Source of the DNA: an uncultured archaeon
Lineage (GTDB): Archaea > Asgardarchaeota > Lokiarchaeia > Sigyniarchaeales > SOKP01
Assembly (NCBI GenBank): GCA_964493715.1
Contig: CAZBPC010000024.1
Location: 1 to 36,980 of the forward strand
Direction: 5' to 3'
Length of the DNA stretch: 36,980 nt
Shown in pieces: positions 1-36,980 of this stretch. Under the pieces are notes generated by a model. That model saw nothing but the letters and a program-made list of their open reading frames with translations. It ran no database searches and had not been told where the DNA came from. The translations under genes were made by a program, and so were the position numbers. The stretch's first letter is position 1. Every line of letters starts with the position of its first letter.

Positions 1-278
1 ATTGGTTCTGATATTTTTTCAAATTCGTAAAAGTAATTCCATTCGATTTCTTTTTCTTTCTGCTCGCCTTTTTCATTGAATAACTGGTAGAAGTAACCAG
101 AACTATAACAAAGACATACAGCAACCATTGGAATTTCCAAATCTGCTGCAGATCTAACAGTATCCCCAGATAAAACCCCTAAACCTCCACTATAAGTTGG
201 AATGCTTGAATCAATCCCGATCTCCATCGAAATATATGCTACAAGTGTATTATCCTTAAGTTCTTCATTAATTTCCAT
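1..278 (-). CDS. glgP: Alpha-glucan (glycogen/starch) phosphorylase, N-terminal part; runs off the window edge
   Basis: Not in the ORF track. Translated by hand from ATG at 278: [73 protein letters not shown], with the AYxSMExG...[13 protein letters not shown]...SAADL...GYFxQ signature of GT35 phosphorylases. Confidence 0.93.
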
Positions 279-358
279 ATTAACCAATTCTTTGAGTAAT
301 TAATTTGATTATATTATTTCGGGTTTTTAATCTTATATATTGCTAAAATAAATCTTAA

Positions 359-1006
359 TTAAATGGTTAAAGTTTTATTCTCCAATATCTCTACTTTTAT
401 GTTAGGATCTTTTCTATTCATGATTACTTCAAATTCCTTTAAATCTTTATCCCAATTATGCATTGGAACTACGATTTGCGGTTGGATGTCAATTGCAGCA
501 TCCGTAGCTTCTTCAAAATCCATTGTATACGTACCTCCACAAGGAAGCATAGCAACGGTAATTTTTCTCTTTGCTAAAGTTTTCATCTCAGGAATTCTTT
601 CGGTATCTCCCGCATGATAAATGCTCTTACCTCCCGATTCGATAATAGTTCCTGTCCAACCATTACCTTTAGGATGAGTTGGTTTCTTTATTGTATAAGC
701 TGGAAACAATTCGATAGACAAATCTTTATAAGTAAATACTTCGCCAATCTTTAGAGACTGCCCCTTAAAAATTTTCAAGCTATTTTCAATACTCTTTGGA
801 CCTAGTAAAATTGTTTCTTCCCCCCATAATTTTTTGATATCTGATTTTGAGAAATGATCTCCGTGAGTATGGGATGAAACAATGATATCGGCCTTCTCTT
901 CATCCTTACTTACTTTGTATGGATCTAGATAAATGATTCGACCGCTTTGCATTACAATCTTAAAACAGGCATGACCCAACCAATAAATTTCCATTTGTGC
1001 ATCCAT
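359..1006 (-). CDS. Metallo-beta-lactamase-fold hydrolase (UPF0173/UlaG-like)
   Basis: WLGHACF, DPY, SHTHGDH (HxHxDH), YHAGDT and VPMH motifs; SD-like GAGTGAT 4 nt before ATG. Confidence 0.9.
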   Translation of the reverse strand: MDAQMEIYWLGHACFKIVMQSGRIIYLDPYKVSKDEEKADIIVSSHTHGDHFSKSDIKKLWGEETILLGPKSIENSLKIFKGQSLKIGEVFTYKDLSIELFPAYTIKKPTHPKGNGWTGTIIESGGKSIYHAGDTERIPEMKTLAKRKITVAMLPCGGTYTMDFEEATDAAIDIQPQIVVPMHNWDKDLKEFEVIMNRKDPNIKVEILENKTLTI

Positions 1007-1120
1007 TTAAATCACTCTTTCATTTTTAATGTGAAACATATCTCAAAATATGATTCTAACCTTTTTAAGACTATCTTGAGAAATTAGGAAGGGATACTAA
1101 AAAGTGTAATTGATATTGAT

Positions 1121-1492
1121 CTATTCTTCTTCCATTTTTAATTCCGGATTTTCCAATGAGATTTTCTTAGATATCCTTAAATCATTTGGATTTTCAATGC
1201 TTAAACTATTAATTCTTTCAAGAAAGAGCTTATTTTCGAAATTGGGGATGGAATTTATTATATTTGGTTTAGGGAAATCATTGATTAAATTCGGTTTAAT
1301 AATACTTCTAGATATTGAAACATCATCATCAAAAGTCATACTTCCAGAGAGTTTATTACCAAATAAATGACTAAACGAATTTAAATCATTATTTTTTAGG
1401 CTTCTTTTATTAATGGGATTTATCGGAAAGGTGGAACTAGATACACGACAAATTGGACAATTATTATCATCAAGACCATGCATGCAAGCCAT
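1121..1492 (-). CDS. Hypothetical protein with N-terminal CxH-x6-CxxC putative Zn-binding motif
   Basis: MACMHGLDDNNCPICR N-terminus; co-oriented with the MBL hydrolase and glgP. Confidence 0.65.
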   Translation of the reverse strand: MACMHGLDDNNCPICRVSSSTFPINPINKRSLKNNDLNSFSHLFGNKLSGSMTFDDDVSISRSIIKPNLINDFPKPNIINSIPNFENKLFLERINSLSIENPNDLRISKKISLENPELKMEEE

Positions 1493-1568
1493 TTTATTTG
1501 CTCTAATAATATTCTTATTCTGTATTCTTTAAATTAATTTTATCTTTTATTTCTTTTTATAATAATTT

Positions 1569-2693
1569 ATGAATGATGCAAATAATGCCTTTTTTTCGGA
1601 GATTTATTCTCAACCAGAAGCTCTTAAAAGCACTTTTGAACATATCTTATCTGAAAGCAAACCCCAATTCTTGCAAGTGAAAGATTTTATTAAAAGAGGA
1701 GGGATTTCAAAACTAATTTTTACTGGAATGGGGTCTAGCTACATTGCATCTTATTTACCGTATTATTTATTAAATCAGTATGGAATCACCATTGAAATCC
1801 GTGAAGCTGGAGAGTTTTTATTTAATACATTCCCAAAGACGAGACAAGACTCTTTTAAAGATACAGGAATTGTTATTATATCTCAATCAGGAGAATCTGG
1901 AGAAATTAGGGAATTATTGAAAAATATCAATGATATCGAAGTAAAACCTTTAACGATCGGAATCACAAATAATCCAGATAGTTATTTAGCATACATGACA
2001 GAATTGCAAATCTTCATGAATATAGAAAAAGAAGCTACTGTTACTTCTAAAACATATCTTTGTACATTATTGATACTATACGTCTTGTCAAAAACTATTA
2101 TCGGAGAATTCTTTACTAAGGAAGAATACATTCAAGATGTTCGAGATTTAATTAAAGAAATCGAAGTATTACTGAATGACAAGCAAAAGATCAAATATAT
2201 TTGGGAGAAAATATTACCTCAATTCGGCAAAAAGATAGAGTTTCTAGAGATACTTGCCAGAGGGTCCTCGATGGTCACGGCTCATCAAGCTGCATTGAAT
2301 TTTAAAGAAATCGTACGATCATATTCAGAAGCGACCTCAATCTCAACTTTTCGACATGGGGGTATTGAGTGTTTGAATGATAAATCAAAACTCATTATAC
2401 TCACTTCAGATGATAAAAATCTTGAATTTAATGGAAATTTTATTGAGAAATTAACGTCTGAATGGACCTTTGGCAGATTATTACACATTACTAATCAAAA
2501 ATTTAATGATAAATTGGAGAAAATTCATGAAAATCCAAAAATAATTCTTTATAAACACGAGATAAAAGATCCTTTTTTAGCTCCTTTATTTGAGATAGTG
2601 ATTCTGCAGTTGTTGTTCTACAAGATGGCAGAGGATAAAGGCATCGTTCCCGGGACATTCTTATATTCACAAAAAATAACTCGAGATTTATAG
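1569..2693 (+). CDS. SIS-domain sugar-phosphate isomerase/deaminase (GlmS isomerase-domain/AgaS/FrlB-like, no glutaminase domain)
   Basis: EIYSQPEAL, GMGSSY, ISQSGESGE, ITNNPDS, TSKTY, ALNFKEI, FRHGG, C-terminal KITRDL. Confidence 0.9.
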   Translation: MNDANNAFFSEIYSQPEALKSTFEHILSESKPQFLQVKDFIKRGGISKLIFTGMGSSYIASYLPYYLLNQYGITIEIREAGEFLFNTFPKTRQDSFKDTGIVIISQSGESGEIRELLKNINDIEVKPLTIGITNNPDSYLAYMTELQIFMNIEKEATVTSKTYLCTLLILYVLSKTIIGEFFTKEEYIQDVRDLIKEIEVLLNDKQKIKYIWEKILPQFGKKIEFLEILARGSSMVTAHQAALNFKEIVRSYSEATSISTFRHGGIECLNDKSKLIILTSDDKNLEFNGNFIEKLTSEWTFGRLLHITNQKFNDKLEKIHENPKIILYKHEIKDPFLAPLFEIVILQLLFYKMAEDKGIVPGTFLYSQKITRDL

Positions 2694-2856
2694 CTATCCC
2701 AAAATTTGATTTTTCATAATACTTCTAGCTCGAAAACTAGAAATATTAAAACCGATTTTTAAACTTATTATTTAAATTTGATATTTTTATGGATTCTATA
2801 GCATATATGAATATATGAAACTAAAAATAATTTTAAAAAGATAGAGTTAGAGCATA

Positions 2857-4119
2857 GTGAGTGAAATCGCAAATCCTAAAACCTTTAAAAGCTACATTGC
2901 ATTTTGGTCTGGCCAAATGTTCTCGTTATTAGGTTCTTCAGTGGTCCAATTTGTAATTATATTTTGGATAACAGATATTACCGGAAGTGCAGTATACTTA
3001 TCGATCGCCACTTTTTTTGCTTTCCTTCCACAATGGATATTAGGACCTTTGATTGGAGTTTATGTCGACCGTTGGAATAGAAAATTGATTATAGCATTGG
3101 CTGATTTCTTTCAAGCATTTACTACATTTATCATAATAATGCTTTTTTTTTTCAATGCTGAAACCGTGTGGGCTATCATCATTATCAATAGTATTCGAGG
3201 ACTATGTCAAGCATTTCACTGGCCTGCAACAAATGCAATCATACCTATAATGGTACCTAAGAAACACTTGAGTAGATTAAATGGATTAAACTTTTTTTTC
3301 ACAGGTATGGTTCAAACAATTGGTCCCGTGATCGCCGCAACCTTTTTGACCATTTTTGATATCGAACAAATCCTATGGATAGATGTGATTACCTTTCTAA
3401 TAGCTATTGTCCCATTATTGATTATAAAAATCCCAAATGTAGTGAAAACCGCAATCGATAAAGTTAAAAAACCATTTTTTAAAGATTTAGTAGAGGGCAT
3501 TAAAGTTATAAGAAGTATCCCAGGACTTCTACTTTTATTATATATAGCCACCATGATCAATTTTTTTGGACAACCATTTTCCACATTAATACAATATTTC
3601 GTAATAATCACTCACTATGGAAATAAATTAGATCTAGGGTTTGTAGTAGCTCTTATACAAGGAGGCATGTTTGTAGGGGCTATAATTGTAACAATAAAAA
3701 AAAATTGGAAACATAAGGCTATAATTATCTTTTTAGGTTTAATTCTTGGAGATTTGGGACACCTTATTTTAGCGCTTGCTCCTACTGGACAATTTATTAT
3801 AATCGGAATAGGGGGATTTATTTTTGCCTTTATAGTTCCATTCGTGAACACGATGTTTTTAACAATTTTACAACGAACAATCCCCCCTGATAAGCAAGGA
3901 AGAGTTATGTCAATTGTTATAACAATTGCAACAGCTGTTTCACCGATTGCGATGATAATTTCTGGACCTTTGGCAGTAATAATGGGAATCGTTCCTTTAT
4001 TTGTTAGTGCCGCGTCTATAGATATGACCATTGTTATATTAATATGGATTTTTTCTAATGTTACAAAAATAGATTATGATGAATTAGCGGTCTCAAATCC
4101 AGAAAAAATCAATATTTAA
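2857..4119 (+). CDS. MFS efflux transporter (DHA3/MefA-like)
   Basis: About 12 hydrophobic segments; GQMFSLLGS, GVYVDRWNRK (motif A), QGRVMS. Confidence 0.92.
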   Translation: MSEIANPKTFKSYIAFWSGQMFSLLGSSVVQFVIIFWITDITGSAVYLSIATFFAFLPQWILGPLIGVYVDRWNRKLIIALADFFQAFTTFIIIMLFFFNAETVWAIIIINSIRGLCQAFHWPATNAIIPIMVPKKHLSRLNGLNFFFTGMVQTIGPVIAATFLTIFDIEQILWIDVITFLIAIVPLLIIKIPNVVKTAIDKVKKPFFKDLVEGIKVIRSIPGLLLLLYIATMINFFGQPFSTLIQYFVIITHYGNKLDLGFVVALIQGGMFVGAIIVTIKKNWKHKAIIIFLGLILGDLGHLILALAPTGQFIIIGIGGFIFAFIVPFVNTMFLTILQRTIPPDKQGRVMSIVITIATAVSPIAMIISGPLAVIMGIVPLFVSAASIDMTIVILIWIFSNVTKIDYDELAVSNPEKINI

Positions 4120-4233
4120 AATTCTTCTTATAGAAGTAAAGAATACTAATGTTGTTTTTGAAATGTTAGATTAAGTTTTAATTATTGATTAGATTCTTTT
4201 TATTAAATTCCTTTCCAATAAGAGTTTCTGATT

Positions 4234-5370
4234 ATGTCTAAAGCTGTAATTTTATCAGGGGGTTGGGGCACGCGCCTTCGTCCCTTGACCTGTTCTATTC
4301 CCAAAACATTAATTCCAATATGTAATAAACCTGTAATGGAACGCCAGATCTTACTACTTAAAGCTGCTGGTGTAAGTGAAATTGTACTAGCTGTAAGTAT
4401 AATGGCTGATGTAATTAAAGATTATTTTAAAAATGGCGAAAAACTAGGAATAAAGATCTCTTATACTGATGAAATTTTCCCCGCAGGAACAGCTGGTGCG
4501 ATCAAATTAGCTGAATCTTTTTTAAAAGATGACAATTTTTTTATGCTTAATGGTGATGTCATTTTAAATTTTGATTTTAGCAAGATGCTCCAATTTCATA
4601 ACAAGTTAAGAGCATTTGGGACTATTGCAAGTAAAGTTGTAGAAGATCCATCTCGATACGGCGTGATTATAGCAAATCAAAATACTAAGAAGATTGAGAA
4701 ATTTTTAGAAAAAGAAGAATATAAACCTCCAAAAGGGGGTCCAGTACCAATGCCAATAAACTCAGGAGTATACTTACTTGAACCAGAAATTTTTTCCTAT
4801 ATTGCCTCAAATAAAAAGGTGTCTATTGAAAGAGAAATATTCCCCAAAATCGCTGAAGAACATGAGGTTTATCATTATCCAATTGAAGGGATATGGAAAG
4901 ATATTGGAAAACCTTATGATTTATTGCAAGGAAATATTTCACTAATGAATGATCTGATTCAAAATCTTAAAGAGGTGCATAATAACCTTATTGATTATAG
5001 TGCTCAAATCAATCCATCAACAAAAATTATTCATCCCTGTGTTATTGGAGAACAGACTGTAATTAGGCAAAATTGCATTATTGGTCCAAATGCGATTATT
5101 GGTGATAATGTGTTCATTGATAACAATACCCTGATTAAAAATTCTGTCATCTTCAATGAAACTTACATTTCAAATCATGTAGAATTAGAAAACACAATTA
5201 TATCCGATAATTGTACGATTGGAGATAATGCTCATTTAAAAGGAATCGAAGATAAATTAATTCTCTTATCATCTCATGTCAAAGTAATGAAAAATGTTGA
5301 AATTATTAACTTAGTTAAAGACTATTTTTCAGTATGTCATCATGAAATAGTTAGTGAGAGTGTAAAATAA
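4234..5370 (+). CDS. NDP-sugar pyrophosphorylase (mannose-1-P guanylyltransferase/GCD1 family) with left-handed beta-helix
   Basis: LSGGWGTRLRPLT..PK, GTAGAI, NGD, YGV, WKDIGKP; C-terminal hexapeptide repeats. Confidence 0.92.
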   Translation: MSKAVILSGGWGTRLRPLTCSIPKTLIPICNKPVMERQILLLKAAGVSEIVLAVSIMADVIKDYFKNGEKLGIKISYTDEIFPAGTAGAIKLAESFLKDDNFFMLNGDVILNFDFSKMLQFHNKLRAFGTIASKVVEDPSRYGVIIANQNTKKIEKFLEKEEYKPPKGGPVPMPINSGVYLLEPEIFSYIASNKKVSIEREIFPKIAEEHEVYHYPIEGIWKDIGKPYDLLQGNISLMNDLIQNLKEVHNNLIDYSAQINPSTKIIHPCVIGEQTVIRQNCIIGPNAIIGDNVFIDNNTLIKNSVIFNETYISNHVELENTIISDNCTIGDNAHLKGIEDKLILLSSHVKVMKNVEIINLVKDYFSVCHHEIVSESVK

Positions 5371-5393
5371 AACTCAGATCTATTGATGTAATT

Positions 5394-5795
5394 ATGTCTA
5401 AGATTTTTCTTTTAGAGCTTGATAAGATCCAGCCAAGTCAACTATATTTAAATAAAAATAAACTTAAATCATCACAAACTAAATTTAAATCAAATGACCT
5501 TAAATCATATAAACCTATTCCTATTAAAGAAATAAATCAAAAATATGTAGCTACAGATGGACATCATCGAGCATTTATATTGTGGCAAAGAGGTGAAAAA
5601 CAGGTGCGCGTTGAATGGGAATATGAAGATTTGGATTGGACCCTCTACGAAATATGTGTAAAATGGTGTGAAGAAGAAGGAATATTCAATATTTCTGATC
5701 TCAAAGATAGAATTGTTGATAATGAAGAATATGATGAATTGTGGTTGAATAGATGTAAAAATATGCATGAGCGTATAAATAAAGGGGAAATTTAA
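5394..5795 (+). CDS. Stand-alone ParB/sulfiredoxin-like domain protein
   Basis: IQPSQLYL...PIPIK...ATDGHHRA, the DGHHR motif of the ParB/Srx fold. Confidence 0.75.
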   Translation: MSKIFLLELDKIQPSQLYLNKNKLKSSQTKFKSNDLKSYKPIPIKEINQKYVATDGHHRAFILWQRGEKQVRVEWEYEDLDWTLYEICVKWCEEEGIFNISDLKDRIVDNEEYDELWLNRCKNMHERINKGEI

Positions 5796-5809
5796 AGGAC
5801 TCTAATAAA

Positions 5810-7153
5810 ATGAGGAAAAAAATCACTCCAGATAAGATATGCATTGACTTCAATAATGGACTTATAACAAAAGAAGAATCAATAAATCTCTTAGAATCAA
5901 TCATTAGTGAGAGTGAAAATACTGAAGAAAGAATCAAAGCAATTGAATCAATTGGGCATCTAAACCTTATAACAAGCAGATCATATGAATTACTTGAAAA
6001 AAGTTTAATTTCAGATGAATCTCCTTTAGTTAGAGTATCAGCAGCTCAAATAATGATGCAAAAATTCTCAAAAGTAGAAACTGGTCCTCTTTTTTGGGCA
6101 ATAGAAAATGAAAACTCAATTCTTTTTTTTAAACCTTTACTTGATTTATTTGAGGTAGATACTCAATCTTTCTTAAATGAATTAAAGAATAAAGCTATTA
6201 AGAAGTTAACTCAGATATATAATCTTCAATATCCCGATATGAAATTTATTATCGATGTAGATTATTTGGAAGCCCGTAAGTTTTTGAGTAAACTGCATGA
6301 ATTTATAAAAAAATTTGGTATCAATGAAGATTACAAATTAGCTTTAATAAAAGAAAATACGAGTATTAGCAATAAAGGATTGGCTAGAGTAAATTCTAGT
6401 TTCAATGGTCATATAACAAAACTAACCTTAAAAGAACTAGATCATATCCCCCTCTCAATAAATTCTTTACCAAATCTTAATTCGCTCACTATCGATCATT
6501 GCGTGTTAAAAAATGAACTCATTCATCTACTTAATTTCCCAAATGTTAATCAGTTAACATTCACAAACAATATCATTGATAATTTACCCGATTGGGTCTG
6601 GAAGATCGCAAATAATAAGAATTACCTCGACAAGTTTATCAATATTGGAGTAGCTCTTACAGAAGCACCAAAATTAGCATTAATCGAGATATTGTCGGGC
6701 ATATCATTAGATTTAATTAAGAAAGATGAAAAACCTCGCTTAAAAATAGCTTATTGCTACAAAATTGATGAGGTGGGTCATATTATAGGACTTTATATTG
6801 CAAATGATATGATCAAGATTGGTTTAATTCCTCATCAAATATGTGATTTAAAATATCTCGGAGAACTATACTTAATTAGACAAGATATTACCCAAATTCC
6901 TAAATGTGTTAATAAGTTAACCAATTTGAAAATTTTGAATTTATCCTTTAACCAAATCGAAATAATTCCTGAGGATATCGTATTTTTAAAGAATCTTGAA
7001 TATTTTAATTTACAAAATGATGGCAATAACGTAATTAAAATTATTCCTAAATCAATTACTCTTCTTTGTAATTTAAAAGCATTTAATCTTTCAGGAAATA
7101 TCATTGAGAACGTACCTGAGAGTTTAAAAAGTTTTAAGCCATTGAAACTATAA
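5810..7153 (+). CDS. HEAT-repeat + leucine-rich-repeat protein (Lokiarchaeia-expanded type)
   Basis: N-terminal HEAT-like segments (ERIKAIESIG, SDESPLVRVSAA); C-terminal LxxLxLxxNxIxxIP repeats. Confidence 0.85.
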   Translation: MRKKITPDKICIDFNNGLITKEESINLLESIISESENTEERIKAIESIGHLNLITSRSYELLEKSLISDESPLVRVSAAQIMMQKFSKVETGPLFWAIENENSILFFKPLLDLFEVDTQSFLNELKNKAIKKLTQIYNLQYPDMKFIIDVDYLEARKFLSKLHEFIKKFGINEDYKLALIKENTSISNKGLARVNSSFNGHITKLTLKELDHIPLSINSLPNLNSLTIDHCVLKNELIHLLNFPNVNQLTFTNNIIDNLPDWVWKIANNKNYLDKFINIGVALTEAPKLALIEILSGISLDLIKKDEKPRLKIAYCYKIDEVGHIIGLYIANDMIKIGLIPHQICDLKYLGELYLIRQDITQIPKCVNKLTNLKILNLSFNQIEIIPEDIVFLKNLEYFNLQNDGNNVIKIIPKSITLLCNLKAFNLSGNIIENVPESLKSFKPLKL

Positions 7154-7249
7154 ACTAAGCCTATTTTATAGTAAATTACTAAAGACGGATATTTTAAATT
7201 TTTCTGAATAATTATAGATATCATTGAATTACATGAAATTTTTATAATC

Positions 7250-9220
7250 ATGTCAAAAAGACAAAATAACTTAGATGATTTATTAGGTCCCAAACAGAAT
7301 AAATCAAGTGAAACAAAAGAAAAACAATTAGAAAACCAAATAATTAAGGATAAAATTAATTCCCTTGTTCAAGAAATAAAAAGACATAGAGCTTTATATT
7401 ATAATGAGACACCAGAAATTACCGATGCAAAATATGATGAATTAGAAGAAGAATTAAGAACACTTGATCCTAATAATCCCATTTTATTTACTGTGGGAGC
7501 AGATTCTTCTGCAATATTTACTAAAAAGGAACACGTGATTCCGATGGGTTCACAGGATAAAGTTACAACTCCCCCGGAATTCAGAAAATGGGCAGAAGAT
7601 CGTGGCAATAAAACATTTTTAATTCAGTTTAAACTTGATGGGATAAGTATTGAGCTTCAATATAAGAGTGGAGTTTTTCAATGTGCAGTCACTCGAGGCA
7701 ACGGAATCGTAGGAGATGACGTATCAATTAACATAATGAAAATGAAAGGTTTTATCCCAAGATTATCCACAAGATTTTCAGGGGGAATTCGAGCTGAGGT
7801 ATTACTTTTTCATGATCTTTTCGAGAAAAAATATAAGGATATGCAAAATTGTAGGAATACTGCTGCGGGTTTAGTTCGACGTAAAGATGGAATAGGATGT
7901 GAAGATCTTAATTTAATATTTTATGATGCGACTAGTTTGACGGAAGATGTAAGTTTTACAAGCGAGATACAGAAATTAAAATGGATGAAAAGTGAAAATT
8001 TACCTACAATTAAAACTAAAATTGTTAAATCTATACAGGAAGTAATTGACATACGAGAAGACGTAATGAATAACATTCGTGATTCATTAGATTATGACAT
8101 TGACGGGCTAGTAATAAAAGGTAAAGAAATTGATCTTGAAGATATGAAACGTGCTAAACCAATGAAACAGATAGCATTCAAATTTCAAGCAGAAGAAATC
8201 GAAAGTACTTTGATTAGCGTTGAATGGACCATTAGCGGTCACAATTATACCCCTGTTGCTATTATTGAACCTGTTCGATTGATGGGTACTACAGTAAGTA
8301 GAGCTAGCTTAGCTAATCCTAATCTCATAAAAGACATGGGTCTTAAAATTGGTGCAGAAGTAATTGTATCTAAACGAGGAGACATAATTCCTAAAATTGA
8401 ACGAGTTGTGAAAATTCCTCAAGATGCAAAGGATATAATTATTCCCGTCATATGTGAGGAATGCAATACTGAGTTAACAAACGAAGGGACGCGTTTATTC
8501 TGTCCTAATGAAGTATGCCCCAAAAGAAATTATCAGAGATTAGTAAGATGGATTCATGTTCTTGGTGTCAAACATTTCAGTGAGAAGCTGATGTTATATC
8601 CCCTTTTTAAAACGGGTAAAGTGGAACAAATTGCTGACTTATATCACCTAAATGTATCAGATTTAACCCAATTTGAAGGTGTTAAAGAAATTTCTGCTAA
8701 AAAGGCGTTAGATAACTTATTCGCCGTAAAAGAAATATCCTTAGCAAAATTCATTGGGGGTTTTAATATAGAAAATATAGCTGAATTACTCGTAAAGAAA
8801 GTTATTGATGCGGGATATGATACACTTGAAAAAATTAAAAGCGCGAAAATGGAACAATTATCAATGATAGATGGATATGCTGAAATAACTGCTGAAAATC
8901 TCTTGAAAGGGATCAATAAATTATATCCACAAATGCTTGAAGTACTGGATACCAATAAAATTTCTATAGTCAAATCTGAACAAGATGGAAAGTTAAATGG
9001 TTTAACCTTCTGTTTCACGGGCAAACTCGACGAAATTACACGTTCCGAAGCAGAGGATATTGTTTTAAAATATGGTGGAGAGCCAAAAAAAAGCGTAATA
9101 ACGAATCTAAGTTATTTAGTCACCAATGAAACCACACCTACTGCCAAGTATTTAAAAGCTCAAGAACAAGGCACAAAAATTATTACAGAAAATGAATTCC
9201 TCAAAATGATCTTAGACTAA
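7250..9220 (+). CDS. ligA: NAD+-dependent DNA ligase (bacterial type)
   Basis: Domain Ia YY..TPEITDAKYD, KLDG adenylation motif, TRGNG..GDDVS, NCRNTAAG, DGLVIK, IAFKF, OB-fold RGDIIPKI, C4 zinc finger (CEEC...CPNEVC), HhH repeats, BRCT (FCFTGKL...R). Confidence 0.96.
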   Translation: MSKRQNNLDDLLGPKQNKSSETKEKQLENQIIKDKINSLVQEIKRHRALYYNETPEITDAKYDELEEELRTLDPNNPILFTVGADSSAIFTKKEHVIPMGSQDKVTTPPEFRKWAEDRGNKTFLIQFKLDGISIELQYKSGVFQCAVTRGNGIVGDDVSINIMKMKGFIPRLSTRFSGGIRAEVLLFHDLFEKKYKDMQNCRNTAAGLVRRKDGIGCEDLNLIFYDATSLTEDVSFTSEIQKLKWMKSENLPTIKTKIVKSIQEVIDIREDVMNNIRDSLDYDIDGLVIKGKEIDLEDMKRAKPMKQIAFKFQAEEIESTLISVEWTISGHNYTPVAIIEPVRLMGTTVSRASLANPNLIKDMGLKIGAEVIVSKRGDIIPKIERVVKIPQDAKDIIIPVICEECNTELTNEGTRLFCPNEVCPKRNYQRLVRWIHVLGVKHFSEKLMLYPLFKTGKVEQIADLYHLNVSDLTQFEGVKEISAKKALDNLFAVKEISLAKFIGGFNIENIAELLVKKVIDAGYDTLEKIKSAKMEQLSMIDGYAEITAENLLKGINKLYPQMLEVLDTNKISIVKSEQDGKLNGLTFCFTGKLDEITRSEAEDIVLKYGGEPKKSVITNLSYLVTNETTPTAKYLKAQEQGTKIITENEFLKMILD

Positions 9221-9265
9221 CAGATTTAAAAATCATGATTCAAATATTTAATCTATTATAAATAT

Positions 9266-9574
9266 GTGGGAATTCGATTGAAAGAGTTTAAATTAGAAGA
9301 TATAAAATCTAATAGCTTGAAAATATATGAAGCAATCTTTAATAAGAAGAAAACCGTAGTAATTGATGAAATTGAATATTCTATTCAGAAATTCTCGAGT
9401 GGCATCAAATATATTGATTTCTTTGGATACAGATTCATCCAACAGAATCATAATAAGAAGTCAGAATGGGGAAAAAAAGCAAGACAAGGGCACCAAATTA
9501 TGTGGATTCTAAAAGGAAGACGATATATCGCACGAATTATGGATGGGGACTTCATAGATTTGAGAAAAGAATAA
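9266..9574 (+). CDS. Small basic hypothetical protein
   Basis: 102 aa ORF 45 nt after ligA; conserved-looking QQNxxKxSEWxxxARxGxxIxW segment. Confidence 0.7.
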   Translation: MGIRLKEFKLEDIKSNSLKIYEAIFNKKKTVVIDEIEYSIQKFSSGIKYIDFFGYRFIQQNHNKKSEWGKKARQGHQIMWILKGRRYIARIMDGDFIDLRKE

Positions 9575-9585
9575 GAATAAAGCTT

Positions 9586-10449
9586 TTAAGCACTCTTCCA
9601 AGAAGTGATATACTCTAAATTTTCTGGAAGTAGAATATCTGGATTAGTAAAATGCCATCCTCCTTTTAAGCCATATTCTTTAGCAGTTAGATCAAAATGA
9701 CATGCTGCTATGCCCATATCAAGTTTAACAAATGGTCTATAGCTCGCTGCTATCTGACCTTCCGGATATTTAACATAAAAATGAAAGTTATTTTCATTTT
9801 CTTCTTTTATGATTCTCCAAGGCTGCTTATTTCCAGCAGAAGGTCCTAAACGAACCATTTCTAAAATTGTAGCATATTCATTAAGATTTTCACTAGATAG
9901 GGGATTTTGAAAATTAATATTGAAAAATATTTTGTCCCAAGGTTTTCTATTCTTTGCTTGAATCATCCTTCGGATTACTTTTTCTCGAGTTCTTCTTTTT
10001 GCAGGGTAACCAATGGGTGTGATTGCAGGAATTATCTCTTCTGCCTTACAGTTAACTTTTTTGGAAAATATCGTCCGGTTAAACGTTCCCCCGAGCCAGC
10101 AAGTACCAAGACCTAAATCTGTTGCTTTAAGGATTATCAATTCCATTAAATATCCATAATTTACTTTGTTGTATTCTGATTTTTCTGATGCGCCAACAAT
10201 AAATTCTTGGGCTCCTGATATCATCCCATAGGTTCCAAGGTGTTTTTGTTCATTCGGGTCAAATTCAAGTACGCTTACTAACTCAAATCGGCAATTTCCC
10301 GTTTTATAACTAAAAGGACTAATTAAATTACCTTGTTCCAATAATATCTCAATTTCTCCCTTGACATCTTCTTTAAGTAATTCAGGATCATAGGTTCTCC
10401 ATGACGTGCGTTCCCTAATAATATCTGTTATTGGTTTTGAGAATTTCAT
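9586..10449 (-). CDS. Nitroreductase family protein (two-domain TM1586-like)
   Basis: IRERTSWRTY, LGLGTCWLGGTF, GPSAGNKQPW, LDMGIAACHF. Start moved to ATG 10449 (MKFSKP) from the track's 10506. Confidence 0.9.
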   Translation of the reverse strand: MKFSKPITDIIRERTSWRTYDPELLKEDVKGEIEILLEQGNLISPFSYKTGNCRFELVSVLEFDPNEQKHLGTYGMISGAQEFIVGASEKSEYNKVNYGYLMELIILKATDLGLGTCWLGGTFNRTIFSKKVNCKAEEIIPAITPIGYPAKRRTREKVIRRMIQAKNRKPWDKIFFNINFQNPLSSENLNEYATILEMVRLGPSAGNKQPWRIIKEENENNFHFYVKYPEGQIAASYRPFVKLDMGIAACHFDLTAKEYGLKGGWHFTNPDILLPENLEYITSWKSA

Positions 10450-10696
10450 AATTTGATGGAATCTGTAAAGAATTATAACTATTTCTATACTAAAATATAA
10501 TTTCATTTCTAATGTGAGATTTTTCCCTTAAATTTTATTGAAATTATTAATAAAGTAGCAAAAAGCAAAAGAGATTAGACTTAAATTCCAAATAAAATTA
10601 TTCAAGTCCAAAAGTGTTACTTTTGTATTCAGAATATTTTAATTAAAAAAGTGTAGATTTGACTTGTTAGATTATATAATCAATGATAAATGGATA

Positions 10697-12145
10697 ATGG
10701 ACAGAATTTCTTCTCAAAGTTCAAGTTTTAGTAATTGGATGACCGAATTATTTAAAACAGTTGAAAATGTTATTGATGGGATAGATACATCTCTAATGGG
10801 GCATAATGAACTTAAGAATACTGAAGATGAAATTACTCAAGCTAAAATTCAGTTAGCAGATGCAAAGAAAAAATTATCTAATTTAGATAATGGATCATTT
10901 GGAGCTAAAATTGCAGGAAAAACTGCAAAATGGGTTACAAAACGTCTTGAAAAAGAAATGCAACAATCTAAACCGGAATTAGAAGAAATAGGAGCTGATT
11001 TTGACCTTGATTTAGATTTTATAACGGGTAAAAAAAGAACTTTATCTTCTGCGTTGTTCGATGTTTCTAAAGAGAGAGGAATTGATAACAAAGGATTGCT
11101 ATATTTGATAAAATCATTACCAGACCTCGAAGCGTTTTTATATAGTACAAGCGTACAAAAATATTATAGGGATCATACGGAACATACACTTAGAGTCTCA
11201 GTTTTGGGGGATTTTCTATTAGAGCAAGATATAGGACAAGGAAAAATGTCAGGGATCATCTCTGAATTATTAGAAGTCGATGAAAAGCAATTGAAAGAAA
11301 AAATATGGTGGATCACGAGTTTATTACATGACATTGGATACCCATTGGGAAAGATGTCAACAGCAGTTAATTTTTCATTACTAAATCAACTTCTGAGATG
11401 TTATCCCTCATTAGATTTAGATTTTGTTCCATTTGAAATAAATTTATCTTGGAAATCAAACCAAGAAGAGTATCTAAATATTATTGAAGAAGGTCTTTCT
11501 AAGGAAGCTAAGACTCTGATAAGAAAAGGATCAGGAATTCTCAATCCTGTATTGAAATCTCAATTACCAAATACTTATTTACAACAAATTTCTGGACACC
11601 CAGAATATCAATTTACTCCAACTTTCAATTTGGATCATGGGGTTCTTTCAGCACTATCTTTACTGAAGGGTCTTGGTACTCCCGAAGAAATCAGATCGAA
11701 TGATGAATACCAAGGCTATATCTTTGCTGCAAAATCAATGGCTTTGCATAATTTTAAGGAAAGATTACCAGATCATAATTTTGACATTCAACCGCTAACT
11801 TTTTTTCTGATGTTGATTGATGAACTCCAAGAATGGGGGCGCCCTATACCTGTTCAAGTTAGGGACACGTACTTTACCATGGAATTAAAAAAAATTTCTC
11901 TCTTAGATGAAATATCATTGCATCTTGACGATTTTTCTTGGTTAATGCAATTTAAAAACGAGCAAGCCAAAAATCTCATGAATTTTGATTTCCAATTATT
12001 TTCCAAAGAAAAACAAAACTCGTTTGGTAGATTAGATAGAGGTTCTAAATTTTCCAAGACCCTAATTAATCTTCAGAACATAGTACCCTCTAAAAAGAAA
12101 AAAGTAAGTGAACATATCTTAGGCGAAGTAAAAATCGAAATTTAA
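10697..12145 (+). CDS. HD-domain metal-dependent phosphohydrolase with N-terminal coiled coil
   Basis: RDHTEHTLRV, LLHDIGYP, DHGVLSA, ALHN, IDELQEWGRP. Likely start ATG 10697 (track: TTG 10664). Confidence 0.8.
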   Translation: MDRISSQSSSFSNWMTELFKTVENVIDGIDTSLMGHNELKNTEDEITQAKIQLADAKKKLSNLDNGSFGAKIAGKTAKWVTKRLEKEMQQSKPELEEIGADFDLDLDFITGKKRTLSSALFDVSKERGIDNKGLLYLIKSLPDLEAFLYSTSVQKYYRDHTEHTLRVSVLGDFLLEQDIGQGKMSGIISELLEVDEKQLKEKIWWITSLLHDIGYPLGKMSTAVNFSLLNQLLRCYPSLDLDFVPFEINLSWKSNQEEYLNIIEEGLSKEAKTLIRKGSGILNPVLKSQLPNTYLQQISGHPEYQFTPTFNLDHGVLSALSLLKGLGTPEEIRSNDEYQGYIFAAKSMALHNFKERLPDHNFDIQPLTFFLMLIDELQEWGRPIPVQVRDTYFTMELKKISLLDEISLHLDDFSWLMQFKNEQAKNLMNFDFQLFSKEKQNSFGRLDRGSKFSKTLINLQNIVPSKKKKVSEHILGEVKIEI

Positions 12146-12257
12146 AGAACTATTTTTTTTCTTCTTAATATTTATAAAGATAATACTGGACTCCAATTCT
12201 TTTATTAGGTGACTCTTTTATACTTTAATTAAAAGAAACGGATTAAACTAAAAGAGT

Positions 12258-12485
12258 ATGAGAAGAAATATGGCAACTCAAGTTAAGTATGGCTCAGATT
12301 TTTATGAATTTCTCGATTTCGTTCAAGAGTTTTGTAGTAAGATTAATTTAATACAGAAAGACCAAGTTCAACTCATATATAAAAATTTCAATTTAAAAAC
12401 TTGCAAAAAAGAGTTAGATAAGGAAATAGAATCGATTGATGAATTACTAAATAAACAATTAATTAATCATAACAGTTATTCATAA
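12258..12485 (+). CDS. Small hypothetical protein
   Basis: 75 aa ORF filling the gap between the HD and CYTH genes; no recognisable motif. Confidence 0.5.
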   Translation: MRRNMATQVKYGSDFYEFLDFVQEFCSKINLIQKDQVQLIYKNFNLKTCKKELDKEIESIDELLNKQLINHNSYS

Positions 12486-12526
12486 TCATATAATTATGGT
12501 CCAACTTTTCATTCTTTTTTTTTAAT

Positions 12527-13123
12527 TTAATTGCTTTGTTTCTCTACGATTAACTCAAGATATGATTTTCTAATAGAATCATCTTTATTGATATTAAACC
12601 TTTCTAATAATTTAAATAGAATCTCTCGAGCGTCATCAATCTCTTGAGGTGAGGAAACAACCATCTCTAATTCCATGAAATATTGATGTAGAAATGGGAT
12701 ATAATCCAATAAAATTTCAATTTTTTCATCTTGATAAAGAAGATCAAATAATTCTCTTTCTTTTTGAATTATTAAAAACTCTTGGAAACCGAGTATTTTC
12801 AAGATCTCTCTCATGTTATCAAAGTTATCAACTATTACTTCAATCTCTTGTCTGGTTTTTGTATTAGAATCTATTTTTTTTCCTTTATAGGTTAAATAAC
12901 ATTTGGATTTGAGTAAAATATCATCATCATTCTTATCAAATTCTTCTGATTTTCTAAGCCGAATTGCTTCATCCGTATCCTTGAAATCTCTCAATTCTTT
13001 GGGCATATTAAAATAACTATCTTCATGCAGAAGACTAATATTATATGTTCCTCCGTTAAAACGGATTATATCTCTTAATTCTTCAAGATTTTGAATTCTG
13101 ACTTTAATTTCTACTTCATACAT
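12527..13123 (-). CDS. cyaB: CYTH-domain protein (class IV adenylate cyclase/triphosphate tunnel metalloenzyme)
   Basis: EVEIK, HEDSYF, DEAIRLR, LTYKG, RQEIE, KERE, FMELE, RKSYLEL. Confidence 0.92.
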   Translation of the reverse strand: MYEVEIKVRIQNLEELRDIIRFNGGTYNISLLHEDSYFNMPKELRDFKDTDEAIRLRKSEEFDKNDDDILLKSKCYLTYKGKKIDSNTKTRQEIEVIVDNFDNMREILKILGFQEFLIIQKERELFDLLYQDEKIEILLDYIPFLHQYFMELEMVVSSPQEIDDAREILFKLLERFNINKDDSIRKSYLELIVEKQSN

Positions 13124-13254
13124 TTTTTATTATCTTTAATCTTTTCAACTATTTCAATAACAATATAATTATTTACTAAATTTATATTAAATAGCAATAA
13201 ATTTAGACTTAATTAGATCCTTCTAAATTGTCACATATTGAGTAAAAAAAAGAG

Positions 13255-14226
13255 TTGATTCTTTCTTTGGATACTAAATCTGTTCATAAACTTGCAGAGC
13301 AATATGGATATCTACCTTATATGATTGAAAGGTACTTTCAATTCTTAGGGGAAGAGCAAACAAAACAACTATTAGAAGCAAATGAAAAACCATTAACTCC
13401 TTCAATCAGAGTTAACACGCTTAAAATTAGCAAGGATACTTTAAAAGAAAAACTGGAAAGCAAAGGGTTAAAGTTAGAACTAATTGATTGGATATATGAC
13501 GGGTTTAAAGTTAGGAAATCTCGCTTAAATTTAGGTTCAACTCATGAATATCTTCAAGGATTTTATTATATTCAGAGTGTTGCTCCAATGTTACCTGCAT
13601 TAATTCTCAACCCAAATCCAAGTGATTTAGTGATTGATATGTGTGCAGCTCCTGGGGGGAAAGCCACACACCTAGCTCAAATCATGAACAATAGGGGAAA
13701 TTTAGTATTAATAGAAAGAAATAGACACAGAATACCCGCTTTAGAAATTAACCTTCGAAGAATGGGTATTTATAATTCGATAGTTATTAATGATGATTCA
13801 GTGAATCTATCAAAGTTGAAATTGAAAGCTGATAAGATATTATTGGATGCACCTTGCACTGGAGAGGGATTAATCAGGCAAGATCCTAGTAGAAAGAGAA
13901 GTAAAACTATGAAAGATATCGAAAAATTAAGTACTGTTCAAAAAAAGTTATTAAAAGCTGGTTTGAGCTCATTAAATCCCGGAGGACAACTTTTATATTG
14001 CACGTGTTCAATTGCACCAGAAGAAAATGAATTAGTTATAGATGATGTGCTAAAAGATGAATTAGAATTTATTGTTATTAAGTTACCAAAAAAATATGGC
14101 GTAGATGGAATAATAGAAGTTTATAATAAAATGCTTAGGGAAGATATAAAGTATTCTCAGAGATTGTATCCGCATACCAATGATACGATTGGGTTTTTCG
14201 TATGTTTAATTCAGCGGAATATATAA
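13255..14226 (+). CDS. NOL1/NOP2/Sun family RNA cytosine-C5 methyltransferase
   Basis: IRVNTLK, G.YYIQ, DMCAAPGGKATH, LLDAPCTGEG, YCTCSIAPEENE, GFFVC. Confidence 0.95.
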   Translation: MILSLDTKSVHKLAEQYGYLPYMIERYFQFLGEEQTKQLLEANEKPLTPSIRVNTLKISKDTLKEKLESKGLKLELIDWIYDGFKVRKSRLNLGSTHEYLQGFYYIQSVAPMLPALILNPNPSDLVIDMCAAPGGKATHLAQIMNNRGNLVLIERNRHRIPALEINLRRMGIYNSIVINDDSVNLSKLKLKADKILLDAPCTGEGLIRQDPSRKRSKTMKDIEKLSTVQKKLLKAGLSSLNPGGQLLYCTCSIAPEENELVIDDVLKDELEFIVIKLPKKYGVDGIIEVYNKMLREDIKYSQRLYPHTNDTIGFFVCLIQRNI

Positions 14227-14405
14227 TATAAATTCATTAAGTTTTGTAGAAATTTGGTCCTAATTTGTTTATATAACACTATTTCTTAATAATCATGAAT
14301 TAATTCTTTTATGCAATAGGTAAGAGAAAAGAGTGAAATCCAATGTTTTCTGCAATAAAGATTTAATTCAAATTTTTCTTTCAATCCAATTTCATCTGAT
14401 AAGAA

Positions 14406-15365
14406 ATGATGCTCCAGAGTGAAATAGCTTTTTATTTGTTAAGGTTCTATCTTTATACTAATATTAATAATTTTGCAGAAGGGGATAGTTTTAAGGAGCT
14501 AATTAAAGTTGAAATTTTAAAAGCTTCGTTTGAGACCTTTACAAGAATTATAGAAACCTATCCTGAATTGAAACAAGAATTTAAAGATAATGCATATATT
14601 AATGAAGAATTTGAAATTTGGACTAAGTTTAATAAATACTGGGACATCATGAAAGAAAAAATTATCGCACACCCCTTAAGTTTAGATAATCCGAACGTAC
14701 AACATATAATTGCCATAGCGGAAGATATGATGAATCAGAATAAGACTCTCAATGTAGAAAGATTATATAACGTTTCAAAAAAAGTCTTAAAGATACCCCG
14801 AAATGGTCTAATTTCAATCATTAATTTTTTAATCAATAATCACGTGTTACTTGAAGGCTCAAAATTTTCAAGAGAAACGGTACTTGAGAATTATTTAAGG
14901 AAAAACATCTTAGAGTATATACAACTCAATGGATGTGCACACTTTTCAATTTTAAGAAAAGAAGTATTATCCGAGCGAGATGGAAATCAAAAAAGCTCTG
15001 GGCAGCTAGTATGGCATTTAGAAATGTTAATGAAATTTAATTATATAAAAAAAATAAAAATAGGAAATTATTCGGTTTTCATACCATATAAGGAAGATGA
15101 GAGAAGCGCAAAAGTCCTTTTTCTGGTAAAGGATCGAATAAATAGGGAAATCTTTAGCCTATTAAGGGAACTTGGACAAATTAAAAAAGCAGATATGTTT
15201 AAAGAGATTGACGAACGAAGAGATTATGTGAATTATCGAATCAACAATCTTATCAACCAGAATTTGTTAAAATACGACCCAGTATCCAAAGAATTATCTT
15301 TGTCTCAAAAAGATAAGAAAAAAGTCGATGAGGCAATAAATAGAGAATTGAGGAGGATGAAATAA
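14406..15365 (+). CDS. Multi-winged-helix putative transcriptional regulator
   Basis: Tandem wHTH-like segments: EGSKFSRETVLENYLRKNILEYI...HFSILRK...GQLVWHLEML...IKKIKIGNYSVF and INREIFSLL...VNYRINNL. Start codon uncertain. Confidence 0.72.
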   Translation: MMLQSEIAFYLLRFYLYTNINNFAEGDSFKELIKVEILKASFETFTRIIETYPELKQEFKDNAYINEEFEIWTKFNKYWDIMKEKIIAHPLSLDNPNVQHIIAIAEDMMNQNKTLNVERLYNVSKKVLKIPRNGLISIINFLINNHVLLEGSKFSRETVLENYLRKNILEYIQLNGCAHFSILRKEVLSERDGNQKSSGQLVWHLEMLMKFNYIKKIKIGNYSVFIPYKEDERSAKVLFLVKDRINREIFSLLRELGQIKKADMFKEIDERRDYVNYRINNLINQNLLKYDPVSKELSLSQKDKKKVDEAINRELRRMK

Positions 15366-16669
15366 TGGTTCTTAATATAAATCCTGAGGATATGTGTGAT
15401 CTAATAACGGGGTTAGTCATTATTATAACAGCTATATTGACATATACTGTCCCAAAAACGAAAAAAATAGTTTCTTTACGATATTTAAGATTGGGGATCA
15501 TTTCGATGGGAGTTTTTATGCTATTAGAAGCGATTAGTCCTCTATTCTTAATTGAATCTCTTTCGGTAGTTTCAGGATTTTTTGTTGTTTTAGCGGCAAT
15601 ATTTATAGTTATGGGAGTAAATTATACCCTTAAAGAGTCTTATATGTCATTAGGATTATTAATTGTTATCGCTGCATCATCAGTATTGATATACTTAGCC
15701 TTTCAACCTGGAATAGTGAATATAGTTAATAGTGATGGCTATGTGACTATAAGATGGCAAGGCCTTTTTTCTCTAATAGGGGATGGTCTCGTATTATATA
15801 TCGAAGGTTATGTCTTCTACTGGGGTATAAAAACATGGTTAAATGCACCATTTTTAATTAAAAAAGAAGCTACTATCTTTTTTCTGGGGATAATCGTTTT
15901 CTCCCCTGTAGTAGTTATTTTCTATCTACTTTATTATATCAATGGTTTAATGCTTATAATTGCAGATATATTTTCAATTATCGGTTTTGTCATTTTAATT
16001 ATCGCTATAGAGAGAGAACCAAAATTATTACATATATTACCATTTAAAATATTTCGAATACTAGTCAAAGATCGTCATGGCTTTCCACTTTTCGATTATG
16101 ATTGGTCAGAATCCAAAATTGCCGAAAATATATTTACTGGCTTTATCAATGCGGTGCAATTGATGAGTGAAGAAGTCATGACCATTGGTGGATTATTAGA
16201 TATTAATTTACAAAAGGGGATATTGATAGTCCATGAATCAGATAATGTAACTGTAGGTTTGGTCTCTTCCAAATCATCAAAATTGTTAAGAGATTCAGTA
16301 CTGAAATTTACGCGAGATTTTGAGTCTAAATTTAAAAAACAATTGGAAAATTCCCTTACTGATATGGAGAAATATGAAACCGCAAGTGAATTGATTGAGA
16401 AATATTTTTCAAACTTTCCTTCTCATGTTATTTTTAGTAGAAAACAGCCTCTTCTATTATCCAGTAAATTTATGAAACGAGTAGGAGAATTTGATAATAA
16501 ACTAAAAAAAATGTTCCCTGATGAGAAAGAATATGAAAATATAAGAAACGAAATAGAGAAATCCCCAATTGGTTTAGTACCCGGTTTTTTTTCTCTGTAT
16601 GACGAGTTAGAAGACGAAATTGATAAAATCGAAGATAAAAAAATTAATCAACTTGATCTAAAAGACTAA
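15365..16669 (+). CDS. Seven-TM membrane protein with C-terminal longin/roadblock-like cytoplasmic domain
   Basis: Seven hydrophobic helices in aa ~10-215 with a beta-hairpin-like loop between TM4 and TM5, then IFRILVKDRHGFPLFDYDW...IFTGFINAVQLMSEEV...ILIVHESDNVTVGLVS...LRDSVLKFTRDFESKF (longin-like pattern). ATG overlaps the upstream stop (TAATG). Confidence 0.7.
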   Translation: MVLNINPEDMCDLITGLVIIITAILTYTVPKTKKIVSLRYLRLGIISMGVFMLLEAISPLFLIESLSVVSGFFVVLAAIFIVMGVNYTLKESYMSLGLLIVIAASSVLIYLAFQPGIVNIVNSDGYVTIRWQGLFSLIGDGLVLYIEGYVFYWGIKTWLNAPFLIKKEATIFFLGIIVFSPVVVIFYLLYYINGLMLIIADIFSIIGFVILIIAIEREPKLLHILPFKIFRILVKDRHGFPLFDYDWSESKIAENIFTGFINAVQLMSEEVMTIGGLLDINLQKGILIVHESDNVTVGLVSSKSSKLLRDSVLKFTRDFESKFKKQLENSLTDMEKYETASELIEKYFSNFPSHVIFSRKQPLLLSSKFMKRVGEFDNKLKKMFPDEKEYENIRNEIEKSPIGLVPGFFSLYDELEDEIDKIEDKKINQLDLKD

Positions 16670-16686
16670 ACTTAATTGTTTAATAC

Positions 16687-17259
16687 TCATTGTTTTCTTC
16701 TTAAATAATATCCTTTATCAATTAAATTAGTTGCTACTAAATCTCCTTGATTGAGTAATTTATAATTAGAAGGATCATTTTCCAAACGAGCAAGAGCTAT
16801 AAGCTCTCTTGATTCATTTAAAACTAGCAGTATTGCACTTTTTTGAAAATCTGACGGAAAATTAGAAATCATCCTTTTTGTTATCGGATTTCCATATAGT
16901 ATTGCTTTCTCCCCTTCATTTGTTACTTTTAAAATATTGTGTTCTGGAATGATATTTTCCTTTAGAAAGAACTCTGCTCCTTCTAAGCTTAAAAAAAATG
17001 TATTTCTTGATATAAAACCTAAATATAATCCCGTTGATGTAATCTTTACGTTAATTTGAAAGCTAAGGATTAACTCTCGTAGCCTTTCAAAAATTAAATA
17101 AACTAGATGCCTATTCTCATTTTCAGGAATTAATATGTATAATGAAAAATTCTTTTTTTCTATAAATGGAGCAATACTTGGTGAAATTTGATTTAAAGCA
17201 GCAAGAATAATTTTAATTTCAGTTTCATTTAGAAGTCTAAAATTTTTAAAGGCTCTCAT
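16687..17259 (-). CDS. nip7: Ribosome biogenesis protein Nip7-like (PUA domain)
   Basis: STGLYLG...FFLSLEGA...EGEKAILYGNPI...VLNE...IAL...LIDKGYYLR. Likely start ATG 17259 (MRAFKNFR). Confidence 0.85.
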   Translation of the reverse strand: MRAFKNFRLLNETEIKIILAALNQISPSIAPFIEKKNFSLYILIPENENRHLVYLIFERLRELILSFQINVKITSTGLYLGFISRNTFFLSLEGAEFFLKENIIPEHNILKVTNEGEKAILYGNPITKRMISNFPSDFQKSAILLVLNESRELIALARLENDPSNYKLLNQGDLVATNLIDKGYYLRRKQ

Positions 17260-17418
17260 TCTTAACTGCAATAAAAAGAAATAAGTAGTTTTATTATCAC
17301 TAATCAATAAAGCTTTTAAAAAATATTTTTTTAATTTTGTCATAAAAATTACAAAACCCTAATAAAACATAAATAAATAGTCTTGAAGGAGATAAATCAA
17401 AAAGGAGAGATCATTGAT

Positions 17419-18135
17419 ATGGGAATACGAAAAATAGAAGACGAAATAGATTTAAGAGAAGCTATGAAGAGAAAAGCCGCAGAGCTGAAAATAAAAGATA
17501 TCCAAGCAAAAGTCTCCACTGAAAACTTCACTAAAGAAAAACTTAAAGATATAGCTCAAAAACATGGTGTTATTTTAGCATTGACTCCAGAATTAAAGAA
17601 AGAAGTTAGAGAATTGCAAAAGATGTATAACATTCCTTCTTCTAAAATTATAACAGAGCAAATAACAGAACACGATGTATTAATAAAATTCTCAAAAATT
17701 AACCATGAAAAATTAGGATTATTGGCGTATCAAAGGTTATTATTACAGAAAGAAGAAATTGGAGTTGGGCTGGTACCGATTAATGAGGTATTTGAACTGG
17801 TAAATACAGGAATTCTAAAAGGTAATATTGATCTTAAAGATTTACTTAAAGCATTACGGATACTGGAAAAGAAACACGTGATTGACGAACTATTAGAGTT
17901 GGATTCTGGAACAGTAATGGTAAGATTTTTCTCCGTTCAATACACGAGTGATCAAGTAAAAATTATTGGTATTGCTAAAGAAAAAGGATATGTTTCAATA
18001 GAAGATGTATGTGTAGAGTTAAATTGGTCTCAAGATCGTGCTATAAAAACACTAGAATCGTTGGAAGGTAGCGGAATAGCAAAATTCAGAGAATCAATAT
18101 TAAAGGGAAAACAATGGTACTTCCCATCAGTTTAA
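17419..18135 (+). CDS. ESCRT-II Vps22/Vps36-like (EAP30) protein
   Basis: MGIRKI N-terminus; tandem winged helices GLVPINEV...DLLKALRIL...YTSDQVKII..AKEKGYVS...LNWSQDRAIKTLESL...WYFPS; adjacent to Vps25 and Vps4. Start ATG 17419. Confidence 0.88.
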   Translation: MGIRKIEDEIDLREAMKRKAAELKIKDIQAKVSTENFTKEKLKDIAQKHGVILALTPELKKEVRELQKMYNIPSSKIITEQITEHDVLIKFSKINHEKLGLLAYQRLLLQKEEIGVGLVPINEVFELVNTGILKGNIDLKDLLKALRILEKKHVIDELLELDSGTVMVRFFSVQYTSDQVKIIGIAKEKGYVSIEDVCVELNWSQDRAIKTLESLEGSGIAKFRESILKGKQWYFPSV

Positions 18136-18139
18136 TTAA

Positions 18140-19024
18140 TTATTCAACATTTATCTTAAAAGATATTTGCCCATCTTCTAATTCTATAATTTTTCCTTTA
18201 CGATCATTTTCTAACATTTTAAAAATTTTCTCAATATCTTCTCTTGGAAGGTTGCTGAATTCTTGATTAGATTCTCTTATTTCAAATATCAATATTGGTT
18301 CTAGCGGTGAAATTTCCATCGCCCACTCGTATATCTCTTCTGCCCAATTATCAAGAGACTTCCAATATACTCTCAGTTTTTCCTTACTCTTTGAAAGCCA
18401 TTCTGCTTGTTCCTTATCGACAAGTGCTTGAGCAATTTCTCTTAAAGCTGTAGCTCTATCTTCAAAATTTGCAAATGGTTTAACAGATTGCATTTTTCTT
18501 AAGTATAAAATGTGTAAAATTGCATATCGCGCATAATCAAAAAGCACTTTTAACCATTCACTTTTCCAAGATTCATAATCTTTGGTATTAGTTTTCTTAT
18601 TAGGGATGGAATACATGAAAATGTATCTCGTTTCTTCTAACCAAGGATAATCATTAAGCAATAATTCATAAGTAGATACTTCTTTTGCTACAACCGCCTT
18701 TTCTCCAATTATTTCTGTTTCTATGCGTTGTAACTCTCTTTCAATTTCTTCAGCATTCTGTTTATAAGCTTTACTATCTACTTGTCCAAGATTGGAAGTA
18801 AGAAAATCTTCAATTTTGTTTAGGCGGGTTTCAATGTTCCCATTTTTTACTTCATTAAGTTCTTCTTCTGTTGAAATATCCTCTACTTGAATATGCTGTA
18901 ATTCTTGAATTTTCTTTAACTCCTTTAATCTTGTTAGTTCTTTCCTTAATTCCTCTAATTCTCTATCTGCTTTTTCTTTTACTTCATTTGGAACTTCTTT
19001 TGGTCTTTCTCTTTGCCTTTCCAT
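18140..19024 (-). CDS. vps25: ESCRT-II Vps25-like protein with N-terminal coiled-coil extension
   Basis: YPW...FMYSIP, SWKSEWLKVLFDY, VYWKSLDNWAEEIYEW, EFSNLPREDIEKIFKMLE match Vps25 patterns. Confidence 0.88.
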   Translation of the reverse strand: MERQRERPKEVPNEVKEKADRELEELRKELTRLKELKKIQELQHIQVEDISTEEELNEVKNGNIETRLNKIEDFLTSNLGQVDSKAYKQNAEEIERELQRIETEIIGEKAVVAKEVSTYELLLNDYPWLEETRYIFMYSIPNKKTNTKDYESWKSEWLKVLFDYARYAILHILYLRKMQSVKPFANFEDRATALREIAQALVDKEQAEWLSKSKEKLRVYWKSLDNWAEEIYEWAMEISPLEPILIFEIRESNQEFSNLPREDIEKIFKMLENDRKGKIIELEDGQISFKINVE

Positions 19025-19045
19025 TTCTAATCATCTGATAAAAGA

Positions 19046-20269
19046 CTAGTACTCTCCAAATTCTTTTGCCCAGTTTTGATAATGATCCAAATCCTTTTCA
19101 GTGGTCATTGGTTTTACTTTTTTCAGAGTTTTTATGAAATCTTTTAAATTAATATCTCTAACGACCACATCTTGACTTGGATCTTCTAATAAACCACCCA
19201 TATCTAATTCTCGCACGGGAATCATTATTACTTCACGACAAACATTCGAAATATCTCTTCCGGAGTATCCATCAGCACGAACAGCCAATTCAATATAATC
19301 CTCTTCCGTTAAATCAGAATTGATACCTTCTGTATGAATCTTAAAAATTCCGGCTCTTGCGGGCATATCTGGGAGAGGCACATATACTTTCTTTTCAAAT
19401 CTACTCAGCATTGCAGCATCGATATCCCAAGGTCGATTAGTGGCTCCTAACACTAAAAGAGGTTTTTCACGATTAGATTTTATTCCTTGAATTTCACTAA
19501 GTAGTTGTGTTTTCACCCTTCGCTCACCACCTCCTTCATGACCTTCACCCCTTTTTGTTGCAATTGAATCAATTTCATCCATGAATATCAAACTTGGAGC
19601 TTTAATTCTTGCAAGATTGAAGAGAGTACTTATTAATTTCTCACTTTCGCCTAACCATTTGCTTAAAAGATCAGCCGAAGACACACTAAAAAACGTGGCT
19701 TTACATTCCGTAGCTGCAGCTTTAGCCAATAGAGTTTTCCCACAACCTGGCGGACCAAACAAAAGAATACCTGACCAAGGTTTTCTAGCACCTGTAAATA
19801 ATTTGGGTTTCATAATGGGGAGAACAATAGCTTCTCTTAATGATTGCTTGCTATCTGCTAAACCTGCAATATCATTCCAGCGTATATTAGGTGATTCTGT
19901 CAAAATTGTGTCAGAGATAGTATCAATTAATTCTTGTTCTTCTGGTGAATACTGATTATCACCTTTTTCACTCCCTTTATCACTTCCTCCTGAATCAGCT
20001 GGTTTTTGTGATGGATGGGAACTACGTCCACGTGGACCATTAAGATGTGCTTTTAAAACTTTAACACGTTCTACAAAATTTTCGACTTTATCTTGACAGA
20101 CTCTTCTCATTTCGGGATTTTTATTGTATTTCATAAACTGTATTAAAATATCAGCTGCTCTTTGGTATTTATTTATAGCTTTACGGTATTGACCGCTCTC
20201 ATCTAATTCTACTGCCGCTTGAGCCTCTCTTACTGCTACTAGATATAATTTAGAATCAACACTACTCAC
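19046..20269 (-). CDS. vps4: Vps4 AAA+ ATPase with N-terminal MIT domain
   Basis: MIT (AVELDESGQYRKAINKY), GPPGCGKT, pore loop SKWLGESEK, FMDEID, ATNRPWDID..RF, C-terminal EFG; GTG start. Confidence 0.96.
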   Translation of the reverse strand: MSSVDSKLYLVAVREAQAAVELDESGQYRKAINKYQRAADILIQFMKYNKNPEMRRVCQDKVENFVERVKVLKAHLNGPRGRSSHPSQKPADSGGSDKGSEKGDNQYSPEEQELIDTISDTILTESPNIRWNDIAGLADSKQSLREAIVLPIMKPKLFTGARKPWSGILLFGPPGCGKTLLAKAAATECKATFFSVSSADLLSKWLGESEKLISTLFNLARIKAPSLIFMDEIDSIATKRGEGHEGGGERRVKTQLLSEIQGIKSNREKPLLVLGATNRPWDIDAAMLSRFEKKVYVPLPDMPARAGIFKIHTEGINSDLTEEDYIELAVRADGYSGRDISNVCREVIMIPVRELDMGGLLEDPSQDVVVRDINLKDFIKTLKKVKPMTTEKDLDHYQNWAKEFGEY

Positions 20270-20482
20270 GACTAAAAACCTTTACTTTTAAGATATTTAT
20301 TTCTATTAAGATATTCTTAGTATTTATACGTAATCTAGAACAATCTTTAAATCTAATTTAATCTGTGGAAATATTTCAAATTTTCTCTTTAAACATCATT
20401 CATAAGAATTGGTCTACAAAAAATTATATAACCTTGAATTTTCTTATAATATATATAAAAATACCAAAATTTAGTGATTACG

Positions 20483-21109
20483 ATAGGATTTTTAAAGGAT
20501 ATGAGTAAATGGCTTAGCGGAGGTAAGAAACCAGATTCAATTCGATCCGCAACAGTCAAATTGAAAGTTTTTAATAAGCGACTGATGAGACAGACCAAAA
20601 AGATGGAAATGACATCCAAATTAGCAAGGGATAAAGCCGTACAACTACGAAAACAGGGAGATATGCAAGGTTCAGAATTCCACGCGCGAAATCACCTTCA
20701 GATAAAAAAACAAGCTCGTGCAATCGATCATTTCCGTACTAATCTTGAAGGAATGGTCTTTAAATTAGAACAAGCTAATGCTATAAAAGATGTGTCAGAT
20801 GTCATGCATGGAATTGCCCAGAGTTTAGGGATGTTGAAAAATCAGCTATCTATTCCTGAACTTACAGAATTAATGACTCAAATTGGCATCGATATGGAAG
20901 ATTTCAGCGTAACTGAAGAAATTACCTCTGATGGGATTGGAGATATGATGGTAGACACAGCAGTCACTGATTCTCAAGTAAAAGATGTTTTAGGCGAGAT
21001 TGATGCAGAGATACAAGTTGAAATTGGTGGAGCGTTACCTACTGTTGAACCAGATGGAAAAATAAAAGAACTAGAAGATGAGTTAAATAAATTAAAATCC
21101 AGAGATTAA
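20483..21109 (+). CDS. ESCRT-III Snf7-fold protein, CHMP1-3 (Vps2/24/46) group
   Basis: LKVFNKRL...GDMQGSEFHARNHL...KLEQA helical hairpin; amphipathic N-terminus (GFLKDMSKWL); C-terminal MIM1-like ELEDELNKLK. Start probably ATA 20483 (alternatives GTG 20474, ATG 20501). Confidence 0.9.
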   Translation: MGFLKDMSKWLSGGKKPDSIRSATVKLKVFNKRLMRQTKKMEMTSKLARDKAVQLRKQGDMQGSEFHARNHLQIKKQARAIDHFRTNLEGMVFKLEQANAIKDVSDVMHGIAQSLGMLKNQLSIPELTELMTQIGIDMEDFSVTEEITSDGIGDMMVDTAVTDSQVKDVLGEIDAEIQVEIGGALPTVEPDGKIKELEDELNKLKSRD

Positions 21110-21303
21110 CTAGGCTTCATCTTGATCGTATATTAAGGTTCTATTTCTTCTAACTTTTTAATTTAATAATTTTAAATATAAACTCATTCAAGTACAAATA
21201 AAATAATTCAAAAACTAAGTTTTTTCTTCTTAGCAAAATTATTTAAGATAAAATGCCATTCTTATCTTAATTTCTAATTAATTTATTCCAAATGAATTTA
21301 ATT

Positions 21304-22323
21304 ATGAGTATAAAAAAAAAAGTTATTTCAATTGGAAGTAATACTCTCGATGCGCTTATTCAAGTAAAAGACATTCTACGATTTGAGTTATTTGATAAAG
21401 AAATCGTTAAAAAATACACTGCTATTGAATATAGTCGGAAATTAAACGTCGAAGAAATTAGATTTTATCCAGGAGGTTCAGGTGCTAATATCGCTTCGAA
21501 TTGTGCACAGTTGGGATTTAATGCTATTTATTTAGGAGTAGTTGGAAAAGACTTCTCTGCTGAGATATGTATAAATGATCTCAAAAGAAGGGGTGTTGAT
21601 TTGTCACATTTAATACAAACTGATGAGGATTCTACAGCTTTTTCAGTCATCTTAAAAACAGAGTGGGGTAAAGATAGAAGCATTCTTGCTTATAAAGGTG
21701 CTAATAATTTGCTTAAACCAGAAGATATTAAAGAAGAACTTTTTAAGGATATTAGTGCTTTAGCATGGACTTCATTAACTTCTGAAAGTGGTTGTCAAGC
21801 AATTGAAAAAGCTATTACACTTACTAAAAAAAACGGTGGCTTGGTTTTTGCTGCTCCGAGCATGTCAATTATAAAAAATAATCCCAACTGGGCTAAAATT
21901 TTAATTACAAATTCAGATGTCGTATCAATGAATACTGAAGAAGCAGAAGAGTTCACCAAAGAATCAGATAGATATCTTGCTACTAAAAAAATGTTTGATT
22001 TGGGACCTAAATTGGTTTCTATTACAGATGGTGCAAAAGGCTCTATATTAACAGATGGAAAAAAAGTTGTTAGAAGCGGTATATATCAAGTTAGTGTAAT
22101 GGATACTACTGGAGCAGGAGACGCATTTCTAAGTGGGCTATTAATCTCTAAATTAAACAACTATCCACTTGATAAAATGACCCAACTCGCAACAGCAATG
22201 TCCTCCTTTGAATCTATGAAAACAGGTGTCCGAGAAGGAACAGCAACTAGTCTCCAAGAACTCGAAAAATTTATTGTATCCCACGAATTACAGCAAACTG
22301 TTTCCGAATTCACTCAATTCTAA
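21304..22323 (+). CDS. PfkB/ribokinase family carbohydrate kinase
   Basis: GGSGANIA, GVVGKD, NTEEA, ITDGAKGS, DTTGAGDAF. Start ATG 21304 or 21292. Confidence 0.93.
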   Translation: MSIKKKVISIGSNTLDALIQVKDILRFELFDKEIVKKYTAIEYSRKLNVEEIRFYPGGSGANIASNCAQLGFNAIYLGVVGKDFSAEICINDLKRRGVDLSHLIQTDEDSTAFSVILKTEWGKDRSILAYKGANNLLKPEDIKEELFKDISALAWTSLTSESGCQAIEKAITLTKKNGGLVFAAPSMSIIKNNPNWAKILITNSDVVSMNTEEAEEFTKESDRYLATKKMFDLGPKLVSITDGAKGSILTDGKKVVRSGIYQVSVMDTTGAGDAFLSGLLISKLNNYPLDKMTQLATAMSSFESMKTGVREGTATSLQELEKFIVSHELQQTVSEFTQF

Positions 22324-22457
22324 ATTTTTCCAAATTTGGAAGAAATATTATTTCTCAAGTTAGAGTTACTTTTATAACATTGCAATAAGGCATTAATATC
22401 ATTTTTCTTTAATTTAATCATTAAATTTTAATTCTTTCATATATTTTAAATATCAAA

Positions 22458-22559
22458 GCGCTGCTAGTATAGTGGTCAGTATACTGGTTTGCCATTTTTC
22501 AAGAAAATCTCTTGAAGAGTAATGAATCAGTAACCCGGGTTCAATTCCCGGGCGGCGCA
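22458..22559 (+). tRNA. tRNA-Gly(GCC) with a 30-nt intron (22495-22524) at position 37/38
   Basis: Acceptor GCGCTGC/GCGGCGC, anticodon stem CTGGT/ATCAG, loop TT-GCC-A|A, T arm CCGGG-TTCAATT-CCCGG; canonical bulge-helix-bulge (TTGC pairing GTAA, 3-nt bulges); CCA not encoded. Confidence 0.95.
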
Positions 22560-22697
22560 TCCCTATTTTTCTTCCTCAAAAACGGCTCTAAAAATTGGGC
22601 TCTAAAACTTTTTTATTATAAAAATGTTTATATTGTTGTAATATCTGATTATAATGTTTCAATGTCAATGTTAAATAAAAAGCATGTGAAATCATAA

Positions 22698-23318
22698 ATG
22701 AGCGATATAGAAAAAGAGATCATGAAAGAAGTACGAGAGTTCATAAGAGTCCTACTTAAAAAGTATTGGTATATCTTATTAATCGTGTTAATTGGATTCG
22801 TTGGTGCCATTGTTGGAGGGATCACGGTTGAATTATTATTCATTCAATCTTCTGATATTGGAGGATATGGTACCTGGACTTTTAATGATTTCTCAGTTGG
22901 ATCCTCTCTCGCTTTTATTATTGTATCCATAGGTTGGCTTCTATTGTTAGTGGTACTTCCACTATGTGGGTATTTTGGTCTTGTAGGAGGTATATTCTGG
23001 TGGAAGATAATATCTGCAGATAATAAAGCCTACATAAAAGAAAAGATGAGACACGACGATAAAAAAGAGGAGAGGAAAGCACATAGGAAAAAACACGCTA
23101 AAAAGAGAGGAGGTAGTGGTGGATTTACATTTTTTACCTTTATTATCTTTCTGATCGTTGTATTTATCGAAGGAAATTGGCTTGTACCATTTGGAAGCTT
23201 ACCATATAGTTATTTTATCTTTGTTTATATTAAGATATTTATATGGATTGGCATAATTGGTGGTATAGTTGGTCTCATTGTTTTTATCCTCTGGCTTACG
23301 GGTAAAATAGGAAAATAA
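22698..23318 (+). CDS. Hypothetical membrane protein (~4 TM) with basic cytoplasmic loop
   Basis: Hydrophobic segments flanking KKEERKAHRKKHAKKRGGSGG. Confidence 0.8.
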   Translation: MSDIEKEIMKEVREFIRVLLKKYWYILLIVLIGFVGAIVGGITVELLFIQSSDIGGYGTWTFNDFSVGSSLAFIIVSIGWLLLLVVLPLCGYFGLVGGIFWWKIISADNKAYIKEKMRHDDKKEERKAHRKKHAKKRGGSGGFTFFTFIIFLIVVFIEGNWLVPFGSLPYSYFIFVYIKIFIWIGIIGGIVGLIVFILWLTGKIGK

Positions 23319-23449
23319 ACAACTTTTTAATAAATTTTCAACATTTTTTTTTTTATAATTTATGGAATTCAAGCATTTTTTTTAAATACCTTGAGACTTA
23401 ATTTTAATTATACAAAATAGATCTCTAAAAAATTAAAAAAGTGATATCC

Positions 23450-24145
23450 TTGAATGTTAGTGAAAAAAAAAATAAAAAAAAAGAAATCGAAGTAATTTAT
23501 CTAAGAAATTATTCTAAAGCGATATTTCTTTTCCCATTGTTCATTACATCAATAATTTTATGGATAATACAAGCATTTTGGGGCCTACCTGGGAATTCTT
23601 TAGCTGGATTGGGATTTATATGGACATTGGTATTTTTTATCAATTTACTCACAATTTCCTTTGATTTTTCTTCAATAAAATTATTCATAATTACCTTAAT
23701 TATAGTTATTGTAATTCTTCTATTGGTTTTTCTGGTACTCCCTGCGACTATGGCTATGATTATGGAAGGATTTCAAAATTTTGAATTTAATATTGGGATG
23801 ACTGTAGAATTTTATATGGTCATGTCAATAATCTTGGGCGTAGTGTTAATTTTTGTATTTATTGGGGTAAGATTTGATTATTGGCGATTGGAGCGAAACG
23901 AGATTTACCATAGAACTGGTATTTTCCTCAAAGCTGAAAGATTTCCAACACAAGGTATAACGATCAAAAAAAAAATTCCGGATTTAATAGAATTTATACT
24001 CTTAAGAGCAGGATCTTTATCATTAATTGTGGGAGACAATGAGGTTGCTCATTTAAGCACTATACTTAATATAAATAAGAAATCAAATAATATTGATAAA
24101 CTTCTTAGTGAATTGCGCATAGAAGTCGATAAACCTGGAGCTTAA
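23450..24145 (+). CDS. Membrane protein (~4 TM) with possible C-terminal bacterial-PH-like domain
   Basis: TM block followed by YWRLERNEIYHRTGIF...GITIKKKI...LLRAGSL. TTG 23450 lies 4 nt after GTGAT. Confidence 0.75.
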   Translation: MNVSEKKNKKKEIEVIYLRNYSKAIFLFPLFITSIILWIIQAFWGLPGNSLAGLGFIWTLVFFINLLTISFDFSSIKLFIITLIIVIVILLLVFLVLPATMAMIMEGFQNFEFNIGMTVEFYMVMSIILGVVLIFVFIGVRFDYWRLERNEIYHRTGIFLKAERFPTQGITIKKKIPDLIEFILLRAGSLSLIVGDNEVAHLSTILNINKKSNNIDKLLSELRIEVDKPGA

Positions 24146-24212
24146 TTGTAAAATATAATTTATTAGATTAAATTATTATTCGGAAAATTGCCAAAATTAA
24201 AGGATTTGAAAA

Positions 24213-25961
24213 ATGAAAAAGCTCAAGTTTCACAAGAAAAAGCATTCACTTTTACTAATCCCCATAATTTTTTTTATAATTTGTTTAATCTTTTTATTTG
24301 CAAATAGAGTAGAAAGTTATGTTTACTATGAAAGATTAAAGTTTCAGTCTTGTGGAGCAACAATTTATGCTAACTTATATTATCCTAGTCATGAATTAAC
24401 TTTTCAAGAAAAGGCTCCTCTAATTTTTTATGCCCATGGATTCGGAAGTCAAAAAGATTTGGATCCACGTATCCCAAACGAATTTACAAAAAGGGGTTTT
24501 TATGTAGTATCAATTGATTATAGAGGTGATGGAGAAAGCTCAGGACACATATTAGATATTAATAATCAAAATTATAGAAATAGGACCAATGTCCCTGCGG
24601 TTGCCCAGGATTGTTCTAAATTATTAGATTTAATTGAATCTTTACCCGTTTATGAGAAAATAAATTCTTCACAAATCGGTTTAGTTGGTCATTCATTGGG
24701 AGGGATGATTGTTTTAATGAACAGTGCTTTAGATGATCGTTTTATAGCTACAGTGACGTGGGCCGGTTTAGTAAATTTTTCAGCAAGCTTCTTTGGAATT
24801 AGTAACGACAATCCATTTATGAATTATATACCTGCGAAAATAATAAATGATACTAATCCGAGAAACTTGCTTGGAATTCAATCAATTTACGATGAAACTG
24901 TACCTTATAAACAAAATGCTTTAGTTCTTCAAAATCTAACAAATTGTACCTTAATTAACATAACTCAACAACTGTTTTTGGGTGCTCATTATCTATTTTC
25001 TGATACGGTTTTAATTCGTACAATAAATTGGTTTGAAAACATTTTCTTCAATTCAGATACAATCAATGGTCTAATACATCTATCTTATAAATATACTTTA
25101 TTATTACTTGGTTTAAGTTTAATAGGGCTATTTTCAACAACATTATCTATCATGATCTTCATTTTAAAATTCTTTCATATAAAAGATGAAGTTAAAAGTG
25201 GAGGGAAAATTTCATCTGAAAATCTTAAAAGAAATATGATATCGACTCCTTTAAAGCAATCTTTAAAGGTTCTTTTTTATTTTATAACCTTTTTAGGAAT
25301 TTGGTTGATCTTTTTTCAATTATTTGGAATATCTAGTCTTATTATTACACCTATCATCATGATTATAATATATTTTGTGGCCATTTTAATCAAATATTAC
25401 ATTAGTTCAGAGAAAATTGGAGAAAAATTAAGCTTGTATATTGAATTACAATTAAAGAAGGAAATTAAATCACAGTTTCATAAGAATGTTTTGTTATATT
25501 CATTTATTTCGACAATAATATTTTTAAGTCTGTATATATGCTTCTCAATTTCTTATCCATTTGCTTTTTTCTCACCTGTTAATATCTTGGATTTTTTATT
25601 AGCCTATACAGTTTACCCCTTTTATTTAATTATGGAATTATTCTATAGAAAAATTATTTATCCTTCATTAAATTTCATAAGATCCGCATATAAGAAAACG
25701 ATGATAACCATGATATTATCAATAATTAATATTTTTATACTAATGATCTTGTCTTACCCTATTTTTATAATCAATTCAATTTTGGTCAGTTTTCTGATCT
25801 TTTTAGCAGTAATGATTATGAATTCGATAATATATGAAAAAACAAATAAATTTAGCTCAGTGTTGATAAATTCTTTCATTATAATTCAAGTGTTTTTTGG
25901 ATCTGCTGTTTCTACACTTTTAGGAATAGGATCATTGATCCATTTAATTACTATTTTATGA
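24213..25961 (+). CDS. Alpha/beta-hydrolase with N-terminal signal anchor and C-terminal multi-pass membrane domain
   Basis: HGFGS, DYRGDGES, nucleophile GHSLGG, DETV, GAH; about 8 C-terminal TM helices. Confidence 0.88.
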   Translation: MKKLKFHKKKHSLLLIPIIFFIICLIFLFANRVESYVYYERLKFQSCGATIYANLYYPSHELTFQEKAPLIFYAHGFGSQKDLDPRIPNEFTKRGFYVVSIDYRGDGESSGHILDINNQNYRNRTNVPAVAQDCSKLLDLIESLPVYEKINSSQIGLVGHSLGGMIVLMNSALDDRFIATVTWAGLVNFSASFFGISNDNPFMNYIPAKIINDTNPRNLLGIQSIYDETVPYKQNALVLQNLTNCTLINITQQLFLGAHYLFSDTVLIRTINWFENIFFNSDTINGLIHLSYKYTLLLLGLSLIGLFSTTLSIMIFILKFFHIKDEVKSGGKISSENLKRNMISTPLKQSLKVLFYFITFLGIWLIFFQLFGISSLIITPIIMIIIYFVAILIKYYISSEKIGEKLSLYIELQLKKEIKSQFHKNVLLYSFISTIIFLSLYICFSISYPFAFFSPVNILDFLLAYTVYPFYLIMELFYRKIIYPSLNFIRSAYKKTMITMILSIINIFILMILSYPIFIINSILVSFLIFLAVMIMNSIIYEKTNKFSSVLINSFIIIQVFFGSAVSTLLGIGSLIHLITIL

Positions 25962-26029
25962 AATATTTCATAATATATGATAAAAATTAAAAATTAAAAA
26001 AACAGTAAAATTTTACTAAGGAGAATCAC

Positions 26030-27280
26030 ATGTTAGATAAGAATTTGATTAATGAGAAGGATATAAAGATTAGAGAGAAATTGTTCCATTACGTAAAGAA
26101 ATTCAGTTTCCCGAGATTAGCAGGATCTGAAGGGGAGAAATCTGCTGTAAAGTTAACCGTAGAAACATTTCAAAAAATAGGTTTCAATGAAAATGAAATC
26201 CAAAAACAAGAATTTGAATTTTCAACCTTTTATTCAGAAATATTAGTAAAAATAATTGCGTTTATGAGTCTCATTCTTATTACAGTACTTCTTTTTATTA
26301 AATACCTTTTTCCTGCTTTAGTATTTTTTACAATAATAAGTATTCTAACAATCTTTCTCTCTATGATTAAAATCTTGAAACACCCCGAAATGCAAGGATT
26401 TTGGGAGAAAAGTTTTGGTAAAAAGGTATCTGCAACCAATGTTTTTATAAAAATTCCTGCAACTAAAATTCCAGCTGAACAAGCACGTAATATAATCATC
26501 TCTGCACATTTAGATTCTAAATCCCAAACATTTAAAACTATTTGGAGGGTTCTTTTTGTCGTGATATGGGAAATTGGAGGAATTACTTTTATGATTTTAT
26601 TTGCTTTATTCCTAATTGATTATTATTTTGAAATATATAGAACGATTCTGATCCTTCTAGAAATCGGTATTATTATTGTATCGATAGTGACCATTTTTTC
26701 AATATTTATGGTTATTTTAATAAAAACAGAAAATAATTCTATAGGCTCTTTAGATAATGCTTCAGGAATGGCATTAGTCTTTGAATTGAGTTCAATATTC
26801 AAGAATACTCCTTTGAATAATTTTAATCTCTGGTTTTGTCAATTTTCAGCCGAAGAAATAGGCACTATGGGTTCAAGATTTTTCGTAGATAAATATGAAA
26901 ATTCCTTTAATGACGAGAAACCACTTCAAATTAATTTTGACATGGTCTCATGTATGAATAGTAAGAGAAATGAAGTCGAATATATCAAATCCTATGGTAT
27001 TTTCCCCCCTAAAAGTGCTTCTCATATATTGCTTTCCCACATCCATAAATCTGCAGATGAACAAAAATTAAAGATTTATGGTCATCGAGTATTAAACGGA
27101 GCCCACACAGATTCCATTCCATTCCATTTGAGAAAATATGATTCAATTGACATAACTACATTATCTGCTACGAAATATTCTCACAGCAAAAATGACACTC
27201 CTGATAAAATCAACCCTCAAGTTTTATTAGAATCCTGTAAAATTGTGCAAGGATTAATCTCAATGCTTGATGATAATTAA
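26030..27280 (+). CDS. M28 family metallopeptidase with inserted TM hairpins
   Basis: PRLAGSEGE, SAHLDS, DNASG, AEEIG..GS, NFDM, HTD..PF, HSKNDT. Confidence 0.9.
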   Translation: MLDKNLINEKDIKIREKLFHYVKKFSFPRLAGSEGEKSAVKLTVETFQKIGFNENEIQKQEFEFSTFYSEILVKIIAFMSLILITVLLFIKYLFPALVFFTIISILTIFLSMIKILKHPEMQGFWEKSFGKKVSATNVFIKIPATKIPAEQARNIIISAHLDSKSQTFKTIWRVLFVVIWEIGGITFMILFALFLIDYYFEIYRTILILLEIGIIIVSIVTIFSIFMVILIKTENNSIGSLDNASGMALVFELSSIFKNTPLNNFNLWFCQFSAEEIGTMGSRFFVDKYENSFNDEKPLQINFDMVSCMNSKRNEVEYIKSYGIFPPKSASHILLSHIHKSADEQKLKIYGHRVLNGAHTDSIPFHLRKYDSIDITTLSATKYSHSKNDTPDKINPQVLLESCKIVQGLISMLDDN

Positions 27281-27300
27281 TAAGTCAAATTAAAAGAAAG

Positions 27301-27339
27301 AAGGTCTTCTGAGGTTTAATTTCCTCATGACCTTTTTTT
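27301..27339 (+). terminator. Hairpin plus T-tract between convergent genes (putative terminator)
   Basis: AAGGTC-ttc-TGAGG-loop-CCTCA-t-GACCTT followed by a T run. Confidence 0.5.
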
Positions 27340-27394
27340 CACGTTATGCTCATTTCAAGGAAAAATTCCTTTTTCCTTAATATGGAATAGAAAT

Positions 27395-27850
27395 TTATCG
27401 AACAATTAATACATCGCAACTAGCATTATTGACAACATGAGTTGATACTGTACCTAATATTGTACCAATTTTCAAATGTTGCCCTTTACCTCCTAAAACA
27501 ACCAAATCAAAATTTTCTTCTTCAATTTTATCAATGATATATTTTTCCGGTTTAATGTCTTCCACTAATCTGGTTTCGATGGATATTCCCTCTTCCTCAA
27601 AAAGTTTTTTTGCTTCTTCCAATATTTGATTGCCTACCTTAATATACTCATCGCGCATATCTGAATAAGAGGTTAAGGGAAAAGAGTAGGCCGTAGTAAA
27701 TACAGGTATCGTAATAGGAATCATGTGATGTTCAACGGAGTGAAATACTACGATTTTACTATTCCAATCTTTATATAAAGCAATGACTTTTTTAAGAGCT
27801 TTGTGAGCTTCTTTAGACCCGTCTATACCTACTAATATATTGTTATACAC
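27395..27850 (-). CDS. uspA: Universal stress protein
   Basis: ILVGIDGS, DLVVLG, LGTVSTHVV...CDVLIVR; SD GGTGAT before GTG. Confidence 0.95.
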   Translation of the reverse strand: MYNNILVGIDGSKEAHKALKKVIALYKDWNSKIVVFHSVEHHMIPITIPVFTTAYSFPLTSYSDMRDEYIKVGNQILEEAKKLFEEEGISIETRLVEDIKPEKYIIDKIEEENFDLVVLGGKGQHLKIGTILGTVSTHVVNNASCDVLIVR

Positions 27851-28139
27851 TTTTTATCACCTTCAAATAATTGATTACACATATATTATTTTATTTTTTA
27901 TTATTGACCATTATTAAATATTAGGATTATATTTTAAAAAATTGGAAATTGCTTTCTATAATGCGTTTCTAACATAAGATTGTTTTTACAACTGAAAACA
28001 GATCGTGAAACAGACCTTTCACGAAAATTAGTTTGTATTTGATACAAATCATCAAAGAGAAAGAAATTAAAAAATCATTAGTGATAGTTTGTTTTTAATC
28101 TAATTTTCGATAGTAACAATACACTTATTTTAATAGGGA

Positions 28140-28481
28140 ATGAATGATATGGCAGTAGTGAATGAAAAAAACATTTTGAAAAATGAGATTAAATTGATTG
28201 AATTAATATTTCAAACAAATCAATTGAGTCTAACTTCTGAAGATATTAAATGTATTGATAAACCAGAATTGCTTTTTGAATACCTTGAAGATGATCCCAA
28301 TAATATCCAGTTTGAATATATTATCAAGTTCTATGCGTATGGCTTTGGTGTTGATGGGTTTAACAGCTATGATAATATCATAAATACCATGAAAATTCAA
28401 GAATTGGACTACAAAATAGTATGGTATCCTGAATGGCGTGTAATAAAAAGAAAAGATTATATTGAGAATTCAGCTTTATAA
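28140..28481 (+). CDS. Hypothetical acidic protein
   Basis: 113 aa ORF; no recognisable motif. Confidence 0.6.
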   Translation: MNDMAVVNEKNILKNEIKLIELIFQTNQLSLTSEDIKCIDKPELLFEYLEDDPNNIQFEYIIKFYAYGFGVDGFNSYDNIINTMKIQELDYKIVWYPEWRVIKRKDYIENSAL

Positions 28482-28523
28482 AATATCAAAAGGTTTTATG
28501 GTATCTTTATCGAAATGAATATT

Positions 28524-29369
28524 TTATAAAGTTCCCAAGAAATTCGAAATATTTGAAGATCTGGGTATTTCTACTTCAAAATAATATTCTATTACTTCAT
28601 ATAAATATTCTAAATAAGGAATTTGAAGTTGTATTCCCCGTATATTAGCGATATCATAAATAACCTTTTTAGAATATAATTTTTCGTTTTTCTTCAAATT
28701 CTTAATCATATCTACAATAATTCCAGAGAGTTGATAAATTCGATTGAGTTCATTTTTCAATAAAATCATACCCATTACTGGGTCAATCTCATTTAGAAAG
28801 GTCTGAATTATTGTTCTTTCGACCTTGATACGCTTTGAGGTGAGAATATTGTCATCATCTTTCAAAACCTCGTTTTCTTGAATAACGATATGATTCCCGT
28901 GATGCGTGTTATCATATTCATTAAGATGAATGATCTCGTAGTTAACATTAAAAGATTCACTACAAATAAACTTGAAAAAATTTGAGAGATGTTCATTTAG
29001 AAAATCTTTCTCAGATATTATGATAATGGTTTTTTTTCTGATTATAGCTTTTAAAAAATATGCTAACACTGAAGCTGTAAAATTCATTCGGATTAACGCT
29101 ACATCAATTGATCGAGATAAAATATTAGTATCTTCATCGATTTCTTGTTTTGAGTCTGATGTTGGTAAATCAATCTGAAAATCAGCCATAAATGAATCTC
29201 TTACAGTTAAATTTTTATCTACATAAACCACAAATGAGTGATCACAAATTATATTTTCTGAAACATTCACAGCGTATAAACCTCTAGTGGTATTTTTAAC
29301 TTTTTCTTCAGAAACTTCAATTTTACCTCTTTTAGAACAAGATGGACATCTAACTTCAAGATTTACTAT
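28524..29369 (-). CDS. Zn-ribbon (CPxC...CxH) protein with possible DENN-like C-terminal region
   Basis: Frame is open 33 codons upstream of the track's GTG 29270, giving (M)VNLEVRCPSCSKRGKIEV...GLYAVNV...ICDHSFVVYVDKNLTVRD. The only plausible start is ATA 29369 after GGTGG. Confidence 0.78.
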   Translation of the reverse strand: MVNLEVRCPSCSKRGKIEVSEEKVKNTTRGLYAVNVSENIICDHSFVVYVDKNLTVRDSFMADFQIDLPTSDSKQEIDEDTNILSRSIDVALIRMNFTASVLAYFLKAIIRKKTIIIISEKDFLNEHLSNFFKFICSESFNVNYEIIHLNEYDNTHHGNHIVIQENEVLKDDDNILTSKRIKVERTIIQTFLNEIDPVMGMILLKNELNRIYQLSGIIVDMIKNLKKNEKLYSKKVIYDIANIRGIQLQIPYLEYLYEVIEYYFEVEIPRSSNISNFLGTL

Positions 29370-29517
29370 GATTCGCCACCAATTTCCAACATTTATTTAT
29401 AAATAATCTAGAAACGATTATTATATAAATTTTCTTCATAATTGTTAATACTTACGAAAAAATTATGGTTTTCAGATTGAATGGTGGGATTAAGAAAAGT
29501 TGAAATAATCTCGAATT

Positions 29518-29997
29518 CTAAAATCGCCTAACTTTAGCATAATTCTTCTCAAAATAATTAGCAATGAGTAAACAAATCAATCCACCTATTACTTCTGCTA
29601 ATAAAAATGAAAGTTGCCTATTATTAAAGGATAAACTTATGAAAAATGTAATGAAAAAGATTATGGTAAAGGAAGCAAAATTGATTAGTAGAGGACGTAC
29701 TATAGAATTCTTAAGAATTGCCTTGATCTTTGAAGAATATGATCTAGACTTAATATATTGACGCTTGATTTTATCTGTTCTTTCAACCTGAGCAAAAGCT
29801 TCATAAATAATAATTGTTGCGAAATACAATGCAAATGTAGTACCAAGAGGGATTATTGTGATGATCAAGTAATTTCCTACTTGTAATAAATATTGACTAA
29901 TCGCGATGTATAATACTTGAAATAATCCGCAACCTCCAAGTAATATAAGAGCGGTTGAGATATATTCTTTTGAACTCCAACGAATTTTAAGCGGCAT
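29518..29997 (-). CDS. Hypothetical membrane protein (~4 TM)
   Basis: Start ATG 29997 (MPLKIRW); the track's extension to 30060 overlaps tRNA-Val. Confidence 0.78.
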   Translation of the reverse strand: MPLKIRWSSKEYISTALILLGGCGLFQVLYIAISQYLLQVGNYLIITIIPLGTTFALYFATIIIYEAFAQVERTDKIKRQYIKSRSYSSKIKAILKNSIVRPLLINFASFTIIFFITFFISLSFNNRQLSFLLAEVIGGLICLLIANYFEKNYAKVRRF

Positions 29998-30020
29998 TTT
30001 GATCAGTTGTTGTAGGTTTA

Positions 30021-30096
30021 TGGTGGGCCAGGAGAGGATTGAACTCCCGACCTTCTCCACGTCAAGGAGACGTCATAGCGACTAGACCACTGGCCC
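30021..30096 (-). tRNA. tRNA-Val(GAC) with encoded CCA
   Basis: GGGCCAG/CTGGCCC acceptor, TCTCC-TTGACGT-GGAGA anticodon arm, GGGAG-TTCAATC-CTCTC T arm, ACCA end. Confidence 0.96.
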
Positions 30097-30190
30097 ACGA
30101 ATGAAAATTGTGATTAAGTTAATTATAATGTTAAAAAATAAATATTTTATTAAAATTACTCTCCAATTTAAAAAAATAAAAATAATTAAT

Positions 30191-31414
30191 TTAAAATTTC
30201 TTCTCTCTTAAGGCCTTTATCATAGGGAGCTCATGCCCAGAAAGAAGTTCTAACATAGCTCCTCCTGCTGTAGAAATAAACGATACTTCATCAGCTTTTC
30301 CTGCCATTGAAGCAGCAGCACCCATTTCACCACCACCAATCACAGTTAACGCATGATTTTTCTTAGTAGCTTCAGCCATAGCATCAATTATCTCATTTGT
30401 AGACTCCCTAAAAACTTCCTTTTCAAATATGCCTGGTGGACCATTTGCAATGATAGTTTTGCATTTCATAATGATGTCAATGAATTTTTTCACTGTTTGG
30501 GGACCAATATCACCGGTAGTCATGTTATATGCCTCAGCTTCATCTATAGTGATTATTTTTCTGTTCCCATTATCGTCAATCACTAAATCTACTGGAAGGA
30601 TGATTCTTTCCTTGAATTTTTCATATGTTTCTTTAATCATGGTATGGTTCTCTTCTAAGTCTTTAGCTATGATTTTATGATTTGGTTCTCCCATATTTTT
30701 GCCAAGCGCTTCAAATATTAATACCGCTGTCAAACCCGAGCATAGGGCGTAATCCAGTTTATCGCTTTCAAAATTATATTTCATGGCTTTGAATTTATCT
30801 ATTGCTTTTGCTCCACCGATAAGCATTGCCATGGGTCTATCTGGTACGTCTATAATTTTTTTTAACACACCTAATTCTTCATCGGTTATAGGTCCAGCAA
30901 GCATTTTTGGCCAACCAACAATAGATGCATGAGCACGATGAGCTGCACCAAATGCATCCACAATAACGTAATCTACCAAGGGAAACAATTTTTGTACTAA
31001 TTCAGTTGCTTCAGCATCGGAGAAATTCTTATAATTTTTCATTTCTCCTTCAAATTTTCGTACATTATCAAGAACTAATACCTCTCCAGGTTTTAATTCC
31101 TTAATTGCCTTAATCGCTTCCGCACCAAAAATGTCTTTGACAAATTTTACGGGACGCCCTATTTCTTTCTCAATTTCTTTTGCATGCAAACTCATGTCCG
31201 TAAAATCGGGATCTCCAGGTCGTGACTGATGAGCTAAGATAATAACAGCACTTTTCTTAAAGTAATCATTTAATGCTGGTGCTAATGCTCGAATTCTGGG
31301 TGAATCTCTAATTTCCATCTTTTCCATATCAATATTTGAGTTGATATCTACTCTGATAAGAACCTTTTTACCTTTTAGTTTTACATCTTTATAAGATGTG
31401 TAGTCAATTTTCAT
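30191..31414 (-). CDS. pgk: Phosphoglycerate kinase (archaeal type)
   Basis: RVDIN, AHQSRPG, LDNVR, DAFGAAHRAHAS, GGAK, DIGP, NGPPGIFE, STAGGAMLE. Confidence 0.97.
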   Translation of the reverse strand: MKIDYTSYKDVKLKGKKVLIRVDINSNIDMEKMEIRDSPRIRALAPALNDYFKKSAVIILAHQSRPGDPDFTDMSLHAKEIEKEIGRPVKFVKDIFGAEAIKAIKELKPGEVLVLDNVRKFEGEMKNYKNFSDAEATELVQKLFPLVDYVIVDAFGAAHRAHASIVGWPKMLAGPITDEELGVLKKIIDVPDRPMAMLIGGAKAIDKFKAMKYNFESDKLDYALCSGLTAVLIFEALGKNMGEPNHKIIAKDLEENHTMIKETYEKFKERIILPVDLVIDDNGNRKIITIDEAEAYNMTTGDIGPQTVKKFIDIIMKCKTIIANGPPGIFEKEVFRESTNEIIDAMAEATKKNHALTVIGGGEMGAAASMAGKADEVSFISTAGGAMLELLSGHELPMIKALREKKF

Positions 31415-31622
31415 TAATTACCACTTTTTATTTTTTAGATTAAAATTGTAAACTTATAATCTTGCATTGCAATTAAATTTTAATTCGTATATAAGCAATT
31501 TTATAATCTTTTTTATAACTGTAAACCTAAGGCTCTTTAAAGATATTATTAAATTTACAGAAAAGTTTAAAGATTTTTCATAGTTTTTCAATTTGACACA
31601 TATTCACATAAAGGTGATTTGA

Positions 31623-32402
31623 TTGGAAAATATCAGAGAGATACTTAAACGATTATTAGAAAAAAGATGTTCAATAGATGATGCAGAAAAGCTCTTGAAA
31701 GCTAATTTGATTGAAGAAGTTGGAGATCTTGCAAAGTTAGATATACTTCGTAAAATGCGTACTGGAATTGTAGAAGTAATATATGCTGAAAACAAAAGTG
31801 CTGATATGATTTTGCAAATAATCAAATCTTTTTTAGGAACAAATAAGTTTGCAATTGTCTCGAGGTTTACAGAAAATCAACAAAATGCCATTATTAGGGA
31901 ATTTGGAAACAATTCTGAGTTGTCAATAGAATATAATGAACTAGCAAGAACTATCATTATTAAACTCAAAAATTTTGAATTTAAAAAGAAAGATGGTATT
32001 GTTGGGATAATAACTGCTGGAAGTTCTGATATTCCTGTTGCAGAAGAAGCTAAAGTAATTGCTGAGTCAATGGGATGTAAAGTTGTGAGTAGTTATGACT
32101 TAGGCATCGCGGGTATACATAGAATTTTTAATCCATTGAGCAAAATGATAAAAGAAGGAGTTCAAGTAATCATCGTTTGTGCTGGGATGGAAGGTACTCT
32201 TCCTGGGGTTGTGGCAGCTTTAGTAGATATTCCAGTTATTGGGGTTCCCATTTCAAGTGGGTATGGTTTAGGTGAAAAAGGAGTAGGGGCTTTAACAACA
32301 ATGTTACAATCCTGTTCCCCTGGATTAGTAGTAGTAAATATCGATAATGGATTTGGTGCTGGAGCTTCAGCAGCTCTAATTGCTAATAAAATAGCAGAAT
32401 AA
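31623..32402 (+). CDS. larB: Nickel-pincer cofactor biosynthesis carboxylase/hydrolase LarB
   Basis: AKLD..R..RTG..EVIYAENK, TAGSSDIPVAEEA, GIAGIHR, AGMEGTLP, PVIGVP.S.GYG, SCSPG..VVNIDNGFGAG. Confidence 0.95.
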   Translation: MENIREILKRLLEKRCSIDDAEKLLKANLIEEVGDLAKLDILRKMRTGIVEVIYAENKSADMILQIIKSFLGTNKFAIVSRFTENQQNAIIREFGNNSELSIEYNELARTIIIKLKNFEFKKKDGIVGIITAGSSDIPVAEEAKVIAESMGCKVVSSYDLGIAGIHRIFNPLSKMIKEGVQVIIVCAGMEGTLPGVVAALVDIPVIGVPISSGYGLGEKGVGALTTMLQSCSPGLVVVNIDNGFGAGASAALIANKIAE

Positions 32403-32474
32403 GATTTTCTATTTATGAATAGACCCCAATAAAGAATTTAGTTCAGTATTTGAAACTGATCCACTTCAAATCAA

Positions 32475-32499
32475 ATTTGAGATTTGAATAATCTCAAAT
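32475..32499. promoter_or_regulatory. Perfect 10-bp inverted repeat (operator or terminator candidate)
   Basis: ATTTGAGATT-tgaat-AATCTCAAAT between larB and the next gene. Confidence 0.4.
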
Positions 32500-32645
32500 G
32501 TTATTTTTATTTATTATATTTTTCCTTAATCAATTTAGAAATATAAGGTCCAACCAAACGAAAAAAGTATATATATATTATAAACTAAGATTTTGCATAA
32601 TTAAAATAAACATTTAAAAAATTATAATAATAATAGTGTATAAAA

Positions 32646-33314
32646 ATGACACCTACATCCGCATCTCTTGAAGCACTGTCTAAGTTAAGGCAATTAAATC
32701 CCGATACTGGATGGTATATTGTTACCTTATTGGTAATAGTGTTATATATTTACGGAGTTGAAATTAAAAAAGCGCGAGAAACAAATAATTGGAGCACAAT
32801 ATTTGCTGGTTTGACTATTTTAGGGCTGGATCTCATTAATGAAATTTGGAACGCCTTGGTCTTCGCATTTAGCGATTACTCAGCCTTTTGGACTACTCCC
32901 TCTGCAAGTGGGTTCATAATATTAATTGGGTGGAACATTGAGATAGCTTTTATGTTTTCTATCGCTGGAATTGTATTTGCGAAATTTCTACCCGAAGATA
33001 AAAACCAGAAATTTTTAGGGCTTCCAAATAGATGGACATGGGCAATCGGGTTTACTATTTTTAGTGTTTTTGTTGAATGCCTTTTAAATATGGGGGGTTA
33101 TTTGATCTGGGAGTACCCTTGGTGGGATCTTAGTTTGGGGGGTATTTGGTTAATTTTCTTGATTGGGTATTTTCCTTTCTTTGTTGGAGCGTTTTATGTT
33201 TATGATTTACCAGAGAGAAAAGATAAAATAAAAGTTGTAGGATTAATTTATGGTATCAGTATCATCCTATTATGCATTTTTGGACCCTTGCTTGGCCCAT
33301 TAGGTGTATTTTAG
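32646..33314 (+). CDS. Conserved-looking hypothetical polytopic membrane protein
   Basis: About 6 TM; NEIWNAL, WTTP, GWNIEIAFMF, PNRW, VECLL motifs; followed by a long T tract. Confidence 0.82.
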   Translation: MTPTSASLEALSKLRQLNPDTGWYIVTLLVIVLYIYGVEIKKARETNNWSTIFAGLTILGLDLINEIWNALVFAFSDYSAFWTTPSASGFIILIGWNIEIAFMFSIAGIVFAKFLPEDKNQKFLGLPNRWTWAIGFTIFSVFVECLLNMGGYLIWEYPWWDLSLGGIWLIFLIGYFPFFVGAFYVYDLPERKDKIKVVGLIYGISIILLCIFGPLLGPLGVF

Positions 33315-33580
33315 AAAATACCCTTTCTTTTTTTTTTTAATTTATATTCTTTATTTCCTTTTAGTCAAACAAATATTTAATTAATTCAAAACCGAAAAAA
33401 CTAATACCAACTTAATGATTTTGCTATGAGTAAGATGTTATAATTATTAACTATTTACCCGTTTTTTAATATCACACATATCATTTGAACGATCTAAAAC
33501 CTTATATAGGTAGATCTCTATTATTTATATTGAATCTTATTCTTTAATCTAAAAAAAATAAAAATTCTCGTTTGAGACTT

Positions 33581-34111
33581 ATGGTCGCTGAAATCGACTA
33601 TTTTCAAAAATCGAAAGTATTTTTTAAGCAGGGAGATATTCCAGCAACATTGGAAAGCTACGAAAAAGTTATAGAGCATTTACACAATCAAAAGGAACAT
33701 AAATTAGAAATCATAGAATTCCTTACAAAGATCCTAAATTACTGCCAAGAAAATGAGTTAATATTAGAAGAGGCTACTGTATTGCGGGCACTCGGTAGAA
33801 CTCACACTAAGTTCAAAAATCATATCGAGGGCTTGAAATTTTCTTATCAAGCATTAAAAATTCAGAAAAAACTCGGTAAGAAACAAGATGTAGCTGAAAG
33901 TTTGCAGTTTCTGGCGGAAGACTTAGAAGTTTCTGGAAATTACGATGAGGGTATCAAAATTTATGATGAAGCAAGAGAAATGTATAAAGAGTTAGGAAAG
34001 TTAAGAAAGGTTAAGGACATTGAAAAAGAGATCTCTCGCTTAAAAGCTTTTTCAGAGAATATTCTTGAAGATGAATATTTAATGAACAAATTTCATGTTG
34101 ATAGGTATTAA
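33581..34111 (+). CDS. Tetratricopeptide-repeat protein
   Basis: EATVLRALGR...YQALKIQKKLG...VAESLQFLA...GNYDEG...YDEAREMYKELG TPR pattern; likely ATG 33581. Confidence 0.82.
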   Translation: MVAEIDYFQKSKVFFKQGDIPATLESYEKVIEHLHNQKEHKLEIIEFLTKILNYCQENELILEEATVLRALGRTHTKFKNHIEGLKFSYQALKIQKKLGKKQDVAESLQFLAEDLEVSGNYDEGIKIYDEAREMYKELGKLRKVKDIEKEISRLKAFSENILEDEYLMNKFHVDRY

Positions 34112-34133
34112 TAATATCGACCTTTCCTTTTTT

Positions 34134-35408
34134 TTAATTTTCTTTAATTAATTTCTGATATAAATTTTTAAGCTTTTCTTGAGCAAATATTTGAACTATC
34201 TTCATCGATAATCCTGATAATTCACTAATTTTGTTGAGATCTTCATATTCTGGCTTGATATTAACCATATATTTTTGATCTAATGTTTTAATGAATGAAA
34301 TCTTGTATTTTATTGGATAATTCTTTCCATCAATTTCTATATCTATATTGTCGTAAATTCTCTCAACACATATCCTATCAAAAGTTGTGAATCTAACTCC
34401 TAATGTGCCCAATTCATCCAACAGTATGTTTATTATTTCAAATTTTTGGTCAAGAGAGCATAAAATCTTAATAATATTACTTGGTCTACTTTTTTTAGTC
34501 CAAGCAGGTATTATCTGAACATCTAATATCTTTTCGGATTCTAATCTTTTCATGAGATGCCCAATGATTTCTCCAGAGACATCATCTACGTCAGTCTCAA
34601 TAATTGCTATTTTTTCCATGTATTTCTCAAAATTACTAGTCGAATTAAAATCATAACCATAAAAAATACGAAATAGATTTGGAAAATTAGTAAAAATCTT
34701 CTGTCCCGTACTATAAGAAATTTTTTCGACATTCATGGGAGGTTTTTCACAAGTAAAAGTGAGATTTTTCAGCAAAGCAGCCCCTGTTGGGGTTGTTAAT
34801 TCACTGTCAATAGGTCCAAAATGCACGCAAATACCAGATCTTTCAATAATTTTAGAAGTAGCAGGCGCCGGAACGGGTAAGATACCATGAGCCGTTTTAA
34901 TTGTTCCCCCTCCTAATGGGAGGTCACTGATTGAAATATGCACTTCTTTTCTAAATACACCTAATGTTTCTAATGCTCTCGTTACTCCTAAAATATCCAA
35001 TAAAGTATCAATTGAGCCTAATTCATGTAGATGAATTTCTTCAGCTAGTTTTCCGTGAACATTAGCTTCAGCAGTGATTAGTGAATCAAGTACGTTGTTA
35101 GCATATTTTGTTGCATTTAGTGAAAACTTTTTTTCCTCCATAAAAGCATTCAGTGCGTCTTTTAATGTTTTTGTAGAGCGGTGATCCTTATTCTCCTTAA
35201 TTATCACAATAAGTTGGTTTACTTCAATACCAGATCGTTCAATCTTCGTCAAATTTACTTTAAAATTAATAATTCCTGAGATATATTTTGAAATTTCATT
35301 GAGTTCATCTATAATTTCATCAGGGTTATCGATTAATCCTAATAAACCAGCAAGTAGCATATCTCCAGATATCCCTGAATTTGTTGTATCAATAAACATC
35401 GTTTTCAT
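34134..35408 (-). CDS. larC: Nickel-pincer cofactor nickel insertase LarC
   Basis: GISGDMLL, AEA.VHG...HLHELG..DTLLD, AHG.LPVPAPAT, ELTTPTGAA, ETDVDDVSGE, KKSRP, GTLGVR, KPEYED. Strand is minus (CAT at 35406-35408, TTA at 34134), contrary to the track label. Confidence 0.95.
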   Translation of the reverse strand: MKTMFIDTTNSGISGDMLLAGLLGLIDNPDEIIDELNEISKYISGIINFKVNLTKIERSGIEVNQLIVIIKENKDHRSTKTLKDALNAFMEEKKFSLNATKYANNVLDSLITAEANVHGKLAEEIHLHELGSIDTLLDILGVTRALETLGVFRKEVHISISDLPLGGGTIKTAHGILPVPAPATSKIIERSGICVHFGPIDSELTTPTGAALLKNLTFTCEKPPMNVEKISYSTGQKIFTNFPNLFRIFYGYDFNSTSNFEKYMEKIAIIETDVDDVSGEIIGHLMKRLESEKILDVQIIPAWTKKSRPSNIIKILCSLDQKFEIINILLDELGTLGVRFTTFDRICVERIYDNIDIEIDGKNYPIKYKISFIKTLDQKYMVNIKPEYEDLNKISELSGLSMKIVQIFAQEKLKNLYQKLIKEN

Positions 35409-35571
35409 TTGCTTGTATCTCCTCTTTTATACTAACTTCAAAAAAAAAACTTCAAATTGAATTATAATTCTCCAGAAATACTAAAAAAATTAAATTGAAA
35501 TAATTTTGTACTTATATAAGTATTAAGATTTAACAAAATTAAATTAAACTATTAATTGTTAAGGCTTGCAC

Positions 35572-36309
35572 ATGAGTGAACTTCAAACTGTAAAATGCTA
35601 TTTAAACCAATTACCTGCTACGTTTTTAAAATTACTGGGAATCGATCCTCCCTTAAAAATAATTTCACCACCCGTTCAAGATCTTATAAATCTGTATGAG
35701 AGGGTTGACCGTATTAGTGTTAATCTGATTGATAATTTTGGATTATTTGAATTAACATATCATAAACCACAATTTCTAATTTCTAACTCGGAAGTAATGC
35801 TCTTATTGTCTACTAGAAACCCCTATACTCTAGGTGTTCTACATCAAATTATGTATGGAGGGTTTGATGTAGAGCCTAACGGATTTCATTTACTAAAATA
35901 CTTGAATGATAACAACAAGAAATCTTGTTTTATTGGAAGACAAAAAGATATTGAACGATACGATGGAGGAACGCACTCTATCGCTAAAGAAACTGATATG
36001 GCAACTTGGGTTGAATCTGCAAAAACTATTAATAATTTTGAACTCTCTTGGATGCACTATCTTGATTTTGAAAATCTTCATAAACAACAACGATCTTTAA
36101 AGCAAAGAACACCAGAGGATTTAATAGAAAAATTAATTTTACGCACGGATAAGTGGATATTAAGCAATTATAAACAATTAAGACCTAATTCACTAATGAT
36201 TATTTTAGGAGATCACGGGCGTGTAAAATTGGATTTAGAATACTCAGGGAAAATTGCCCAATGGAGAGAAGCAAGTGTCCCAATTGCAATTGTAATTAGA
36301 AAAAAATGA
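35572..36309 (+). CDS. Compact alkaline-phosphatase-superfamily-like protein
   Basis: LIDNFG (DxxG), HYLDFENLH and IILGDHG resemble AP-superfamily metal motifs; much shorter than typical members. Confidence 0.6.
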   Translation: MSELQTVKCYLNQLPATFLKLLGIDPPLKIISPPVQDLINLYERVDRISVNLIDNFGLFELTYHKPQFLISNSEVMLLLSTRNPYTLGVLHQIMYGGFDVEPNGFHLLKYLNDNNKKSCFIGRQKDIERYDGGTHSIAKETDMATWVESAKTINNFELSWMHYLDFENLHKQQRSLKQRTPEDLIEKLILRTDKWILSNYKQLRPNSLMIILGDHGRVKLDLEYSGKIAQWREASVPIAIVIRKK

Positions 36310-36401
36310 TTTCTCAATTTAAAAAATTGATTATTACGTTAATAAACTTTATTTCTGTTTAAATCTAAAAAAAAGATTATTCACCACATGGAAGAATTAA
36401 G

Positions 36402-36914
36402 ATGGAAGAATATAAGCGCTTTACTGTATCTCTCCCTAAAGATTTATATGATAAATTTGAGATATTTAGGGAAAAATTGGGTATATCTCGTTCAGATGGT
36501 ATTAGGAAAGCCATGCAATCATTGATGATTAGTGAACAGAATATCCCCGAAACTCAAGGAAATGTTATCGGTTGCATTTCAATTATAATGGCTCATGAAC
36601 ATTTTCAACCCGGATCAGAAGAACATCATCATCCAGAGGGAGAAAATCATGATCGTGAGCATGATCATCATTATGGATCCCAACCAATCTATGCCAGCGT
36701 GCATCAAACCGATGAGATTCTAAAAAATGATATCCAACATCATTTTCATGATATTATCATTTCTACAATGCACGTTCATTTAGAGTTCGAAAAATGTTTA
36801 GAAATCATTGCCGTATCTGGATCCTACAATCGAGTAATAAAATTAAAGCAAGATCTTCAAAGATTAAGAAGTGTATTATCTTTGGGCTTCTTTATTATTG
36901 ATAAAGAGAGTTGA
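36402..36914 (+). CDS. nikR: Nickel-responsive regulator NikR with His-rich insertion
   Basis: Ribbon-helix-helix RFTVSLP...SRSDGIR; Ni site QHHF...TMHVHL...CLE. Confidence 0.92.
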   Translation: MEEYKRFTVSLPKDLYDKFEIFREKLGISRSDGIRKAMQSLMISEQNIPETQGNVIGCISIIMAHEHFQPGSEEHHHPEGENHDREHDHHYGSQPIYASVHQTDEILKNDIQHHFHDIIISTMHVHLEFEKCLEIIAVSGSYNRVIKLKQDLQRLRSVLSLGFFIIDKES

Positions 36915-36980
36915 TAAAAGAAGAAGAAAGAATAAAAAATTCAGGTTCAAAAGGTAAAGCAAAAGGATAAGGCGATTTGT

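Follow-up and report, generated by a model that had tools for sequence, protein, structure and literature searches.

We identified a candidate two-gene signal-transduction module of Lokiarchaeia-type (Promethearchaeota) Asgard archaea, in which a membrane sensor would govern a cognate winged-helix regulator by contact, a reading to which we give about an even chance. The module lies in a contiguous stretch of 36,980 nt (the window) and comprises a gene for a triple winged-helix (wHTH) protein of 319 aa (14406..15365, + strand) followed by a gene for a seven-transmembrane (7TM) longin-like protein of 434 aa (15365..16669, + strand). Asgard archaea have been searched for forerunners of eukaryotic membrane biology, and their signaling has been little studied. 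The 7TM protein belongs to a large family of 565 clusters that has no Pfam or NCBIfam match at cut-off and no functional name in database searches. Its input architecture is new, joining a 7TM bundle to a membrane-anchored domain of longin element order, and it is seen with two outputs, either a histidine kinase fused to it or a partner protein of its own with three winged helices.

The two open reading frames share one base: the TAA stop at 15363-15365 and the ATG at 15365-15367 form the TAATG at 15363..15367 (+) that a preliminary description of this DNA had pointed out. A Shine-Dalgarno-like GAGGAGG, read from the sequence at 15350..15356 (+), lies within the end of the wHTH gene, 8 nt ahead of the 7TM start. 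Translational coupling, also proposed there, is consistent with this overlap in the window, but the overlap itself is not conserved, the two genes of relatives being separated by gaps of 0-90 nt. Because both proteins have hundreds of homologs, the ORF pair is not a product of chance. The module adjoins an RsmB/F-Nop2-type methyltransferase gene (13255..14226) on one side and the Nip7 gene (16687..17343, - strand) on the other, and EAP30, ESCRT-II/Vps25, Vps4 and Snf7 are also window neighbors, confirming the position between Nop2 and Nip7 beside the ESCRT locus.

We found 411 homologs of the 7TM protein, and its family comprises 565 clusters at 50% identity, nearly all from Promethearchaeota. 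Searches with the protein gave no Pfam family at E≤0.1 and no NCBIfam family at E≤1, in agreement with the earlier statement that it carries no kinase, cyclase or receiver domain; neither protein of the module reaches any Pfam or NCBIfam cut-off. An AlphaFold2 model built with a 65-row alignment (mean pLDDT 87.4, pTM 0.80) places transmembrane helices at residues 7-27, 36-61, 64-90, 96-112, 133-160, 163-189 and 195-217, spanning aa 7-217 (15383..16015, +). Hydropathy of the window protein gives six strong segments and one weaker segment (133-155), and averaging over 65 members resolves seven hydrophobic cores at 12-24, 43-57, 71-82, 100-108, 139-151, 174-193 and 195-212. Lysine and arginine, counted per sequence across the same 65 members, are concentrated in loops 30-42 (3.25), 156-168 (3.42) and 216-235 (3.25), with only 0.02-0.8 in 1-10, 64-66, 114-132 and 191-194; by the positive-inside rule, this distribution indicates that the N-terminus faces out and the C-terminus in. 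Model and family-averaged hydropathy thus agree on the seven helices and the inward C-terminus expected at the outset. The predicted extracellular hairpin between TM4 and TM5 was likewise borne out: strands E118-123 and E126-131 of the model form a beta-hairpin (aa 118-131; 15716..15757, +) in a loop poor in lysine and arginine (0.79 per sequence). Conservation is uneven along the protein: 33 columns reach ≥70%, of which 7 fall in aa 1-217 and 26 in aa 218-354. Because the transmembrane part is poorly conserved, it may serve as an anchor instead of a sensor. Foldseek with the whole 434-aa model returned 0 matches at E≤0.001.

Within the family, conservation is highest in a cytoplasmic alpha/beta domain at aa 229-348 (16049..16408, +). 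Its modeled elements (E229-236, E241-246, H254-272, E277-282, E285-291, E295-301, H306-328 and H334-348, pLDDT mostly 73-96) follow the order bb-a-bbb-a-a, which is the longin order. The best Foldseek matches of this domain, obtained with the whole 434-aa query, were COPZ1 (5mc7_A, TM 0.49 by target length, E 0.010), AP-2 sigma (6owo_S, TM 0.57 by target length, rmsd 4.1, E 0.015) and sedlin (2j3w_A, TM 0.60 by target length, rmsd 4.0, E 0.017); dynein LC7/roadblock chains were also among the best matches and cover only 82-83 columns. The longin-like domain that had been proposed for 16046-16415 (aa 228-351) is therefore upheld in its element order, but its Foldseek E-values are 0.01-0.02 and no Pfam model for longin or Roadblock matches the window protein at E≤0.1. 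Pfam longin-type families such as Longin, Sedlin_N, Sybindin and Clat_adaptor_s matched none of 65 family members at E≤0.01, and the best hit of a PDB profile search (E 0.24) was unrelated. A Roadblock/LC7 (MglB) identity was rejected: the domain opens with two strands after the TM7 linker, lacks an N-terminal helix and has no PF03259 match.

Behind this domain, residues 355-366 are disordered (pLDDT <50) and a C-terminal tail follows at aa 367-433 (16463..16663, +), modeled as helices 367-375, 377-383, 387-399 and 404-433. The tail had been described as helical and acidic. It is helical, and its last 35 residues are clearly acidic (4 K+R, 10 D+E, pI 4.16), but over 355-434 the acidity is only mild (15 K+R, 18 D+E). 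The tail is missing from relatives of about 355 aa and from histidine-kinase-fused relatives; many relatives align to query residues 1-353 only, and tail occupancy in the 65-row alignment is 44%.

The partner, of pI 9.18 and with 153 homologs found, was modeled with pLDDT 82.4 as four N-terminal helices followed by three winged-helix units, in keeping with the multi-wHTH architecture first suggested. The units, WH1 (about aa 88-157; 14667-14876, +), WH2 (aa 158-229; 14877-15092, +) and WH3 (aa 230-301; 15093-15308, +), are each helix-helix-helix-strand-strand, which fits the winged-helix fold, with a core pLDDT of about 87-94; a basic C-terminal helix occupies aa 302-319. The N-terminal extension (aa 1-81; 14406..14648, +; helices 2-18, 28-39, 42-58 and 63-87) is acidic (pI 4.64). 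Many homologs begin at a methionine equivalent to M82, and in some relatives the extension has its own ORF or frame, with a separate upstream ORF encoding it in 11 loci. The window protein matches PF24266 (HTH_HVO_0163_N) at E 0.015 and 15.8 bits, below the 31-bit cut-off; at E≤0.01 the same model hits 31 of the 36 family members examined, with a best value of 1.7e-8, and HTH_24 matches 14 of the 36 and HTH_20 six. Many homologs carry precomputed PF24266 labels, and some members bear the JGI label 'predicted transcriptional regulator'. Single-domain Foldseek matches include SrnR, MecI and RosR, the MecI chains 1sax_A and 1okr_B being weak (E 0.06-0.07). With these HTH-family matches, a basic winged-helix core (pI 8.3-9.5) and a cis-element at the module borders, the protein is a candidate DNA-binding regulator.

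We then considered whether the two genes belong together across genomes, which the preliminary description had made a condition of its reading. In 54 of 59 genome loci, which represent forms other than the tail-less and kinase-fused ones, a wHTH homolog ends 0-90 nt upstream of the 7TM gene on the same strand. The remaining five comprise a wHTH-7TM-7TM array (L022), a reversed order (L044), a locus without a wHTH gene (L014), a contig end (L045) and a partial match (L051). The pair adjoins Nop2/Nip7 in 37 loci, and in the other 22 neither gene is present in the flanks; four of the loci belong to a single MAG, and in L048 two pairs stand in tandem. The 22 loci away from Nop2/Nip7 indicate an autonomous, repeatedly duplicated unit, and the linkage of the two genes is thereby established beyond this genomic site. 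The family has several copies per genome, one of them fixed beside ESCRT-II genes. The two proteins also co-diverge: across 55 pairs their pairwise distances correlate with a Mantel r of 0.851, a value reached by 0 of 2000 permutations, and the top-3 nearest neighbors overlapped in 45 of the 55 pairs. Such values are raised by relatedness, but within-genome paralogs are part of the set. In one relative, P0242 (676 aa), the 7TM bundle, alpha/beta domain and tail are joined to a wHTH core, with 42% identity over wHTH residues 91-290 (E 1e-39). This fusion represents one cluster among the 150 clusters listed. In L048 a 7TM gene is in the same frame as the next wHTH gene, and loss or misreading of the stop codon between them could therefore yield a protein of this kind.

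A second line of evidence comes from relatives fused to kinases. P0305 and P0381 carry HisKA and HATPase_c after a homologous 7TM plus alpha/beta module, the alignment covering window residues 48-383 at 31% identity (E 2e-36). A search with this module found 28 clusters, 27 with HisKA and HATPase_c and one with HisKA only, and their source names include 'sensor histidine kinase'. Fusion to these domains indicates that the 7TM plus alpha/beta module is a signal-input module, and the sensor role first suggested for the window protein gains support from it; the alpha/beta domain occupies the place of PAS/GAF-type transmitters in these relatives. HisKA and HATPase_c are absent from the window protein by Pfam. 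Kinship with HisKA_7TM (PF16927), which the preliminary description had brought in, was not demonstrated: the window protein gives no match, and those of family members are marginal and below the gathering cut-off, in 1 of 65 members (E 4.9e-4) and in 1 of 10 members (P0327, E 1.8e-3, 18.6 bits against the 28.6-bit cut-off). A remote relationship may still exist.

Upstream of the wHTH gene lies a promoter-like element, TTTTGTAGAAATTTGGTCCTAATTTGTTTATATAA, at 14242..14276 (+), ending in the TATA-like TTTATATA (14268-14275). It occurs once in the window and is conserved in 37 of the 59 related loci, with 43 copies at ≤8 mismatches per 35 nt: 32 within 500 nt downstream of the 7TM gene, nine upstream of the wHTH gene and two divergent upstream. 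Elsewhere in 491,856 bases there were 0 copies, and in three shuffles also 0. The element thus travels with the module. It is not palindromic, and the 32 copies behind the 7TM gene have no conserved ORF downstream there. We regard it as the candidate promoter and operator of the module, the operator role being a guess. A second conserved non-coding block, GGTAAGAGAAAAGAGTGAAATCC (14319..14341, +), was detected in alignments and matches GGGAGAAT..G(C/T)GAAATCC in relatives. The intergenic DNA is 88.7% identical to that of L054 over 168 nt, compared with 77-83% for flanking coding DNA; it has no Rfam match and no significant fold (z -0.58).

Contact between the two proteins was assessed by complex prediction. 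Paired with the wHTH protein, the cytoplasmic part of the 7TM protein (aa 216-434) gave 0.62, 0.56 and 0.48, a median score of 0.56, and the best of three controls scored 0.00; the runs share at least 70% of contacts, with a partner pLDDT of at least 68. Of 80 solved complexes, 58 reach the pass mark used, as do 2 of 110 mismatched pairs, and passes at 0.60 or under comprise 7 of the 80 solved complexes and both passing mismatches. The score therefore falls in a band of frequent false passes, and since self-made alignments were used, these benchmark counts hold only roughly. The prediction lends weak support to a contact between the cytoplasmic part and the winged-helix protein. The suggestion of a cognate partner stands on adjacency and the one fusion, with contact adding weakly to it.

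Taken together, these observations suggest the following mechanism. The 434-aa protein would be the membrane sensor, its divergent seven-helix bundle and outward hairpin receiving a membrane or external cue. The cue may pass through the conserved cytoplasmic face (the TM5-TM6 loop and the P219...LPF linker) to the longin-ordered alpha/beta domain, which would act as transmitter. In one branch of the family the transmitter would drive the fused histidine kinase; in the branch of the window, the output would be the separate basic triple winged-helix protein, whose gene is probably transcribed together with the 7TM gene and, in the window, coupled to it in translation. The winged-helix protein might be held at the membrane or freed by the cytoplasmic domain, the acidic helical tail or both, and this holding or release would set how much of it is available for DNA binding, probably at the promoter-like element. 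The permanently fused 7TM-wHTH form argues against obligatory release.

Among the alternatives, the one that survives best is local regulation without contact, in which the winged-helix protein acts as an ordinary transcription factor on the neighboring 7TM gene and the 7TM protein is a transporter, enzyme or structural membrane protein instead of a sensor. Regulator genes commonly adjoin membrane-protein genes; here the transmembrane part is weakly conserved, a conserved promoter-like element precedes the operon, and the complex score is weak. Nevertheless, we consider this reading unlikely: the 28 kinase-fused clusters mark the module as signal input, a fusion with the wHTH core exists in one relative, the complex prediction gave 0.56 as compared with 0.00 for its controls, and the most conserved part of the protein is a cytoplasmic alpha/beta domain without a catalytic family match.

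A second alternative takes the position beside the ESCRT locus at face value and makes the genes an ESCRT-related adaptor pair, with the winged-helix protein as a non-DNA-binding ESCRT-II-like scaffold and the 7TM-longin protein as membrane receptor or cargo. For the winged-helix model, Foldseek ranks human VPS22 of ESCRT-II first (3cuq_A, E 2.8e-4), VPS36 chains are listed as well, the architecture of N-terminal helices followed by tandem winged helices resembles that of Vps22, Vps36 and Vps25, and the 37 loci at Nop2/Nip7 lie next to EAP30 and Vps25 genes. Against this, VPS22/VPS36 TM-scores are only 0.19-0.38 with rmsd 11-17 Å, and the unrelated tandem winged-helix proteins UFL1/DDRGK1, SelB, STK19 and RPC34 score alike; hhalign against the EAP30 protein of the window gives a probability of 0.1%. 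The window protein further differs from ESCRT-II subunits in having three winged helices, not two, matches to HTH models of DNA-binding type and a basic core, and 22 loci lie elsewhere in the genome among unrelated neighbors. Membership of the ESCRT-II family was rejected, there being no EAP30/ESCRT-II match and the VPS22 match being at fold level (TM 0.19-0.25). We regard the adaptor reading as distinctly unlikely. The earlier idea that the 7TM protein is ESCRT cargo had position alone in its favor, and copies of the module are found at other sites too.

The reading put forward first, in which the longin-like domain is a small-GTPase platform (GEF/GAP) with GPCR-like logic and the winged-helix protein provides output downstream of it or in parallel, now appears very doubtful. 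The longin element order and the structural matches to sigma-adaptin, zeta-COP, sedlin and dynein LC7/roadblock speak for it, and longin/roadblock dimers are GTPase platforms and Lokiarchaeal small GTPases many, according to PMC10933270 and PMC4917890. Seven helices with the N-terminus out and the C-terminus in, as given by hydropathy and AlphaFold2, are the GPCR topology. GPCR bundles are the best Foldseek matches (mGlu5 7fd8_A, E 5.3e-3, TM 0.37 by query; ADGRG2 7xke_R, TM 0.55 by target, rmsd 5.7), at 10-17% identity and none at E≤0.001; neither Pfam nor the PDB profile search gave a GPCR sequence match. In L058 the gene immediately preceding the wHTH gene encodes a Robl_LC7 protein, and L036 and L040 have Ras-family genes close to the pair, only that of L040 being on the same strand. 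Yet no GTPase or Roadblock gene was found among the 36 window ORFs scanned, and in the 22 off-site loci (100 ORFs) Ras-family genes occur in two and Robl_LC7 in one, which is not above expectation in GTPase-rich genomes; the proposed small-GTPase link is thus not borne out in these neighborhoods. Nor is there a Pfam longin/Roadblock sequence match, and the kinase-fused relatives carry the domain at the PAS/GAF-type transmitter position. Small GTPase genes of MK-D1 are generally outside the operons of their regulators, according to PMC10933270, so the missing linkage is weak evidence against this reading.

The boldest combination, a seven-helix receptor whose membrane-anchored longin platform, on signal, recruits or switches an Asgard small GTPase and hands over an ESCRT-II-type winged-helix adaptor, is a long shot. 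It draws on the longin-like fold, VPS22 as the best match of the partner, the 37 of 59 loci beside ESCRT-II and GTPase regulators that reportedly are not linked in operons in these archaea. If true, receptor-to-GTPase signaling or receptor sorting would have a prokaryotic forerunner here, at the ESCRT locus itself, and either the GTPase or the ESCRT reading would make the module far more important.

The module is most likely a membrane sensor controlling its own regulator, not a proven small-GTPase switch, and the most fitting description at present is a one-and-a-half-component sensor system of a new kind. In this case a longin-type fold appears to serve in signal transmission instead of trafficking, with consequences for the interpretation of 'eukaryotic signature' domains in Asgard genomes.

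Comparison with known systems places the module as follows. With the trafficking longins sigma-adaptin, zeta-COP and sedlin/TRAPPC2, the window domain shares strand and helix order (TM 0.49-0.60 by target, rmsd 4.0-6.6 Å). It differs from eukaryotic and Asgard longins in standing C-terminal to a 7TM bundle and in having no Pfam or solved-structure sequence match, and from longin trafficking proteins in that no GTPase or SNARE link was found for the module. Asgard genomes hold many longin-like domains, 41 in Lokiarchaeum, according to PMC4917890 and PMC10933270; the latter describes no transmembrane-anchored longin, the word 'transmembrane' occurring 0 times in it.

Actinobacterial conservons, a precedent for the GTPase reading, combine a membrane sensor kinase (CvnA), a roadblock protein (CvnB), CvnC and a Ras-like GTPase (CvnD), as set out in the abstracts of PMC13343842 and PMC13621833, and resemble the module in joining a membrane sensor with a roadblock-superfamily domain. 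In the module, by contrast, neither the window nor most related loci have the defining Ras-like GTPase, sensor and alpha/beta domain form one protein, and the partner carries three winged helices and shows no DUF742 match. Conservon membership was rejected, the window having no Ras-like GTPase gene.

Pairs in which a membrane protein controls an adjacent-encoded or sequestered repressor are familiar from BlaR1/MecR1 with BlaI/MecI and PtsG with Mlc. The module shares with them the pairing of a membrane sensor and a winged-helix regulator; it is distinguished from BlaR1/MecR1 and PtsG by a 7TM protein without a protease, penicillin-binding domain or transporter family match, and from BlaI/MecI and Mlc by an archaeal regulator with three winged helices and an N-terminal helical extension. 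The 7TM-type sensor histidine kinases, with input modules such as HisKA_7TM, place a seven-helix input N-terminal to the output and include the 28 clusters of direct relatives of the window protein. In contrast to these, the window protein lacks a kinase, its output would be a distinct winged-helix protein, and a longin-ordered domain stands between membrane and output.

The module consists of two genes on the forward strand, one for a triple winged-helix (wHTH) protein (ORF, 319 aa; 14406..15365) and one for a seven-transmembrane (7TM) protein with a longin-like domain (ORF, 434 aa; 15365..16669). The genes meet at TAATG (15363-15367, + strand), where TAA and ATG have base 15365 in common, and a GAGGAGG motif (15350-15356, + strand) lies 8 nt upstream of the ATG of the 7TM gene. 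The preliminary description had rested translational coupling on this overlap, which is present in the window but does not recur as a one-base overlap among related loci. A Pfam scan of the window ORFs confirmed the neighbours named there: an RsmB/F (Nop2-type) methyltransferase gene (13255..14226), the Nip7 gene (16687..17343, reverse strand), and genes for EAP30 (Vps22/36-like), ESCRT-II/Vps25, Vps4 and Snf7. Elsewhere in the window, a 493-aa ORF upstream of a CYTH gene (10664-12145, + strand) gave marginal Pfam matches only (HD domain, E 0.09), and a 447-aa protein with leucine-rich repeats (LRR) and a weak HEAT match (5810-7153, + strand) is encoded next to the NAD-dependent DNA ligase gene (7250..9220). 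LRR proteins are one of the families expanded in these archaea.

The 434-aa 7TM protein had no Pfam match at E ≤ 0.1 and no NCBIfam match at E ≤ 1. Its hydropathy profile contains six strong hydrophobic segments and one weaker one, and seven hydrophobic cores are seen when hydropathy is averaged over a wide 65-row family alignment (A1). In A1, lysine and arginine are concentrated in the loops at 30-42, 156-168 and 216-235 (3.25-3.42 per sequence, against 0.02-0.8 in the remaining loops), and this clustering indicates that the N-terminus lies outside and the C-terminus inside. An AlphaFold2 model on A1 (pLDDT 87.4, pTM 0.80) predicted seven TM helices (aa 7-27, 36-61, 64-90, 96-112, 133-160, 163-189 and 195-217), a hairpin between TM4 and TM5 (aa 118-123/126-131), a cytoplasmic domain (aa 229-348) with the longin element order bb-a-bbb-a-a, a disordered stretch (aa 355-366) and a helical tail (aa 367-433). 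The model agrees with the seven helices and hairpin proposed earlier, and the positive loop charge with the proposed internal C-terminus; the proposed acidic helical tail is indeed helical in the model, with its acidity mainly confined to the last 35 residues (4 K+R, 10 D+E). Conservation is unevenly distributed: of the 33 columns that are ≥70% conserved, 26 fall within aa 218-354 and only 7 within the membrane part, a pattern compatible with a variable sensor that feeds a constant transmitter.

Foldseek comparison of the whole 434-aa model with the PDB returned no match at E ≤ 0.001. The best rows for the bundle were GPCR bundles (mGlu5, E 5.3e-3; ADGRG2, TM 0.55 by target length), a likeness that any two seven-helix bundles sharing this topology would be expected to show. 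The C-terminal domain had longin domains as its best rows (AP-2 sigma, TM 0.57, rmsd 4.1; sedlin, TM 0.60, rmsd 4.0; COPZ1, TM 0.49), together with two chains of dynein LC7/roadblock aligned over some 83 columns. Topology and the ranking of these matches support a predicted longin-like fold, and to that extent the longin part of the earlier assignment stands, but membership of longin families by sequence was not supported by Pfam searches with the window protein and family members or by a profile of the 65-row alignment run against all PDB sequences, where the best E was 0.24, for an unrelated protein.

Homologues of the 7TM protein numbered 411 in a word-indexed search, mostly from Promethearchaeota or Lokiarchaeota and 'hypothetical' wherever named, and an exhaustive search gave 565 clusters at 50% identity. 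A scan in which each species was represented by a single genome yielded 59 related loci, a set biased toward close, tail-bearing relatives because the scan used a closer alignment (A2). Nearly all derive from Promethearchaeota MAGs, with one each labelled Thorarchaeota, Hermodarchaeota and Thermoplasmatota. The Thermoplasmatota-labelled contig (L051) carries Nip7 behind a partial 7TM match that covers query residues 182-426, and looks like a mis-binned Promethearchaeota contig, no true non-Asgard occurrence.

Counted across these genomes, the proposed wHTH–7TM linkage held in 54 of the 59 loci: the matched 7TM gene is preceded on its own strand by a wHTH homologue, at a distance of 0-90 nt. 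The other five loci have the order wHTH-7TM-7TM (L022), a reverse order (L044), no wHTH gene (L014), a contig end (L045) or the partial match of L051. Nop2 or Nip7 flanks the pair in 37 loci (both in 26) and neither does in 22, several MAGs contain two to four loci, and L048 contains two tandem pairs; the pair is therefore an autonomous, repeatedly copied unit, one copy of which became fixed beside ESCRT genes. The distances of the two proteins correlate over 55 pairs (Mantel r 0.851, a value that none of 2000 permutations reached) and their top-3 nearest neighbours overlap in 45 of 55, figures that are inflated by shared ancestry, although the set includes within-genome paralogues. Trees labelled by genomic context (33 versus 22 rows) contain 6 changes for the 7TM protein and 3 for the wHTH protein, as a description only.

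In relatives, either the 7TM gene (wHTH-7TM-7TM) or the whole pair (wHTH-7TM-wHTH-7TM) is duplicated in tandem, at L001:5616-6323, L022:2438-3736 and 4001-5293, L030:3926-5242 and 5535-6836, and L048:1014-5308; the former arrangement also occurs in NCBI locus tags ACTSP9_07270/07275/07280. The wHTH-less copy of L014 (4004-5326, on a contig shared with L027) follows Snf7 and PfkB, at the opposite end of that genome's ESCRT locus. Snf7 (20474..21109) and PfkB (21292..22323) occur in this order in the window too, with no 7TM copy there.

The AlphaFold2 model of the wHTH protein (pLDDT 82.4) has four N-terminal helices followed by three winged-helix units, and ends in a basic C-terminal helix, in agreement with its earlier description as a multi-wHTH protein. 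The conserved core begins near M82, where many homologues of 235-246 aa start, without the N-terminal helical extension (aa 1-81; window 14406-14648). Eleven related loci (L005, L011, L012, L016, L017, L020, L023, L026, L031, L052 and L055) have the extension in an upstream ORF or frame of its own, and it may represent a third component, fused in the lineage of the window. The core is basic (unit pI 8.3-9.5) and the extension acidic. PF24266 (HTH_HVO_0163_N) was matched by the window protein at E 0.015 only and by 31 of 36 wHTH family members at E ≤ 0.01, with HTH_24 matched by 14 and HTH_20 by 6 of the 36.

Over 168 nt, the 179-nt spacer that precedes the wHTH gene shares 88.7% identity with its counterpart in locus L054, compared with 77-83% for the flanking coding DNA. 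It contains a 35-nt promoter-like element (14242-14276; TTTTGTAGAAATTTGGTCCTAATTTGTTTATATAA) that ends in a TATA-like box (14268-14275), with a second conserved block (14319-14341) about 65 nt after it and several AT-rich inverted-repeat pairs upstream of the wHTH gene. At ≤8 mismatches, the element occurs once in the window and in 43 copies in 37 of the 59 loci: 32 just 3' of the 7TM gene, 9 before the wHTH gene and 2 divergent (for example, L012:5393-5427; L003:2927 and 5391). No copy was found elsewhere in 491,856 bases or in shuffles. We read the element as a putative promoter with a possible operator, and the stretch TTTGTAGAAATTTGGTCCTAAT as a candidate target of the wHTH protein.

In most loci the element after the 7TM gene faces the 3' end of Nip7. 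No conserved small ORF following it was common to 29 loci, and two had long unrelated ORFs. An RNA gene or riboswitch behind the element was not supported: Rfam gave no match for window 14150-14450 (E ≤ 1) or for 15 loci (gathering thresholds), the RNA fold of 14285-14410 had a z of -0.58, and the region 3' of the element, folded as a consensus from 16 copies, had 3 pairs and no covariation.

Gene fusions bear on function. The homologue cluster P0242 (676 aa), a single case, joins a 7TM protein with its tail to a wHTH core (42% identity over 200 residues, E 1e-39). In L048 a 7TM gene and the next wHTH gene are in frame, so a lost or misread single stop could yield such a fusion. In two other clusters, P0305 and P0381, HisKA and HATPase_c follow a homologous 7TM plus alpha/beta module. 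Used as a query, this module retrieved 28 clusters, with both kinase domains in 27 and HisKA only in 1, some of them named sensor histidine kinase. These kinase fusions are the strongest clue to function: in them the module serves as kinase input, with the alpha/beta domain in the transmitter position.

Complex prediction for aa 216-434 with the wHTH protein scored 0.56 (runs 0.62, 0.56 and 0.48) and amounted to weak support; none of three controls scored above 0.00. The runs agreed in at least 70% of contacts, with a wHTH pLDDT of at least 68. Of 80 solved complexes, 58 reached the mark, as did 2 of 110 mismatched pairs; at 0.60 or under, only 7 of the 80 did so, together with both passing mismatches. 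These counts hold only roughly for the custom alignments used. Given synteny and fusion as prior, the prediction modestly supports contact between the cytoplasmic part and the wHTH protein.

Beyond the observed anatomy, pairing, fusions and cis-element of the module, we infer sensing, contact, release and DNA binding, and give the resulting mechanism as a whole about an even chance. A seven-helix sensor would pass a signal to the longin-ordered transmitter. In the window's branch, the transmitter's output would be to contact a partner dedicated to it, the basic triple winged-helix protein; the cytoplasmic domain, together with the acidic tail, would hold or release that partner, which would then act on the promoter element of the module itself and possibly on further elements. 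Ordinary local regulation, with no contact between the wHTH and 7TM proteins, would also accommodate the promoter-like element, and we regard it as unlikely beside the fusions and the predicted contact.

That the two proteins form an ESCRT-II-like adaptor pair is slightly less probable again. The top Foldseek match of the wHTH model was human VPS22 of ESCRT-II (E 2.8e-4), at TM-scores of 0.19-0.38 that other tandem winged-helix proteins equal. Descent of the wHTH protein as an ESCRT-II paralogue is weakened by hhalign, which gave its profile a probability of 0.1% against the window's own EAP30 protein.

The preliminary description had proposed that the longin domain is a GTPase platform, with a GPCR-like logic. 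The 36 window ORFs scanned include no GTPase or Roadblock protein, and the 100 ORFs flanking the 22 pairs away from Nop2 and Nip7 include Ras-family proteins in 2 loci (L036, L040) and Robl_LC7 in 1 (L058), the others being unrelated enzymes and transporters. This absence of linkage is weak counter-evidence, because small GTPase genes of MK-D1 generally lie outside operons with roadblock or longin genes, according to excerpts of PMC10933270. Nothing in favour of a GTPase link was found in these loci, and the GTPase platform is the least probable of these alternatives.

Lokiarchaeum is reported to have 41 longin-like domains (PMC4917890, in excerpt), and the source list (reference 23 of that paper) may include the 7TM-longin family. 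In the literature searches and paper passages covered, we found no published description of a 7TM-longin protein or a wHTH–7TM pair, and both appear undescribed in that literature. As proposed, the module would work most like 7TM-input sensor kinases and like BlaR1–BlaI and PtsG–Mlc, in which a membrane sensor governs its cognate repressor; by the tests made it is a member of neither group. The nearest known prokaryotic system, as far as excerpts of PMC13343842 and PMC13621833 describe it, is the actinobacterial conservon, in which a sensor and a roadblock-type domain go together with a GTPase; the wHTH–7TM module lacks the GTPase.
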